Virus record (IMG/VR): IMGVR_UViG_3300038443_002533
Location: 160,001-224,000 of that record
Strand: one strand, 5' to 3'
DNA length: 64,000 nt
Origin: a virus
Taxonomy: Duplodnaviria; Caudoviricetes
In this document: in pieces, positions 1-64,000 of the stretch
Layout: every line of letters starts with the position of its first letter
How positions within the stretch are numbered: the stretch's first letter is position 1
The notes under the pieces: generated by a model
The model's input: the letters and a program-made list of their open reading frames with translations, nothing else
The model's database searches: none
Told to the model about the DNA's origin: nothing
Translations under genes and position numbers: made by a program

Positions 1-41
1 ACCCCCCTGTTTCCCTATCTAGAGAAACTAGGAGTAGTAAC

Positions 42-329
42 ATGAATGACCCAGTTATGGTTTGCAAGTTGCAGCTGCATGAGATCACCCCGAAGAAAAC
101 CAACGCCTGCTATGACAAGGACAACAAACCGACCTTGCCATTTTCCATTGTGAAATTCGGCGCGGTGTGGGAAGGTTCGGCGGAGAATCAAGCGATGAGT
201 GAAAATGCCGTGTTCGGTCATTGGACGCCCAGCGCGTCTTTCAATGCCACCATCGCCAACGAAGCTGTGATTGACAAACTGGTGCCAGGCCGTAAATACT
301 ACGTTACGTTCACCGAAGCACCGGACTGA
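42..329 (+). CDS. hypothetical phage protein
   Basis: 95-aa ORF with GGAG upstream; no recognised family. Confidence 0.8.
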   Translation: MNDPVMVCKLQLHEITPKKTNACYDKDNKPTLPFSIVKFGAVWEGSAENQAMSENAVFGHWTPSASFNATIANEAVIDKLVPGRKYYVTFTEAPD

Positions 330-336
330 AGCAATG

Positions 337-1030
337 CCGAGCAATCGGTTACCATGGCTGTGACTTACTGAGGGCGCACCTGAAAAGGGCTCGGTAAGTT
401 ACAGCAAGTTGTGCCCTTACATCGGACATATGGGTCGATGGGGTTTGTGCCGATAAGACTGGGTGCCAACGCCCGGACCTAAAGCACACAGGCGCATCCC
501 ACTCGGGAAGGCGAGTGGTCGGGCGTAATACGAGAACCTCGGGTTGCTACCCGGGGCTGTTTGCCAACAGGCGGCTTAAGTCGCTTTCGGCCCTGCTGGG
601 AGATCTCAGCGCACGTAAGCACTCGTGTTAATGCCCGCGGTGCGGCCGGCCAATTCTCGGCCTGCACCTCGATGTTCGTGACACGTCTGTTCGATTGCCG
701 GTTAACTCCGGCCAGACGAGTGTTTGAGTGGTTGGCGGGTGGGTATCCCGTCTGGGCAGCTGATATTCGCCTACCGCTTCCGAACTGCCTGAGCATAGCC
801 TTTAGGCACTTGACGCGCAAATCGCTCAGGTGGGCCTAAGGGATGTGCTAAGAGCATGTCAAACTTCTTTTCTAGAGAGATTGGTTGTGCCTAGCCACGA
901 TGGGAATCGTTGCGGCGCGATGGGAATCGCCACAAGGTGCAACAAGTAGTACACATTGGTGTATAGCCTGAAGTTGCCTTTACCAAGACCGCCGTCTGCA
1001 AACGGCGTAGAGGCAATTTTGGCATGTACT
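337..1030 (+). ncRNA. putative large structured non-coding RNA (~700 nt)
   Basis: No credible ORF; dense hairpins including a 16-bp stem (357-372/390-405) and GNRA-capped hairpins (337-348, 897-910, 917-930); strand inferred from flanking genes. Confidence 0.55.
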
Positions 1031-1046
1031 CCTGAAAGAGACAATA

Positions 1047-1550
1047 ATGAGAATGCAACGACATTTGGCCACCGAGTCGGACCAACCGACAGGCGAAGCC
1101 GAAGATTCACCGGCCTACATCGAAGCGCTGGCCAAAGCGCAGCCGTACATCGAAGAATGGATCGGCTACGACCTGGACAAGACGCTGTTCCGCCATGACA
1201 AGTGGGAAGGTGTCCTGCATTTCGGCGAACCGATCGTACCGATGCTCGACCGGCTCAAGCAAGACCTCGCTAGTGGTAAGCGAGTAAAAATTTTCACGGC
1301 ACGCGTATCCTACGCCGACGAACGCATCAACACCGTCGTTCGTAAAGCGATCCAAGACTTGATGTTCGAGCATACCGGCCAGGTGCTGGAAGTGACCAAC
1401 ATCAAAGACATGGGGATGCGCAATCTGTACGATGACCGCGCCACCGGGGTGATCCCGAACGAAGGGGTGGTCATCGAAGCCCCTAAACACCTGCCGGGCA
1501 CCAGCGCTCAGTTCACCAAAGATCTGAAAGCCGCCCTCGGTCAAGACTAA
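1047..1550 (+). CDS. HAD-superfamily phosphatase (polynucleotide 3'-phosphatase-like)
   Basis: Motif I GYDLDKTL, motif II KIFTAR, K plus YDD motifs III/IV. Confidence 0.75.
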   Translation: MRMQRHLATESDQPTGEAEDSPAYIEALAKAQPYIEEWIGYDLDKTLFRHDKWEGVLHFGEPIVPMLDRLKQDLASGKRVKIFTARVSYADERINTVVRKAIQDLMFEHTGQVLEVTNIKDMGMRNLYDDRATGVIPNEGVVIEAPKHLPGTSAQFTKDLKAALGQD

Positions 1551-1555
1551 ACACC

Positions 1556-1822
1556 ATGGCACTTATTCCTACTGGCGTTAACATCATCTACGATCTGTTG
1601 AACGCCCCGAAAGACAAGAACCCGCAAGAGCAGATGGCGGAACTGGGCATCACGTGCCAACGTGTTATCCCCGAACCCATCATCCATCTCTGGCGTTTCA
1701 TCTCTGTTGACCGCGCGACGATTCCCGCTGAGTTGCCCCCGTACCTCAGTCTGGTGTATCTGAACGTCCAGCAATGGAACGAAGAACTCGAAACGCTGAA
1801 GCAACTCAGCCTGAAGAAATAA
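1556..1822 (+). CDS. hypothetical phage protein
   Basis: 88-aa ORF directly after the HAD gene. Confidence 0.75.
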   Translation: MALIPTGVNIIYDLLNAPKDKNPQEQMAELGITCQRVIPEPIIHLWRFISVDRATIPAELPPYLSLVYLNVQQWNEELETLKQLSLKK

Positions 1823-1874
1823 ACGGCGTACCACCCACTTGACCCCGACCGCAGTCAGGACCAAGTGGTGTAAG

Positions 1875-2225
1875 TTACGGGTTGTACGGCACGGCCAAAC
1901 CGTTGCTGACGAGTTGATCGTTCAGGCTGGTCGAAGTATTCGGCAGATACACATCCGCCAGATAGCGACCATACTTCTCCTTCTTGTCCGCGACGGTTTG
2001 GATCACCACCGGGGCGTTAGCCGGCAGTTGTTGCTGAAGCCAAGCGCGTGAATCTTTCCCGGCTTGGGTGCTGACTTCGGGGGCGTTGATACCGTTGAAG
2101 CGGCAGGTCATGTTGATGTGGATATCGCATCCCAAGTCAACATTGAATTCTGCGGTATCGCCATCGATGACGCGAATCACGGTGGCGTTACGGATGTACA
2201 CATCTTTCTTTTTGGCGGCTGTCAT
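1875..2225 (-). CDS. thermonuclease / staphylococcal nuclease (SNase-like) protein
   Basis: VIRVIDGDT, RFNGINAPE, DKKEKYGRYLADV and LVSNGLA motifs; GGAG RBS upstream on minus strand. Confidence 0.9.
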   Translation of the reverse strand: MTAAKKKDVYIRNATVIRVIDGDTAEFNVDLGCDIHINMTCRFNGINAPEVSTQAGKDSRAWLQQQLPANAPVVIQTVADKKEKYGRYLADVYLPNTSTSLNDQLVSNGLAVPYNP

Positions 2226-2273
2226 GGTGGGCTCCTATGCAAAGGGGGTTCATAGCATCCGCGCAGTACCAAT

Positions 2274-2428
2274 GGTCAAGATGGCGAAGTGGAAGACGCA
2301 GCTGACGCTCCGGGTGCAAGTGATCAGTATTTGAACGAGCAGTAGGGTATCTACCGGGTCCATGATCGGGGCGGGTACTCAGATAAACTGTTCTAGTAGA
2401 ACGGAGGTTCGATTCCTTCTCTTGACCA
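2274..2428 (+). ncRNA. tRNA-like RNA A: Leu-type D arm, 8-bp acceptor, enlarged anticodon loop and variable region
   Basis: GGTCAAGA/TCTTGACC-A acceptor; D stem GCG/CGC; GCTGA/TCAGT stem with 18-nt loop; T arm GGAGG-TTCGATT-CCTTC. Confidence 0.7.
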
Positions 2429-2439
2429 CTCAGTTTTAT

Positions 2440-2515
2440 GGGGAAGTCGCCCAGCAGGTTTATTGACCTGACCCACTGTAGGCACGCGCAGGTGCGAATC
2501 CTGCCTTCCCCGCCA
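2440..2515 (+). ncRNA. tRNA-like RNA B lacking an anticodon arm
   Basis: GGGGAAG/CTTCCCC-G-CCA; T arm GCAGG-TGCGAAT-CCTGC; single extended arm GCC...GGC. Confidence 0.7.
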
Positions 2516-2532
2516 CTCAACCGTAGTACGTA

Positions 2533-2689
2533 GGGCATGTAGCTCAGTGATAGAGCACCGTCCATTACCCTTGGGGTCGCTGGTTCGAGTCCAGCCTGGG
2601 GAGTATGCGAATACTCGCTGGTAGCTCAGATGGTTAGAGCACAAGGCTTGCTTAGACGGAGGTCGTGGGTTTGATCCCTGCCATGTCCA
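2533..2689 (+). ncRNA. tRNA-like RNA C: Ala-type outer tRNA with a nested circularly permuted tRNA
   Basis: GGGCATG/CATGTCC-A (G3.U70); CCGTC/GACGG; inner CCTTG/CAAGG, T arm, GCGA-capped acceptor stem and D arm. Confidence 0.8.
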
Positions 2690-2698
2690 TCAAGAATT

Positions 2699-2807
2699 CT
2701 TAATAAGTGGTAAAGTAGATCAACGCGGAGAACCGACGCGCTACAAGGGATACCTCGCTCTGGTTGGTTCACTGGAACGAAGGAGTTTGACCCTGCCACT
2801 TATTAAG
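2699..2807 (+). ncRNA. 109-nt RNA element closed by a 14-bp terminal stem
   Basis: CTTAATAAGTGGTA (2699-2712) pairs with TGCCACTTATTAAG (2794-2807); internal hairpins. Confidence 0.55.
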
Positions 2808-2826
2808 TGTTTTTAAGTTTCACGTA

Positions 2827-2964
2827 GGGCGTTTAGCTCAGTTGGTAGAGCACGGCTAAAGGTGGGCACCGACAAACCCACACCAGCTTAACAGGCTGGG
2901 GCCGAAAGGCAGTCACCATTCATTAAAGCCGAGGTCATGTGTTCGAATCACGTAACGTCCACCA
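2827..2964 (+). ncRNA. tRNA-like RNA E: Ala-type acceptor with a 69-nt structured insert in the anticodon loop
   Basis: GGGCGTT/AACGTCC-A-CCA (G3.U70); canonical D and T arms; CGGCT/AGCCG stem enclosing 2858-2926. Confidence 0.8.
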
Positions 2965-2973
2965 AGTTTCAAA

Positions 2974-3138
2974 GGGTGTGTAGCTCAGCTGGTAGAGCGT
3001 AGTCATGCAAGATTGTGGGGGTTCGAGTCCCCCCATTCTCTCGATTGGGAATGTGGCGGAATTGGTAGACGCGCCGTTCTAACGGACGGTTATCACATTA
3101 GGCTAAGGTCATGGGTTCAAATCCTGTCACATCCACCA
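2974..3138 (+). ncRNA. tRNA-like RNA F: Ala-type outer tRNA with a nested permuted Leu-like tRNA (96-nt insert)
   Basis: GGGTGTG/CACATCC-A-CCA (G3.U70); TAGTC/GGCTA; inner T arm, CATTCTC/GGGAATG capped stem and Leu-type D arm. Confidence 0.8.
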
Positions 3139-3156
3139 AGTTTCAAGCAGTACCGT

Positions 3157-3234
3157 AGGGGAGTCGCCAAGTTGGTCCAAGGCCCCGGATTTTGATTCCG
3201 GCATTCGAAGGTTCGAATCCTTCCTCCTCTGCCA
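3157..3234 (+). tRNA. tRNA-Gln(UUG)
   Basis: Canonical cloverleaf, CCGGA-TTTTGAT-TCCGG, encoded CCA. Confidence 0.93.
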
Positions 3235-3315
3235 GATTTTCGTAGGACTGTTTGATGAACAGAGTAAAATCATCATGGTAGAGATACCACTTACTAGGCA
3301 CTAGGAGAATGTACC

Positions 3316-3780
3316 ATGGCTGGATTTGTGAAATTGATGTCGAATGAAAACCTGCCGGACGCAAGTCCGTTCAAAGGCTATCAGCTGATCAGCTTACCGG
3401 ACGCTGGCAAGGTCGAATTCAAACGTAATGAGCGAGGTCTCGATACGTGTGTGATCTACACCCCGGAGCATGATCCAGAAGAATACCTGATGTACGGCAA
3501 TGCGTATATCCTGAGCGACTCGGGTAAAACCATTGCTTCCCATGGCACCAACGTGCCCTGCGCATTGGAACCGGGTCAAGAGATCAATGACGCTAAGGTG
3601 GCGGTTAGCGCACTGCTTACGCTGGAACCTGACGATCTGAAAGCGGCCCTTTGCCATCTGGTTGCAACTAAGCCGGAAACCATCCGTGTCATGGGTGGCG
3701 TCATAGCCAATTTGGCGCGGGCCGGAAACGAAGCTGCTATTTACTCAATTCGTCCCGCGGTCGAACACATCAGCACGTAA
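3316..3780 (+). CDS. hypothetical phage protein inside the RNA cluster
   Basis: 154-aa ORF with AGGAG RBS. Confidence 0.8.
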   Translation: MAGFVKLMSNENLPDASPFKGYQLISLPDAGKVEFKRNERGLDTCVIYTPEHDPEEYLMYGNAYILSDSGKTIASHGTNVPCALEPGQEINDAKVAVSALLTLEPDDLKAALCHLVATKPETIRVMGGVIANLARAGNEAAIYSIRPAVEHIST

Positions 3781-3791
3781 CACCGATCAAT

Positions 3792-3950
3792 GCCCAAGTC
3801 AGTTATTCCCTCCAACCGATTTCGTCATGAAAGATGGCGCATCTGGCTAAAAGTGAATTCCAAGGCCTGACTAGGGCGCCCCTTTGGCTTTATTAGTTGA
3901 AAGAGGTGTTGTGCCACCACACGCCGTCAATCGAGTAGACTAATAAAGCC
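3792..3950 (+). ncRNA. two adjacent stem-closed RNA elements
   Basis: 3792-3802/3867-3877 (11 bp, one mismatch) and 3886-3897/3939-3950 (12 bp perfect). Confidence 0.45.
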
Positions 3951-3956
3951 TTCCCT

Positions 3957-4032
3957 TCCCCGATAGCTCAGCCGGTAGAGCGACGGACTGTTAATCCGCA
4001 GGTCCCTGGTTCGAATCCAGGTCGGGGAGCCA
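3957..4032 (+). tRNA. tRNA-Asn(GUU)
   Basis: Canonical cloverleaf, ACGGA-CTGTTAA-TCCGC, encoded CCA. Confidence 0.96.
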
Positions 4033-4034
4033 CG

Positions 4035-4893
4035 AACATAAAAGCTGGAATCTAAGCTAGTAGAGTTATCCTTTAACTTGTGCTGGGGTTGTGTTGTTGA
4101 CACTTTACAACTAAGGCTTGGGTTCCGCCTTTTGTGTTTAACTGTCTTTGGGTTTGACTTGGATCGACCGCGAGTCGCAATTACCATACGAGCGATTACG
4201 ATTATCGAAGAACATATTGGCCTGACTCACAAGTCACCTGGTCAAACCCACCCTTTTTCAGAGGACGCACGTGAGGTCGTGCAGGCTTGAGTATCAAGTC
4301 TAGAATGGGCGTGGCTCCTTACACCTACGGGGATACTTAAGGGAGTCGAGGGAAGTGAGATCTCATCAATCTCCACAATGTGGGTGCAACCCACCCCAAT
4401 ACTCGCACACAGGAACGCCGTGGAAATCGGTGAACAACCAGGAGATGAGCCTGGTCCTCTGAGCTATTCTAAATAAAGGTACTGATGAGCCGTGGAAGTC
4501 GGCCCCTGTGCATACAGGCAAGGTTGCAAACCCTTCGAAACATCTCTTGCGCTTCAAGATACAACGAGATGTATACCAATGGACTTAACAGTGGTAGCCG
4601 TTGCTCTTGTCACCTCCGGGGTCTTGATGGGAGTCTAGTAGCGTTTCTGACACGAGCGCTGAAACTGTACGACTGGTTCAACCCTGTCGGCGTCTGTCAA
4701 ACGTCGTGGAGAGAGGATCAGTAAGTTGTACAACGCGTAAGCTGTGCCGCACGCTCCTAGTGAGCGGGTTCAGTGAGAAGCTAGGTCGTGCAAGACCAAG
4801 TTGTGCAGCCATTGTGAGATTGCGTCGGTTTGGCCAGACTGGCGCAGTTGTATCGGTGTGAGGCGGGGGAGGGGTGCAAAACTCTCCCCCGTT
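4035..4893 (+). ncRNA. putative large structured non-coding RNA (~860 nt) downstream of tRNA-Asn
   Basis: No credible ORF; 9-bp long-range stem 4150-4158/4241-4249; many hairpins; ends in a GC-rich hairpin followed by a T-rich tract. Confidence 0.6.
4478..4577 (+). ncRNA. hammerhead ribozyme-like element (type I topology, expanded stem II region)
   Basis: GGTA-CTGATGA...GAAA-CATCTC/GAGATG-TA-TACC: full catalytic core with a GUA cleavage triplet. Confidence 0.65.
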
Positions 4894-4931
4894 TCTTATT
4901 CTTTTTATGCCGTCAAAATCTAGGAGTAACT

Positions 4932-5669
4932 ATGTGGAACTTTTTCAAACGACTGTTTGGCGGTGGTAAACGACAAGAACCCCAGATCGATAAGCCGAGC
5001 GGATCGGCGGGCCGCTGCACACCGTACATGACACCGCTCAGTTCCATCAAACCGAAGTCACCGGAGCCCGTTAAAGAAGATCTGAAGCGCCCCAACGGCC
5101 AATGGGAAGAAACGGAAAACCAACGGCCGCCCGAAAGCGTATGGCAACAAAGCTTGCGGCGCGAAATCAATAAGGTTGAAAAACGTCAACGCTACAATGA
5201 AATTTTGAGCCAAGCTGGGATGGATGTTCGCGCCAGGCGATTCGAAGCCGTGCAACAGTCCGTCGATCGGGTTCGCCAAGAAGCACTCAACTCCGCCACC
5301 CCCCAGATGAGTCGACCGCAATTACCGCCCCATGCGTTGACGGATTCGGCGCGCCTGGATTTGGTCCGAAGAGCAACGCTGAGCACCATGTCCCAGCGCC
5401 CAGGATTACAAGCTGGGCTAGACGCGGTTCAGCGTGACATCGAAGCGCGCCGTCGACAGAACGAAGAAGACGAACGTCGTCGCCGTGAAGCCGATGATGA
5501 AGACCGTCGCCGTCGTAACAACGATGACACATTGAATTTGTTGGTAGGCTTATCCTCGATAATTTCTGACACCGTATCCTCATCGTCTGATTCCAGCCCC
5601 AGCTCGGATCCGTTCAGCGGCGGCGGTGGTTCCTTTGACGGCGGTGGTGCTTCTGGAGATTGGTCATGA
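4932..5669 (+). CDS. hypothetical protein with Ser/Gly-rich C-terminal tail
   Basis: AGGAG RBS before ATG 4932; ends FSGGGGSFDGGGASGDWS. Confidence 0.85.
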   Translation: MWNFFKRLFGGGKRQEPQIDKPSGSAGRCTPYMTPLSSIKPKSPEPVKEDLKRPNGQWEETENQRPPESVWQQSLRREINKVEKRQRYNEILSQAGMDVRARRFEAVQQSVDRVRQEALNSATPQMSRPQLPPHALTDSARLDLVRRATLSTMSQRPGLQAGLDAVQRDIEARRRQNEEDERRRREADDEDRRRRNNDDTLNLLVGLSSIISDTVSSSSDSSPSSDPFSGGGGSFDGGGASGDWS

Positions 5670-5866
5670 CAACCCAAATTTCGCTCGAACGCATTCGTGA
5701 GTTGCAAGCGGAGATCGATCAGATCAACCGACTGCATATCGCTGACGTGGTGATCACCAAGAACGGGAAGCCGCTGGATGTCAGCCCCCGGATCCTCAAC
5801 GACATGCGTCTCACCGGCTTGAATACCTTCGGCCTCTTGAAAGACCTCGATAAACAGAACCCATGA
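5666..5866 (+). CDS. hypothetical phage protein
   Basis: ATGA-coupled to neighbours. Confidence 0.75.
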   Translation: MTTQISLERIRELQAEIDQINRLHIADVVITKNGKPLDVSPRILNDMRLTGLNTFGLLKDLDKQNP

Positions 5867-6141
5867 ACACATTCACCCAAATCGAACGTTTTCTCGACGA
5901 AAACCGCGGACCAAACCTCTCCGCGAACATGATCGGCATACTCGAAGAAGCCAAGACCCGCGATCTGAGCGTATTCCAATATTACAAAGCGGTCGAAATG
6001 GGTCGAATTGGTAAAGTCTGGGTAATGCCATGGTCCGGTGGAATGGCGATTTCTTTTGGCGATGCTGAAGAAGCCACTCATCTCTGGAGTGACGAGAAAG
6101 GCACTTGGAAGCCCAGTTCGTACTTCCGCCAGTACGTTTAG
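5863..6141 (+). CDS. hypothetical phage protein
   Basis: ATGA-coupled ORF. Confidence 0.75.
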   Translation: MNTFTQIERFLDENRGPNLSANMIGILEEAKTRDLSVFQYYKAVEMGRIGKVWVMPWSGGMAISFGDAEEATHLWSDEKGTWKPSSYFRQYV

Positions 6142-6162
6142 CAGATTTAGATAAGGAAAGCC

Positions 6163-6378
6163 ATGTGTGAAGAATTGACGTTACATCCACGGGCGATTTA
6201 CGCATATGAGCTGTCGGATATTCAGTTGCGCAGTTTGTACCGCCTCAACAAGAATGACCTCATGTGTGCGTGGCGCACCCCGACCGGGATCGTCGTGTAT
6301 CTCGATGGCCCCAAGCCGAACTGTTACGCGTGGAAGATGTACGGTTGGGAACCTTTTAACGAGGAAGAAAATGGGTAG
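6163..6378 (+). CDS. hypothetical phage protein
   Basis: AAGGA RBS; tiles the operon. Confidence 0.75.
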   Translation: MCEELTLHPRAIYAYELSDIQLRSLYRLNKNDLMCAWRTPTGIVVYLDGPKPNCYAWKMYGWEPFNEEENG

Positions 6379-6739
6379 ACATATTGCCAACGGGCAGATC
6401 GAAGTGAGTCTGCATCGGGATGCCGATTTCTCGTCTATGGCTGAGTGCAGTGCTTGGCTGGCCGAGCGTCTGAGATGGTATCCAAAGGAACATTACACGG
6501 TCACGGTCATGGCGGGCGGCACCTACGGCCTGAAAGGGGTGCTTTTCGATCAGATCTTCGAGCATGATTTTACCGCGATGCCAAATGTGAGCATCGTCGT
6601 GAAAAGATGGGACGACCACCCGAGTTTCTCGGCATACCACGGAACGAATCCTTACCCTGGTAACGGAACCCGTGTATTCGGCAATCGGGTTATGGTTGCA
6701 GCAATTCGGGCGATTTATCACCCGCTAGTGGCAAGTTAG
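6371..6739 (+). CDS. hypothetical phage protein
   Basis: Start reassigned to ATG 6371 after GAGGA. Confidence 0.7.
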   Translation: MGRHIANGQIEVSLHRDADFSSMAECSAWLAERLRWYPKEHYTVTVMAGGTYGLKGVLFDQIFEHDFTAMPNVSIVVKRWDDHPSFSAYHGTNPYPGNGTRVFGNRVMVAAIRAIYHPLVAS

Positions 6740-6823
6740 TAGTATGTAGTACGTAGTAGGTAGTGCATGATTTATCGGTGGAGATGGTGGGATCGAAAAC
6801 TCCATTCACCATCGAGAAAAATC

Positions 6824-7393
6824 ATGAAGAAAATTGCATCTTTGTTTCAACGTAACTATGACGGCGATCGTCAAGTGCGTAATGAAGTCGTTCCGGGTTC
6901 GGAATGGGTAATCCACGGCGAAGGGTATGCGACCCGTAAATGGGATGGCATGGCTATTAAGCTGGAGAACGCTCAGTTCTTTAAGCGTTATGATGCGAAG
7001 GCTGGCAGAACACCGCCCCCTGAATTCATTCCTGCCCAACCGGCGCCTGATCCACAAACTGGCCACTGGCCTGGTTGGGTGCCGTTGCAAGGGAAAGAAC
7101 TCAATCGCGTAGTAGCGGCGTATCAAGACAGCGGCATCACGGAAGACGGCACATTCGAATTCTGTGGACCGACGATTGGTACCCGCCATGGCGCCAACCC
7201 TGAACGGCTCACCAAGCACATCCTGGTGCCCCACGGGCAAGACATCCTGGCCGACTGTCCGCGTGACTTCGATGGGCTCAAAGCCTATCTGGCGAATGCG
7301 GATATCGAAGGGGTGGTGTGGTGGCATCCGGATGGTCGTAAGGTCAAGATCAAAGCAGCTGATTTTGGCCTCGTCAGGCACGCAGTAATCTGA
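6824..7393 (+). CDS. ATP-dependent RNA ligase (RLIG1/C12orf29, DUF5565-like)
   Basis: Ligase motifs RKWDG (I), EFCG (III), EGVVW (IV), KIK (V); HILVPHG motif. Confidence 0.7.
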   Translation: MKKIASLFQRNYDGDRQVRNEVVPGSEWVIHGEGYATRKWDGMAIKLENAQFFKRYDAKAGRTPPPEFIPAQPAPDPQTGHWPGWVPLQGKELNRVVAAYQDSGITEDGTFEFCGPTIGTRHGANPERLTKHILVPHGQDILADCPRDFDGLKAYLANADIEGVVWWHPDGRKVKIKAADFGLVRHAVI

Positions 7394-7405
7394 TGTAAGC
7401 TGAAT

Positions 7406-7434
7406 CGGAGGAGCTTCGGCTCCTCCGCTTATGC
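7406..7434 (+). terminator. stem-loop terminator (UUCG loop) followed by TATGC
   Basis: CGGAGGAGC-TTCG-GCTCCTCCG. Confidence 0.75.
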
Positions 7435-7457
7435 TGCCCGTTAATTAAGGGACCAAC

Positions 7458-7844
7458 ATGGTAAGTAGTTATGATTACAAGCGATTGGTGGCAGAGATTA
7501 AGAAATGCCCAACCCGACGCAAATACCAGCGTGCGTTTTTAGCGTTGGCGCAGGTCTTACGACAAGATTATTTGCCCATCAAACATGGTGGACACAACGA
7601 CGATGGTGAGATGTGTTTGTATTGGGATACCGGTACGCATTACTGCGATATCGAAGTCAACCCTTCAGCCACCTCGTTCTCGATTTATATCAGACAACGT
7701 AAAGACACCGAAGATGAAACAGAACGTTGCATCCGTCCCGAAAAAGAATGGTTCTTCGGAGCCGTCACCCTCGCCGAGTTCAGCGAAGACTGGATCACCC
7801 AACCCCTCACCCCCTTTAAAAAACAAAGCGGTGAAGAAGTGTAG
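7458..7844 (+). CDS. hypothetical phage protein
   Basis: 128-aa ORF with RBS. Confidence 0.75.
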   Translation: MVSSYDYKRLVAEIKKCPTRRKYQRAFLALAQVLRQDYLPIKHGGHNDDGEMCLYWDTGTHYCDIEVNPSATSFSIYIRQRKDTEDETERCIRPEKEWFFGAVTLAEFSEDWITQPLTPFKKQSGEEV

Positions 7845-7921
7845 CTGCCAGTGTTCCCACTGTGTCGCAATGGGGAATGTCCCCAAGAAGAAATAACCAA
7901 CAACATAATCAGGATATCCAC

Positions 7922-8923
7922 ATGAGCTATCAATCCAAAAAAGCAACGTGCCCGCTCTGCAAAGGAAACAAGACGGTCGATACCCAGCGCGAGGTCTTCA
8001 TCATCGGCGACGATGACAAACTGTCCGAAGATGTATTAGCGATCGCCGATGCGATGGCTGGCGATAACGCATGCCCGCATTGCAATGGCGTGGGCGAAGT
8101 GTCGGTACCGCCGTATAGCGACGGGAAAGGCGCGCTTCTGTCCACAGATAAGATGGCGGAGTTGGCCAAGGCAGGTACGGTATTGCGTTGCATCGGCAGT
8201 GCAGTGTTTGTCCAAGCTGTCGCCAACCAAGCTGCGCGTATTGTTCTGCCCGAGGATATCGTGGACACGTATGTCGGTTACTGGGCTGATCCTACCCGTG
8301 CCATCACACTGCGTGAGTATATCTTCCAGATCGCCCAAACCGCAGAAGAACTGGCGATGAAGATGTATGGGAATCTGGGCAACCCTATCTATGCCGGTCC
8401 ACGCAAGCCGGCGCAGCAACCAAGCGAAAAAGTCGAAACACCTCCTGCTCCACCAAGACCGTACTTCTTGACGGATGACCAGTACGATCTCATCGTGCGG
8501 ACCATGAAAAAGGTGTTTGGTCTCGATGGCTTGGAATTCAAGAAGTCCATCATGGATATCGCGAAGATCGCCCACGCCAATGGCGTCGAACAAACAACGA
8601 AAGCGATCCAAGCGTCGATGGCGGCCCATTACCCCGAACTTGGGCAGCCGTCACTTGTGCTGAGTCTGATCGATAACGTGGGTTATTACGCGAAAGTGCA
8701 AGTCTTGCTTTATGCGCAGGCTGCGATTGATGCCTACATCGAAGACATGGGGTATCCGCCTCGCGAGACGAGTATGCCTAACGATAAGGGGCAGTTCCTG
8801 GCGTTGTTTGAAGCCTTGATCTCGCAAAATCCTACCGCGTACGAACGTCCTGGTCAAACTGTGTATCAAGTCACCAAAGACGAACTGGAGTTGCTGTATG
8901 AGGTTCTGACCAAAGAAATTTAA
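7922..8923 (+). CDS. hypothetical protein with N-terminal DnaJ-type CxxCxG zinc-binding motifs
   Basis: CPLCKG...CPHCNG; start reassigned to ATG 7922 after AGGATATC. Confidence 0.8.
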   Translation: MSYQSKKATCPLCKGNKTVDTQREVFIIGDDDKLSEDVLAIADAMAGDNACPHCNGVGEVSVPPYSDGKGALLSTDKMAELAKAGTVLRCIGSAVFVQAVANQAARIVLPEDIVDTYVGYWADPTRAITLREYIFQIAQTAEELAMKMYGNLGNPIYAGPRKPAQQPSEKVETPPAPPRPYFLTDDQYDLIVRTMKKVFGLDGLEFKKSIMDIAKIAHANGVEQTTKAIQASMAAHYPELGQPSLVLSLIDNVGYYAKVQVLLYAQAAIDAYIEDMGYPPRETSMPNDKGQFLALFEALISQNPTAYERPGQTVYQVTKDELELLYEVLTKEI

Positions 8924-8926
8924 GTC

Positions 8927-8966
8927 GAGGGGGCTTCGGCCCCTTCACTATGCCGCCTATTTTTTG
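8927..8966 (+). terminator. stem-loop terminator, TATGCCG, T tract
   Basis: GAGGGGGC-TTCG-GCCCTTC then TATGCCG and TTTTTT. Confidence 0.75.
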
Positions 8967-9144
8967 TTCAGAAACTTTTTGGTATCCTTTTATCATCATT
9001 CTACATTACTTGTATGAAAGTCATCCGTAGCAGCAATCGATGTGCGGCTGATGTGGCACTAGAAATTTTCAAGTCTATATTCCAGTGGTGAATAAGAATA
9101 CCGATGTATGTATTCCTGCCCTTTCAACTATCTCGGAGAATACC

Positions 9145-10128
9145 ATGGACAATCAACAAGTTACCTTTTTCATCCCCGATGCTGAACAAGTTGCTCGCCT
9201 GATCCATGCGGATCCGGATCGTGACTTCCAACTGTTCGGGACCGGCGTACAAGTCTGGATCGGTCAAACCTACCTGCGTCTGAAGCAGAACGGCCTGCCG
9301 GTCAAACTCAGCCATAAAGTCCCGACCTCGGGCATCGTGGTGGTGCACGCTGACCACATCGGCATCGCCCTGCGCGCCCGTAGCTTGTTCTCCAACATCA
9401 CGTTGGTGACGGTGCGGGCTGACCGTCCGCCACGCAACATGGCGGATTATGAAATCGTCCAGAACGGCCACTCGGTCCGTAACGACCACACCTTCCACGT
9501 GCAGCACTGGCCGCAACCGGGCTTGGTGCAACGCGATGCACAGCGTGGTAGCCAAGTCAAGAACGTCGCGTTCAAAGGCGCTGTCGGTGAAATGGCCGAA
9601 GACCTGACCCGTCCGGCGTGGGCGGCTGATCTGGCTGCCCACGGTCTGGAATGGCGTACCGACGCGGTGGCTTTTTCGGACAACGCCTCGTCATACCAAG
9701 TGAATTGGAACGACTATCACGATGTCGACCTGGTGGTGGCCATGCGCAAAGATACGTCGCGTCTGTACACCAACAAACCGGCCAGCAAACTCATCAACGC
9801 GTGGCTCGCTGGCGTGCCGGCGATCCTGGGCCCGGAACAAGCGTTCCGTGAACTCAAGCAAGATGAGCTGGACTACATCGAGGTGAAGTCGGTCGAAGAA
9901 GCCCGCGCCGCGATCCTGCGTTTGCAAAACGACCCGGCCCTGTACCAAGCGATGGTGGAACGGGCCCGTGTTCGTGCCCATCAAGTCACGACCGAGCAAT
10001 GCACCGCGGCCTGGGCGAAGCTGTTGTTCGAAACCATCCCGCAGCGTAAAGGTTCGGTGGTCAAGGCACTGACCAAGTTGTTTGCGAAAAGCATGCGCAG
10101 CCGTTTGAGCTACATGTTGGCAGCATGA
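9145..10128 (+). CDS. putative GT-B glycosyltransferase
   Basis: C-terminal YHDVDLVVAMR...NKPASKLINAWLAGVPAI...YIEVKSVEEARAAILRL, typical of a nucleotide-sugar-binding domain. Confidence 0.6.
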   Translation: MDNQQVTFFIPDAEQVARLIHADPDRDFQLFGTGVQVWIGQTYLRLKQNGLPVKLSHKVPTSGIVVVHADHIGIALRARSLFSNITLVTVRADRPPRNMADYEIVQNGHSVRNDHTFHVQHWPQPGLVQRDAQRGSQVKNVAFKGAVGEMAEDLTRPAWAADLAAHGLEWRTDAVAFSDNASSYQVNWNDYHDVDLVVAMRKDTSRLYTNKPASKLINAWLAGVPAILGPEQAFRELKQDELDYIEVKSVEEARAAILRLQNDPALYQAMVERARVRAHQVTTEQCTAAWAKLLFETIPQRKGSVVKALTKLFAKSMRSRLSYMLAA

Positions 10129-10143
10129 AAAAAGGTAGGGACG

Positions 10144-10193
10144 CTGAGCTGACGGGGAAACCCGTCAGCTCAGTATGCCCGCTATCTTTTTTT
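10144..10193 (+). terminator. long stem-loop terminator
   Basis: CTGAGCTGACGG-GGAAAC-CCGTCAGCTCAG, TATGCC, T tract. Confidence 0.8.
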
Positions 10194-10198
10194 GATTC

Positions 10199-10206
10199 TA
10201 TATCAC
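10199..10206 (+). promoter_or_regulatory. phiKZ-type early promoter core TATATCAC
   Basis: Matches the TATATTAC-like motif repeated upstream of operons. Confidence 0.55.
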
Positions 10207-10310
10207 TTAAATAGCCCGGAAAAGTTAATTGATGACAAAGTGTTATTCTTTTCAAGAAACTTTACGGTATCCTTTTATCCGCTCCACCTATCCATTGAAA
10301 GGAGGCGTTA

Positions 10311-10742
10311 ATGCAAAGCAAGTCGTTTATCCAACCCCATCGGCGCCTGATGCTGAACACGGGTGGTTGGGTAACTAAGTTTCGCTTCTTACTGCCGTTT
10401 CTAACGGAAGATATCGATCAGGCGTTTCATGAAATCCTGTACGTGATGATTGAGTCGATGCGCTATCGCGATAAGGCGATGCGTGAAATCGTCACGATGG
10501 TGAAGAACCTGGAACAAACCATCGACGTGTGGGTGACCTGCAAAGAGGAGATCGTCCGCACCCTCAAACAACTGGCCTTAGAGATTTACTTTCAAGCAGA
10601 GGCACTCCATCTCTACAACGAGGACGGGATTCTGATGTACACCTACAGTCCCCATCCTGATCCCCATTTTGAAGACGTGATGCTGATCAGCGTCCCGCAG
10701 TTGACTTGGAACGGTGCCCTGTATGAGCCACGCAGCTATTAG
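10311..10742 (+). CDS. hypothetical protein, dispersed 'GLY' paralog family
   Basis: AGGAGG RBS; C-terminal LHLYNEDGILMYTY similar to 46288-47679 genes. Confidence 0.8.
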   Translation: MQSKSFIQPHRRLMLNTGGWVTKFRFLLPFLTEDIDQAFHEILYVMIESMRYRDKAMREIVTMVKNLEQTIDVWVTCKEEIVRTLKQLALEIYFQAEALHLYNEDGILMYTYSPHPDPHFEDVMLISVPQLTWNGALYEPRSY

Positions 10743-11283
10743 CCCGCATCGGGTATTTCTGATTGACCTGCATGATCCGCTCAGTCGTTTCATGCAAGTG
10801 TTGGAGGATTATTGCGACTTGGATTACCAAGACGGTGGCGGCATGCTGACCGAGCAAGAGATCGTGGTGTTGACCATGAACTTCTTGAACATCGCCCATA
10901 ACACCAACGAGGCGATCGAAGCGATGTCGATCCAAGTCAATACGTATTGTAAATACTACCCCACCCCGTATAACAAACATCGGATTTACGAAGCGATTGT
11001 GGTGTACATCCGCAGCATCCATCGCTTGTTTTTAGATGCGGGTCTGTATGGTGACGACAGCTATCTGGCTTACAGCTTCGGTGGATGGCATTTGCCGGGC
11101 GTACCACTCTTGGTACCGACCACTCATCTGCGTTGCTACCCACAGGGGATTTCCACCCTGGTAGACGCTGAACCCGTCGATCCCCGGCCGAGCCGGATCT
11201 TCCGCACCATCACTGAGTCCCACGATTCCTATTACAAAGACTGGCCTTTAACCCCACGCGCCACAGACATTCTTCCTTATTAA
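10723..11283 (+). CDS. hypothetical protein, dispersed 'GLY' paralog family
   Basis: LFLDAGLYGDDSYLAYSF motif. Confidence 0.8.
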   Translation: MSHAAISPHRVFLIDLHDPLSRFMQVLEDYCDLDYQDGGGMLTEQEIVVLTMNFLNIAHNTNEAIEAMSIQVNTYCKYYPTPYNKHRIYEAIVVYIRSIHRLFLDAGLYGDDSYLAYSFGGWHLPGVPLLVPTTHLRCYPQGISTLVDAEPVDPRPSRIFRTITESHDSYYKDWPLTPRATDILPY

Positions 11284-11319
11284 ACATCACAGCACTTAGC
11301 TTTTACACGTGAGGTCACT

Positions 11320-11694
11320 ATGCATCATCCTGTCGTTCTGCGCCACACCCACCGAACTTGGCTCAACAGCAAAGGTCAGGTCGTCTCAGCACTGCCGGGC
11401 GAAACCACGGAACCACGCACCGTGTCGATCAAATGGGAAGCCCGTGTGCTCGACGCTGCAACCGAACAACCGATCGAGGGTTTCCCGACCTTGAGCGGTA
11501 CCGACACCCTGGAGCAACACGCCCACCATGAAAGCGCCCTCGAAGAGCTGTACTACGAACGGCTGCGCTGGGTGGACGGTGATAAACCGGATATCGAACA
11601 ACTGAAGCAAAACGTCAACGCCGGGATCTGGACGCTCGATATCCAGATGGAAGATCCCACGCTATTGAACCCCGTCCCTGTCATGAACGACTGA
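11320..11694 (+). CDS. hypothetical phage protein
   Basis: GAGG RBS; followed by a terminator at 11701-11726. Confidence 0.8.
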   Translation: MHHPVVLRHTHRTWLNSKGQVVSALPGETTEPRTVSIKWEARVLDAATEQPIEGFPTLSGTDTLEQHAHHESALEELYYERLRWVDGDKPDIEQLKQNVNAGIWTLDIQMEDPTLLNPVPVMND

Positions 11695-11786
11695 TCATCT
11701 TCCACTCAGCCGAAAGGCTGGGTGGAGGTATGACGTTCTTTTTTTATGATCTTGCTTATTCTGTTGACAGAGATGGCCCTACGTGA

Positions 11787-11803
11787 TTTGACGACTATAT
11801 CAC
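11787..11803 (+). promoter_or_regulatory. phiKZ-type early promoter (ATTTGACGAC-TATATCAC)
   Basis: Conserved motif between a terminator and the next operon. Confidence 0.65.
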
Positions 11804-11858
11804 GATGATGAGCCATAACCAGGACTCCTCTCCTTCCACTTAACAACCAACAACAACT

Positions 11859-12449
11859 ATGCCGGGTAATTCCAAAGCTTCACGTAAACCGAAACACTCC
11901 GCGACACGTCCCACCCCGGTGGCTAAACAAATCGCAACCGCGTTCTCCCATCCACCGTTGGTGGTCGGGGATTTTATCAACCCTAATAGCTTCGTGAAGA
12001 AAGCCAGCGATCTCGCCCGCTTCTGTATGAATCGCATCGTCAACCAAACCGGTAACTTTGACGATTGGAACAAGTTGATGCACCGCATGTACGCAGGGTC
12101 GGTGGCGTATGCGGATTACTTCAAGCCCGACAACGGCATCGCTGCGACGATTAACGATGCCGTCGCTTCCCTCCAACTCATCATGGTGCGTACGCACTGT
12201 ATCGGGATCGATGGGTTCGGGATGCGTCCGGGTGAACATGCATTGGTAATCGATGCACTCGAACTGATCGATCGCTTGACGCGCAACATGACCAGCCAGG
12301 AAGTGCGCGATGCGTACAACAAGGCTGGGTGGTGGTTGGATGAGCTGGTCGCGCAAAACAAGAAAGCCAGTGACCTGTTCTACGAACGCCAAAAGATGCT
12401 CGGGCAGCTCGCACAAGAGTATCAAGCCGCACAAGCCGCAAGGGGTTAG
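11859..12449 (+). CDS. hypothetical phage protein
   Basis: 196-aa ORF with CAA-rich leader. Confidence 0.8.
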   Translation: MPGNSKASRKPKHSATRPTPVAKQIATAFSHPPLVVGDFINPNSFVKKASDLARFCMNRIVNQTGNFDDWNKLMHRMYAGSVAYADYFKPDNGIAATINDAVASLQLIMVRTHCIGIDGFGMRPGEHALVIDALELIDRLTRNMTSQEVRDAYNKAGWWLDELVAQNKKASDLFYERQKMLGQLAQEYQAAQAARG

Positions 12450-12450
12450 C

Positions 12451-12735
12451 ATGTATGAAGTGGGAAAAGTCTACATCTGGCAAAACCAGGTCGGGGAATG
12501 TGCAGCTTTAAATGGCACAGAAACCACAGTGCTGGAAGGTCCTTTTGTTTGGATCACCACCGTGACCCAGGCAAGGCAAACCGGTTGGTTAACCGATAGT
12601 TATCTGCCGGGTGAAGAAAAGAATGACCCGAACCAGATGGTGGCCTTCTTTGGCGATTTGCGGCTTAAAGACCCGCCTAATGGCGAAAAAATAATCATGG
12701 AGTTGTTCAAACAACCTGAAATGGAGACTGCGTAA
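12451..12735 (+). CDS. hypothetical phage protein
   Basis: Start reassigned to ATG 12451. Confidence 0.75.
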   Translation: MYEVGKVYIWQNQVGECAALNGTETTVLEGPFVWITTVTQARQTGWLTDSYLPGEEKNDPNQMVAFFGDLRLKDPPNGEKIIMELFKQPEMETA

Positions 12736-13076
12736 TGTGCGTGCCGGGCTATGAAGTGACGATGTGGGTGTGGGTCGAAAGCAAAACGACGGGACATACG
12801 CTGGTGGAACCGCGTCAGTTCACGGCGGTGGTGCATCCGCCTGTGTGGACGCAGGATGATCTGGTTGCGCTGGAAATGTCGCTCGATCATCAAGCCAAGC
12901 TGAAGTTCTTGGTCGAATTGCGCAAAGATCCGAATCCTTCGCCAAAGGTCCTCTCGATGTTGGTCGGTTCTGACTTCATCATTCGTGGCCTCTTGCAGAA
13001 GTGGAAATCCCCTCAAGACCAGCACGGTCAATATAAAACCGTGATCTACCCCCCGCATCAACTCCGGGCAGCATAA
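12735..13076 (+). CDS. hypothetical phage protein
   Basis: TAATG-coupled; terminator at 13081-13106. Confidence 0.75.
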   Translation: MCVPGYEVTMWVWVESKTTGHTLVEPRQFTAVVHPPVWTQDDLVALEMSLDHQAKLKFLVELRKDPNPSPKVLSMLVGSDFIIRGLLQKWKSPQDQHGQYKTVIYPPHQLRAA

Positions 13077-13187
13077 CCTACCCCATGACCCCTGCGGGTC
13101 ATGGGGGCGTATGCCCATAATAGAAAATCACCCACGGCGTTAAAGCTATGGTAGGAACTTCACAACTAACAATTAAAGGAAAGCAAC

Positions 13188-13688
13188 ATGAGCGACGAGC
13201 AAATCAAGAAGGAAGCGAAAAAGCTCGCTGACGCGAGCGACAACATGATGAATGTGGTCGCCAAAGCGATCCGCTTCGCACTGCAACATCAGCACAAAGA
13301 GATCAACATCAGTCTGGGCTTTTCACCGGAGATGGTTCCGCGCTCGTCCAAAGGTGTGCTGTCTGATAAACCGTTTGCGGCTGACGATTATACCACACAA
13401 GGCATGTGCTTGCTGGTGGTCAAGACCAACCCCGGCGCTGTCTTGACCGACGACATGCAAAAGCTCGTGTACGAGATGGAATCGCGCCGGGTGTCGATCG
13501 GGTCGCTGCAAGACAACGCTGATGTGTTCCCGGTGATCTTCTCAGTCAAGCATGGTGAAGATCTGGAAGAACTGGAACACCGAGACTATTGCCTGTTCAT
13601 GCGCAATGATCCGGAAGATCTGGCCGTCGTGGAATGCGGTCGTCACATTGCACAATTCCTCCGCAGCGGAACTCTGCCGCAAAGCTAA
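13188..13688 (+). CDS. hypothetical phage protein
   Basis: AAAGGA RBS with CAA-rich leader. Confidence 0.8.
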   Translation: MSDEQIKKEAKKLADASDNMMNVVAKAIRFALQHQHKEINISLGFSPEMVPRSSKGVLSDKPFAADDYTTQGMCLLVVKTNPGAVLTDDMQKLVYEMESRRVSIGSLQDNADVFPVIFSVKHGEDLEELEHRDYCLFMRNDPEDLAVVECGRHIAQFLRSGTLPQS

Positions 13689-13721
13689 ATCGCATCTATA
13701 ACTAACAACAAGGATATCAAC

Positions 13722-13931
13722 ATGATTCACCATCAATACGACCCGCTCGTTCTGTTCTCGGAAATGCCGAGCACCCAACCCACCGTCACGGTAACGGAAG
13801 CACCGGCGGTGGTCCAGAAACCAGCACCGATTCTGCCCTACCATGTCTTCGAGATCGATGGTCATCCGTTCGCCACGATCTACAAGAACGCGGACGACTA
13901 CAAAGACGCCCCAGATCTCGGGCACTGCTAA
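13722..13931 (+). CDS. hypothetical phage protein
   Basis: AACAACAAGGATATC leader. Confidence 0.7.
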   Translation: MIHHQYDPLVLFSEMPSTQPTVTVTEAPAVVQKPAPILPYHVFEIDGHPFATIYKNADDYKDAPDLGHC

Positions 13932-13941
13932 GGAGAGCATC

Positions 13942-14496
13942 ATGAACTTGCAAGAAGCTATCCAGGATGTGTGCCTGCGCAAACCCATCGCGGCCCCTTT
14001 CTTTGTGCCGGTCCATCAGGAAGCGTTGACGAAACAACATCTCGCGAAGACACGGACCAGCGCTCTACTTCGGCTGAGCCCTGAGGCACGGGAAATTTTG
14101 ATCAAGTCCAATCCGGTCTCACAAGAGGCTCTTCGAGACGTGGTGTCCGCGCTGCGTAATTTGTCCAACTCGCTCAAGTGTACTTTCGTCACGGCTAAAG
14201 CGCCTGTGCTTGAACCACTTACGGAAGAGAAGATGAAACAAATTCTCGACAACACGCACGTCATCGGCTTTGACCTTAGTGGAAACGCGAGTGATGTGAC
14301 CACCGTTTTCGATATGCAGGTTCCGAGGGATCAAGCGATTTTCACCGACAGCGATAAGTTCCTGACGGTTCAGCGCGGTAAGCGTCGTCGTGGTCAATCG
14401 GAATCGTTTCAATTCCACGCTGTTTTTGACGAGAACAGTACTGTCCACATCGATGAAGTCAAAGAGCTTCCACCACCCAAACCCGAAGATCAATAA
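13942..14496 (+). CDS. hypothetical phage protein
   Basis: Start reassigned to ATG 13942 after AAGGAG. Confidence 0.8.
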   Translation: MNLQEAIQDVCLRKPIAAPFFVPVHQEALTKQHLAKTRTSALLRLSPEAREILIKSNPVSQEALRDVVSALRNLSNSLKCTFVTAKAPVLEPLTEEKMKQILDNTHVIGFDLSGNASDVTTVFDMQVPRDQAIFTDSDKFLTVQRGKRRRGQSESFQFHAVFDENSTVHIDEVKELPPPKPEDQ

Positions 14497-14505
14497 GGAA
14501 CCCGT

Positions 14506-14919
14506 ATGTACAATCTCAGAAAAGACAAAGGTTTGCTGTACGGCGAGAATGTGTTTAACATCTTGGTCACTGCACCGGGTTACGAACATGGTGATGATGA
14601 CCGCACCATCGAAATCATGGCGCGTGCTGCGACATTGGGCGGTTTTTCCGCTTATCGGTTTGAAATCGATAACTTTAAATCGGACGTGTATGCGTGGATA
14701 AAATGCAACTACGTGACCGATGGTATCGACGTTGTTCTCGGTACGGGCGAAACCACCGTGTACGATGATAAGCGTGGTCGCGTACCGCTCGATACCGCAA
14801 TCGTGATCGAATTGCACGGCGACGAATTTCACCAAGCCGCCAAAGCCGTGTATCAGTTTCTCGTCCATGGCAATACGGATTTGCGGCACACGCATCGCCA
14901 ACCTTACCAGCGTTATTAA
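14506..14919 (+). CDS. hypothetical phage protein
   Basis: AAGGA RBS. Confidence 0.8.
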   Translation: MYNLRKDKGLLYGENVFNILVTAPGYEHGDDDRTIEIMARAATLGGFSAYRFEIDNFKSDVYAWIKCNYVTDGIDVVLGTGETTVYDDKRGRVPLDTAIVIELHGDEFHQAAKAVYQFLVHGNTDLRHTHRQPYQRY

Positions 14920-14950
14920 CACCACCTCAACCACAAGAAAGGATATCACC

Positions 14951-16162
14951 ATGAACAATAAAGACAACAAGGTCGTGCCTATCCGGCCTGGTGTGGAAAT
15001 CAAAAGGCCAACCGACACGACCGTTCGCTCGCTCGGGGAAGCGGAAGTCAATCTTCCTCCCACCACGCTTCGCTCCTATGCCGGGGTCGAACAAATGATG
15101 CAACAGACTTTGGAAAAACAGCATTTCGGTATCCTAAGTCATCTGAATCAACGGCAGCGCACTGAAGGGCCGCCGAAGAATGACGATTTCGATCCACTGG
15201 CATGGCAGCATCTGCTTAACGTCGAACACCTGACCGATAAGCCTGACCGCTTCCGTCCGACACAAACGCCACCCGAGAAACGTAATAAAATTCGCAACGC
15301 ATGCGTTTCCGGCCACTTCCCGGGTGAAGAAAAGAAATGCCCGCTCTGCCAGCGAGCGCGGTTCAATACCCTGGTGACCGGTTATTACATAGACAAACCC
15401 GGCCTGCCGCAGCTGCGTGAAACGATCATGCGCATGATCGGCGAAGGTCGGTATGATTCCGAGGATTACCGGTTCATCATGGACTACTTGGGTTTGCCGC
15501 ACAACATCGATCTGGATGGATTGAAAAAGTTCTACAACAAAATCCACAAGATCGAAACGATGTCTCGTTGGGCCAACAGCGCTCGCGATGGTCTGTTCTT
15601 TATCAGACACCCACTACTGGGTGAAATGGTGCCTCTGGCGTCCCCGTATTACGCTGGATCCGGACTGGTGGCTTCGCTCATCCAGATCGATGAGCAACTC
15701 CGCGAGATCTATAAGGAGGCAGCCACAATCAACTACGAAACCTCGTGGGCCGCCCTCGACCCGTTGGGTAAACTGCCTGACAATAAAGGCATGTCCGCAT
15801 CCAAGGTGAGTCTCGACATCGAAGCCGATCCGTTATCGGGGAAAGGGCCAGCCATCGTGTACCACACCATCGGCGGCGATGCCGAGCATCTTTACGCTGC
15901 CGCAAAGCGTAATCGTCCGTCCGTCGCCACCGGTATGGATAGAACCACGGTTCTTATCGAACCCGGTAATCCATTTGGTGCGATTATCGGTGGTCGGCAA
16001 GAGCGTCGCCGCCTCGAAATGTTTCATAAGCTGAACACGGGTTACAAACTCAAACGTGCGGATGGTCCTAAGAAGCGCGGCGTTAAGAACACCGATCAGC
16101 TCGTCAAGGATATCAAACCGCATCCGCTGCTCAAACACCTCATCAAGAAAACGGAGAAATAA
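14951..16162 (+). CDS. hypothetical protein with a CxxxH...CxxC zinc-finger-like motif
   Basis: CVSGH...CPLC; start at ATG 14951 after AAAGGATATCACC. Confidence 0.85.
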   Translation: MNNKDNKVVPIRPGVEIKRPTDTTVRSLGEAEVNLPPTTLRSYAGVEQMMQQTLEKQHFGILSHLNQRQRTEGPPKNDDFDPLAWQHLLNVEHLTDKPDRFRPTQTPPEKRNKIRNACVSGHFPGEEKKCPLCQRARFNTLVTGYYIDKPGLPQLRETIMRMIGEGRYDSEDYRFIMDYLGLPHNIDLDGLKKFYNKIHKIETMSRWANSARDGLFFIRHPLLGEMVPLASPYYAGSGLVASLIQIDEQLREIYKEAATINYETSWAALDPLGKLPDNKGMSASKVSLDIEADPLSGKGPAIVYHTIGGDAEHLYAAAKRNRPSVATGMDRTTVLIEPGNPFGAIIGGRQERRRLEMFHKLNTGYKLKRADGPKKRGVKNTDQLVKDIKPHPLLKHLIKKTEK

Positions 16163-16350
16163 TGATTCGTGAGTACACGGTCGTGAAAGATCACGATCTT
16201 GAAAATTTTGTCAAGGAAGTCAACCGCTTGATCCAGGTGGGTTGGCAGCCGCTGGGGAGTATGTCGGTTACGTCGTACGAGGTCCGTGATATTTTCACCC
16301 CGTCCAATTCCGCGATCGAAATGATGCACATGCAGGCCATGGTGAAGTAA
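16162..16350 (+). CDS. DUF1737-like small protein
   Basis: YTVV...VNRLIQVGWQPLG...QAMVK. Confidence 0.8.
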   Translation: MIREYTVVKDHDLENFVKEVNRLIQVGWQPLGSMSVTSYEVRDIFTPSNSAIEMMHMQAMVK

Positions 16351-16520
16351 TGGTCACGTTCAAAATCATCGAAGGGATTAGCGCGGTGGTCCTGGAGCGG
16401 CTGGTGAACGCGAAATTGAATATGGGCTGGAAGCTCCACGGAGGCGTGGTGGTACAAAACGATAAGTTTTACCAAGCCCTCACCATCACCCACCGTAAAA
16501 CTGTCAAAATCCCCAAGTAA
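16350..16520 (+). CDS. DUF1737-like small protein (56 aa, not in ORF track)
   Basis: MVTFKIIEG...LVNAKLNMGWKLHGG...FYQAL; TAATG-coupled. Confidence 0.75.
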   Translation: MVTFKIIEGISAVVLERLVNAKLNMGWKLHGGVVVQNDKFYQALTITHRKTVKIPK

Positions 16521-16533
16521 ACGGAGATCAACT

Positions 16534-16803
16534 ATGTCACCAGGATCAAATGAATTGAATCAACTCGATATCGCCAATCGCTGCACGCTAGTCGCAGCCA
16601 AGTTGGTCGACGAGTTGTTTGCAGGGCGTGACCCGCGTATGCCCGCGGCGCTGAACAAGAATGAGCTGATGACGGTGCTGAAAGTGGCCGCCCTCAATGG
16701 CTATGAGTTAGGCCTGAATGACGGATTCGCGACATCGGACCAGACGTTGAATCAGTCGTTCTTCCAACGCTTATTCGGCGCCTTCGCTAAACAAAAAGGT
16801 TAA
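16534..16803 (+). CDS. hypothetical phage protein
   Basis: GGAG RBS. Confidence 0.75.
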   Translation: MSPGSNELNQLDIANRCTLVAAKLVDELFAGRDPRMPAALNKNELMTVLKVAALNGYELGLNDGFATSDQTLNQSFFQRLFGAFAKQKG

Positions 16804-16805
16804 CA

Positions 16806-17267
16806 ATGAGCGCAGAAGTCCAGGATGATTTGGATAGCCGTGTTAGCGACTACATGGTTGTAACCGAATACGATCGAGATCGTCTCAACAAAGAAGTTAA
16901 TTCCCTGGTTCAGAAGGGATGGCAACCGTTGGGCGGAATTAGCGTGTCGCCTTATGTGTACACGCAAGGTGGCGAGACCTGTCACGATACGTGCTTCGCT
17001 CAAGCGATGGTGAAAACGCTGTTTACCAAATATACCGAATCAATGAAGTCCCGAGTGGACGCATTGTACCGGCTTATTGCATTAGCGGACCAGCTGAACG
17101 AAAGCGAAATCAACAGCTTGGATCTCAGCTTACGTGATCATCTGGTACAGCATTATCTTCGCGCCGGAGTATCGGCAAGAGAACTGGCGCCACGCTTTGG
17201 TTTAACCGAGGGCCGGATATCGCAGATTAGGAAAAGTGGGCATTTGAAAAGGGAGAAACATGGCTAA
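16806..17267 (+). CDS. DUF1737-like domain fused to a C-terminal helix-turn-helix
   Basis: VNSLVQKGWQPLGG...AQAMVK plus GVSARELAPRFGLTEGRISQIRK. Confidence 0.75.
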   Translation: MSAEVQDDLDSRVSDYMVVTEYDRDRLNKEVNSLVQKGWQPLGGISVSPYVYTQGGETCHDTCFAQAMVKTLFTKYTESMKSRVDALYRLIALADQLNESEINSLDLSLRDHLVQHYLRAGVSARELAPRFGLTEGRISQIRKSGHLKREKHG

Positions 17268-17586
17268 GAAAGAAGTGGGTCCGGGCGTGGTGTGCCGGAT
17301 CATCGGTTCTTCGGTAGGACCGAAAGGCAGTTCGATCGGGAAAATCGTGCGGGTGCTGGGGTTGACTGATCCGCCTATCCACGCGCTGTGGGGAGATATG
17401 TGGGACGTAGAAGCGATCGATGGCTCGATGTTCGAAGTCAAGATCACTTCGCCGGACTTGACCACAACGCACATCCAACAAAGCCGTGGTTGCGTATGTG
17501 CTACGGACTGGCTCGATCCGCTCGATGAAGATCCGACGGCACCGAAAGCCGACGCGACGGAACGCGAACGTGATCTGGTGAACTGA
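17260..17586 (+). CDS. hypothetical phage protein
   Basis: GGGAG RBS. Confidence 0.8.
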   Translation: MAKKEVGPGVVCRIIGSSVGPKGSSIGKIVRVLGLTDPPIHALWGDMWDVEAIDGSMFEVKITSPDLTTTHIQQSRGCVCATDWLDPLDEDPTAPKADATERERDLVN

Positions 17587-17771
17587 TGCGTCGAATGCCG
17601 ATGCCGCGCTTCGTACCGCAGGGGGATGAGTTTCCCCCTCCAACGGGGTATTGTCACAGCAGTATGTGGACGGCGCGCTTTACCTGGCTCGATCCTGTCC
17701 ATACAACCAACCAGTTAGACGACCAAGACCCAACAACAAAAACGAGATGTCAACCAGGGCCATCCGCGTAA
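17586..17771 (+). CDS. hypothetical phage protein
   Basis: TGATG-coupled; shares WLDP with the upstream gene. Confidence 0.55.
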   Translation: MRRMPMPRFVPQGDEFPPPTGYCHSSMWTARFTWLDPVHTTNQLDDQDPTTKTRCQPGPSA

Positions 17772-17826
17772 AGGTGAGACGTTGCACGATATCGCCTATC
17801 GATAACTGAGCTTTTTAAAGGAGGCG

Positions 17827-18291
17827 ATGATGCCACTACCTGTCGTCGAACAGCACCACCAAAGCATCTTGATGGATCTGGTCATGATCCTGCGAGAGCA
17901 ACCCTGTGAACTCGGGTTGCTCAAGGTAGTGAATGAACCGTTTTTGATACCGACTTGGGCATCAATGGCCTCGCCCCGCCACGCTTCGGTGGAACGGGAT
18001 TATCGCCGCTACATGCTGTATGGGTGCGACATCGTCCTCCAGCCCATCATCGATTCGATTGGGGTGAAAGAAGTCGTTGAGTTCCTCCGTTCACGGCGTG
18101 TCTCGCTCAGTCCGCTGGAAGACAACTTCGATTTCCATGTGCATTTCTTTCATGACCATGGTCGGTTGTCGTTCAGCGACGAGTTCATCACGTATCACTA
18201 CGTTCCCGATCAACGGGAGAAAGTATCCAACCGCGTAGCGGAAGTCGTCGCCCAGTTTCTGTTGTTTGGTCGAGTCCCCATGATTACATAA
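17827..18291 (+). CDS. hypothetical phage protein
   Basis: AAGGAGG RBS. Confidence 0.8.
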   Translation: MMPLPVVEQHHQSILMDLVMILREQPCELGLLKVVNEPFLIPTWASMASPRHASVERDYRRYMLYGCDIVLQPIIDSIGVKEVVEFLRSRRVSLSPLEDNFDFHVHFFHDHGRLSFSDEFITYHYVPDQREKVSNRVAEVVAQFLLFGRVPMIT

Positions 18292-18307
18292 AAAGAAAGG
18301 TATTGCT

Positions 18308-18679
18308 GTGGTAACTGTCCGTAAAGCTCCGTTGATGAAAGTGCGCGCTGGAGATTCCAGCCTCCAAACTTCCTTCAAAACCACCGCCACCATTCCCGCC
18401 ACCTTAGCGGCGTTGCGCGAGTACATGCAAAAGCATGCTGGCGATAAGCCGTTCAGTGAAAACGAACTGCATTCGCTGCGGTTCCGTCACCGCACCTGCG
18501 GTCAACAGGAAAACGATCAACGCGTCGAAGACGTGGAACACTGGCGCGGTCCGTGGTGGGTGATGTATGTCACCGATGAACACCGCCGTGAAGGCGAACG
18601 GGTCGCCAAGATTACCAAAAAGAAACCCACTTACCGCCAAACCATCTTCGGGGTGTGTGACCGATTCCCGATCGGTTAA
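18308..18679 (+). CDS. hypothetical phage protein
   Basis: GTG start after AAAGG. Confidence 0.75.
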   Translation: MVTVRKAPLMKVRAGDSSLQTSFKTTATIPATLAALREYMQKHAGDKPFSENELHSLRFRHRTCGQQENDQRVEDVEHWRGPWWVMYVTDEHRREGERVAKITKKKPTYRQTIFGVCDRFPIG

Positions 18680-18716
18680 GCGTAACCACTACAATTAAGA
18701 ATAAGGAAACTAGGAT

Positions 18717-19826
18717 ATGCAACTGAACCACGCCAACCTGCGCGACATTTCGTCCACCCCCTGGTTCGATATGGCGCCCCATCTGCACCGAGAAATCCAA
18801 ACCCTCGACGGACTCAACCGGATCCGAGAACTGCGCCGCAATTACCAATGTAGCGCGTTGCCACGTTTACAATCTCACATACTCGGCGGCCGCTGGCAGG
18901 TCGAGGGCGGGAATTACATGCGCTTCGAACTCAAAGTCCATGGCCAACCGTTCCCGACAGAAGTGAAGGAGTTGTGGGAAAAGATCAAATTCAACAACAC
19001 GGCCCACACCGAATACGAGTTTTATGACTTCTTCCGTCGTTTTCGGCACGATGATCAAACCTGGGCATGGCAACGTAGCATGGGTGGCGGTTACACGATG
19101 CCGTTGGCGGATGTACCCTGCATTCACTGCGGTCAGAAGTGGACCGTAGAAACGTCGCACGACTGTCGTATTCATGAAGCCGGCCGTTTCAACGAAGTCG
19201 AGTATCCGGCCACGCCCGATCTGGTGGGGAAGAAGTTGGCGGAAGTGCGTGAGATCGTCACCCGCACGCCGTCCAACGACGCGAAGCTGACGATGTACAA
19301 ATCGACGGTACTCCGTAGTGATCGCTTCATCGATACCACGCTCGTCGAAAATGAATTTTCCAAAGAAATGGAAGTTCGTAACGCTCAAGGGTATGCTACG
19401 GCCGACTCGTATTACGCTGGCCGAGCAGAATTGGTCGACTGGGATCAGTACGTGGTGCAGGAAGGCGACGTGTTGATCTTCTCGAAAGTTCAGTACATTC
19501 ATCCGGCTTGCGAGGTGGAACGCGTTACCGAAAAAGTCCGTGAAAGTTTGGCCGATGCGTTGACGCAAGCGGGTGTGAAAATTCACGGTAGTGTGCGTAT
19601 CCCGAACGGCTACACCGAAGCGATGTATTCGGGCGCGTGGTTCATTTTCGAAACCAATCTCGGGATGTTCCGTATCGGCTGGCGCCGCCATGTGATCTCC
19701 GTGTTGCGGGTGCAATACGGCGAGACGTCCTACGACGCCACCACGTTTGTCAAGGTACCCGGTTCGCATGACCAGCATTTCGATAGTTACAAAGAACTGA
19801 CCGAGCATTTCAAAACGCTCAAATAG
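18717..19826 (+). CDS. hypothetical phage protein
   Basis: 369-aa ORF, CIHC motif; terminator at ~19836-19860. Confidence 0.85.
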   Translation: MQLNHANLRDISSTPWFDMAPHLHREIQTLDGLNRIRELRRNYQCSALPRLQSHILGGRWQVEGGNYMRFELKVHGQPFPTEVKELWEKIKFNNTAHTEYEFYDFFRRFRHDDQTWAWQRSMGGGYTMPLADVPCIHCGQKWTVETSHDCRIHEAGRFNEVEYPATPDLVGKKLAEVREIVTRTPSNDAKLTMYKSTVLRSDRFIDTTLVENEFSKEMEVRNAQGYATADSYYAGRAELVDWDQYVVQEGDVLIFSKVQYIHPACEVERVTEKVRESLADALTQAGVKIHGSVRIPNGYTEAMYSGAWFIFETNLGMFRIGWRRHVISVLRVQYGETSYDATTFVKVPGSHDQHFDSYKELTEHFKTLK

Positions 19827-19889
19827 ACGGCATAACGGGAGAGCCTACGGGCTCTCCTATTTTTATGTCTCTTTCTTTTTTGGTTTGCT

Positions 19890-20156
19890 ATGACTGCTGA
19901 TGAAGAACTTAAACGGGTGATGGGGCGGATTCGAGCATGGCATAAGAACGAACTCACGCGTTACGCGATGGAGTTGCCAGACTACGAATATGAAATCACC
20001 AAGAAACGTTTCGATGCTTTTTTGAATCGTGCTCGTCGGCATCATCGCGCTCAGGCATTAACCGAGCTGCGGGACATGTTAGGCGAGATTACCTATTTCA
20101 TTTTACCGTGGGAAGCCATTGCCTGGTATGCCCGTCAGAAGAAAAAGACTATGTGA
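19890..20156 (+). CDS. hypothetical phage protein
   Basis: 88-aa ORF between a terminator and a promoter. Confidence 0.65.
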   Translation: MTADEELKRVMGRIRAWHKNELTRYAMELPDYEYEITKKRFDAFLNRARRHHRAQALTELRDMLGEITYFILPWEAIAWYARQKKKTM

Positions 20157-20202
20157 AAATATTGGTTGGCGCTATACGTATAGAAAACACTGGCCCTAGC
20201 GA

Positions 20203-20220
20203 TTTTGAGAGCTATATTAC
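20203..20220 (+). promoter_or_regulatory. phiKZ-type early promoter (TTTTGAGAGC-TATATTAC)
   Basis: Exact TATATTAC core ~32 nt upstream of ATG 20253. Confidence 0.7.
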
Positions 20221-20252
20221 TAGATTGATCGCCCACCCATAAAGGATACCCC

Positions 20253-21005
20253 ATGGCCACCCCAAGCCAACATTTCGAGCTGATTCAAAGCAACGTTTTC
20301 CAAGACATCGCTAAATTGATACCGTCCAGTATCGATACCACGGTGGCCATCAACCGCGATAAACCGCACCACATCGCGTGGCAGTTCACCATGACGCAAG
20401 ATGGCCTCTCGATTCTACGCACCATCACGGTCTCGGAAATTGATCTGAACGACAACTTCACGGTGACGATGGAAGAAGCGTTGAAAGAACCGCACTTCGT
20501 CACCAACACCGATACCTGGACGTATAACGCCGAGCAATTCGACAACATGCAGTACATGTACACCCGGATGCTGAGCTTCGTCTGCGGCCTGATCAAATCG
20601 GAACGGTTTCCCACACCCGAGAACATCGCGAACCTGAGCGAGATCAATCGCTGGTCGGGCAGCTTCCGCGCGACGCTGCACTATGTCAGCGACGAGTTCG
20701 GTGAGTGGTGGAAGATTCGGTTGTTCGATCCGAAAACTCAAGAGATCTACGTCGAGAACCTGCCAACGACCATCGACGGCGCCACGTGCAGCACGATGTA
20801 CCATCTCTACAATACAGCCTTCGAAAAAGGTCGCATTCACGGGATCAACGTCCTGGCTGAACGAATGGCGTCTGAAGAAGCGGGGCGGGCGCTCAACGCG
20901 TCATTGCTACGCGACTACGACATCCGGCCGGCACTGCGTGAATTCGTTCACTGCGGCAATCTCGAACACGCGGTACTGTCCACCCAAAAGTCGAAAAAGA
21001 AATGA
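20253..21005 (+). CDS. hypothetical phage protein
   Basis: AAAGGA RBS. Confidence 0.85.
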   Translation: MATPSQHFELIQSNVFQDIAKLIPSSIDTTVAINRDKPHHIAWQFTMTQDGLSILRTITVSEIDLNDNFTVTMEEALKEPHFVTNTDTWTYNAEQFDNMQYMYTRMLSFVCGLIKSERFPTPENIANLSEINRWSGSFRATLHYVSDEFGEWWKIRLFDPKTQEIYVENLPTTIDGATCSTMYHLYNTAFEKGRIHGINVLAERMASEEAGRALNASLLRDYDIRPALREFVHCGNLEHAVLSTQKSKKK

Positions 21006-21466
21006 GCGATAAGAAACTGGAATGGCGGGAAGTGGTCCTGGCTTCCCTGAATGCATTCGAGAGCGATGTTTGCCCCGAACACGTGATGCAGGAAGCCATC
21101 AACGAACTCCGTACCCGCCAGAACAACCGTCCACTGCGCGGTGAACGCCAACCGCCGGCGCCGCGTCGCCGACTGTCTGAAACCAGTCTCGATTACTGTC
21201 GGCGTTACAGTGGCGTAAATCCCGACGAGGTCTCGCACTTGATCGACGTGAACAGTTTACGCCTCGTCAACGGCATGCTCCTCGGGAACTTCATCCCCCA
21301 TGGCCCTCACGCCGAGCACGCCCAGCAAGTCACCGGTAATGGCCTCGGTCAGTTCGGCATGCGTGTGTCGGTGCGTTACAAAGAAGGCAACACCACCCAA
21401 ACCCAAAACCGCACGGTCGAATGGTGCGACATCATTACCTTCGACCTTGTTCTCAACCATAACTAA
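21002..21466 (+). CDS. hypothetical phage protein
   Basis: ATGA-coupled. Confidence 0.75.
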   Translation: MSDKKLEWREVVLASLNAFESDVCPEHVMQEAINELRTRQNNRPLRGERQPPAPRRRLSETSLDYCRRYSGVNPDEVSHLIDVNSLRLVNGMLLGNFIPHGPHAEHAQQVTGNGLGQFGMRVSVRYKEGNTTQTQNRTVEWCDIITFDLVLNHN

Positions 21467-21477
21467 GAAAGCCATCT

Positions 21478-22245
21478 ATGCAACCCAACCAACTCCCGGG
21501 ACTCCTCAGCGACAAACAGATCAAAGAATTGTGCGCGCCACCCACATTCGCGGTACTTCGTTACGACGACCCTGAATGGGAATATAGCTGGAAAGACTCA
21601 CTCACGTTGGGGCGGCAAGTCAATACCAGCGGTATCAAGGAATTCCGCCATCTCACGAATGAAGAACGCGAGGCATTCAAGCCGATGATCAAGCCATTCT
21701 TCCCGCACCAAATCAAGACGCGCAACGTGGTTCACAGTGCGACCGACGACAGAGCAAGCGACCGCTACGAGACACAGAAGATCGTGTCATATGGCCTCAG
21801 CTCGGCCGGGTATGATGTTCGCCTGGGTCGAAAGTTTAAGATCTTTACCAACATCCGTTCGGCACTGATCGATCCCCTCAACATGTCGGATGACTGCTAT
21901 GTGAATCACGAAGGCGATGACGTTATCATCCCGCCACATAGCTACATTCTGGGCCATACGCCGGAAGTGTTCGATATCCCGCGGGATGTGATGGTGGTTT
22001 GCGTAGGTAAATCCACCTACGCTCGTGCCGGATGCGCGGTCAATGTAACACCCATCGAACCTGGGTTTAAAGGGCAAGTGGTGATCGAGATCGCCAACCA
22101 GACGCCGCTTCCCATGAAGGTGTACGCTGATATGGGAATCGCACAATTCCTTTTCTTTAAGATGAGCGGACCATGCGAAACGTCTTACGCTGACCGCGAC
22201 GGCAAGTATCAAGGTCAAACCGGTATCACGACCGCGCGAGTATAA
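21478..22245 (+). CDS. dcd: dCTP deaminase
   Basis: IVSYGLSSAGYDVRLG, GKSTYARAG, TPIEPGFKGQVVIEIAN, YADRDGKYQGQTGIT. Confidence 0.95.
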   Translation: MQPNQLPGLLSDKQIKELCAPPTFAVLRYDDPEWEYSWKDSLTLGRQVNTSGIKEFRHLTNEEREAFKPMIKPFFPHQIKTRNVVHSATDDRASDRYETQKIVSYGLSSAGYDVRLGRKFKIFTNIRSALIDPLNMSDDCYVNHEGDDVIIPPHSYILGHTPEVFDIPRDVMVVCVGKSTYARAGCAVNVTPIEPGFKGQVVIEIANQTPLPMKVYADMGIAQFLFFKMSGPCETSYADRDGKYQGQTGITTARV

Positions 22246-22333
22246 AGTCTGTTCCACCTAAAGTGTAAGAAAACCAGAGAGGCTCTCGCGGGCTTCTCTG
22301 TATCTTTATAACCAACAACACAGGGAATCAACC

Positions 22334-22630
22334 ATGAACGCTCAAACTTTCGTCCAAGCGCCCACTAACGAGGTGGAGAAAAAATCGCGGGAACTTGACG
22401 CGGTCTACCTCGCGAAGCTGCGCAGTTATGCCATTGGCGCAATGTCTTCGTCGTCGGCCGCTAAAGTGGTCTTGGAGTTGACGACGCTCTATCACAAAGC
22501 ACTTCAAGTGCTCGGTCAGAATAGTGACCTGGGGGCAATCAATGCCGCTGTCGGTAAAGTTGCTTATTACCAAATCTCCGACGAACTCAAAGTTCATTTC
22601 ACACCTCAGCCCATCGTGCCGAGAATCTAA
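22334..22630 (+). CDS. hypothetical phage protein
   Basis: CAA-rich leader with RBS. Confidence 0.75.
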   Translation: MNAQTFVQAPTNEVEKKSRELDAVYLAKLRSYAIGAMSSSSAAKVVLELTTLYHKALQVLGQNSDLGAINAAVGKVAYYQISDELKVHFTPQPIVPRI

Positions 22631-22632
22631 TT

Positions 22633-22926
22633 ATGAAACTCAAAAAAGGTACGCCGCTAGAGTTCATCACCGCCGTATTAAGCCGCCTCGGTGTCGTTAA
22701 CGAATACAAAGACTACCTGATGGAAGCGTATGAACTCTACGCCGAACAGCGGGATGCGGGTGTTCCGGACAATGAGATCATGGCTCGATTTATCGCAATC
22801 AAGGAGAACGATCCGAAATTTGATAAAACCAAAGAAGCGGTAATGGACTTCCTCAAGAAAAGGCGAGAAGCGAATCAATTTGCCGCTAAAGTCCTGAAAG
22901 AGATTGCCGATAAGGGAAAGAAATAA
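22633..22926 (+). CDS. hypothetical phage protein
   Basis: Tiles the operon. Confidence 0.75.
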   Translation: MKLKKGTPLEFITAVLSRLGVVNEYKDYLMEAYELYAEQRDAGVPDNEIMARFIAIKENDPKFDKTKEAVMDFLKKRREANQFAAKVLKEIADKGKK

Positions 22927-22947
22927 CTAACAATAAAGGATATCACC

Positions 22948-23556
22948 ATGAAAAGCAACGAAATTAGCGCAATGGAAGATCCGGACTATAGCCGCTCGAC
23001 GGAAGGCACTTTCTGGGCCAAAGAAGCAGCGGAAGGAAAGAAACAAACCACGGATCATTTCCGCCACGAAGCTTACTGCGCCGCGGTGGGTGGCGGCGAC
23101 AACGACGATTACTGTAAATGTAGCCGCACCCATATCCGGAAAGAAAACAAACGGCTGGGTCTCCCTACGTCGCTGCCAGATAACACTTGGCGCAAGGCGA
23201 GTACATTGAGTGGTTCGGGCGATCCATACGCTAATGTCTTTCAAATCTACGACAACGTGGATTCGATGGATGCATTGCGAGCCGTCTTTCCAGATGGTGA
23301 AGCCAATCCTGAGGACTGGGTGTTATTTTCGACAAGCGGCACCCATGGCACATATGCCACAATCGAAGACGTCGAAGCTGAAGTCAACGAGAACGGGTTT
23401 AGCTTCGATGGCCTGACGTTCATCATTATCCACCCACGATCCATCTGCATGAAGTATGGCCGGGCGTATCCGGAAACCTCAGACGACTTCGCGTTCTTGA
23501 AACGATTGCGCGAAAGTTCCATTAAAGCCGTATCGGAAATCGGTTACCACAAATGA
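22948..23556 (+). CDS. hypothetical phage protein
   Basis: AAAGGATATCACC leader. Confidence 0.85.
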   Translation: MKSNEISAMEDPDYSRSTEGTFWAKEAAEGKKQTTDHFRHEAYCAAVGGGDNDDYCKCSRTHIRKENKRLGLPTSLPDNTWRKASTLSGSGDPYANVFQIYDNVDSMDALRAVFPDGEANPEDWVLFSTSGTHGTYATIEDVEAEVNENGFSFDGLTFIIIHPRSICMKYGRAYPETSDDFAFLKRLRESSIKAVSEIGYHK

Positions 23557-23909
23557 TCTCACTTAACGACGACTCCGTCAAAGGACGGATCCGGGAGGGT
23601 GCGCTGTGCGGGCTTAGCTATGAACAATTTTACTGGCCGCATGTACCCGAGCATTTACGTCAAGACAACTTCTCAGCCGACAGAGTTTTTGCAATAACCT
23701 CTTTATCGCTTGGTTGCTCGTGCTGGGCAGACGGTTATGGTGGCGGCACCTTTGGTCGTCCAGGCAAATACGGCAATGGCGCCATTCTGGTGTATAACCA
23801 ACGTGACATTATCGAGGTGAAAGATGAGCAAAATCAAGTACACGGTACTGCCGCCCCAAGCAACCCCGAAGGGATTGACAGCGCATCGTCGCCCACCCAA
23901 CCTGGGTGA
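23553..23909 (+). CDS. hypothetical phage protein
   Basis: ATGA-coupled; 3' end overlaps the next gene by 86 nt. Confidence 0.65.
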   Translation: MISLNDDSVKGRIREGALCGLSYEQFYWPHVPEHLRQDNFSADRVFAITSLSLGCSCWADGYGGGTFGRPGKYGNGAILVYNQRDIIEVKDEQNQVHGTAAPSNPEGIDSASSPTQPG

Positions 23910-24594
23910 GCATCAACTCGCCTTCCTGAACTCGAATAATCGCTACGGTTTCCAGGTGGATGAAATCCCTGAGGAACCGATCGTGGACGAGATGGCGGCA
24001 TTGTTCTTAACCGTGTTGTACAACCTACCCAAACTCTCCCGTTTCGAGCGACAGCAAGAGATGGCTAAACACCATCGCAAGATGTTGAGCGCGGGCTACG
24101 CCATGCAGGGTGGTGTCTACGTGAAAGTGAAGACGCTCACAGAAGAAGATTACGCGCGCGCTCGTCAAGCCAAGCACGGACTCATTAAGAGAAATCAACT
24201 CCAACAGATGCTGGTTCGCCCCAGTGTGCTGCAAGAGTTTGAAGCAGCGAAGCGTGACCCGCGCTGGCAACAGCCGTGGAACCATGCCGAGTACCACGAG
24301 GCGCTGTCGCGGAAGCATATCTATGCTACCCGTACCTTTGAACCGACTGCGGCGAAACTGCATGCCAAGGAGCATCAAACTCGCCTGGACAAACTGTTGG
24401 ATGAACTGGATCAACAGAGCAACATCAAGAATCCGATTCTCCGCCGGCTCGTCAGTCTGGAAAAAGCGGCATGCGTGTTGGCGTCTAACGAATTCGTCGC
24501 TACGTTTGATATCGATGAGTTCTTGAATGCGCCGATCACCCCTAAATCAGAACCAACAGGACACCACCGTATCAATCCCTATCTCGATAACTAA
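23824..24594 (+). CDS. hypothetical phage protein
   Basis: GAGGTG RBS. Confidence 0.8.
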   Translation: MSKIKYTVLPPQATPKGLTAHRRPPNLGEHQLAFLNSNNRYGFQVDEIPEEPIVDEMAALFLTVLYNLPKLSRFERQQEMAKHHRKMLSAGYAMQGGVYVKVKTLTEEDYARARQAKHGLIKRNQLQQMLVRPSVLQEFEAAKRDPRWQQPWNHAEYHEALSRKHIYATRTFEPTAAKLHAKEHQTRLDKLLDELDQQSNIKNPILRRLVSLEKAACVLASNEFVATFDIDEFLNAPITPKSEPTGHHRINPYLDN

Positions 24595-24612
24595 CAACAA
24601 AAGGAAATTATC

Positions 24613-25482
24613 ATGAACGCTCGACCCGTATGCAGCAAAGAATGGTTACTTGAGTTATGCGCTCAAGTGGCCGATCGCCCAGAGATCGCCCACCTCCACG
24701 ATAAAGACCATTACGAGGAAGGACTCAAGGTCATTGCCGTGGGTGATCTCGACCTCGATGAGACTTATCCCGATGTCTATGGCCTCCCGGACAAATTCCG
24801 GGTACTGTTTCCAGACACGTACCTAAAGCTCCAGTTCGTCTGGCAGAACCTGGTCGAGCTGCGTGACCGGCACCAGTTCTACGATGCCCCACACAGTCGA
24901 CTGATCCGCGCTATCGACGGTGTGCCTTTGTCGGGTCTGGTCTTTGAATTTCGGCCAGATAAATACGACATCAAACGTTGGGAGGAACGCACTAAATTCT
25001 TCCATGACATCATCGACGAGGCTGAAGCACGCATCGCGATTATGCAACCTGACCAACCGATCAAGCTCAAGCGCTTCCCGTTCGCATTCGGTGACTGGAT
25101 GCAAGTGGTGCAGACCGAGGACGGCACTAAATCGGTGTTGGTATCGACCGGAGGTAGCTTGGGCGGCGACATGGGAACATGGGCAGAATTTATCATGGTT
25201 AACCCTGATCCAGCGACACCTGATCAACCTTATCCGTTCGATGAAAAGAAAAGCTATTTTCACGACGACCGAGAACATACGGTCGGCGTCAACTACACCT
25301 GGCTCGCTGGCCCGATCTTGGCCGATTGGTTTGCCAGTGGCGTCGTGCATAATCGCGATGCTGTCGAGCTGATGGATTCGTACATCAACGATGGTGAATT
25401 CAAGGCTGGCCCTCGGAGCGAAACGATGGCACAAATTCGTGAACGCTTCGATCAAGAACATCCGCCTGAGGATGACGAGTAA
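24613..25482 (+). CDS. hypothetical phage protein
   Basis: CAA-rich leader, AAGGA RBS. Confidence 0.85.
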   Translation: MNARPVCSKEWLLELCAQVADRPEIAHLHDKDHYEEGLKVIAVGDLDLDETYPDVYGLPDKFRVLFPDTYLKLQFVWQNLVELRDRHQFYDAPHSRLIRAIDGVPLSGLVFEFRPDKYDIKRWEERTKFFHDIIDEAEARIAIMQPDQPIKLKRFPFAFGDWMQVVQTEDGTKSVLVSTGGSLGGDMGTWAEFIMVNPDPATPDQPYPFDEKKSYFHDDREHTVGVNYTWLAGPILADWFASGVVHNRDAVELMDSYINDGEFKAGPRSETMAQIRERFDQEHPPEDDE

Positions 25483-25503
25483 CCTACAACAAGAGAGGAT
25501 ATC

Positions 25504-25767
25504 ATGGCAAAAGATCAAGGACCGAAATCATTCATCGATCAGCAACGTGCTATCCATGAAGCAACGATCGCTGGGTTGATGGCGGATGGCCGTTTCTCTC
25601 AACCATTATGCGACAAACTCGATCAACTCTCCAAAGAACTGTACGAGATCGCGGTCTATCAATTCGAGTATGGTGAACCCGACGAGTATCATAAGTGCGC
25701 CGGCGCCATGAATTCACTCATGGGGGTGGTCACTGAGTTGTTGAACCAGGCTAACGGCAAAAAATAA
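25504..25767 (+). CDS. small helical protein, tandem paralog 1
   Basis: DGRFSQPLCDKLDQLSKELYEIAVYQFEYGEPD. Confidence 0.85.
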   Translation: MAKDQGPKSFIDQQRAIHEATIAGLMADGRFSQPLCDKLDQLSKELYEIAVYQFEYGEPDEYHKCAGAMNSLMGVVTELLNQANGKK

Positions 25768-25784
25768 TTCATACGAGGGATATC

Positions 25785-26042
25785 ATGCCGAAACAACCCA
25801 ACACCTTCATCGAAGAGCAATACGCTGCCCACCAATCAGCGTTGGCGACGATGCGGAGAGACGGCCGTTTCACGGCGGCGTTGTGTGACCAGCTCGAACA
25901 GCTTTCGAACAAGATGTACGAAGTGGCTCTTTATCAATTCGCATACGGCGAACCGGATCAGTTTCAGAAATGCTCCGACTCCATGACCACGTTCATTGAA
26001 ATGCTCAGCGAGATTCTCGATCAAGCCAATAGCAAAAAATAA
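25785..26042 (+). CDS. small helical protein, tandem paralog 2
   Basis: DGRFTAALCDQLEQLSNKMYEVALYQFAYGEPD. Confidence 0.85.
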   Translation: MPKQPNTFIEEQYAAHQSALATMRRDGRFTAALCDQLEQLSNKMYEVALYQFAYGEPDQFQKCSDSMTTFIEMLSEILDQANSKK

Positions 26043-26066
26043 CCAACAAAAGGAAAGGAATAACAA

Positions 26067-35223: not shown

Positions 35224-35652
35224 GTGATGGTAGATTACGCGCCATTTGTTGACCTCGATAAAAACGGGGTCATTATCGTCACGCTCGTCAGCGCGATTGA
35301 AGAATTCCCCAACGCCATCATTCTGCTCAACATCAGCGCCCAGTTCAAGAACGGATGGACGGGGGATCTTCCAGATCCAGAACGCATGGTAAAGGTGTGC
35401 TTTAAAAATCCGAACAACGGGATCATGTCGACTGAAACCGTGAACGGTGTCGTCCGGCAGATTGAGTCCTTATACGCCAATGAGATCGACGCACTCTGGT
35501 TTCAAAATCTCCCCAACACGGATTACACGGTGTTGGTCGGAGGACCGATTCCGGAAGACGCCGAAATACTGCAATGGGACTGGCAGGATCTGTGTCGGTT
35601 GAAAGAACATATTCGTATGTTGTACGATCCGACTGTGTCGACGCCACATTAA
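35224..35652 (+). CDS. hypothetical phage protein
   Basis: AAGGA RBS. Confidence 0.75.
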   Translation: MMVDYAPFVDLDKNGVIIVTLVSAIEEFPNAIILLNISAQFKNGWTGDLPDPERMVKVCFKNPNNGIMSTETVNGVVRQIESLYANEIDALWFQNLPNTDYTVLVGGPIPEDAEILQWDWQDLCRLKEHIRMLYDPTVSTPH

Positions 35653-35699
35653 CCGAGGATGGGCTTACGCCCATCTGTATTTTTTGGATATGAATTCCC

Positions 35700-36134
35700 A
35701 TGTACCTTCGATTGGATTTTGCACAGCGTATGGCCGTGGCCGTACTCAGTGAACTGGCTCACCGCAGCACACCCCAACCCGGGGCACCGGAAGAGATCAT
35801 CGACGCCTCGCCCGTCATGCTGGCCAATTTCGGCGGGACGTGTTACTACAGCAAGCATTACCAACGTTTCGCCTGGATTCGCCCTTACGTGATCAAGCAA
35901 AACGGGCAAGACGTGTTACAGACGGATCGTTTGATCGTGTCGTTCGGCTACTATAAGCCGCCGCAGGATTGGCAGAACGAGGAACACCTCAACCATATGA
36001 AACACACCTACGCTGCCGAGATCGTTGACGCAGCGAATCTGATCGTCGCGTTTCTACTCGACGGTTCTCTCCCTGACAACGTGAACCCGGGTGATACGCA
36101 TACACGCGATCCTTTGGTCACCATCATCGCGTAA
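35700..36134 (+). CDS. hypothetical phage protein
   Basis: Tiles the operon. Confidence 0.75.
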   Translation: MYLRLDFAQRMAVAVLSELAHRSTPQPGAPEEIIDASPVMLANFGGTCYYSKHYQRFAWIRPYVIKQNGQDVLQTDRLIVSFGYYKPPQDWQNEEHLNHMKHTYAAEIVDAANLIVAFLLDGSLPDNVNPGDTHTRDPLVTIIA

Positions 36135-36143
36135 GGACGCACC

Positions 36144-36302
36144 ATGGCAGCTCAATGGCAGTACGTCGCTCCCGATTCCAAACCGGCTCGTCCGAACGGG
36201 AACTGGATCTGCAAGTGTGGTATCGGTAATCATTCGTACGAGCGCGCCTGCTTCAAATGCGGCAAACCGTACGAGGAAATCCTCGATCCGGAAGAAAAGT
36301 AA
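36144..36302 (+). CDS. 52-aa RanBP2-type zinc-finger-like protein (not in ORF track)
   Basis: AAGGA RBS; GNWICKCGIGNHSYERACFKCG. Confidence 0.75.
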   Translation: MAAQWQYVAPDSKPARPNGNWICKCGIGNHSYERACFKCGKPYEEILDPEEK

Positions 36303-36337
36303 TCGCGTCACCATAACCAACAACAACTAGGACACCT

Positions 36338-36724
36338 ATGAAGTCAATCGCTGTTGCTCTACCACCTTGGGTGGACGAGAAGAGGAAAGAACTCGTCTAT
36401 AGCCCACAGCCTTCGCTGTACTTTACGCTGGGGCCATTGTTACAGTGGCAAGACATCGATGTGATGTTCACCGAGCTGGCTAACTACGCCGCGGGTTCTG
36501 GCGTCAAACTCCAGATCACGGAACTCGTCAAAGAACTCAAGGACCTGTGTTCGCCGCAGACCTTGGTGGCCCGCCTCTCGGTTTCCAATATTCTGAGAGA
36601 ACAGTTCATCCTGCACGTCGCGGCCGCTGAACAGCTCGGTACCACGTTGTACGCTTATGTGATCCGCCTCAGCCCACAAGGCAGTATCATGGGCATACGC
36701 GCCACCCACCTTTACCCTAACTGA
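36338..36724 (+). CDS. hypothetical phage protein
   Basis: CAA-rich leader, AGGA RBS. Confidence 0.8.
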   Translation: MKSIAVALPPWVDEKRKELVYSPQPSLYFTLGPLLQWQDIDVMFTELANYAAGSGVKLQITELVKELKDLCSPQTLVARLSVSNILREQFILHVAAAEQLGTTLYAYVIRLSPQGSIMGIRATHLYPN

Positions 36725-36735
36725 GAGTTACACGG

Positions 36736-37188
36736 ATGCAGATTTTCGAGAAGATCAAGGGATATTCACCCAACGCCGATGCCAGTGATTTTAACTTCGT
36801 ACGTCAAGTCATCGAAGAACTTGACCTCATTCCCACCAAAGACAAAGTGGTGTTTCCTGTGGCTAACCGTAGCTCCGCGTTTGCGGACATCGAATGCCAG
36901 CTGGGTTACAGCGACGATGGTCGCCCGTATGGGGAATTCAGCTTCGTGTTGCGGCGCGAAGAACTGGGGATGGCCCACACCGCGATTGTCACCACCACGG
37001 TGGAACAAGGTGGGTTGAAACTGCATCTGCAAATCCGTCCGAACAACAAGCTGCGTAAAGCCGGCCACCGCAGCATCACCCGCATCCTGCCGACCGCCAA
37101 AGCCATGGCACAAGCGATCTGCGCGAACTACGCACCCGGTTCGGTCGGACGTAAAGTTGTCCCCATTGTCACCAAACAACCAGCATAA
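36736..37188 (+). CDS. hypothetical phage protein
   Basis: Followed by a terminator at 37183-37228. Confidence 0.8.
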   Translation: MQIFEKIKGYSPNADASDFNFVRQVIEELDLIPTKDKVVFPVANRSSAFADIECQLGYSDDGRPYGEFSFVLRREELGMAHTAIVTTTVEQGGLKLHLQIRPNNKLRKAGHRSITRILPTAKAMAQAICANYAPGSVGRKVVPIVTKQPA

Positions 37189-37258
37189 GCCTACCACCCT
37201 GCCCCCGACGGGGTGGGGTAGTATGCCGTCTATTCCACAACCAAGAAAAGGAACTACC

Positions 37259-37570
37259 ATGTCTACTTCCGTCATCAAAGTCCCCGTGAACGATCAAGCA
37301 GCACTGCATTCCACGTTCGAAGGTCGCCGCCGCCCATCCTTGGGCGCTGTCTTTCAGCGCATTCTGACCGAGAAGAATATCGACGATACGAAGCTCGCCA
37401 CTCTCATCGATCAATGGATTGAACGTACGGGTGGCGAACTCACCGACCGTAGCGCTGAACATGAAGCAAAATACTGGAATATGCATTTGAAAGATCCGAA
37501 CCTGTCATGGGTGCGGTTCTGCGTCGGTTTGACTATCGTCGGAGTCAATGAATTGACGTTGTTGGCGTAA
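37259..37570 (+). CDS. hypothetical phage protein
   Basis: Start reassigned to ATG 37259 after AAGGA. Confidence 0.75.
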   Translation: MSTSVIKVPVNDQAALHSTFEGRRRPSLGAVFQRILTEKNIDDTKLATLIDQWIERTGGELTDRSAEHEAKYWNMHLKDPNLSWVRFCVGLTIVGVNELTLLA

Positions 37571-37667
37571 GTTGAATTAGCTTCAAAAGTTGCTGCGGTT
37601 AAAGAATATTGGCAAAACAAACACTATAGTACCACTATCTTTAACCCGGTAATACAAGGAGCTAATC

Positions 37668-38231
37668 ATGCGTAAGTCAGCGAATGAGCAAGACACGATC
37701 GTGGTGGCAGCGACCGGTAAATCAAAGGGTAAGCCAGCCGACACTGTGATCAAGGTCATGGAGTTGGTGGAAGAAAACCTCACCCATCCGAAGATCGAGG
37801 TGATCGACAACAAGCACCCGGCCAAGCCGGTGAAAGGCACGCGCTACAAAAAGGTCGAGGCGAAAGACGCCAATCCGGTGCATCAAAGCAAACCCAAAGC
37901 CAAAGCAGCGAAACCCAAGGAGAAGACTCAATCCTTGGTGAAGGAAATCGACGCGACGGCCGATGCGACCTTGGCGGTATTGCGCCAAGAAGAAACCAAA
38001 GCGGTGTTCGATACCGCGAACCGCTGGGCCAGCCGGGAAGACCTGACGCCCCTGGAACGGTGCCATGGCACGGCCCATGAAGTCTACGTAATGGACCATC
38101 CGCCATCCAAGGCAGGGCACAAGCAACAGCAAGCCCGACACGAGTCGTACATGACGCAATTCGATCAACACTTCCTCGGGGAAATCGAACAGCGTCGTAT
38201 CCGCGCTGCGCGTGAACTCTTTACCAATTAA
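37668..38231 (+). CDS. 'AAKDLF' paralog array member 1
   Basis: Ends RRIRAARELFTN. Confidence 0.85.
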   Translation: MRKSANEQDTIVVAATGKSKGKPADTVIKVMELVEENLTHPKIEVIDNKHPAKPVKGTRYKKVEAKDANPVHQSKPKAKAAKPKEKTQSLVKEIDATADATLAVLRQEETKAVFDTANRWASREDLTPLERCHGTAHEVYVMDHPPSKAGHKQQQARHESYMTQFDQHFLGEIEQRRIRAARELFTN

Positions 38232-38302
38232 TTTTTGAGCGAAAACGATAATCATGGGGGTGCAAGCCTCCATGATTATTAGTTTCATTGAAAGGATCGA
38301 CC

Positions 38303-39022
38303 ATGTTTTTCGATGATGGGGACGATAGCGATGAAGAAAGACAAGAAAGAGAGAATCTCAAGAAGATTACCGGTACGGTGATTACAATTTTAGGCATTCC
38401 TAAAGATGCGAGCGCGGCGGGTATCAACACACTGGTCAATGAGGTCTCTGAAACTGCGCTGAACAACATGCGCGATGTGGAAGTCTCCCACGTATCATCG
38501 GTGCCGGTTTTCACCGCGCGTAACATTGAATTGTTGGAATCGAAAGAAAACCTAGAAGATAAAACGCTGAGTCAGCCCATTGGGCGGGCGATGGCGACGA
38601 TTATTCACGCTGTCACGGAGTTGGAAGAGCGCGAAGGAAATTTAGAACGCGAACGTCAGTGGACAAGCCTCACTGAAGAAGAACAACAGGCGCTTATCAA
38701 AAAGCATCAACGCGACGAACGCGAATGGAATAAGCAGGCAGCTATCAACGCGGAACATCGACGGCAAGAGGAACTCGACAACGCTTTTGATATCGCGCAG
38801 AAATGGGGTAATCGCGCCGGACTCACCAACCAAGAAGTGGCCCATGGTGTCGCGTACGATTTCCATCGCCTCCATGCTCACCCCCATACCGTGGATGTCG
38901 AGACAGGTGCTGTCAAAATGTACAACCCTGCTCAAGATTACGCTGACCACTATCAAACCCATTTCGCGGAACAAATTCAATCACGCACGATTCGTGCGGC
39001 GAAAGCCCTATTCGGAGAATAA
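38303..39022 (+). CDS. 'AAKDLF' paralog array member 2
   Basis: Ends RTIRAAKALFGE. Confidence 0.85.
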   Translation: MFFDDGDDSDEERQERENLKKITGTVITILGIPKDASAAGINTLVNEVSETALNNMRDVEVSHVSSVPVFTARNIELLESKENLEDKTLSQPIGRAMATIIHAVTELEEREGNLERERQWTSLTEEEQQALIKKHQRDEREWNKQAAINAEHRRQEELDNAFDIAQKWGNRAGLTNQEVAHGVAYDFHRLHAHPHTVDVETGAVKMYNPAQDYADHYQTHFAEQIQSRTIRAAKALFGE

Positions 39023-39025
39023 ACC

Positions 39026-39682
39026 ATGCCTATCAAACAACAACGTGAGATGGAAGTTTCGGTGAAGGGTCGAACCTTCATGGTGAAGTATGAATGCTTG
39101 AAGAACGAGACCGTGAGCCCGGTTGAATTTCACGCGGCGCTGGAAGAAATCATCCAGATGAGCGGCGGCATCCGCGCTGGTTCACTCACGGGCATGTCGC
39201 AAAATAGCTTGCGGCAAAACTTTACTTTCCGCGAAGTCAGCAGCGATGAGCAGATCGAGCAGTATCACGCGGTCGAGACCATCAAGCAATTCATGGAAGG
39301 GATTGACGCTGTTGGTGATCGCGCTTTAATAGAGACCGTTTCGCCGCAATTCGCCAAAGTTTTCCAACAGTTGCGCGAAGGAGAACTGACTGCCGAAGAG
39401 GGGGTTAGTATCATGAATGACGCTATCGCGCTGGCGCGTCAAAACCAGCACCAGAAACATCAGCAACGTTACCTGGATATCGCCGAGCAATGGGCGAACA
39501 AACCGAATCTAACGTTGCGGGAAGCTTGTCATGGTGTCGCTTATGACACTTACTGCGTCGCTCATCCCGAACAACCCAAAGTCATGGCGCGTCAAGAATA
39601 CGGTCAACGTTACGATAGCCATTTCGTTGACCAAATCAAAAACCGCCAGATCAAGGCGGCCAAAGATTTGTTTGGAGAGTAA
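39026..39682 (+). CDS. 'AAKDLF' paralog array member 3
   Basis: Ends RQIKAAKDLFGE. Confidence 0.85.
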   Translation: MPIKQQREMEVSVKGRTFMVKYECLKNETVSPVEFHAALEEIIQMSGGIRAGSLTGMSQNSLRQNFTFREVSSDEQIEQYHAVETIKQFMEGIDAVGDRALIETVSPQFAKVFQQLREGELTAEEGVSIMNDAIALARQNQHQKHQQRYLDIAEQWANKPNLTLREACHGVAYDTYCVAHPEQPKVMARQEYGQRYDSHFVDQIKNRQIKAAKDLFGE

Positions 39683-39683
39683 G

Positions 39684-40127
39684 ATGAAAGGTACTCATGC
39701 CAACATCGATCCTATCGTCGATCTATATCAACGGTTTTACGTAAAGAGCAATAAGTTAAATGGCCAAGTGGATGATGAAGTGCTCGACCGTTTAACTGCT
39801 GAGTATGCCGACGATGTGAAGCGCGGGCGAGATGTCGATAAGGTTGTCGACGAGTTAACTGCAAAAGCCCTACGCTGGCAGTCTAAACGACAACACAGTG
39901 AAGCGTGCGAATTCTTCAACATCGCTGAGATGGTCGCTACCACGCCTGATATCACGGTGAGTGAAGCCTGCCATAAACTTGGGAAATTCTACTATTTGGC
40001 CAACCACAAGGTCAAAGGCGATCCCCAGGTTCTTTCTCAAAAGTATAACCAACTCTACGACAACCACTACACGAAACAAATCGAAGCGCGCCAAGTCCAG
40101 GCAGCCAAAGACCTTTTCGGGAATTAA
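39684..40127 (+). CDS. 'AAKDLF' paralog array member 4
   Basis: Ends RQVQAAKDLFGN. Confidence 0.85.
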   Translation: MKGTHANIDPIVDLYQRFYVKSNKLNGQVDDEVLDRLTAEYADDVKRGRDVDKVVDELTAKALRWQSKRQHSEACEFFNIAEMVATTPDITVSEACHKLGKFYYLANHKVKGDPQVLSQKYNQLYDNHYTKQIEARQVQAAKDLFGN

Positions 40128-40129
40128 CC

Positions 40130-41284
40130 ATGGCCCATAACTCGCAAGACATCGTGGGGGAAATCACCCTCAAAGAAATGACACCCGTCATCCGCGCGGT
40201 GTTTAACTGTTACAACCTTTCAATGAACCCACAAAGTCCTGGGGTGTATGCGTTCTGCACTGGCGAATCGTTCAGTCATTTCGGTATCGATGGTAACGGT
40301 ACGTGGGGTGAATTCATCGAAGACCTCGTTGATCTCGCCGTCGAACTCAAGGTCAGCGATGGCGACTATGCTGCCGGAGATTATGGTTACGGTCTTATCG
40401 TTAAGCTTTTGCTGACGCACTTTGGTCAGGGTAACCACCCCGCCGCCCACGAGCTGATTCAGATTGCGCAAGGGGCGTCGGAGTACGATAACATCGAGAT
40501 GTGGTATTTGTTTGATCTCGCCAAGCTGTTGGATGATGGCCATGGCCTTCATGCGTACCAGTTGGGCAGTGCGTGGTATTGCTCGAAACCCAGGCCAGGT
40601 GAGTTCGGCGGTTACAGTGAATTTCAGAACCAAAATGTAAAGATGTACCGCACCTCGGCAATGGTTGACCAGCATGCTCCGGCCGTCTCGACCCTACTGG
40701 ACGAAAAGAGCTACGAGCAAGTCGGAGCGATGTACGCCAGGGAAGCTGATGCACTCATCGGCGGGATCATTGATCCTTACGCGCAGCACCAGGTCGCCTG
40801 TCACGTGATCAAGAACTTGAACGACCATTACAGCAGTATGTTCGTCGAGCAACCCGCCAGTAACGATCCAACCACCGCTCAGAGCTACGAGACTACCGCT
40901 GTTCGGATGACGACGGATGAAGCGCATGCTGAAATCGCGCACTCGATGTACCACATCGCGCGCAAATGGGCGGATATGCCGGCTACTATCGACAATTACA
41001 CGTTGATCACGGGTGCGCTGGGTGAATTCACGCAACTGCTCCAGGAGGGTAATGGTGCCACCATACCGCCGATGCAGCTGTACCCCATCAACCCCACCGA
41101 CCAAATTTACGACCCCACCGTTTACCGCAATAACGAAATGGAAAAAGGGCGTTGGAACTTTAATCAACCGCTGCCACTCGTCGACCCCGTCTCGAACGTC
41201 AGCCTGTCTCAATCGTTCGAAGATATTTCGCGTGGCCTGGAGATGAACCGCATTAACGCTGCGAAAAAGATGTTTGGTTCTTAA
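40130..41284 (+). CDS. 'AAKDLF' paralog array member 5
   Basis: Ends NRINAAKKMFGS. Confidence 0.85.
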   Translation: MAHNSQDIVGEITLKEMTPVIRAVFNCYNLSMNPQSPGVYAFCTGESFSHFGIDGNGTWGEFIEDLVDLAVELKVSDGDYAAGDYGYGLIVKLLLTHFGQGNHPAAHELIQIAQGASEYDNIEMWYLFDLAKLLDDGHGLHAYQLGSAWYCSKPRPGEFGGYSEFQNQNVKMYRTSAMVDQHAPAVSTLLDEKSYEQVGAMYAREADALIGGIIDPYAQHQVACHVIKNLNDHYSSMFVEQPASNDPTTAQSYETTAVRMTTDEAHAEIAHSMYHIARKWADMPATIDNYTLITGALGEFTQLLQEGNGATIPPMQLYPINPTDQIYDPTVYRNNEMEKGRWNFNQPLPLVDPVSNVSLSQSFEDISRGLEMNRINAAKKMFGS

Positions 41285-41320
41285 CCCAACCGATTTCACT
41301 AATAACGAAAGGATATCACC

Positions 41321-41842
41321 ATGACGGTTATTCAAGGTTTTAGCCAAATTAAACAACTCGACGTGCTGTTCGACAAAGATGGTTACCCCGTTAATCCAAG
41401 CACACGGGAGGTTCTCGCCGACCTTACTTATATTCAACTTTATATCAATTCTGATTTTCCCAAACACGGGGAAGGAATCGATAGCGGTGGTGTGTATGGG
41501 TTCGAGTCCACGATCGGTTTTTCGATGGGTTACGGTTATTTGTACCGATGGCGTGAGCAATTGGGAAAGATGATTGGATATCCAGCTAAACCAACCGATC
41601 ACGGTGATTCTTACATGGAAGGCGCCTATCAAGCAGGCGCCGGTCCGTTCTATGAACTGATTTGGTTTACCGATAACAATGGCGTGATCAACACAGCATT
41701 CTGCCAAAAACTGCTCAAGGATTTTGAAGAATGGAATGAACGCGCGAAAGCTCTAGGTGACGAAAAGTTCTATTCGGGTTACGAGTGTTTCTTGGCTGTA
41801 TTTCAGAAAGCTGCTGATAACGGCGTAGTCAACTATCAATAA
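41321..41842 (+). CDS. hypothetical protein interrupting the array (no tag)
   Basis: AAAGGATATCACC leader; lacks the shared C-terminus. Confidence 0.85.
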   Translation: MTVIQGFSQIKQLDVLFDKDGYPVNPSTREVLADLTYIQLYINSDFPKHGEGIDSGGVYGFESTIGFSMGYGYLYRWREQLGKMIGYPAKPTDHGDSYMEGAYQAGAGPFYELIWFTDNNGVINTAFCQKLLKDFEEWNERAKALGDEKFYSGYECFLAVFQKAADNGVVNYQ

Positions 41843-41861
41843 CAGCAACGAAAGGATACCC

Positions 41862-42860
41862 ATGCCGCAAGACAACGAACCAAAGAGTTGGCAGAATGGT
41901 TGGGCTCAAGCAACACTGGCGTGGCAAATCTGCGCGAGTATCCACCGAACCTACGCGAAAGATAAAGATCCTTTCTTTACCACCCGTCAAAACGATTTTA
42001 TCAATAACACCGAACGTGCCCGGCAAAAGTATCTGGCACAGCAACCTAAGGATATCACCATGACCAACAAACGCGCCGCGCGCCAGTTCTTCACTGATGA
42101 AGATTATCGGAAAGCCATCCGCAAAACCGCTATTCGCGATATCGAGCAGAGTATCAAATTGGCTGACGATGAAGAACGTCGGGCGAAAAATGGTACGGTA
42201 CAGGAAGAATATTACCACCCGCCAGTCGATATGGCTGACGTCGCCGCCAACGCCATTATTAACAATCTCGATGATCGCGGTGGCGTGAACCTCGATTTCG
42301 ATCCAGAGATCAATCGCGAGATCGCTGACACGGTGGCTGAGATCGTGCGTCAGGCCACGGCGCCCGACAACAACATCTACGAACGTACACCCACGATCGA
42401 TCTCCACCCCTACACGCAACTCAACACCCCTGACTTAAAATCGCGGGACGGTGAAGTTTACCCGCAGCACATTCGTGAATTCTTGTTCGACCACATCATC
42501 GACAAAGCGATCGAACACGGCGAAGAACCCGGCGGATATACGCCGGTCGAACGGTGTCTGCGTACGGCACGCAGCATCATCAACGCCATCGATGGCGGCG
42601 CCGGCAATCAACCTATCGGGCAAGGTCTGCCTTTGTTGCAGTTGATCTTGGCACCCCACCCCCGTTATGTCGAAGCTCGGGTACGGCACGAAGAACCGAT
42701 GTTGCCCGAGAATGAGGTGATGGTCGATTACGGGTTGCTGCCACCCAACGATTATCAAACCGGCATGGCAGATGCCTTCGACCGCCGCTTCGATCAACGG
42801 TTCGACGACCAAATCAAAGCCCGCACGATCCGTGCAGCTAAAGATCTTTTCGAGGGATAA
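41862..42860 (+). CDS. 'AAKDLF' paralog array member 6 (possible second start at 42060)
   Basis: Ends RTIRAAKDLFEG. Confidence 0.85.
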   Translation: MPQDNEPKSWQNGWAQATLAWQICASIHRTYAKDKDPFFTTRQNDFINNTERARQKYLAQQPKDITMTNKRAARQFFTDEDYRKAIRKTAIRDIEQSIKLADDEERRAKNGTVQEEYYHPPVDMADVAANAIINNLDDRGGVNLDFDPEINREIADTVAEIVRQATAPDNNIYERTPTIDLHPYTQLNTPDLKSRDGEVYPQHIREFLFDHIIDKAIEHGEEPGGYTPVERCLRTARSIINAIDGGAGNQPIGQGLPLLQLILAPHPRYVEARVRHEEPMLPENEVMVDYGLLPPNDYQTGMADAFDRRFDQRFDDQIKARTIRAAKDLFEG

Positions 42861-42862
42861 AC

Positions 42863-43510
42863 ATGGGCCTGACTTTTACACGGGATTTTTACACCAACAA
42901 AGATTATCAGGAAGATATCCGAAACGTCGCTCGGCTTCATTTGGCTGAAATTCCTGTTCATCAGCCAGTTGCGGCTATCTTTCCCGAATACGAAATCAAA
43001 GATACCGCGGAGCGCGTAGCCTTGGCCGCCCTCGCCAGCATCGCAGAGATGGAAAATGCGGAGATGCTCGGTAAAGATAACGCTTACCGTGAAGACTACG
43101 TCGATCGTGTCGCTGAAATCATTCGTCAAGGAATGGCCCCGAGTTCACACGATGCACCCGTTCTCGATGCGGCGCAGTTCGATACGCAACCAGTGGAGAT
43201 GAACAAACCACTCGATCTGTTCGAACGCGCGCATGTGAAGTGGGGATTGGAACGTTGGGATGGTGTACAGGGGGCGTTCATGACCGCCGAGAAATGGGCA
43301 TGTCGTACCGACCTTACGGAGCGTGAACGTTGTCATGGCGTCGCGCATGACGTCTATCATCAGGCTGGCACCCGCGTTACACTGGACCGGATCGGGCAAG
43401 ACATGCCCGTGAACCCAGGTCAGGACTATGCGAACTTTTACGAAGGCCAGTTCGGTAGCCAAATCAGGAGCCGCACCATGAGAGCAGCGCTCGATTTGTT
43501 CAAGGATTAA
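42863..43510 (+). CDS. 'AAKDLF' paralog array member 7
   Basis: Ends RTMRAALDLFKD. Confidence 0.85.
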   Translation: MGLTFTRDFYTNKDYQEDIRNVARLHLAEIPVHQPVAAIFPEYEIKDTAERVALAALASIAEMENAEMLGKDNAYREDYVDRVAEIIRQGMAPSSHDAPVLDAAQFDTQPVEMNKPLDLFERAHVKWGLERWDGVQGAFMTAEKWACRTDLTERERCHGVAHDVYHQAGTRVTLDRIGQDMPVNPGQDYANFYEGQFGSQIRSRTMRAALDLFKD

Positions 43511-43515
43511 TCGCC

Positions 43516-44295
43516 ATGAAACGTGAAGAATACTTACCCCCTACCGACCCGAACGATCCCTCCTATAGATCCGCAAAAGGTATCATCAGCGCAGTGCACG
43601 ATTTCGCTGACCGTGGCGTCGTTTACGACATGTGGCCAATCGATGACCCGATTCGGGAAGCGGCGTTGTGTGTAGTCAGTGCCGTGCAACTGAAAGGGGG
43701 TAGTACGGTCGATAAGGCGCTGATGAAACTGCCAATGGACCAGAGACGCACCCTCGTCGACACGATTCGTAGCGTCATCGAAATCAGCGTCGATAAAATC
43801 AACCACGCCGGAGACCACGTTCACCAAATCGGCTCACCATTTCCCGATAACCCCAACGTGCTCCCGAAGATGACGCAGGCAGAACAACTCTGGGTAATCG
43901 CCAAAGAAGCGCACATCATCGCCAACCATTGGGACATGTTGCCTGATGAACTCGGTCAACGTGAGCGCATCATGGGGGCGGTGCACGATGTGCTCAGTCT
44001 GTTCCAGAATGGTAATCCCTCAGTGCCGGCCATGGTGTTGACACCGATCGATCCGGAAACCGATGAAGGGTGCGCTGCTATCATCCAACGCGATGGTGAA
44101 TTGATGGGGTTGGATTGGCAATACGGTCAACCCATGTACCCCGCACATCCCGCCCCTTCCCCCAACGCACAACTCTTTCACATTAACAACGCCCCTGGCT
44201 CGTTGACGCACACGTTCCAGGGTGTTTATGAAACCCTGCGCGAGCGTTATCGCACTTCGGCCCGCGACCTCTTTGGAGACCCTAGCAATGACTAA
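43516..44295 (+). CDS. 'AAKDLF' paralog array member 8
   Basis: Ends RYRTSARDLFGDPSND. Confidence 0.85.
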   Translation: MKREEYLPPTDPNDPSYRSAKGIISAVHDFADRGVVYDMWPIDDPIREAALCVVSAVQLKGGSTVDKALMKLPMDQRRTLVDTIRSVIEISVDKINHAGDHVHQIGSPFPDNPNVLPKMTQAEQLWVIAKEAHIIANHWDMLPDELGQRERIMGAVHDVLSLFQNGNPSVPAMVLTPIDPETDEGCAAIIQRDGELMGLDWQYGQPMYPAHPAPSPNAQLFHINNAPGSLTHTFQGVYETLRERYRTSARDLFGDPSND

Positions 44296-44749
44296 CAAAG
44301 CCTTGAGCATCGACGACATCGGGAAAAATAACCCGTACGAAAACACCCCAATCCTTACCCGAGAAGAAGCACTTGACGCTATCGCTCGCGCCGCGCTTAA
44401 CAAAGCAGAGCTGATGTGGGGCGAATCTCGAATGAGTTCGCGACTCACTATCGATGATCGAGTCTATGGTGCCGTTTATTCAACACTGAAATTACTGCAA
44501 GAAGGAGTGGAGGGGCGTATCCCGCCGTTTGATTTGGTGCCGCAATTGCCGTTGGACGAAGCCACGACAGAACCCACGATACCCGTCCGGCGTGAAGAAA
44601 AGATTGTCCTAGGCGGCTGGCCGCAAGATCCGATCTCGCTTGCCGCCACCCCGACCGACCCGGTTAGCTTGACGTCGACGTACGCCGACATTTACGACAG
44701 TTTCCGCGAACGCCTGGCGGCCAGTGCCCGTGACTTATTCCGCGATTAG
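44288..44749 (+). CDS. 'AAKDLF' paralog array member 9
   Basis: Ends RLAASARDLFRD. Confidence 0.85.
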   Translation: MTNKALSIDDIGKNNPYENTPILTREEALDAIARAALNKAELMWGESRMSSRLTIDDRVYGAVYSTLKLLQEGVEGRIPPFDLVPQLPLDEATTEPTIPVRREEKIVLGGWPQDPISLAATPTDPVSLTSTYADIYDSFRERLAASARDLFRD

Positions 44750-44757
44750 GGGGGAAT

Positions 44758-45642
44758 ATGCCACGTGACGATAATCCTAAACCCAAGAAGCCGGAAGACT
44801 TGGGGATCCCTTTCAGTCCGGAAGCGCAACGTGAGCTGATCCGGGAACAAGTTAACGAATTAATAGATAAAGCCGCAAAGGAGGCGGTGGACAAGGTCTT
44901 CAAGGAACGTTTTCCCGATAACCCTTACGAACAACCTGCCATCGATCCTGATGCGCCCCGTGCCTATACCAGTGAAGAGGTTGTTGACCAATTCATGGAA
45001 TCCGTAGCACATCGGATTCGCTACTGGCAAACACATCCGAACTGCGGCACGATGGAAGACCGGGTGTCAGGGGTGGTGCATTCGCTATTTGCAATTCTCG
45101 ATGGCCGCACTTTGCCTTTCCCTGCTTTTGACCTTGTGCCGGCGCCATGCGATGGGGATAAAGAGTATCATCTCGAAAAAGGTGAGAACTACTACGATCC
45201 TGAAGCAGTGATTTCAACGAATCTAACCCATCTTCTCTTTCCAAAACTGCATGAACTTTATCCGGATGCAAAACCGGAATCGATGGAGAAACAACTTACA
45301 CCGGAAAAAATGCGTGAAACGTTTGTTGGGCAAGCGATTGATATTGCTGATATTGTATCGCTCACTATACCTGATAAACATGAGGCATGTCAAAAGGTCG
45401 TGCGAGATATGATCAGGTTGATCGATGGTGAATATAGCCCAGGCATCCCACCGTTCATGCTGTTTCCTGCTCCCTCGCGCGAATTTAATCGCAATATGGA
45501 AGAGTACCGTCAACCGACTTGGGGTAATGATATCCCCCTTAACCGTAAAGCGCCGACGTACGGTGCGGAAGATTCGTTGGTGCAAACCTACGATGAAATC
45601 CGTGACCGCCAACACCGAGCAGCACGTGACATGTTCAAGTGA
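44758..45642 (+). CDS. 'AAKDLF' paralog array member 10 (internally duplicated domain)
   Basis: Ends RQHRAARDMFK. Confidence 0.85.
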   Translation: MPRDDNPKPKKPEDLGIPFSPEAQRELIREQVNELIDKAAKEAVDKVFKERFPDNPYEQPAIDPDAPRAYTSEEVVDQFMESVAHRIRYWQTHPNCGTMEDRVSGVVHSLFAILDGRTLPFPAFDLVPAPCDGDKEYHLEKGENYYDPEAVISTNLTHLLFPKLHELYPDAKPESMEKQLTPEKMRETFVGQAIDIADIVSLTIPDKHEACQKVVRDMIRLIDGEYSPGIPPFMLFPAPSREFNRNMEEYRQPTWGNDIPLNRKAPTYGAEDSLVQTYDEIRDRQHRAARDMFK

Positions 45643-45646
45643 CCGA

Positions 45647-45700
45647 GCATAAGCTCCAGCCCCGGTCAGGGGCTGGAGTATGCCGTCTATTCTTTTTTCA
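45647..45700 (+). terminator. GCATA...hairpin...TATGCCG terminator
   Basis: CTCCAGCCCC-GGTCA-GGGGCTGGAG flanked by GCATA/TATGC, then T tract. Confidence 0.8.
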
Positions 45701-45742
45701 CCCGTGGAGACTATTCTACGACACCACTTACCCACCCTTATC

Positions 45743-46312
45743 ATGCCAATCGCCATCTATCGCCACTTCAAACTGACCGTGGCTGTTTCGCGTCGAATGA
45801 CGCCCGTCGTTCTGAGCTTACACCGCCGTCGTTTCAAGTCGCTATACATGGAACAAAACAAAGAGGGTGTGTGGGTCACGCGTGTGGACTTTCACCACCT
45901 GTCGCGCTACCGGGATCAACCGATCACCAAACGTGAAGCGTGGGAATTCCAAAACGGCACGTTCTCCTTCATTCAAGAACACTACCGTCGGGAACATTGC
46001 ATTCACACTTGCTCGACGATCGTACCGCCGGCCAGTACCGTGGTGTGGACAGAGAACGGTCAAATCCGACCCATCCATGATCAGTTTGAAACTGAGATCT
46101 CGGCAATGGTTGCGGCACAGCGGTATTTGCATCACCACAAACCCAACCCGTACGACTTCATGATCGCGCAACTCGATCTGAATCCCAACACTTCACCCCG
46201 TCAACCCACGGTCACCTCGACGTTGTTGCCACCACTAGAAATGGTGGAAATCAATGCCCAGGTCGACCGCAGTGAGAACTCGGAAAAATGGGCTCAACTC
46301 TTTCTCGACTGA
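45743..46312 (+). CDS. hypothetical phage protein
   Basis: Start reassigned to ATG 45743 because ATG 45680 lies in the terminator. Confidence 0.7.
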   Translation: MPIAIYRHFKLTVAVSRRMTPVVLSLHRRRFKSLYMEQNKEGVWVTRVDFHHLSRYRDQPITKREAWEFQNGTFSFIQEHYRREHCIHTCSTIVPPASTVVWTENGQIRPIHDQFETEISAMVAAQRYLHHHKPNPYDFMIAQLDLNPNTSPRQPTVTSTLLPPLEMVEINAQVDRSENSEKWAQLFLD

Positions 46313-46737
46313 ACGACGATTTCGTGGAACTGTCCGATGCCGATTATCGCCGCTCGGTAGATCATCTTATCCTGATGGATGTGAGTGACATTTTGGAACA
46401 GATGCACGCCACCATCTTAGCTTACGGGGAGAAACCCGCGTATGAGAACCTCCAGTATGGTAGTATCGGCGCCTTCTTGTTTGACCTCTACCATGAGGTG
46501 GGGTATCTCCCCAATGGGAACCGGGGCGTCACCCAAAACATTCGTGACGTGTTGGACACAGCGCCCCAGTACTTCGACTGCCCCGAACTTACACCACTCC
46601 AGCGTCAGTGTTGGTATGTGGTGATGCAACAAATGGTGGATCGCTTTGTGGAGTTTCGGATGTATGACGCCAGCCACGTTCATGCCTTCGATTTTCACGA
46701 TTACCGAAATGGTACGCTGTATTTAAAACTACCTTAA
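46288..46737 (+). CDS. hypothetical protein, dispersed 'GLY' family
   Basis: FVEFRMYDASHVHAFDFHDYRNGTLYL. Confidence 0.8.
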   Translation: MGSTLSRLNDDFVELSDADYRRSVDHLILMDVSDILEQMHATILAYGEKPAYENLQYGSIGAFLFDLYHEVGYLPNGNRGVTQNIRDVLDTAPQYFDCPELTPLQRQCWYVVMQQMVDRFVEFRMYDASHVHAFDFHDYRNGTLYLKLP

Positions 46738-46739
46738 AC

Positions 46740-47189
46740 ATGACCCAACAACACATTTACGTGATCGACATTCATCGCGAGATCGAGCGGTTTCGGACCT
46801 ACCACGCTGGGTATGCCAATCCGCAAGTCCCGGTGTCGCTCCAAACCGAATACATCCACATGGTGGTGGAACAGATGATCGCCCACTTCGAGGTTGAAGC
46901 TGTAGCGGTGGAATCGTTCATCAACCATTACACCCTACTCATCACCGACTCCACCGTCTCGCCCCTCTTCAAATACCATCCCTTGAAGTTCCTGCGTCAG
47001 ATGGACAACGCGGGGTATCAACACTACCTGTACTGCCTGTATGGATTTGCGGAAGAGATCTTCCGTCTCTTGCAATCCCACGGGATGTTCAATGAGCGTG
47101 GCATCATTCGGGCTAGTTATCAACACGTCACGCAAGACTCGCTCTATCTCATCATTCGGCCGGAGGTCTCTCATGTCTTTCTCAGCTGA
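46740..47189 (+). CDS. hypothetical protein, dispersed 'GLY' family
   Basis: LLQSHGMFNERGIIRASYQHVTQDSLYL. Confidence 0.8.
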   Translation: MTQQHIYVIDIHREIERFRTYHAGYANPQVPVSLQTEYIHMVVEQMIAHFEVEAVAVESFINHYTLLITDSTVSPLFKYHPLKFLRQMDNAGYQHYLYCLYGFAEEIFRLLQSHGMFNERGIIRASYQHVTQDSLYLIIRPEVSHVFLS

Positions 47190-47679
47190 TCCCATCTTTA
47201 AGAGTGTCACTGGCGTACCGAGTTATCCGCTACTGGATGGCCACTACTACTTGGTGGACGCTACGTACGCCCTCAACGAGTATTACCGCACGCCGTTCCA
47301 TGTCCGGATGCATTTGCTGGGTGAAGGGGCGGAGTTGACCGAGTACGACATGGCGGATGTGGAACTCACCGAACTCGTCCCCTGCATCAATGACATCAGA
47401 AGTTGTGAAGATGAGCTGTCCAAGCACGTCGAACACTTGCTCGATGAAGGCGTCGAGATCGTAATCTCCGATATGGAGAACTGCGGGGTGCCAGTTCAAG
47501 ACGGACAACTCATCCCAAATACCCAAGAACAGATCCAGCACGCGCAAGCCACTTACGAACTCGGGCACCGTTTACGCGAACTGTTCATGAGCCACGGGCT
47601 GTATGACAAGTACGGCGAATTGGTGGCAGAATACACCGGCCTCTTAGAGAATGGTTTGATTGCACTGCGGCGTAGGTAA
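47173..47679 (+). CDS. hypothetical protein, dispersed 'GLY' family
   Basis: LFMSHGLYDKYGELVAEYTGLLENGLIAL; start at ATG 47173 after GGAGG. Confidence 0.8.
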   Translation: MSFSADPIFKSVTGVPSYPLLDGHYYLVDATYALNEYYRTPFHVRMHLLGEGAELTEYDMADVELTELVPCINDIRSCEDELSKHVEHLLDEGVEIVISDMENCGVPVQDGQLIPNTQEQIQHAQATYELGHRLRELFMSHGLYDKYGELVAEYTGLLENGLIALRRR

Positions 47680-47689
47680 GATACTATGT

Positions 47690-48020
47690 ACAATACACTG
47701 CCCTAGTGCAACTTACCGTGTCACACTAAGGGGGAAAGGTGTGCGAAAATTAACCGTGCTGAGGTAACTTCGGGAGAACTCGCTTAACCCGCTGGGATAT
47801 GGGGCGGAAGAAAACGCACGAACGGTACGGGTGATAAGACATCACCAAGTTGTTAGGAGGGGTTTTCGGTCGAGTGCATGCACGCGTCAATCCGAATAGC
47901 AGCCGTGAGCTGGATTGCTTGAACAGTCAAGCTCACGGGTGTAAATGACCCACAGTCAGGTACACTTGACGTTGGTATCGAGATCGGTTGGTTCAGAACT
48001 CGGGTATTGATGGCAGAGGT
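47690..48020 (+). ncRNA. putative structured ncRNA (~330 nt), possibly RNase P RNA-like
   Basis: ORF-free; TATG motif at 47685; P4-like helix 47767-47774/47999-48005; 8-bp stem 47903-47910/47931-47938; terminator at 48056-48081. Confidence 0.45.
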
Positions 48021-48154
48021 TCTTTTGCGTTGTTTCCTTATGTGATATGCTTTCGCCCATGGATCCTGCGGGGTCCATGGGTCTTTTTATGCCGTTTTTT
48101 CTTTTGGCTATTGTTATGAAGCACTCTATACCCCTCGACTGAAAAGAGACCCAC

Positions 48155-49684
48155 ATGAGAAAGTTTTCCTACAAAGCCCCCGAGCCCCAGGCGCCGGTGG
48201 TACCCGCGCAACCGCAGTTGTCGCTGGAAGAGCAGGCCATCTTGCAAGACGAACAAAATGAGGTGGTCGCTAAGCTGGATGAACAAAACGATGACATCGA
48301 CCGCCTGGTGGACACCGACGCCAGCATCCAAGACACCGTCCTGATCGTCGACCAAACGCCCGAACTCGGCGTGGTGGAACAAGCCCTGGTGGGCGCGGTA
48401 GCGGATGCAGCCGTGGCCGGCACCGACGCGGAACCTGAACAAGTCATCAGCGCCACGCCGGAAGGCTTGGCCAGTGAAAGCTTTGTTTCGGAAACTCTGG
48501 AACGCCTGAAGAAGATCTGGGAAAAGATCAAGGAATACTTGATCAACGCCTGGAAGTCGCTGGTGGAATATCTGGCAGGCGAAAAGCGTCAAATCGAAGC
48601 CGTGCAGAAAGAAGCCGAGAAGGTCGAAGCCTTCCTCGAAGAAAACAAGGCGATCCTGCAACTCGAATACGTGCCCAATCACCCGATCTTGCTGGGCCAT
48701 GATCCGGCGGTGAAAGAACGTGCTGACGCCAAGAAAGCGCAAGATCAAGCGGACTACGATAAGCGGGTGGCTGACGAAGCCCAGGCCAAGGCGGACTCCG
48801 AACAACGTGGTGAAGAAGAGCGCAAGGCCAAGATCGAACACGCCCTGGCCGAGCTGCGCAACAAAATCGCCAGCCATCATTTCCAGTTCAAGGGCAACGT
48901 CAGCCTGATCTCGACCACGAGTGGCGTGCCGAAAGACTTCGAGAAGGAAGTGGTGAATCTGTCCAGCTACGCCCAGCAAGTCCACAAGGCCATCGGCCAG
49001 ACCCTGCGCGAACTGTGCCACGCCTTTGACGATGTGCTGGGTAAGTTCGACAGCGCATCCCCGCAAGCGGCGATTCCGGGCTTTGTGGATCGTTTCCACA
49101 AAGACTTCGAGGTGCTGGGTCGCGCCATCGGCGAGATGAAGAACCATGACGGTCTGCTGCGCGCGCACACCCGGGTCCCCCTTCTGGGTCAGTTCGATGT
49201 GGAAATCACGGACGAGAAGAAAGAAGGCGACGTTAAGCTGGCAGCCACCCTCGGCGCAGTCGGCCGTGCCGCCATGAAAGTCTCGTATGGCACTGGCAAG
49301 AAAGAAGGTGACGTACCGCTGCTGCCGGAACTGCTGCAACCGGTTACAACGGCCACCATCAAGAAGTGGGCCGAGTTCCAACTGGGCCATGACGCCGTGG
49401 GTCTGGAAAACACGCTGAAAGAGTACGGTGAGAAGTTCGTGCCGAAACTGGACCGTCTGGTGCAAGTCCAGCAATCGGTCAAAGGCGTGGCCGACGAGAA
49501 CGAATCGTATCACGTCATCCAAGGTTTGATCAACGTCTGCCGTGGCCTGGACAAGATGATCATCGAGTTCACCCTCAAGTATGGCTCGTCCGTCCGCAAC
49601 ATCATGCAAAGCGCGCTGCGTTACCAACACGAAGCCGCCCAAGAACGCATTCGCCTCTACAAAGAAGCGGTCGCCAGCATCTAA
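48155..49684 (+). CDS. phiKZ-like internal head protein
   Basis: Acidic propeptide LSLEE...GLASES followed by FVSETLERLKKIWEKIKEYLINAWK helix. Confidence 0.8.
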   Translation: MRKFSYKAPEPQAPVVPAQPQLSLEEQAILQDEQNEVVAKLDEQNDDIDRLVDTDASIQDTVLIVDQTPELGVVEQALVGAVADAAVAGTDAEPEQVISATPEGLASESFVSETLERLKKIWEKIKEYLINAWKSLVEYLAGEKRQIEAVQKEAEKVEAFLEENKAILQLEYVPNHPILLGHDPAVKERADAKKAQDQADYDKRVADEAQAKADSEQRGEEERKAKIEHALAELRNKIASHHFQFKGNVSLISTTSGVPKDFEKEVVNLSSYAQQVHKAIGQTLRELCHAFDDVLGKFDSASPQAAIPGFVDRFHKDFEVLGRAIGEMKNHDGLLRAHTRVPLLGQFDVEITDEKKEGDVKLAATLGAVGRAAMKVSYGTGKKEGDVPLLPELLQPVTTATIKKWAEFQLGHDAVGLENTLKEYGEKFVPKLDRLVQVQQSVKGVADENESYHVIQGLINVCRGLDKMIIEFTLKYGSSVRNIMQSALRYQHEAAQERIRLYKEAVASI

Positions 49685-49738
49685 TCCTTGTGCCCCTTGG
49701 CTACGGCCAAGGGGTCTTTCTTTTTTTGAAAGTGTATT

Positions 49739-51115
49739 ATGCAACGTCATTTCAAACCGCTGCCCGTACCAGTACCTACGCTGGAGTTGTCACTGGAAGA
49801 AGAAGCCATTCTGACCGATGAAGTTCGCCAGAACGAAAACGAACTGGAACAACAGGCAAACGACGTCGATCAACTGGGTGACATCATCGTTACCATGGGG
49901 GACGTACAGACCGTCGTGTCCAACACCCCCGAAATAAAAGCCATCGACCAAGCGCTGGTTGGCGCGACTGCCGATGCCGCTGTAGCGGGTACGGATGCCG
50001 ATCCGGAAGATCTCGTCGGTAGCATGCTGCCCGACGAAGGCGTCAGCGCCGAGAGCTTCGTGCAGTCCATCAAAGACACGCTGGTCAAGATGTGGGAATC
50101 GATCAAGTCGGTCATCAGCAAAATGTGGGACCACATCAAGACGTTCTTCCAGAACATCGCTAACTTCTTTAACGGCACCAAGCGCCGGATCAAGAAGCTG
50201 CAAGGTATCTTGCATGACAACTCTTTGTCGGGCGCGGCTGTACTCGAAGATGACAAATTCAAAGGCAACCCAGCCTATCTGCTCATCCCCAACCGAAACG
50301 GACGCCAAAACGGCGGGGTGGCGTTCAGTGCGCCTCACTCGGTCAAAGAGGAGTACGAGGCGTTTGCCGAAGTCGCCATGAACACCTGCGTCTGGCTGAC
50401 CGCTGGCGGCCGTGATCTGATGCAAGTCACGGGTAAGATGGGTGAGAAGTTCAAGAACGTCTCTGACATGGAAGCGGACTATTCGGGCCTCGTGAAAGAG
50501 GTTCAGGATGGTTTGGCGGAGCTGGACAAAGCACTGCGGGTGGGTTACAAGAACACCGGCGGCAACAGCGAACGCTCTGGCCACGCGCTGATGGGTGGTC
50601 TGCATTTCAGTGGTCTGGGGATTGAAAATAGTGGCAGCACCCTGACCAAGACGCTGGAATTCCTGAACCAGATGAAATACAAGGTCGAGTCGGAAGTCGC
50701 CGAGAACCCGAAGACGTATGTCGTGCGGCTTACCGGCAAAGTCGACGACGTCAAGGCCATGCTCAAAACGGCCGAAGAATGGGTGCAGATGGGCGAAGCC
50801 AAGAAGATCATGTTCGAGACCTTGGTAAAGCAAGCCGAGACGGCGCGCAGCCAGATCGACAACGGGCTGAAAGGGTTGAAAGAGCAAGACCAGCTTACGC
50901 CGGAACGCAATCGTGAACTGAAACTCATGATCTCGCTCAACGGCAAAATCAACTCGATCGTTACCAAGACCATCTCGGGCATCGTGACTCATGGCACCCA
51001 CGTCACCAACGCGGTGCTGGACTACTCGATCGAGTCGGTGGAATCGATGATGGGGGTTACGAAGACGGGCGGTATCCATAAGGGGCCGGCAAATCCTTTC
51101 CCGAAAACAGCTTGA
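49739..51115 (+). CDS. phiKZ-like internal head protein (paralog)
   Basis: LSLEE...ADAAVAGTDA...GVSAES-FVQSIKDTLVKMWESIK. Confidence 0.85.
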   Translation: MQRHFKPLPVPVPTLELSLEEEAILTDEVRQNENELEQQANDVDQLGDIIVTMGDVQTVVSNTPEIKAIDQALVGATADAAVAGTDADPEDLVGSMLPDEGVSAESFVQSIKDTLVKMWESIKSVISKMWDHIKTFFQNIANFFNGTKRRIKKLQGILHDNSLSGAAVLEDDKFKGNPAYLLIPNRNGRQNGGVAFSAPHSVKEEYEAFAEVAMNTCVWLTAGGRDLMQVTGKMGEKFKNVSDMEADYSGLVKEVQDGLAELDKALRVGYKNTGGNSERSGHALMGGLHFSGLGIENSGSTLTKTLEFLNQMKYKVESEVAENPKTYVVRLTGKVDDVKAMLKTAEEWVQMGEAKKIMFETLVKQAETARSQIDNGLKGLKEQDQLTPERNRELKLMISLNGKINSIVTKTISGIVTHGTHVTNAVLDYSIESVESMMGVTKTGGIHKGPANPFPKTA

Positions 51116-51160
51116 CCGCATAGCTCCCGCTCCCCTTCGGGGTAGCGGGAGTATGTTCGT

Positions 51161-51517
51161 CTATTTCTTTTTTGGCCACACGGGCAGGGGTACCGATTTG
51201 CCAGCGAGATGGTGCGGGCTATCGGTACAGTATTCAATGCGGCCTTCGACAATAAAGTAGTGGCACGTCGTGTACGACACGCGTCGTTCGCGTTCTTCTA
51301 AGTTACGGGGTGCGTTGGAGCTGATCCGCATCGAGGGGTAGAACGAGGGTTGTTGGTAATCGTGGTTGAATGTCCAACCGATATTTTCATGGAACAGGGT
51401 GTATTGGTGTACCTCATCGCACGCTGGGCATAGGTGGCAGTAATACCAGCGCTTATTAAAATCGTTAAAAAAGCGCCGTAGATACGGGCCCACTTGTTCC
51501 ATCTCATCATATCCCAT
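51161..51517 (-). CDS. small Cys/His protein (DUF6527-like)
   Basis: CHLCPACDEVH...WTFN...PSFYPS...CHYFIVEGRIEYCTDSPHHLAG. Confidence 0.75.
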   Translation of the reverse strand: MGYDEMEQVGPYLRRFFNDFNKRWYYCHLCPACDEVHQYTLFHENIGWTFNHDYQQPSFYPSMRISSNAPRNLEERERRVSYTTCHYFIVEGRIEYCTDSPHHLAGKSVPLPVWPKKK

Positions 51518-51616
51518 CGTTTTCCCCTTTGCGGTTTTTTAGGCAAAGCCCCTCATAGTTTTTGAACAGCATAGTCGCCTCTCTAGGACCAACCGGTCCT
51601 AGAGAGGGCTATGGGC

Positions 51617-53668
51617 TTACCACCGCAGTGATGCAGGCTGGGTAATACTGGGTTCCACCAGCTCAGTAAATCCTTCTTGACTGAGCAAATACGTCAAGAC
51701 TTCGATCCCTTCGGTGGCCAGTTGATTCTCATCCACCGCAATCCCGAGAATCGTTTCGACTTGTTTCCGGCTCCAGTCGAGAATGTCATCCGAGCGGGTC
51801 GACAGATTCGGCTCGTTACCGGTGTCGAGCGTGACGGTGACGAACTTGATCGAACCATCTTGTCCTACTCGGTCGATCCGCGCCTCGGTTTGATCCAATT
51901 CTCCCGAACGGAACGGTCGGTTCATCATCATCGCGGTCGATGCCATGATAAGCGGGACTGCCGTCGAGAGCGATTGGAAGGTCGCGATCAAGGGATTGGC
52001 GTCTTCCATCTTGTCGAACGTATTGATGATGTTCGGCAGATCATGGTTGGTGAGACCATACACCCGCAATGGATTGTAACCTTTCTCCTTGAGGATGTCA
52101 TGGATCCGATCCACCACTTCGATGTAACTCGTAAAGATCACGGTCTTCTTGCGGGCACTGTCGATCACGGTTTCGTAATCCACATGACTGGCCAGATCCA
52201 GGTTACATTGCATCCGCCGTTTGCCCAGAATCCGCCCGAGCGCTTCGCCTTGGACTTTGAGCTTGTAATACTTGACCACCGACTTGGCGTTACGGAATTG
52301 ATCCTTGAGCGGCTGGACGAGATGGGCGATGATTTCCTTCTCGTAAGCGTTACAGAACTTCGATTCTTCTTTCATGGTCTCCGGGTCGTAGTTCTGGCGA
52401 ATCATCGTCACGTACCGCTTATACGTGCCGTAGCGGGCTTCTTGATGGGGATCATGGCGAATGATGTTTTCCCACACCCCAAGACCGGCGAAATAGTCTT
52501 GTTCGTACTTCTTGAAGTTGGTGCGGTAGTATTCCATCCGCTCCGCCACGAACTCACGCATCTCCAGCGACACCGCTTGCAGTGTGTATTGCTTCCCGTT
52601 GGGGATCTTGATCGGCAAGTCTTCGCGGGTGATCTCATTCTGGATGACCTTGGCCTTGGTCACGCGGTGCACCAGATAACCCAGACGGTTGGCCAGGATA
52701 TCCAAACCTTTCGAACTGGACTTACCAAAGATCGCGATGAAGCGTTCTTCTGCGTTGCGGTCAAAGAACGGGTCGATGGTCTTCAACAGCGGCACCACTT
52801 CTTTACCGATGGCCTTAATCGGGGTCCCTGACATCCATAGTACATGCTGGGCCTTGAGCGACTCGCGACAGAGTTCGATGAACAAGCGCGTGCGCAACGA
52901 ATCGATCTCGTTCATGTTGTGCGATTCATCCAGGATCACCGTGGGTTTGCGTCCTTGGTACGTCTTGAAGAATTCCACCGCCCGATCGAGTTGCTCGTAA
53001 TGGAACACGTAAAAGCGTTTGCCCATCACCAGCGGTTCGTTCGACGAGGATACCCAGAATGGCACCGGGGTCTTGTAAATCGTAGCCAACGTCGCAGCCC
53101 ACACCCGGTCCAATGCATTCTTCGGGGAGATCACCACCGTGCAATCCGAGTCGAGGCATTCCGACCACGCAATCGAGTTGATGGTCTTACCTGTGCCGGG
53201 ATCGGCAGCCAGCATATAGCCTTGCAGATTGAACTGCGGCACCTTCTCGTTGTAGGTGTGCAGGAACCCCATCTGGGTGTCAAACAGCGTCGCGGTCAGC
53301 CGGTTGAGGTTATGGAAGTTCAAGATGTCCGGGAAACGCTCTGTGGTGCGTTTAAACCAGGTTTCCCGACGCAATTCTTCCGCGGCCTTACGGATGGCCC
53401 GGTAATTGTAATTCCCGCCCCTGGGCGTTTCTAAAATACTTTCCAGTGTGTAGATGACTTCCGGCAGAAAGAACTTGTGGAAGACCACGTACGAACTGGT
53501 GATTTTGCTGAACATGTTCAGCCCGATCTTGGAGGTGCGCCAGATGCGCGCCAAGTCGTTGGTGTATTGGTAAGTGGGCAAGCCTTCGATCCGGATGAAG
53601 TTCCCTTCTTCCGAGACATGAATCGTGCCAATCATTTTGCGCAAGTTGCTCAGCAACATCCTTGCCAC
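51617..53668 (-). CDS. SF2 (SNF2-like) helicase
   Basis: Walker A AADPGTGKT, DESH, MSGTP, motif VI QTEARIDRVGQ. Confidence 0.9.
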   Translation of the reverse strand: MARMLLSNLRKMIGTIHVSEEGNFIRIEGLPTYQYTNDLARIWRTSKIGLNMFSKITSSYVVFHKFFLPEVIYTLESILETPRGGNYNYRAIRKAAEELRRETWFKRTTERFPDILNFHNLNRLTATLFDTQMGFLHTYNEKVPQFNLQGYMLAADPGTGKTINSIAWSECLDSDCTVVISPKNALDRVWAATLATIYKTPVPFWVSSSNEPLVMGKRFYVFHYEQLDRAVEFFKTYQGRKPTVILDESHNMNEIDSLRTRLFIELCRESLKAQHVLWMSGTPIKAIGKEVVPLLKTIDPFFDRNAEERFIAIFGKSSSKGLDILANRLGYLVHRVTKAKVIQNEITREDLPIKIPNGKQYTLQAVSLEMREFVAERMEYYRTNFKKYEQDYFAGLGVWENIIRHDPHQEARYGTYKRYVTMIRQNYDPETMKEESKFCNAYEKEIIAHLVQPLKDQFRNAKSVVKYYKLKVQGEALGRILGKRRMQCNLDLASHVDYETVIDSARKKTVIFTSYIEVVDRIHDILKEKGYNPLRVYGLTNHDLPNIINTFDKMEDANPLIATFQSLSTAVPLIMASTAMMMNRPFRSGELDQTEARIDRVGQDGSIKFVTVTLDTGNEPNLSTRSDDILDWSRKQVETILGIAVDENQLATEGIEVLTYLLSQEGFTELVEPSITQPASLRW

Positions 53669-53766
53669 CCTTGGAAGTATTTTTTAGTTAAAAACAGAGT
53701 GACATATAACACCCACTCTCTAGCCACACAATAGGCTAGAGAGTGGGGTGGGTGCTGCGTAGGAAC

Positions 53767-55338
53767 TTAGATCATCATGTCGGAACCGTTGAAGTCCCAC
53801 ACCGGGTTTTCACGGGCACTGCCAATCGGACCCGCCCCAGGCTTACGCAGCGTGGTATCCGGTCCGTCTACATCGTCGAGCAGGTTCCCGACTTCCTGCA
53901 TCGCCCAAGCGGCGTAGCGATCGATCATTGGGGTCTGTCGGGTCTTACGGTGTTTGCCCCGTTGTCGGGTCAAATACGCCTTACCGTTCACATACTCGAT
54001 GTGTTGGAACACTTCGAGATCGACTTCCTGGTCCAGACGCTGGGAGCCGTCATACATGCCTTTGCCGGGCAGCGTGCGGACCAAGTTCGCCGTCCCTTCC
54101 CGCACGAGCTTCTTGGCGTCGGACGAGAGCTGGTGCGGTGTGACGAACAGAATGTGCCGTGGGGCGCAGAAGTTACGAATGCGGCGGAACATGTCACGGA
54201 TGTCGGAACCGGCCGTGGTCATGATGCAACCGGTGGTCGGCAGCATCGCCAGGTAATCGACGAACAACGCCACCACTTCGTAACCATCGGCTTCCAAGGC
54301 CAGGACTTTGTTTTGCACGTCCAGGTAAGTCCAGCCCGACGGGTTGACCCGCATCATGCGAATATAGAAGCCCGTGGCTTGCATCCGCGGCATGATGTAG
54401 TCAGCCAGATCTTCTTCGCTCAAGCCCGTCAAATCCGGCAGGGTCTTGACCGCGTCTTCTTTATGCTCGTTGCAATGGAACTGTTCGTAGAGGAACTGGA
54501 AGTTTTCCTTCAAGCTGTCTTCGAACGAAATGCGCAGCAGCAACGGCTTCTTGGCTGGGTTACGCAGTACCGGGGTGTTGTACACCGCGATATGACGGAA
54601 CTCGGTCAGATTCCCGCCGGTCTTGAAGTTGTGCGCCAGCGCCGCTGGACTGATCACGGCTTCGCCGCGGCGATAGCCACCGTCGAGCATGCGGTTCATG
54701 CCTTGCAGACCTAGGCGCAGGATCGTGCTGCCTTCTTCGCCTTCCTTGACCGCTTGGAACACGTTGGCGACCTGCTCGCGTTTGCTGAAGTCGACTTCAT
54801 CGACCACTGCCGGATCTTTCTCGATGTGGCTGGTGGTGTACGGCTCCAGCATCTCGCGCAGTTCCATCGCGAAGGTGTTCATCGAGTGGATCTTGGCTTT
54901 GTTGAACTTCACCTTGCTGAACGCGTCGGTGATGATCTTCTCGACTTCCTTGTTGCGGAAGTAATTGCGGATCTGGTTGCGCAGGTTGATGCAGGTCCGT
55001 TTCAGCGCCCCTTCGGACAGTTCGGGCATAATGCCGCCCTGGAGGGCTTCGTAGGTGATGTCATCATCGCCGCAATTCATTTTGAGGCGTTGCAGCAATT
55101 CATTCGGCTCGTACTGATGGTCGTAGGGGTTACAGGCCATCATGTAAGCGGTTTCTTTCAACCCCATCAAGACTTCGGTGCCGCGGTCTTTGATATCGCG
55201 CCCCAGGCTCACGTCAGGGGTTTTGACTTCTTCCACGACCTTCAATACATCTTCCGCAGAGTTATTGGTATGACCCACTTGCTGGCTCTCGCGGTAGAGT
55301 AAACTGATCGCGCTGACAAGCAAAAGTTGAATGTTCAT
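53767..55338 (-). CDS. DnaB-like replicative helicase (phiKZ gp118-like)
   Basis: NRMLDGGYRRGE, degenerate Walker A ALAHNFKTG, ISFED, FVDYL, PHQLS, RGKHR; synteny with capsid gene. Confidence 0.85.
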   Translation of the reverse strand: MNIQLLLVSAISLLYRESQQVGHTNNSAEDVLKVVEEVKTPDVSLGRDIKDRGTEVLMGLKETAYMMACNPYDHQYEPNELLQRLKMNCGDDDITYEALQGGIMPELSEGALKRTCINLRNQIRNYFRNKEVEKIITDAFSKVKFNKAKIHSMNTFAMELREMLEPYTTSHIEKDPAVVDEVDFSKREQVANVFQAVKEGEEGSTILRLGLQGMNRMLDGGYRRGEAVISPAALAHNFKTGGNLTEFRHIAVYNTPVLRNPAKKPLLLRISFEDSLKENFQFLYEQFHCNEHKEDAVKTLPDLTGLSEEDLADYIMPRMQATGFYIRMMRVNPSGWTYLDVQNKVLALEADGYEVVALFVDYLAMLPTTGCIMTTAGSDIRDMFRRIRNFCAPRHILFVTPHQLSSDAKKLVREGTANLVRTLPGKGMYDGSQRLDQEVDLEVFQHIEYVNGKAYLTRQRGKHRKTRQTPMIDRYAAWAMQEVGNLLDDVDGPDTTLRKPGAGPIGSARENPVWDFNGSDMMI

Positions 55339-55456
55339 GATGTTGGTTCGGTTAAGGTTTATGCGATTGCCGTTATTCTTCTATGAGTAGCTCTTAAGTC
55401 CACATACTAAAGACTTGTCTCATCTTTTTAAATCTGGTTTCACAAGGAGTTCACCC

Positions 55457-56083
55457 ATGGTGGAACAAAAGAAACATGTCGTTTACGTGCCGTACTGGAT
55501 TGCCGGTGCGCTGCAACGTAATAACTTGCCGTTGTCCACCCTGCTGGACTACCGCAAAGTCGCCAAGTTCTTCAGCCCGCAAGAGCAGGCGAACATGCTG
55601 CTGTTCGAGGAAATCAACCCGTTCAAGGCCGAACTGAAAGACGGTCGTCTTCAGCCGGTGTATGGCGTGACCGAAGTGGGCTCGACCACCAGTATCACCG
55701 AGTCGTGCTTCGACGCCCCACTCTATGACGCGTGGCGTCAGTGTGTCTCAAATTCTACCGATGCAAATGATAATGCACTGGTGAACAATCTTTCGACGAT
55801 GAACTCGCTGTCCTGGAATGAAACGACGAAAGCTGAAGTGTCTGCGCGGTTTGATCCGGCCAACGCTGGCCGCTTGAACTACACCGGACCCTTTATTACA
55901 TATGACGTGGAACGTAATTACCTCCTCGTCGTGATTTACCCAGCGTTCTTTGAAAGTGCGGTACATGAAGCGAATGTGGTAGCTCTGTGCAAGCAGGTGC
56001 TGGAAACATTCTATGTGTACAACACGCCCGCATCGGGGTGCAAGACACCATACTTCCGGAAGTATCTCGAATCGTTAGGGTAA
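55457..56083 (+). CDS. conserved phiKZ-like protein upstream of the capsid gene
   Basis: AAGGAG RBS before ATG 55457; position between helicase and major capsid protein. Confidence 0.8.
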   Translation: MVEQKKHVVYVPYWIAGALQRNNLPLSTLLDYRKVAKFFSPQEQANMLLFEEINPFKAELKDGRLQPVYGVTEVGSTTSITESCFDAPLYDAWRQCVSNSTDANDNALVNNLSTMNSLSWNETTKAEVSARFDPANAGRLNYTGPFITYDVERNYLLVVIYPAFFESAVHEANVVALCKQVLETFYVYNTPASGCKTPYFRKYLESLG

Positions 56084-56187
56084 TTATGTTCTGACTTCGT
56101 CAGTAGATAATTATCTAATTATTTGAGCTGAATAAGCCCCAAAGCAAATTCCTTTCCCAATTTCTCCTGTAAGGGTTGGTTATAACC

Positions 56188-58380
56188 ATGAAAAGCATCA
56201 TCTTCAATAGCGACCGTGAAACCAAAGGCCTGGGCGGCTTCCTGGCACGCACCCATGACCTCGCGAATAACTTCGTTCACGCTGGCAGCGCAGCCAAAGT
56301 CGGTCAGAACCTCCTGGCCGTCGAATCGATCTCCAGCAACCCCGCGGCCGTCAACGAACTGCAAACCACGGCGCAGGAACTGCTGGCCAAGTTCAACCAA
56401 TTCGCCGCCGAATCGTTCCCGGTCACGGACAAGGCCGGCCGCGTCGGTCACGCCTACAACGACAACCAGATGAAGGCCGCGACCATCGCCGCCATGCTGG
56501 GTCACGACCTGAAGGGTGCGATCAACGCCCCAACCAAACCGGCCATGAGCCTGGAAGGCATCGCCGTCGCCGGCGTGCTGGACCAAACCCCGTACGAGCG
56601 CCGTGCTTCGAACGAAGCCTACGACGAACAATCGACGGCAACGTCGGTGGCCTTCTCGGTCGCCTACAACCTGGAATGCGCCCGCCAATCCGAGCTGGCC
56701 GAAACGCTGTTCCCGACCGTCGTGATTCCGCCGAACGAAGCCGGCCTGTTCATGTCGATCGACCTGGCCCTGCTGCAAGACGACGCCAACCGCCAGATCA
56801 GCGGCGCCGTGACGGACTTCCACCGTTACAACGTCATCCGTGCGCAGACCTACCCGGAACTGCTGCAAAACGACGCGTCCGACCTGGTGCCGGTGCTGCG
56901 TGACGAATCCAAGCAGAACTTCGTCGCCGACACGATCATCGCCCCGATCGTCCGCAAGATGGACAACGGCGAAGAAATCACCACCAGCTACCTGAAGACC
57001 GGTGCCAAGTTCGACCTGCTGTCGATCTCGCACACCGACACGATGGTCGCAAAGGGCCTGCCGAACCAGACCGACTCGATCGATCCGGGCGTCTTCCTGG
57101 AAGAGATCCTGATCCAACTCCAGTCGGCCGACGGCAACACCAAGGAAGTCATCAGCTTCAACGTCAAGGAACTGCCGGGCGCTGCCTACTACCAGGCACA
57201 ACAAGGCGACTACCGCGATCAACAACTGTCGTTCCAGAACGGCAGCCTGCTGATCAACGGCTCGACCACGACCGCTTCGGGCGCTGCTTCGACCCTGCTG
57301 GCTCCGATCGGCACCGGCGGCTACGAAGTCCGCCTGGCAGTCGACGTCTCCGGCCGCCTGAACCTGCAATTCGGCGCAGGCTCGGTCTACGGTCCGGCAC
57401 CGGAAGTCACTGCGGTTGCCAAGAACGGCACGCAAGTCTCGACGGCTTCGGGCGCTGGCGCCACGATCGCTGCCATCTTCGCCAACGCGTCGATCATCGG
57501 CTACAAACTGTACGCAAAGCGTTCGAACCTGAACCGCCGTCTGCGCGGCCAAACGATGGACACGAACACGAAGAAGCAGTTCTACCCGCTGAACCTGCTG
57601 GCTCCGGTCACCATCGTGCGTCCGCACTCGGCTGGCGACGTCAACGACGCGCGCGACCTGTCGTTCCTGATCTTCACGACCAAGACCCGCTCGTCGATCG
57701 ACGCGGTCGAAGTGCTGCAAGCGCACGCCGCAACGATGAAGTCGATGCAAGGCCAATACCACGTCCCGGGCGAATCGGTCGAGACGTTCGGTCTGGCTCG
57801 CTGGCTGCTGGATCCGTACTACGCGCACGACACCTACGTCGCACCGGACGTGGTCGATTCGATCAAGTCGTCCGAGCGCGCTGCCGACATCCAGGCATCG
57901 CTGGTCAACCTGATCCGTGACCACGTGTACAAAATGTGGCAACTGTCGTCCTACGGTCCGGCTTCGGCATCGCAGAACGGCGGCGTCGCAACGATCCCGA
58001 CGGTCATCATCGCCTGCGATCCGCGTATCGAACAGTACCTGAACATCACCGGCGACCTGCGTCTGCTGGGCGACAAGTTCCCGGTCAAGGTCGTGTCCGA
58101 TACGAACAAGAACCTCCGCGGCAAGCTGTACGTCACGTTCGGCAACATGGAAACCGCAGCGCAAGGCGTCCCGAACGTCCTGCACTTCGGCACCACCATG
58201 TATCGTCCGGAAATGACGATCATCCTGCCGGTCTCGCGCGATGGCCAGACCTCGAAAGAGATCACCGTCTCGCCGGCGTTCCGCCACTTCGTCAACCTGC
58301 CGCTCCTGGTCGAGATGGACGTGTCGGGCATCGAAGACGTGGTCGACGCCAAGCTGCCGATCGTAATGCACACCGTCTAA
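56188..58380 (+). CDS. major capsid protein (phiKZ gp120-like)
   Basis: ~730 aa; ASNEAYDE cleavage region, VAYNLECARQSELAETLFPTVVIPP, V.P.FRHFVNLP C-terminus; extreme codon bias. Confidence 0.9.
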   Translation: MKSIIFNSDRETKGLGGFLARTHDLANNFVHAGSAAKVGQNLLAVESISSNPAAVNELQTTAQELLAKFNQFAAESFPVTDKAGRVGHAYNDNQMKAATIAAMLGHDLKGAINAPTKPAMSLEGIAVAGVLDQTPYERRASNEAYDEQSTATSVAFSVAYNLECARQSELAETLFPTVVIPPNEAGLFMSIDLALLQDDANRQISGAVTDFHRYNVIRAQTYPELLQNDASDLVPVLRDESKQNFVADTIIAPIVRKMDNGEEITTSYLKTGAKFDLLSISHTDTMVAKGLPNQTDSIDPGVFLEEILIQLQSADGNTKEVISFNVKELPGAAYYQAQQGDYRDQQLSFQNGSLLINGSTTTASGAASTLLAPIGTGGYEVRLAVDVSGRLNLQFGAGSVYGPAPEVTAVAKNGTQVSTASGAGATIAAIFANASIIGYKLYAKRSNLNRRLRGQTMDTNTKKQFYPLNLLAPVTIVRPHSAGDVNDARDLSFLIFTTKTRSSIDAVEVLQAHAATMKSMQGQYHVPGESVETFGLARWLLDPYYAHDTYVAPDVVDSIKSSERAADIQASLVNLIRDHVYKMWQLSSYGPASASQNGGVATIPTVIIACDPRIEQYLNITGDLRLLGDKFPVKVVSDTNKNLRGKLYVTFGNMETAAQGVPNVLHFGTTMYRPEMTIILPVSRDGQTSKEITVSPAFRHFVNLPLLVEMDVSGIEDVVDAKLPIVMHTV

Positions 58381-58479
58381 TCCAAGACGGAACTGATGAA
58401 CCGCTGTGTCAGGATAACCTCTTGCCATGGTGGTTCGTCCATGGCTATAAGCAACCCTTACAGCTAAGCATTGGGGCTA

Positions 58480-58505
58480 CCCTCCTACCCGCAAGGGTAG
58501 GAGGG
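58480..58505 (+). terminator. GCAA-loop terminator after the capsid gene
   Basis: CCCTCCTACCC-GCAA-GGGTAGGAGGG. Confidence 0.8.
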
Positions 58506-58541
58506 CCAGCTGCTATGCCGTCAAAAACTTTCTCTAGATTA

Positions 58542-58558
58542 TTTCACGTCTATATCAC
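58542..58558 (+). promoter_or_regulatory. phiKZ-type early promoter (TTTCACGTC-TATATCAC)
   Basis: Conserved motif upstream of the operon carrying the nvRNAP subunit. Confidence 0.75.
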
Positions 58559-58590
58559 TAAATTGATCTGCATAGAAAGCGTGGCTGCCT

Positions 58591-59799
58591 ATGCCTAACC
58601 AATTTAACAGAAATAGAGTGTCGACCATGGAACAAGACGACGTCGTAACGTTTTACGGGAAGGTCCGCATCGCCACGATTAAACCTGGCGATACCGAACA
58701 AGGGGGCTTGACCCACTTTCAAGTCAATACCCGCTATGTGAACAATACCCGGCAAATCGTGCGGGTCAAACATCGTTCGAATTTGGAAACCAGCTTTCCG
58801 GCGGTGCCGGTGCGGAGCCCTTATGCGCACGATGAAATGTTTATCGTTAGAAAAGAATTGGTGGTATCTATCACTTGTATCGAAGCGATGCGCAGCTATT
58901 TCGTCAACCTGCCAGAAGGCGGCGAAGTCACGAGTGAACTCGAATGCTTTCGCAGAGCGTTTCTGCAAGTGTATGAAAATGTGTTTCGGGTCCATCAACC
59001 GCGGGAACTGCGGGCGGTGGTCGAACACACCTTCACCGAGAAAGATCTGGAAAGCCATGGCGGGATCTTCTACCATGATGAACTCGATCTGCTGATCAAG
59101 ACCGGTGACGCACCGTTTGAGATCGCCCATCCGAACAGTCCGCTGGGTCGGCAACACACCCTCGAAGAGCGTGCCGTGCAACTACGCGATGAGCACGGTT
59201 TCATCTTCTGGATAGAAATTATTGATAACCTAGAAAGGTATGATGAACGTTTCGTACCGATCTGTAACCAGGTGTACAAGATCGTACCCAAGAAAGATAA
59301 AAATAGACCGGATGGGTTGTATATTGTATCGAGCAAACCGTCAGCAGGTCGGATTACGTCCACCGAAATCTCGACCCGGCATTACCCGATGGAAGATATC
59401 GAAAAGGAACTCGGTATCTACAGCAGCTACGAGTCCGCCAAAGCCAACGGCGATGTGGCTGGGGCACGACGGCGTGAGATGCAAGAACGGGAGCACGAGT
59501 TTGCTCGACAAAAGCAAGAGTGGAACGAAACCGAACTGCGCTATAAACGTGAAGCGATCGAACGCGACCGCGCGTTAAAGGACGCTGAAGCAGAACGTCA
59601 ACGCCAGAACCAGACGATGGACGATCTGCGGGAACGGCAAACCCACCTGATGAAAATGCAAGAAATGCAAAACAAAGAGCGTTTCGACCAACGCCAAGCG
59701 GAACGAAAAGATGCGTCTGAGATGATCAAGTTCTTACCTGTGATCCTCTCTGGCATCGGCACGATTCTGATGGCCTGGTCAACGTTCCGCGGTAAGTAG
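58591..59799 (+). CDS. conserved phiKZ-like protein with C-terminal coiled coil and hydrophobic tail
   Basis: Synteny between capsid and RNAP genes; E/R-rich coiled coil. Confidence 0.85.
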   Translation: MPNQFNRNRVSTMEQDDVVTFYGKVRIATIKPGDTEQGGLTHFQVNTRYVNNTRQIVRVKHRSNLETSFPAVPVRSPYAHDEMFIVRKELVVSITCIEAMRSYFVNLPEGGEVTSELECFRRAFLQVYENVFRVHQPRELRAVVEHTFTEKDLESHGGIFYHDELDLLIKTGDAPFEIAHPNSPLGRQHTLEERAVQLRDEHGFIFWIEIIDNLERYDERFVPICNQVYKIVPKKDKNRPDGLYIVSSKPSAGRITSTEISTRHYPMEDIEKELGIYSSYESAKANGDVAGARRREMQEREHEFARQKQEWNETELRYKREAIERDRALKDAEAERQRQNQTMDDLRERQTHLMKMQEMQNKERFDQRQAERKDASEMIKFLPVILSGIGTILMAWSTFRGK

Positions 59800-59833
59800 A
59801 ATAATCCCAACCCGTAACAAAGGAGCTGCGTAC

Positions 59834-61528
59834 ATGGATCCCTCCCTTCGATCTTTTGTGATCGACGATTTCCCACCTCTGAATATGAAAGTGGCCGAAG
59901 GGTTCGCGGTATCGGAAATCCCCAAGTCCGAACGCTTTATCAAGATGTTGTTCGAATCGATCGTCGATACCTTCCCGCCGGGATTGCGGTTTGTCGACGC
60001 GCAGCGCTGTACGCCGATGGAAGAATACCGGGAAGCCACCAAACGACATAACCAAAAGTCGTCGAAGAATTCCCAGCGTTCGCAATTCGACATCGCCAAG
60101 TCGAACGTGTACATGATGAAATACCTGTTCGAGTACACGCCACCCGGCAGCCAAGTCACGATCCAACTCAAGCCGCGCTATCTGTATTTGCCCTGGGTCG
60201 ACGATGGCGGCTTCATCAAGATCAGCGATTCGCTGTACACGATTTCGCCGGTGGCGGCAGACCGGGTGATCTCGGTGATGCGCAAAACTATCTTCGTGCG
60301 CCTGATCAAATCGCGCTTCAACATCAACCGCATCAGCCAGCATTTCAAAGTGGACAACGTCGATACGTTCGCTCACGTGGTGTGGTCGAAGATTCACCAA
60401 AAGAAAGTGGTGCGCGACAAGAACGATCCGGACAGCGTGGTGGCAGAATCGACCCTCGGCCATTACCTGTTCTGCAAGTACGGTGTGCTGGAAGCGTTCC
60501 GGCAATTCGCGGGTACCAACGTCGTGGTGGGCGATGCCGAACACATCACCGAAGAGAAATACCCGCCGGACCAATGGCACATCGCGCGGACCTCGCGCAA
60601 TGAACTCAACGGTCACCCGAATGGGCGGCGCGCCGAGACCTATCGACCGACCCGACTGCGGATCGCGATCCCGCGTGGTCAAGACACTCCGATGGTGCAC
60701 AACCTGATCGGGGCGTTCTTCTATCTGGCCGATCGCTTCCCGGATCGCCTGGCGTATTTGCAAGAATACGTGGTGCGCCAAGATGAGCAGAAGCTGGCCC
60801 ACGAACGGCGGATGTGGACGCTGATCCTGGGGCATCTGGTGGCACCGGGTTCGCCTGAAGGTAAAGTGCTGAAGGAAATGGACAGCCACATGCGGTCGCT
60901 CGATGAATACATCGACCCGATCGTGAAAGAGCAGTTGAAGAACATCGGCTATCAAGTGGACAACGTGTACCAGTTGTTTGCCCGCTTGATCCAGGACTTC
61001 GACCCGCTGTTGCTGGCCAACCGCAGTAAGCTCTCGTCGATGTATGACAAAGAGCTGAACGTGCTCCAGTTCGTGTTGTTCGAAATCAGCAAGAACATCA
61101 TGGAACTCGGGTTCCACATGCTCAAGCTGTGCGAAGAATCGAACCTGTCGCCCGAGAAGCTCAACAGCGCATTCGGCAACAAGATCCGTACCGGCGCGAT
61201 CTTCCACATCTACAAGTCGTCTGGTGCGGTTTCCGCCAACTCGTACCCGGGCGATAACAAGGTGTTCAAGATTACCACCCTGTTGGTGCCGCAACAACAC
61301 ACCAACAAAGGCGGTCGTAAGAAGGGTGGTTTGCAGCTGTCCGATCCGATCAACCAACTGCACATCTCGGTGGTTGAAGTCGGCGGGTATGCCAACCTGC
61401 CCAAATCGCAGCCGTCGGGTCACTTCCGCATCAATCCCTTCGTGGGCTTGACACTGGACAACGTGATCAGGCGTCATGCGGAACTGGTCGACGTCTACGA
61501 CGACGCCCAGCGCAAGATCGAAATGTAA
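59834..61528 (+). CDS. non-virion RNA polymerase beta-like subunit (phiKZ gp123-like)
   Basis: LYLPWVDDGG..ISDSLYTISPVAADRVIS, LGHYLFCKYG, VEVGGYANLPKSQPSG..RINPF; synteny. Confidence 0.8.
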   Translation: MDPSLRSFVIDDFPPLNMKVAEGFAVSEIPKSERFIKMLFESIVDTFPPGLRFVDAQRCTPMEEYREATKRHNQKSSKNSQRSQFDIAKSNVYMMKYLFEYTPPGSQVTIQLKPRYLYLPWVDDGGFIKISDSLYTISPVAADRVISVMRKTIFVRLIKSRFNINRISQHFKVDNVDTFAHVVWSKIHQKKVVRDKNDPDSVVAESTLGHYLFCKYGVLEAFRQFAGTNVVVGDAEHITEEKYPPDQWHIARTSRNELNGHPNGRRAETYRPTRLRIAIPRGQDTPMVHNLIGAFFYLADRFPDRLAYLQEYVVRQDEQKLAHERRMWTLILGHLVAPGSPEGKVLKEMDSHMRSLDEYIDPIVKEQLKNIGYQVDNVYQLFARLIQDFDPLLLANRSKLSSMYDKELNVLQFVLFEISKNIMELGFHMLKLCEESNLSPEKLNSAFGNKIRTGAIFHIYKSSGAVSANSYPGDNKVFKITTLLVPQQHTNKGGRKKGGLQLSDPINQLHISVVEVGGYANLPKSQPSGHFRINPFVGLTLDNVIRRHAELVDVYDDAQRKIEM

Positions 61529-61564
61529 GTCGTATCCAGAACTAACAACAGCGAGGATATCACC

Positions 61565-61723
61565 ATGGAGCAAGAACCGAAACCGCCTGACACACCGCCA
61601 CCGATCTCACTCACCGACCGGTGGCGCCGCATTCGGCGCCAGCAGGATATCCAGCGCGATCTGGAAGCCTGTGCTGAAGTCATCACCAAACACTTGATCG
61701 ACAAGATCAAGCGCAAACGCTAA
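61565..61723 (+). CDS. 52-aa hypothetical protein (not in ORF track)
   Basis: GAGGATATCACC leader; MEQEPKPP...KRKR. Confidence 0.65.
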   Translation: MEQEPKPPDTPPPISLTDRWRRIRRQQDIQRDLEACAEVITKHLIDKIKRKR

Positions 61724-61747
61724 TCACAACAAAAAAGGAACATCGCC

Positions 61748-63670
61748 ATGTACAATCCGAATCAACTGCAATTCCCGCCCGATCAGTTCCTGGTGGCGCC
61801 GATGCCGATCGACCCGCAACGTCCACCGATCATGTTCGACATCCGCTGCGCGCCGTGGCTGCAAAACTACGTGCCGTGGATCACCGGCATCATGATGGAC
61901 ATGATCACGCGCGAAGCTCAGGGTCCGGTGTCGATCCACTTCTACAACCGCATGTCCCAGGGCAACTGGAACAACCCGGAATTCGCCGGCGAGGTGGCGA
62001 ACTGCGCGGACTTCATCTACATCCAAGCGGGCGCTAACCAAGCCCCGCAGGAAATCCCGCGTTACATCCAGATGTATCTGGCGCTGCGCTCCAAGTTCGA
62101 AGTGCAGCTCACACCAGCACTGCGGGGTTTCATCGCCCAGCCGGATCAACCGCTGTTCGATCAAGCGATCAACCAGTTCCGACAGATCATCGACCAGATC
62201 CTGCAAATCCGTGGCGGCGGTGCCCCGGCGGCACAGCAGATGCGTCCAGCGCCGCAAGTCGGTGGTTATCCGGCACCGGTCGGTGCAGCGCCGTATGGGT
62301 CGATGGCGCCGGCCGTGGGTGGCTACCAAGCCCAACCGCAAGCAGGCGCCTACGTGCCGCCGGGTTCGCGGCAAAGTGGTGGCGGCCGCGATTACGGTTC
62401 GCCAGCACCGGCTTTCCAACCGCCGCCGCAAGCTCCGCAAGCGCAGCCGCAGCGTGCTCCAGTGGCGCAAGCGCCGGTGACGGCACCGACGGCGGCCGCA
62501 CCAGCACCCACCGGCCCGCGTCTGGAAGACCTGGTCGATCCGGATAAAGTCAAGTGGAATCCGGTCCCGACCATGTCGCCGATGCTGTACAACCCCGTCA
62601 AGGTCAAGATGATGTATACGCTGGACCCCGAAGGCCATACCAACACTCAACTCGTCATTACCAACATGGATCCCATCAATTACGATCGCCACAACATCGA
62701 CACGCTCTTCGGCCGGGTGCCTGCCAACATGCCCGTGCAGAAAGACAACGCGCCGATCGTGGTCGAACTCAAGGAAGCGGTGAACCAGGCGTTGGAAGAA
62801 AGCCAGGAAGTCGACGACGAGAAAGAGCGCGTGTATGAAACCCTGGGGCTGCGCAACGTCATCGCCACCTTCAGCCTGGAAGAAGCGATCCTCGACGCCC
62901 GCACCGAGATGGAAGCCAAGGTCGACCGCGACAACCGGCCGATGGTGTTCCAAGCGTACGCGCAGATCTATACCCCGATCATGGGGGACAAGACCGAGTA
63001 CGAGCTGATCCGCAAGCTGGGTGAATCGAACAGCTACCTGGAACTGCGTGAAAAGCTGGTGGCTGCCGGCGGTACGGCGTCGCCCGCGCTGCTGACCGAC
63101 ATCAGCCTGAAGCTGACCAACCTGATGAACGAGATCCTGCGCACGCGTCTGTCGATCCCTGCCGAGAACCTCGAAGTCGAAGATTTCGCCACCGATCTGG
63201 ACGCCCTCTTCGATGCACTGAAGAAAACGTTCGGCGAAAACGGCGACCGCATCTACCGTGCTTTCATCAAGGACCAGCAGAAACGCATCCAGGCGATGTT
63301 CAACGCGCCGAATCTGGACGAGGAATCGGGCCGGGATCTGCACGCGAGCCTGCTCGAAGGTCGCCTGACCGGCAGCTGGGATGATCGTAAAGATACCCCA
63401 GCGTTCACGTTCTTCGGCCCGAACGTGCGCATCACCTTCATCAACGTGCTGTCGCACGATCTGCTGATCCAGGGCATGCGTGGTCTCGGCAACGTGATCA
63501 CCAAGCAACACAGCGGGGTGTTGTACGATCTGGCGGTGTCGCTGTTCCAAATCGATACCGGTGATCTGGTGATCGATCGCCAGTACGTGGTCTCGCTTGA
63601 CGGTCGGGTGATGGAAATCACGCAAGGTTTGTTCGTCGAACCGTCCTACCTGCTGTCGTTGGTGAAATAA
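61748..63670 (+). CDS. large conserved phiKZ-like protein with a Pro/Ala/Gln-rich linker
   Basis: 640 aa, strong codon bias, AAAAGGA RBS. Confidence 0.9.
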   Translation: MYNPNQLQFPPDQFLVAPMPIDPQRPPIMFDIRCAPWLQNYVPWITGIMMDMITREAQGPVSIHFYNRMSQGNWNNPEFAGEVANCADFIYIQAGANQAPQEIPRYIQMYLALRSKFEVQLTPALRGFIAQPDQPLFDQAINQFRQIIDQILQIRGGGAPAAQQMRPAPQVGGYPAPVGAAPYGSMAPAVGGYQAQPQAGAYVPPGSRQSGGGRDYGSPAPAFQPPPQAPQAQPQRAPVAQAPVTAPTAAAPAPTGPRLEDLVDPDKVKWNPVPTMSPMLYNPVKVKMMYTLDPEGHTNTQLVITNMDPINYDRHNIDTLFGRVPANMPVQKDNAPIVVELKEAVNQALEESQEVDDEKERVYETLGLRNVIATFSLEEAILDARTEMEAKVDRDNRPMVFQAYAQIYTPIMGDKTEYELIRKLGESNSYLELREKLVAAGGTASPALLTDISLKLTNLMNEILRTRLSIPAENLEVEDFATDLDALFDALKKTFGENGDRIYRAFIKDQQKRIQAMFNAPNLDEESGRDLHASLLEGRLTGSWDDRKDTPAFTFFGPNVRITFINVLSHDLLIQGMRGLGNVITKQHSGVLYDLAVSLFQIDTGDLVIDRQYVVSLDGRVMEITQGLFVEPSYLLSLVK

Positions 63671-63739
63671 GTTTAACGTGGTGAGCTTTGTCAGGGGTTC
63701 GGTTCGCCGACCCCTGATTTTTTTACCCTCTTTTTAGGA

Positions 63740-64000: not shown

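What the first reader, a model, noticed from the sequence alone, without database searches (positions are those of the whole stretch)
4035..4893. ~860-nt structured region abutting tRNA-Asn: GOLLD/ROOL-sized ncRNA candidate
The region is ORF-free. It has a perfect GGGTTTGAC/GTCAAACCC stem spanning ~100 nt, the near-duplicate hairpins CCG-TGGAAAT-CGG (4418) and CCG-TGGAAGT-CGG (4490), several TGCAA-loop hairpins, ACCAGG/CCTGGT, and TGCGTCGG/CTGGCGCA. Its size and tRNA adjacency match what is established for GOLLD RNAs, but an embedded hammerhead core would be unusual.
Basis: partly seen in the sequence, partly recalled or inferred. Interest (0 to 1): 0.72.

Follow-up and report, generated by a model that had tools for sequence, protein, structure and literature searches.

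The report
Hammerhead-processed structured RNA of giant phages
The gene-free stretch after tRNA-Asn in this giant phage is not one GOLLD-like RNA: it is a variable folded leader, then an unusual hammerhead ribozyme supported by covariation, then a conserved ~330-base folded RNA of unknown function that a cultured Burkholderia phage also carries.

Summary

The window lies in a complete 272-kb phage genome that encodes chimallin. The region is modular:
- tRNA-Asn (3957-4032)
- leader hairpin domains D1 (4033-4141) and D2 (4149-4250)
- an insert found only in this phage (4262-4466)
- a type-I hammerhead (4478-4577, predicted cut after A4573)
- a ~330-nt core RNA (4574 to about 4858), ending at an intrinsic terminator (4860-4905)

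**Hammerhead.** In 9 sequences from phages whose RNA-polymerase subunit is as little as 40% identical, every catalytic-core base is kept. Of 25 pairs, 17 change on both sides and stay paired. Stem II is replaced by three hairpins.

**Core RNA.** In 6 sequences, 29 of 46 pairs covary, and a 5-bp loop-loop contact shows one compensatory change.

**Leader and tRNA.** D1, D2 and the neighbouring tRNA are specific to a sub-lineage. Relatives carry a small ORF there, or nothing.

**Known families.** No Rfam family matches. GOLLD and ROOL are excluded as families.

**Distribution.** The ribozyme and downstream RNA occur unannotated in cultured Burkholderia phage FLC9.

**Expression.** A rhizosphere metatranscriptome contig covers only the core.

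**Open.** The function is unknown, and self-cleavage has not been tested.

The parts
3957..4032 (+). tRNA-Asn (GUU) with encoded CCA. The structured region starts at the next base.
   Evidence: ARAGORN; Rfam tRNA 69.5 bits. In relatives a different tRNA (Thr or Gly), a small ORF, or no tRNA sits in this place.
4033..4141 (+). D1: long imperfect hairpin domain, rich in G-U pairs, directly after the tRNA CCA. Leader module specific to a sub-lineage.
   Evidence: Present in the window, L003 and L009 only. Of 44 pairs, 94.7% of cells pair but only 3 pairs are compensatory; 68 of 500 shuffles do as well, so covariation is inconclusive. No blastn match in G001 or G006; absent by eye in L105.
4149..4250 (+). 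D2: ~100-nt domain closed by the GGGUUUGAC/GUCAAACCC stem.
   Evidence: Present in the window, L003, L009 and L105. The closing stem covaries (GAC/GUC, GCU/AGU, GCU/AGC, GGUA/UACC). Four of 28 pairs are compensatory, 17 of 500 shuffles.
4262..4466 (+). Insert of ~205 nt found only in this phage, between D2 and the hammerhead. It holds the CCG-UGGAAAU-CGG, ACCAGG/CCUGGU and GUGGG-UGCAA-CCCAC hairpins.
   Evidence: Absent from L003, L009, L102 and L105. No significant similarity elsewhere in the window.
4478..4577 (+). Type-I hammerhead ribozyme. Stem I is GGUA 4478-81 with UACC 4574-77. Core: CUGAUGA 4482-88, G10.1 4489. Hairpins: IIa 4490-4502, IIb 4504-4518, IIc 4520-4535. Then C11.1 4536, GAAA 4537-40, stem III 4541-4571, U16.1 4572, A17 4573. 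Predicted cleavage is between 4573 and 4574.
   Evidence: The core is invariant in 9 sequences except at N7 (U or C) and H17 (A or C). 98.9% of cells pair, 17 of 25 pairs are compensatory, 0 of 500 shuffles reach this, and slid controls give 3-4. The MFE of the isolated segment gives this fold in 5 of 5 homologs. The best Rfam hit is only RAGATH-1-hammerhead at 20.5 bits, E 1.6.
4574..4858 (+). Conserved core RNA. P1 4577-82/4598-4603 with loop L1. P2 4604-12/4626-34. P3 4640-46/4654-60 with loop UGACA 4648-52. J3/4 GAAACUGUACG 4661-71. P4 4672-77/4717-22 with inner hairpin loop UGUCA 4695-99. P5 4725-33/4801-09. P6 about 4810-4858.
   Evidence: In 6 sequences 91.2% of cells pair and 29 of 46 pairs are compensatory; 0 of 500 shuffles reach this. 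In the loop-loop contact UGACA/UGUCA, a C-G pair becomes U-A in G006. P5 and P6 covary. A metatranscriptome contig covers 4602-4821.
4860..4905 (+). Intrinsic terminator: a 14-bp GC-rich hairpin followed by a U-rich tail. It forms the 3' end of the RNA.
   Evidence: Terminator scan. Equivalent hairpin plus U run in G006 and G043.
4905..4917 (+). Conserved motif TTATGCCGTCAAA ahead of the next ORF (ATG at 4932). It may be a phage promoter and is not part of the RNA.
   Evidence: Conserved in L003, G006 and L105. A second copy with 1 mismatch lies at 58513, upstream of ORF 58591; the count in the window is not above chance. RNA-library contigs of a relative begin at 4877 and 4905.

Best explanation
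The stretch is the distal part of a + strand RNA-gene transcript. I infer that tRNA 3'-end maturation frees its 5' side.

A cis-acting type-I hammerhead then cuts after A4573. Its stem II is elaborated into three hairpins. Fold and covariation are shown; cleavage itself is inferred.

The cut would yield two RNAs:
- a ~540-nt upstream RNA (D1, D2, insert and ribozyme) ending in a 2',3'-cyclic phosphate
- a ~330-nt downstream RNA with a 5'-OH that ends at the intrinsic terminator

The downstream RNA is the conserved product. It is a compact fold of six helices (P1-P6), with a kissing contact between the loops of P3 and P4 and several invariant single-stranded motifs.

I take it to be a stable trans-acting phage ncRNA, most likely a protein-binding scaffold or decoy, within this phage's RNA-centred gene block. 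That role is inference only. D1, D2 and the insert are a lineage-specific structured leader, not part of the conserved machine.
For: **Homologs and modularity**
- L003/G002, L009, G006 (L102), L105, G001 (L017), G010/G045/G051/G052, FLC9, G027 and G043 carry related elements.
- In G006 an 81-aa ORF replaces D1 and D2, and its stop codon lies in the IIa loop.
- In G001 the ribozyme is absent, and the stem-I strands form a plain hairpin, GGUAA-AUAAG-UUACC.

**Hammerhead**
- Covariation: stem I 4 of 4 pairs, stem III 8 of 9 pairs. G10.1-C11.1 and A15.1-U16.1 never vary.
- IIa and IIc also covary in G027.
- The only core changes fall at N7 and H17, the two positions that tolerate change in this class (consensus features as described in PMC3088659, read).
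- The cut site coincides with the 5' edge of the conserved core.

**Core RNA**
- Covariation and the kissing-loop compensation.
- P5 (AAGUUGU...GCAGCC) is kept with covarying inner pairs in every member.

**Other support**
- Strand asymmetry of folding energy.
- Terminator at the 3' end.
- A rhizosphere RNA-seq contig of 220 nt, 5 differences, covers only 4602-4821.
- Hammerheads that cut long phage transcripts, and stems II of only 1-2 bp, are documented in PMC3088659.
Against: - No cleavage assay or end-mapping exists. Activity is inferred from sequence alone.
- The stem II topology is unresolved. It may be a four-way junction closed by G10.1-C11.1, or a 4-bp IIa hairpin with IIb and IIc inserted before G12.
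- Stem I is only 4 bp here, and I found no supported stem I-loop II tertiary contact.
- No Rfam hammerhead model reaches its threshold.
- The RNA-seq contig is a Logan contig at depth 8. It cannot show ends or strand, and DNA carry-over is not excluded.
- The function of the core rests on no direct evidence.
- G001 keeps the core without a ribozyme, so cleavage is not obligatory for the RNA.
Confidence: 0.72

Rival explanations
1. The ribozyme and folded RNA act mainly in cis as a transcript-processing or insulating element. The hammerhead trims the 3' end of the upstream tRNA or ORF message. The structured RNA with its terminator only stabilises or separates transcription units, or is a sensing leader for the downstream MW...RLFG gene.
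For: In G006, the FLC9 clade and G043 the ribozyme begins at or just after an ORF stop codon. The downstream ORF with N-terminus MW..RLFG is syntenic in the window, L003, G006 and L105. The core ends in a terminator, as riboswitch expression platforms do. PMC3088659 proposes that phage hammerheads process polycistronic transcripts.
Against: The downstream gene differs in G001, G051 and G043. A conserved promoter-like motif lies between the terminator and that gene, and RNA contigs begin there. A passive spacer is hard to reconcile with six covarying helices, a covarying kissing loop and invariant loops kept across phages with 40% identical polymerase. G001 keeps the core without the ribozyme.
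Confidence: 0.17
2. It is one large ornate RNA of GOLLD or ROOL type, about 860 nt, that works as a whole and perhaps forms multimers through palindromic UGCA loops. The hammerhead-like motif would be a structural junction, not an active ribozyme.
For: The size and tRNA adjacency in this window fit. The IIc loop UUGCAA is palindromic and conserved. The whole + strand folds better than shuffles.
Against: No GOLLD or ROOL match appears even at permissive E-values. Of the ~870 nt, about 440 (D1, D2 and the insert) are missing from G006 and G001, and D1 and the insert from L105. The tRNA is not conserved. Only one of the four UGCA loops is conserved. Variation confined to N7 and H17 fits a catalytic core better than a mere junction.
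Confidence: 0.05
3. It is non-functional intergenic DNA or a decaying gene remnant whose hairpins are fortuitous.
For: No promoter-like site was found. D1 covariation is inconclusive. The duplicate hairpin is at chance level.
Against: Compensatory changes far exceed the shuffled and slid controls. Conservation spans distant phages, including FLC9.
Confidence: 0.02

Closest known systems
Hammerhead ribozyme (Rfam RF00163/RF00008/RF02276, RAGATH-1-hammerhead RF03152), including the phage and prophage hammerheads of Perreault et al. 2011 (PMC3088659)
   Same: Complete catalytic core: CUGANGA, GAAA, A15.1-U16.1 and a non-G cleavage nucleotide. Three covarying helical arms. Placed in a phage polycistronic transcript, as PMC3088659 describes.
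   Different: Stem II is not a hairpin. It is a three-hairpin domain (IIa, IIb, IIc) with conserved loops UGNAAGU and UGCAA, and IIb ranges from 14 to about 60 nt. No Rfam hammerhead model reaches its threshold (best 20.5 of 56.3 bits). In the window's own clade it lies directly ahead of a conserved structured RNA; in the most distant members (G027, G043) only P5 of that RNA is recognisable. I found no paper in the searchable library linking hammerheads to jumbo or nucleus-forming phages.
GOLLD (RF01998) and ROOL (RF03087) large phage-associated RNAs
   Same: Phage-encoded, ORF-free, highly structured, next to tRNA genes in this window, function unknown.
   Different: No sequence or structure match. 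The conserved unit is ~330 nt, not 600-800. The tRNA neighbour is not conserved. The RNA is split by a ribozyme.
HDV-like theta ribozymes next to phage tRNAs (PMC10879173)
   Same: A small self-cleaving ribozyme in a phage tRNA cluster that would define RNA ends.
   Different: Different ribozyme class. It lies ~450 nt downstream of the tRNA, not abutting it. In relatives it follows ORFs rather than tRNAs. I did not test for an HDV fold in D1 beyond the negative Rfam scan.
RAGATH-type motifs (structured RNAs found beside hammerhead and twister ribozymes)
   Same: A ribozyme coupled to an adjacent conserved RNA of unknown role. This comparison is from memory, not tested.
   Different: No RAGATH family in Rfam matches apart from the sub-threshold RAGATH-1 hit to the ribozyme core itself.

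Membership tests
Hammerhead ribozyme | Conserved core C3 U4 G5 A6 N7 G8 A9 / G12 A13 A14 / A15.1-U16.1 / H17 not G | tested here: met
   All positions are present at 4482-4488, 4537-4540 and 4572-4573. In 9 sequences only N7 (U or C) and H17 (A or C) vary.
Hammerhead ribozyme | Stems I and III supported by covariation around the core | tested here: met
   Stem I has 4 of 4 pairs compensatory and stem III has 8 of 9. 98.9% of cells pair, 0 of 500 shuffles reach this.
Hammerhead ribozyme | Stem II helix closed by G10.1-C11.1 | tested here: inconclusive
   G10.1 and C11.1 are invariant. In place of a hairpin there are three hairpins (IIa, IIb, IIc), each with at least one compensatory change. RNAfold prefers G10.1 paired within IIa. 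A 1-bp stem II is documented for this class (PMC3088659).
Hammerhead ribozyme | Site-specific self-cleavage giving 2',3'-cyclic phosphate and 5'-OH | not testable with these tools
   Needs a cleavage assay or end-mapping. The only indirect hint is an RNA-library contig confined to the downstream product.
Hammerhead ribozyme | Score at or above the Rfam gathering threshold of a hammerhead model | tested here: not met
   The best hit is RAGATH-1-hammerhead at 20.5 bits against 56.3, E 1.6. No hammerhead model hits the homolog loci at E<=5. The shortfall is explained by the 23-41-nt insertions in stem II.
GOLLD RNA (RF01998) | Match to the family covariance model and conserved 3' domain | tested here: not met
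   No hit at E<=10 in window 3700-5100 or at E<=5 in four homolog loci.
GOLLD RNA (RF01998) | Conserved large size (~800 nt) as one unit, often with tRNA inside or adjacent | tested here: not met
   Only about 430 nt (ribozyme plus core) are conserved. A tRNA is adjacent in the window's subclade but absent from the fetched loci of FLC9, G051, G027 and G043.
ROOL RNA (RF03087) | Match to the family covariance model | tested here: not met
   No hit.
Riboswitch or T-box type leader of the downstream gene | Conserved linkage to one downstream gene, with the terminator as expression platform | tested here: not met
   The downstream gene differs in G001, G051 and G043. A promoter-like motif lies between the terminator and the gene. 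No T-box or riboswitch model hits.

The most novel reading that the evidence does not exclude
The ~330-nt core would be a new class of trans-acting structured RNA of chimallin-encoding jumbo phages. A previously unrecognised hammerhead subtype, with a three-hairpin stem II, would release it. It would have its own molecular function, for example as an RNP scaffold or as a decoy against RNA-targeting host defence. It could be studied in the cultured phage FLC9.
Probability: 0.4. Interest if true: 0.82.

Novelty: new variant of a known kind. Interest (0 to 1): 0.68.

Why it matters
Hammerheads have long been known in phages, but their roles there remain unclear. Here one sits at the 5' edge of a conserved structured RNA. 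The arrangement is kept in a lineage of chimallin-encoding giant phages that includes a culturable member, so the role becomes directly testable.

The three-hairpin stem II widens the known architecture of this ribozyme class and explains why standard models miss it.

The core RNA is a new, covariation-supported phage ncRNA family. It lies in a gene block devoted to tRNAs, tRNA-like RNAs and RNA-end chemistry.

The result also corrects the tempting label of 'GOLLD-like'.

Tried and rejected
- **Rfam at gathering and permissive thresholds:** only tRNAs and a sub-threshold RAGATH-1 hit.
- **blastn against 50,697 phage records:** only the tRNA matched.
- **Alternative long-range fold:** RNAalifold on three sequences proposed CUGAUGAGCCGUGG pairing with CCAAYGGACUUAACAG. 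I rejected it because it conflicts with hairpin P1, which covaries in G001, G006 and L105, and because L003's U-to-C change breaks it.
- **Duplication idea:** the window-only insert as a duplicate of the ribozyme rests on a single 14-nt match, E 9.7.
- **T-box-like pairing** of the L1 UGGU with the upstream tRNA's NCCA end: it does not follow the discriminator bases in L009 or G006 (read).
- **Tertiary contact** between the IIa loop (AAGU) and L1 (ACUU): 4 bp, no covariation, weakened in L105. Left open.
- **Pattern scans:**
  - One was mistyped and wasted.
  - The corrected IMG/VR scan gave two chance hits in coding DNA.
  - The first metagenome scan found nothing.
- **Downstream protein** as a synteny probe: no relatives found.
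- **D1/D2 by blastn** in G001, G006 and three fragments: nothing.
- **Read-laying:**
  - RNA runs X3 and X4 cover only the tRNA and the stretch after 4877.
  - They do not cover 4033-4877. This may only reflect divergence beyond 90% identity, so it says nothing about expression.
- **G027:** its stem I and exact cut site could not be resolved by eye.

Full report
**Setting**

The window is bases 160001-224000 of a complete 272,470-bp IMG/VR phage genome with terminal repeats. The genome encodes chimallin (PF25677, 56 bits) and a phiKZ-type RNA-polymerase subunit. The nearest cultured relative by that subunit is Burkholderia phage FLC9, at 41% amino-acid identity. The probable source sample is a rhizosphere metagenome.

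The finding lies in a + strand block of RNA genes. Upstream are tRNA-like elements and tRNA-Gln, then a 154-aa ORF, then tRNA-Asn at 3957-4032. A staphylococcal-nuclease homolog and an RLIG1-like RNA ligase lie nearby.

**Observation**

ORFs of up to 86 aa occur, but none is conserved. The ATG of the longest ATG-initiated + strand ORF (4485-4724, 79 aa) is the AUG inside CUGAUGA, and it reads ACG in a homolog.

The + strand folds to -314.8 kcal/mol (z -2.2). The - strand folds to -255.1 (z 0.03). An intrinsic terminator lies at 4860-4895 with a U-rich tail. The next ORF starts at 4932.

Rfam 15 gives only tRNAs at gathering thresholds. At E<=10 it adds only a 20.5-bit RAGATH-1-hammerhead hit. 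GOLLD, ROOL, HEARO, OLE, introns and riboswitches do not appear.

**Relatives and modularity**

I found homologs through the upstream protein, DNA patterns and two covariance models run over records reached through the polymerase subunit.

| Record | Size | Order of elements |
|---|---|---|
| Window | 272 kb | tRNA-Asn, D1, D2, 205-nt insert, hammerhead, core, terminator |
| L003 / G002 | 226-269 kb | tRNA-Thr, D1, D2, hammerhead, core |
| L009 | 8.4-kb contig | tRNA-Gly, D1, 67-aa two-helix membrane ORF, D2, hammerhead, core, extra module |
| L105 | 65.6-kb contig | tRNA-Thr, homologous small ORF, D2, hammerhead, core, extra module |
| G006 | 271 kb | tRNA-Thr, 81-aa ORF whose stop lies in the IIa loop, hammerhead, core, terminator |
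| G001 | 322 kb | 144-aa ORF, core only |
| G010, G045, G051, G052, FLC9 | 61-322 kb | ORF stop, hammerhead, diverged core, no tRNA in the fetched loci |
| G027, G043 | 285 and 243 kb | same hammerhead layout, then a downstream RNA that keeps P5 |

In G001 the two stem-I strands form a plain hairpin, GGUAA-AUAAG-UUACC.

The ~860 nt are therefore a mosaic. D1, D2, the insert and the tRNA neighbour are lineage-specific. The ribozyme and the RNA behind it form the conserved unit.

**The hammerhead**

The window reads as follows:

| Element | Coordinates |
|---|---|
| Stem I, 5' strand GGUA | 4478-81 |
| CUGAUGA | 4482-88 |
| G10.1 | 4489 |
| Hairpin IIa | 4490-4502 |
| Hairpin IIb | 4504-18 |
| Hairpin IIc | 4520-35 |
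| C11.1 | 4536 |
| GAAA | 4537-40 |
| Stem III | 4541-71 |
| U16.1, A17 | 4572-73 |
| Stem I, 3' strand UACC | 4574-77 |

On the model-guided alignment of nine sequences, 98.9% of pair cells form standard pairs. Seventeen of 25 pairs change on both sides. No shuffle of 500 reaches this, and slid controls give 3-4.
- Stem I is GGUA/UACC, CGUA/UACG or GCUCU/AGAGC in different members: 4 of 4 pairs compensatory.
- Stem III has 8 of 9 pairs compensatory.
- G10.1-C11.1 and A15.1-U16.1 never vary.
- The only core differences are U or C at N7 and A or C at the cleavage nucleotide. Both are permitted positions in this class.
- IIa covaries in G006 (UCG/CGA) and G027 (CGG/CCG). IIc covaries in G027 (CAGG/CCUG). 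IIb varies from a 14-nt hairpin to about 57 nt.

The MFE fold of each isolated segment gives the three-arm layout in five of five homologs.

The competing long-range fold first proposed by RNAalifold clashes with hairpin P1. P1 covaries in G001, G006 and L105.

Three things remain open:
- activity itself;
- the topology of stem II, either a four-way junction or a 4-bp IIa with IIb and IIc inserted before G12;
- the tertiary contact that fast hammerheads need.

PMC3088659 documents phage hammerheads, stems II of 1-2 bp and the idea of transcript processing. I found no paper linking hammerheads with jumbo or nucleus-forming phages.

**The core RNA**

The core runs from the predicted cut (U4574) to the terminator. 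The helices P1-P6 are placed as given under 'parts'.

In six sequences, 91.2% of cells pair and 29 of 46 pairs change on both sides. No shuffle of 500 reaches this, and slid controls give 3-9. P5 and P6 covary as well.

The signature AAGUUGU...GCAGCC is kept in every member. Its inner pairs covary: ACAA/UUGU, CCC/GGG, CCUU/AAGG, CCUAG/CUAGG and CCUUC/GGAAGG.

The 7-nt loops of P3 and P4 are invariant in five of the six sequences and complementary (UGACA/UGUCA). In G006 both change (UGAUA/UAUCA), which keeps all five pairs. This supports a kissing-loop contact, although it rests on a single event.

L1 (CUUAACAGUGGUAG) and J3/4 (GAAACUGUACG) are nearly invariant and unexplained.

**Expression hint**

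A 2019 rhizosphere metatranscriptome holds a 220-nt contig that matches 4602-4821 with five differences. It holds nothing else from 4033-4950. This fits an abundant downstream product. However, it is a low-depth assembled contig without strand or end information, and DNA carry-over is not excluded.

In two root RNA libraries, contigs of a relative begin at 4877 and 4905. That is at the conserved TTATGCCGTCAAA motif, which also precedes ORF 58591 with one mismatch.

**Interpretation**

*Shown:*
- a modular RNA locus;
- a hammerhead fold with class-typical conservation;
- a conserved, covarying ~330-nt RNA with a pseudoknot-type contact;
- presence in the cultured phage FLC9, unannotated, between gp133 and gp132.

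*Inferred:*
- self-cleavage after A4573, giving a 5'-OH product bounded by the terminator;
- release of the 5' side by tRNA maturation;
- a trans-acting role for the core.

The cis-processing or leader reading stays possible at about 0.17. The single large GOLLD/ROOL-type RNA reading is poorly supported at about 0.05.

**Earlier notes of this scan**

These had flagged the hammerhead core (e1-5409591). On another genome they had flagged a ~370-nt RNA whose 5' end a ribozyme would set (e1-5336320). My covariation results agree with both.

Noticed in passing
window 2974-3041 and 3047-3135: Rfam's tRNA model scores 39.6 and 31.7 bits on two adjacent elements that ARAGORN does not call. The first shows an 11-nt segment where the model expects a 15-nt anticodon arm. 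Earlier notes of this scan describe an array of tRNA-like RNAs here.
   Followed up: no
window 6767-7393 (+) and 1875-2225 (-): An RLIG1-family RNA ligase homolog (29.5 bits, above the Pfam cut-off) and a staphylococcal-nuclease homolog flank the RNA-gene block. Enzymes of RNA-end chemistry sit beside a ribozyme that would make 5'-OH and cyclic-phosphate ends.
   Followed up: partly
L009 7503-7706; L105 2059-2262: A homologous small ORF (67 aa in L009) with two hydrophobic helices lies between the tRNA and D2 in two relatives. It sits inside what is pure RNA leader in the window.
   Followed up: no
L102 1195-1440 (G006): An 81-aa ORF fills the place of D1 and D2. Its UGA stop lies in the IIa loop of the hammerhead, so the coding region and the ribozyme overlap.
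   Followed up: no
L105 about 2800-3090; L009 about 8230-8376: An extra conserved ~300-nt ORF-free module follows the core in two relatives. It includes a GGUUCGAAUCC T-arm-like motif and may be another tRNA-like RNA.
   Followed up: no
window 4905-4917 and 58513-58525: The motif (T/C)TATGCCGTCAAA lies upstream of two + strand ORFs and is conserved before the MW..RLFG gene in relatives. It may be a phage-polymerase promoter. The count in the window is not above chance (4 found, 2.3 expected).
   Followed up: partly
L017 3827-4495 (-), G001: A 222-aa ORF with an HNH/AP2-like homing-endonuclease look (judged by eye only) sits between tRNA-Ser and the gene preceding the core RNA.
   Followed up: no
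L114 1642-2148 (FLC9, LC667451.1 137441-137947, minus strand): A 507-nt unannotated gap between gp133 and gp132 of cultured Burkholderia phage FLC9 holds the hammerhead and the diverged core.
   Followed up: partly

Follow-up and report, generated by a model that had tools for sequence, protein, structure and literature searches.

Background

No other small ribozyme has been studied as thoroughly as the hammerhead, in which helix II has been regarded as a plain hairpin or, in one recent case, as a pseudoknot. Type I hammerheads of bacteria and phages (RF00163; PMC3088659) combine a CUGAUGA ... GAA core, an A15.1-U16.1 pair and an NUH cleavage site with an open stem I and a closed stem III, and are frequent in the intergenic regions of phages. 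Natural hammerheads are known to use, for helix II, either a short hairpin that makes a loop-bulge contact, a tail pseudoknot (PMC3088659) or the arrangement of the pseudoknot hammerhead, PK-HHR (PMC12192606). As related in PMC12192606, the PK-HHR corresponds to RAGATH-1 (RF03152; Weinberg et al. 2015), with a structure by Zhan et al. (2024), and its helix II is minimal and is substituted by pairing of the loop with a conserved extra hairpin upstream of stem I. Stem II and stem III stack coaxially in hammerheads (PMC10085705), and fast natural hammerheads depend on a contact between stem I and stem II (PMC3088659, PMC12192606). In engineered allosteric hammerheads, which have aptamers grafted onto a stem, a folded domain is placed where helix II normally ends, and its folding could gate catalysis (PMC12192606).

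The element described here occupies positions 4478-4577 on the + strand of the window, the 64,000-nt stretch of phage DNA that was analyzed, and is very probably a self-cleaving ribozyme, a type I hammerhead whose structural variant is uncatalogued. It shares the core, the A15.1-U16.1 pair, the NUH site, the open stem I, the closed stem III and the intergenic position of the type I hammerheads, but its helix II is a junction of two conserved hairpins and a variable one rather than a single hairpin. Unlike in those ribozymes, neither a loop II/stem I bulge contact nor a tail pseudoknot can be recognized, and the element falls below every Rfam hammerhead threshold. Judged by sequence, it has every hammerhead feature except a plain helix II and a recognizable stem I/stem II contact. 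The PK-HHR is comparable in that it, too, is a natural hammerhead in which another tertiary device replaces the ordinary helix II and an A-rich stretch lies 5' of stem I. However, the substitute proposed here lies wholly between G10.1 and C11.1. The conserved upstream hairpin of the PK-HHR has no conserved equivalent, since the window hairpin at 4438-4456 is absent from the related phage G007, and the score is far below the PK-HHR threshold. The comparison with engineered allosteric hammerheads extends to the position of the folded domain and its potential to gate catalysis; those constructs are artificial, whereas the domain described here is natural and has no known or indicated ligand or partner.

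New features relative to these systems appear to be a 14-sequence family that includes a cultured phage, a rule of two hairpins plus a variable one, and a covarying loop-loop pair. No report of a branched helix II, of T-loops in hammerheads or of jumbo-phage hammerheads was found in the literature covered; most subscription journals lay outside this coverage, so the result is no proof of novelty. The family would represent a third natural helix II solution, a branched and internally braced domain.

Genomic context and the hammerhead motif

The source record is a 272-kb phage with terminal repeats that encodes a phiKZ-type major capsid protein. The motif lies in an ORF-free stretch approximately 450 nt 3' of a tRNA-Asn gene and is read in the direction of the tRNA cluster. 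Neighboring genes are on the same strand, and a staphylococcal-nuclease homologue is located upstream on the opposite strand. The preliminary description had listed stems, core segments, hairpins and a cleavage triplet for this motif, and a check of the letters located every one of them on the + strand where it had been placed (Table 1). In the window copy, stem I consists of 4 bp and stem III of 7 bp plus 3, and none of the 13 core nucleotides departs from the canonical form. The RNAfold minimum-energy structure of 4470-4585 is exactly this fold (-24.8 kcal/mol), with a stability no greater than that of shuffled sequences (z = -0.04).

Table 1 Features of the predicted hammerhead and its surroundings (window positions unless a contig is named)
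Feature	Position	Strand	Sequence or remark
Stem I, 5' strand	4478-4481	+	GGUA; pairs with 4574-4577
Core C3-U4-G5-A6-U7-G8-A9	4482-4488	+	CUGAUGA; invariant in all family members
Hairpin 1	4489-4503	+	GCCG (4489-4492)/CGGC (4500-4503), loop UGGAAGU; G4489 is G10.1
Loop 1, position 3	4495	+	G4495; proposed tertiary partner of C4531 (covariation)
Hairpin 2	4505-4518	+	CCUGU (4505-4509), loop GCAU, ACAGG (4514-4518); variable middle element
Hairpin 3	4520-4535	+	AAGG (4520-4523), loop UUGCAAAC, CCUU (4532-4535)
Loop 3, last base	4531	+	C4531; proposed tertiary partner of G4495 (covariation)
C11.1 and G12-A13-A14	4536-4539	+	C11.1 is C4536; invariant in all members
Second core part	4537-4540	+	GAAA
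Stem III	4540-4572	+	ACAUCUC ... GAGAUGU; includes CATCTC (4541-4546)/GAGATG (4566-4571)
15.1-16.1 pair	4540, 4572	+	A4540-U4572
Cleavage triplet	4571-4573	+	GTA; N17 is A4573, predicted scission 3' of A4573
Stem I, 3' strand	4574-4577	+	UACC; first bases of the predicted 3' product
Conserved structured RNA	4578-4895	+	~320 nt; the predicted cut would free it with a 5'-OH
Upstream hairpin	4380-4394		GUGGG-UGCAA-CCCAC
Upstream hairpin	4416-4430		GCCG-UGGAAAU-CGGU
Upstream hairpin	4438-4456		ACCAGG-AGAUGAG-CCUGGU
Long-stem-III member	L038:1305-1538		
Long-stem-III member	L042:7653-7923	-	
Long-stem-III member	L046:2830-3053		
Long-stem-III member	L065:2327-2592		

A loose hammerhead descriptor (the core with G10.1 and C11.1, at least 4 bp in stem I and at least 5 bp in stem III, and any N17 other than G) matches a single site in the entire 272-kb genome, both strands included, and this is the 4478-4577 motif. 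Since the descriptor also matches 4 of 300 dinucleotide-shuffled windows, the motif by itself is only mildly improbable and suggestive only; the case for a real hammerhead comes instead from conservation and covariation in relatives. Neither the window nor any of the eight related loci tested scores at or above the gathering threshold of an Rfam hammerhead model. The best sub-threshold hammerhead, and the sole ribozyme match at relaxed thresholds, is RAGATH-1 (20.5 bits against a threshold of 56.3). Standard models therefore miss the branched-stem-II variant, and surveys based on them would overlook it.

At gathering thresholds, Rfam identifies four tRNA matches only in the window. A tRNA-like array at 2600-3140 gives sub-threshold or split tRNA matches together with a weak YrlA-like match (2912-3025, 21.8 bits). 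Three further hairpins between 4380 and 4456, 5' of the hammerhead, resemble a second set of stem II hairpins that is devoid of a catalytic core; they are absent from G007, whose 5' flank differs in sequence.

In a region so rich in tRNA-shaped RNAs, 450 nt after tRNA-Asn, the hammerhead consensus could have been matched by chance in a decayed tRNA or tRNA-like gene of the phage tRNA cluster, a reading in keeping with the cloverleaf order of the three hairpins, with the shuffled windows that satisfy the descriptor and with the many windows scanned. We consider this highly improbable, given that the tRNA model has no match in 4400-4640 with E up to 10, that ARAGORN predicts no tRNA at the hammerhead site, and that compensatory conservation extends to 13 other sequences, many of which have no nearby tRNA gene. 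The stretch might also be protein-coding and its RNA motifs incidental, as an ATG-started ORF of 79 aa (4485-4724) overlaps the motif. This explanation is extremely improbable: the equivalent region of G007 is spanned by no + strand ORF (one stops within hairpin 1, and 180 nt separate it from the start of the next), and substitutions are paired across helices without third-codon-position bias.

A family of related elements in phiKZ-like phages

The same predicted hammerhead design is present in 13 other distinct sequences (14 counting the window). Most members are phiKZ-like phage contigs of 240-315 kb, and one is the cultured Burkholderia phage FLC9. A 271-kb relative of the source phage (G007), reached via its capsid protein (77% identity), carries a homologue after its own tRNA cluster. 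Compared to the window, G007 has unchanged CUGAUGA, G10.1, C11.1 and GAAA, and compensatory changes in stem I, hairpins 1 and 2 and stem III. Stem I changes from GGUA/UACC to CGUA/UACG (G-C to C-G), hairpin 1 from GCCG/CGGC to GUCG/CGAC, and stem III from ACAUCUC/GAGAUGU to ACGCUC/GAGCGU. Hairpin 2 changes from CCUGU/ACAGG to CCUAC/GUAGG in a compensatory manner (CCUAC-UUCG-GUAGG), as it does in metagenome contig L024 (CCUACU-AAU-AGUAGG). The cleavage triplet of G007 is the textbook GUC.

Pattern scans, which constrained the core and hairpin loops only and placed nothing on stems I and III or N17, returned ten IMG/VR contigs (nine of them further members, mostly 240-315 kb) and L024. In all ten IMG/VR matches, both stem I and stem III are complete and N17 is a base other than G. 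The scans also found two members in genome assemblies, one in a Thaumarchaeota MAG bin (L055), which is probably a mis-binned phage contig, and one in an isolate of Caballeronia arationis (L065). The latter, contig000098 of strain LMG 29324, is near-identical to the 279-kb phage contig behind L042, which suggests jumbo-phage DNA within the isolate assembly and hints at a Burkholderiaceae host. A blastn search identified the further copy in FLC9, where it is unannotated and begins immediately 3' of the stop codon of gp133. In this phage, gp133 and gp132 are separated by a gap of 500 nt (L052:3002-3508; LC667451.1 ~137440-137948, minus strand) that is also unannotated and contains the hammerhead and the conserved downstream RNA. 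Since FLC9 is cultured, cleavage and the role of the downstream RNA are accessible to ordinary genetics.

Pattern matches outside the family, in the metagenome collection and the much larger genome collection, lack hairpin 1 pairing and, apart from three loci, fail the descriptor. These three (L021, L025 and L051) pass the loose descriptor and were taken as chance matches. An exact 22-mer and a first narrow pattern matched nothing beyond G007, and blastn of 2800-5200 against GenBank phages recovered tRNAs only. A covariance model built from G007 alone (R1) recovers every member but places the 3' end in the wrong register for the window copy (4475-4565) and for the long-stem-III copies, so its alignment (A5) was excluded from the pair counts. 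Genome-wide searches with R1 gave one match each in the window's genome, G007, FLC9 and G010, and no match in G008 and G009, both of which are known carriers.

In the flanks that were retrieved, most family members lack a tRNA gene. In L038, L042, L046 and L065 (Table 1), stem III encloses a further folded insert of 110-155 nt, so that the predicted ribozyme is woven into a larger RNA in different ways among members. The insert of L046 faintly resembles the first domain of the RNA downstream of the window's hammerhead (GGAC.U.AC.GUGGUAG), with a score that 11 of 300 shuffles reach; the inserts of L038 and L042 have no homology to this domain.

Conservation and covariation of the core and helices

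All letters of the catalytic core, with CUGAUGA, GAA and both Cs, are unchanged across the 14 family members. Helices were parsed by script over 11 distinct sequences, since the variable length of stem III defeats MAFFT alignment of the 3' halves. Taken together, stems I and III and the conserved hairpins 1 and 3 have standard pairs in 96.8% of their cells. Random exchange of the 3' partners between sequences leaves 68% of cells paired, and none of 2000 shuffles reaches the observed value. Double changes are found in 13 of 17 pairs against 9.0 expected, a count reached by 1 of 2000 shuffles, although this control overstates independence because the family sequences are mutually related. The changes are, however, spread across several clearly separate lineages.

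Both helices flanking the predicted cleavage site contribute to this signal. Stem I is paired in 97.7% of cells, with double changes in all four pairs; each pair position is paired in 10-11 of the 11 sequences and has three pair types. Stem III is paired in 92.7% of cells, with double changes in 5/5 pairs and three to four pair types at each of positions 2-6. At 15.1-16.1, ten sequences have A-U and one has G-C. N17 is C in seven, A in three and U in one, and the consistent avoidance of G fits the NUH rule (PMC12192606). Hairpin 1 is paired in 11/11 sequences, with C-G/U-A and C-G/G-C exchanges, and hairpin 3 in 10-11/11, with four pair types at its outer pair.

These comparisons strengthen the view, first put forward from the window sequence, that the element has a type I core with an expanded stem II of three hairpins and a predicted cut after A4573. 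The doubt about activity that was attached to that view is much reduced, since the core is invariant, stems I and III covary, and the stem II module is itself conserved and covarying. We are highly confident that 4478-4577 is a genuine, selected hammerhead, and self-cleavage at 4573/4574 is predicted as the likely outcome. Alternatively, the fold could be kept for a structural or protein-binding role within a larger phage RNA, as a module that retains the hammerhead shape but does not cut, or cuts too slowly for cleavage to be its role. This finds some footing in the very short stem I, in the branched stem II, for which there is no tested precedent, in the tertiary contact between stems I and II that the searches did not find, and in the four members whose motif is embedded in a larger RNA by 110-155 nt inside stem III. 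Yet every catalytic nucleotide is invariant, N17 is never G, and A15.1-U16.1 is kept in 10/11 sequences. Such invariance is expected from selection for cleavage and would be unneeded in a purely architectural three-way junction, and we consider a non-cleaving module unlikely.

A branched stem II domain with a predicted loop-loop pair

Throughout the family, the stem II domain comprises two conserved hairpins with loops of 7-8 nt around a variable insert of 3-61 nt. Its order is G10.1, a 3-bp helix with loop UGNAAGU, an invariant C, the variable element, a 4-bp helix with loop 3, and C11.1. Loop 3 is UGNAANG in most members and UUGCAAAY in the subfamily of the window. The variable element is hairpin 2 in the window; L044 has only AAA at this place, and the FLC9 group has a long hairpin. 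The smallest members are L044, at 73 nt, and L041, at 76 nt. Neither G4489 nor C4536 varies, and the two could pair with each other; alternatively, G4489 could pair with C4503. This second pairing would place 33 nt between 11.1 and G12, an arrangement for which we know of no precedent.

Position 3 of loop 1 and the last base of loop 3 are Watson-Crick complementary in all 14 members, with three pair types: the window and L024 have G-C, G007 has A-U, and the eleven others, including L055 and L065, have C-G. These pair types imply at least two independent double substitutions. Loops 1 and 3 therefore most likely touch through at least one Watson-Crick pair, predicted to be G4495-C4531 in the window. 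The covarying pair constitutes a sharp and cheap structural prediction.

A G-C pair closes each of the two conserved loops, whose first and fifth positions are U and A. T-loops are pentanucleotide motifs in which U1 and A5 form a reverse Hoogsteen pair and position 3 is free to pair with an outside base (PMC4810234). Loops 1 and 3 resemble this motif in sequence, with the exception of loop 3 of FLC9 (GUAAAG), which has no leading U. Likewise, the 7-nt G-C-closed loops with U1 and A5 correspond to those of the tRNA elbow (Zhang and Ferre-D'Amare 2016, PMC4810234), and the hairpins follow cloverleaf order. The Watson-Crick covariation of loop 1 position 3 with the neighboring loop can be likened to the C56-G19 pair of the elbow, so that G4495-C4531 would be comparable to G19-C56. 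In contrast to tRNA, the element has no acceptor stem, anticodon or tRNA-model match. Moreover, in this comparison of sequences both of its loops are T-loop-like, whereas the elbow joins one T-loop and one D-loop.

Other partners for the loops were considered. No consistent pairing of the loops with the 5' or 3' flanks was found across members. For a pseudoknot between loop 1 and a flank, ACUU is present downstream in two members, and UUGC, CUUG or UGCA upstream in some, in inconsistent registers. The G-to-A change in loop 1 of G007 is compensated in loop 3 and uncompensated in the 5' flank. A pseudoknot with the flanks was rejected on these grounds. No contact between stem I and the stem II domain was identified; the conserved A-rich 5' flank may be a candidate for contacting stem I.

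The letters, their conservation, the covariation of the helices and of the loop-loop pair and the conserved downstream RNA are observed, whereas catalysis, the chemistry of the ends, the arrangement in space and what the cut is for are inferred. In the proposed model, a branched domain takes the place of helix II between two invariant bases, G10.1 (G4489) and C11.1 (C4536). Two U-G-N-A-A T-loop-like hairpins, separated by the variable hairpin, would touch through their loops in the manner of the D and T loops of tRNA. This contact would create a rigid cap that stands in for helix II, and it may also replace the usual contact between stem I and loop II. A more elaborate version, in which the T-loop-like pair is a tRNA-elbow-like or elbow-docking module and the element a naturally gated hammerhead, is a speculative extension that we doubt. 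If correct, cutting and release of the downstream RNA would depend on a partner that binds or remodels the module, which could be a tRNA, a phage tRNA-shaped RNA, a tRNA-binding protein or the downstream RNA itself.

The downstream RNA and the predicted cleavage products

Under the hammerhead model, the RNA would cut itself between A4573 and U4574. In type I hammerheads the ribozyme remains on the 5' fragment. Here, this upstream fragment would end in a 2',3'-cyclic phosphate, and a structured RNA of ~320 nt (4574 to about 4895) would be released with a 5'-hydroxyl. The downstream RNA ends in a strong hairpin that is like an intrinsic terminator (4860-4895), and the ~320 nt up to this terminator align with the regions 3' of the hammerheads in G007 and L024. 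RNAalifold predicts 93 pairs in this RNA, and 41 carry double changes. One of its predicted long-range helices joins AAGUUGUR to GCAGCC, a pair of motifs that recurs 3' of most family members, including FLC9. No Rfam family matches 4578-4895 at threshold. Release of such an RNA would be one more indication that giant phages shape their non-coding RNAs with ribozymes.

It had also been proposed that the cleavage ends link the element to end-healing enzymes of the phage. Pfam profiles detected no RtcB, no AAA_33-type polynucleotide kinase and no Rnl2-type ligase in the phage genome. An ORF at 6767-7393, 2.2 kb 3' of the hammerhead, has a weak RLIG1 domain (29.5 bits). A ligase of the RLIG1-like type would require a 5'-phosphate. 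Because these enzymes were undetected, nothing ties the RLIG1-like ligase or the staphylococcal-nuclease homologue to the ribozyme products, and most members have no nearby tRNA gene, the proposed link is unsupported. The RLIG1-like ligase was also tried as a search anchor and led to four unrelated small phages, none with a homologue of the RNA.

A rhizosphere metatranscriptome run (X2) contains a 220-nt contig that is 97.7% identical to the window and lies wholly on 4602-4821, within the predicted 3' product. This weakly hints at a stable 3' product, with which the contig is compatible; contigs cannot show ends, and RNA libraries can contain DNA. No X2 contig falls on 4048-4601 or 4822-5000, and as contigs cannot show absence, this is silent on the 5' fragment.

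The order of hammerhead, ~320-nt RNA, terminator and a gene beginning MW..RLFGGGK is the same in G007 and the window. The product of this gene (window 4932-5669; G007 L010:2586-3076) starts with MWNFFKRLFGGGK in the window and with MWQLLLRLFGGGK in G007. Pfam gives no match to this product, which carries a low-complexity acidic/serine tail, and the position of the gene 3' of the RNA is conserved.
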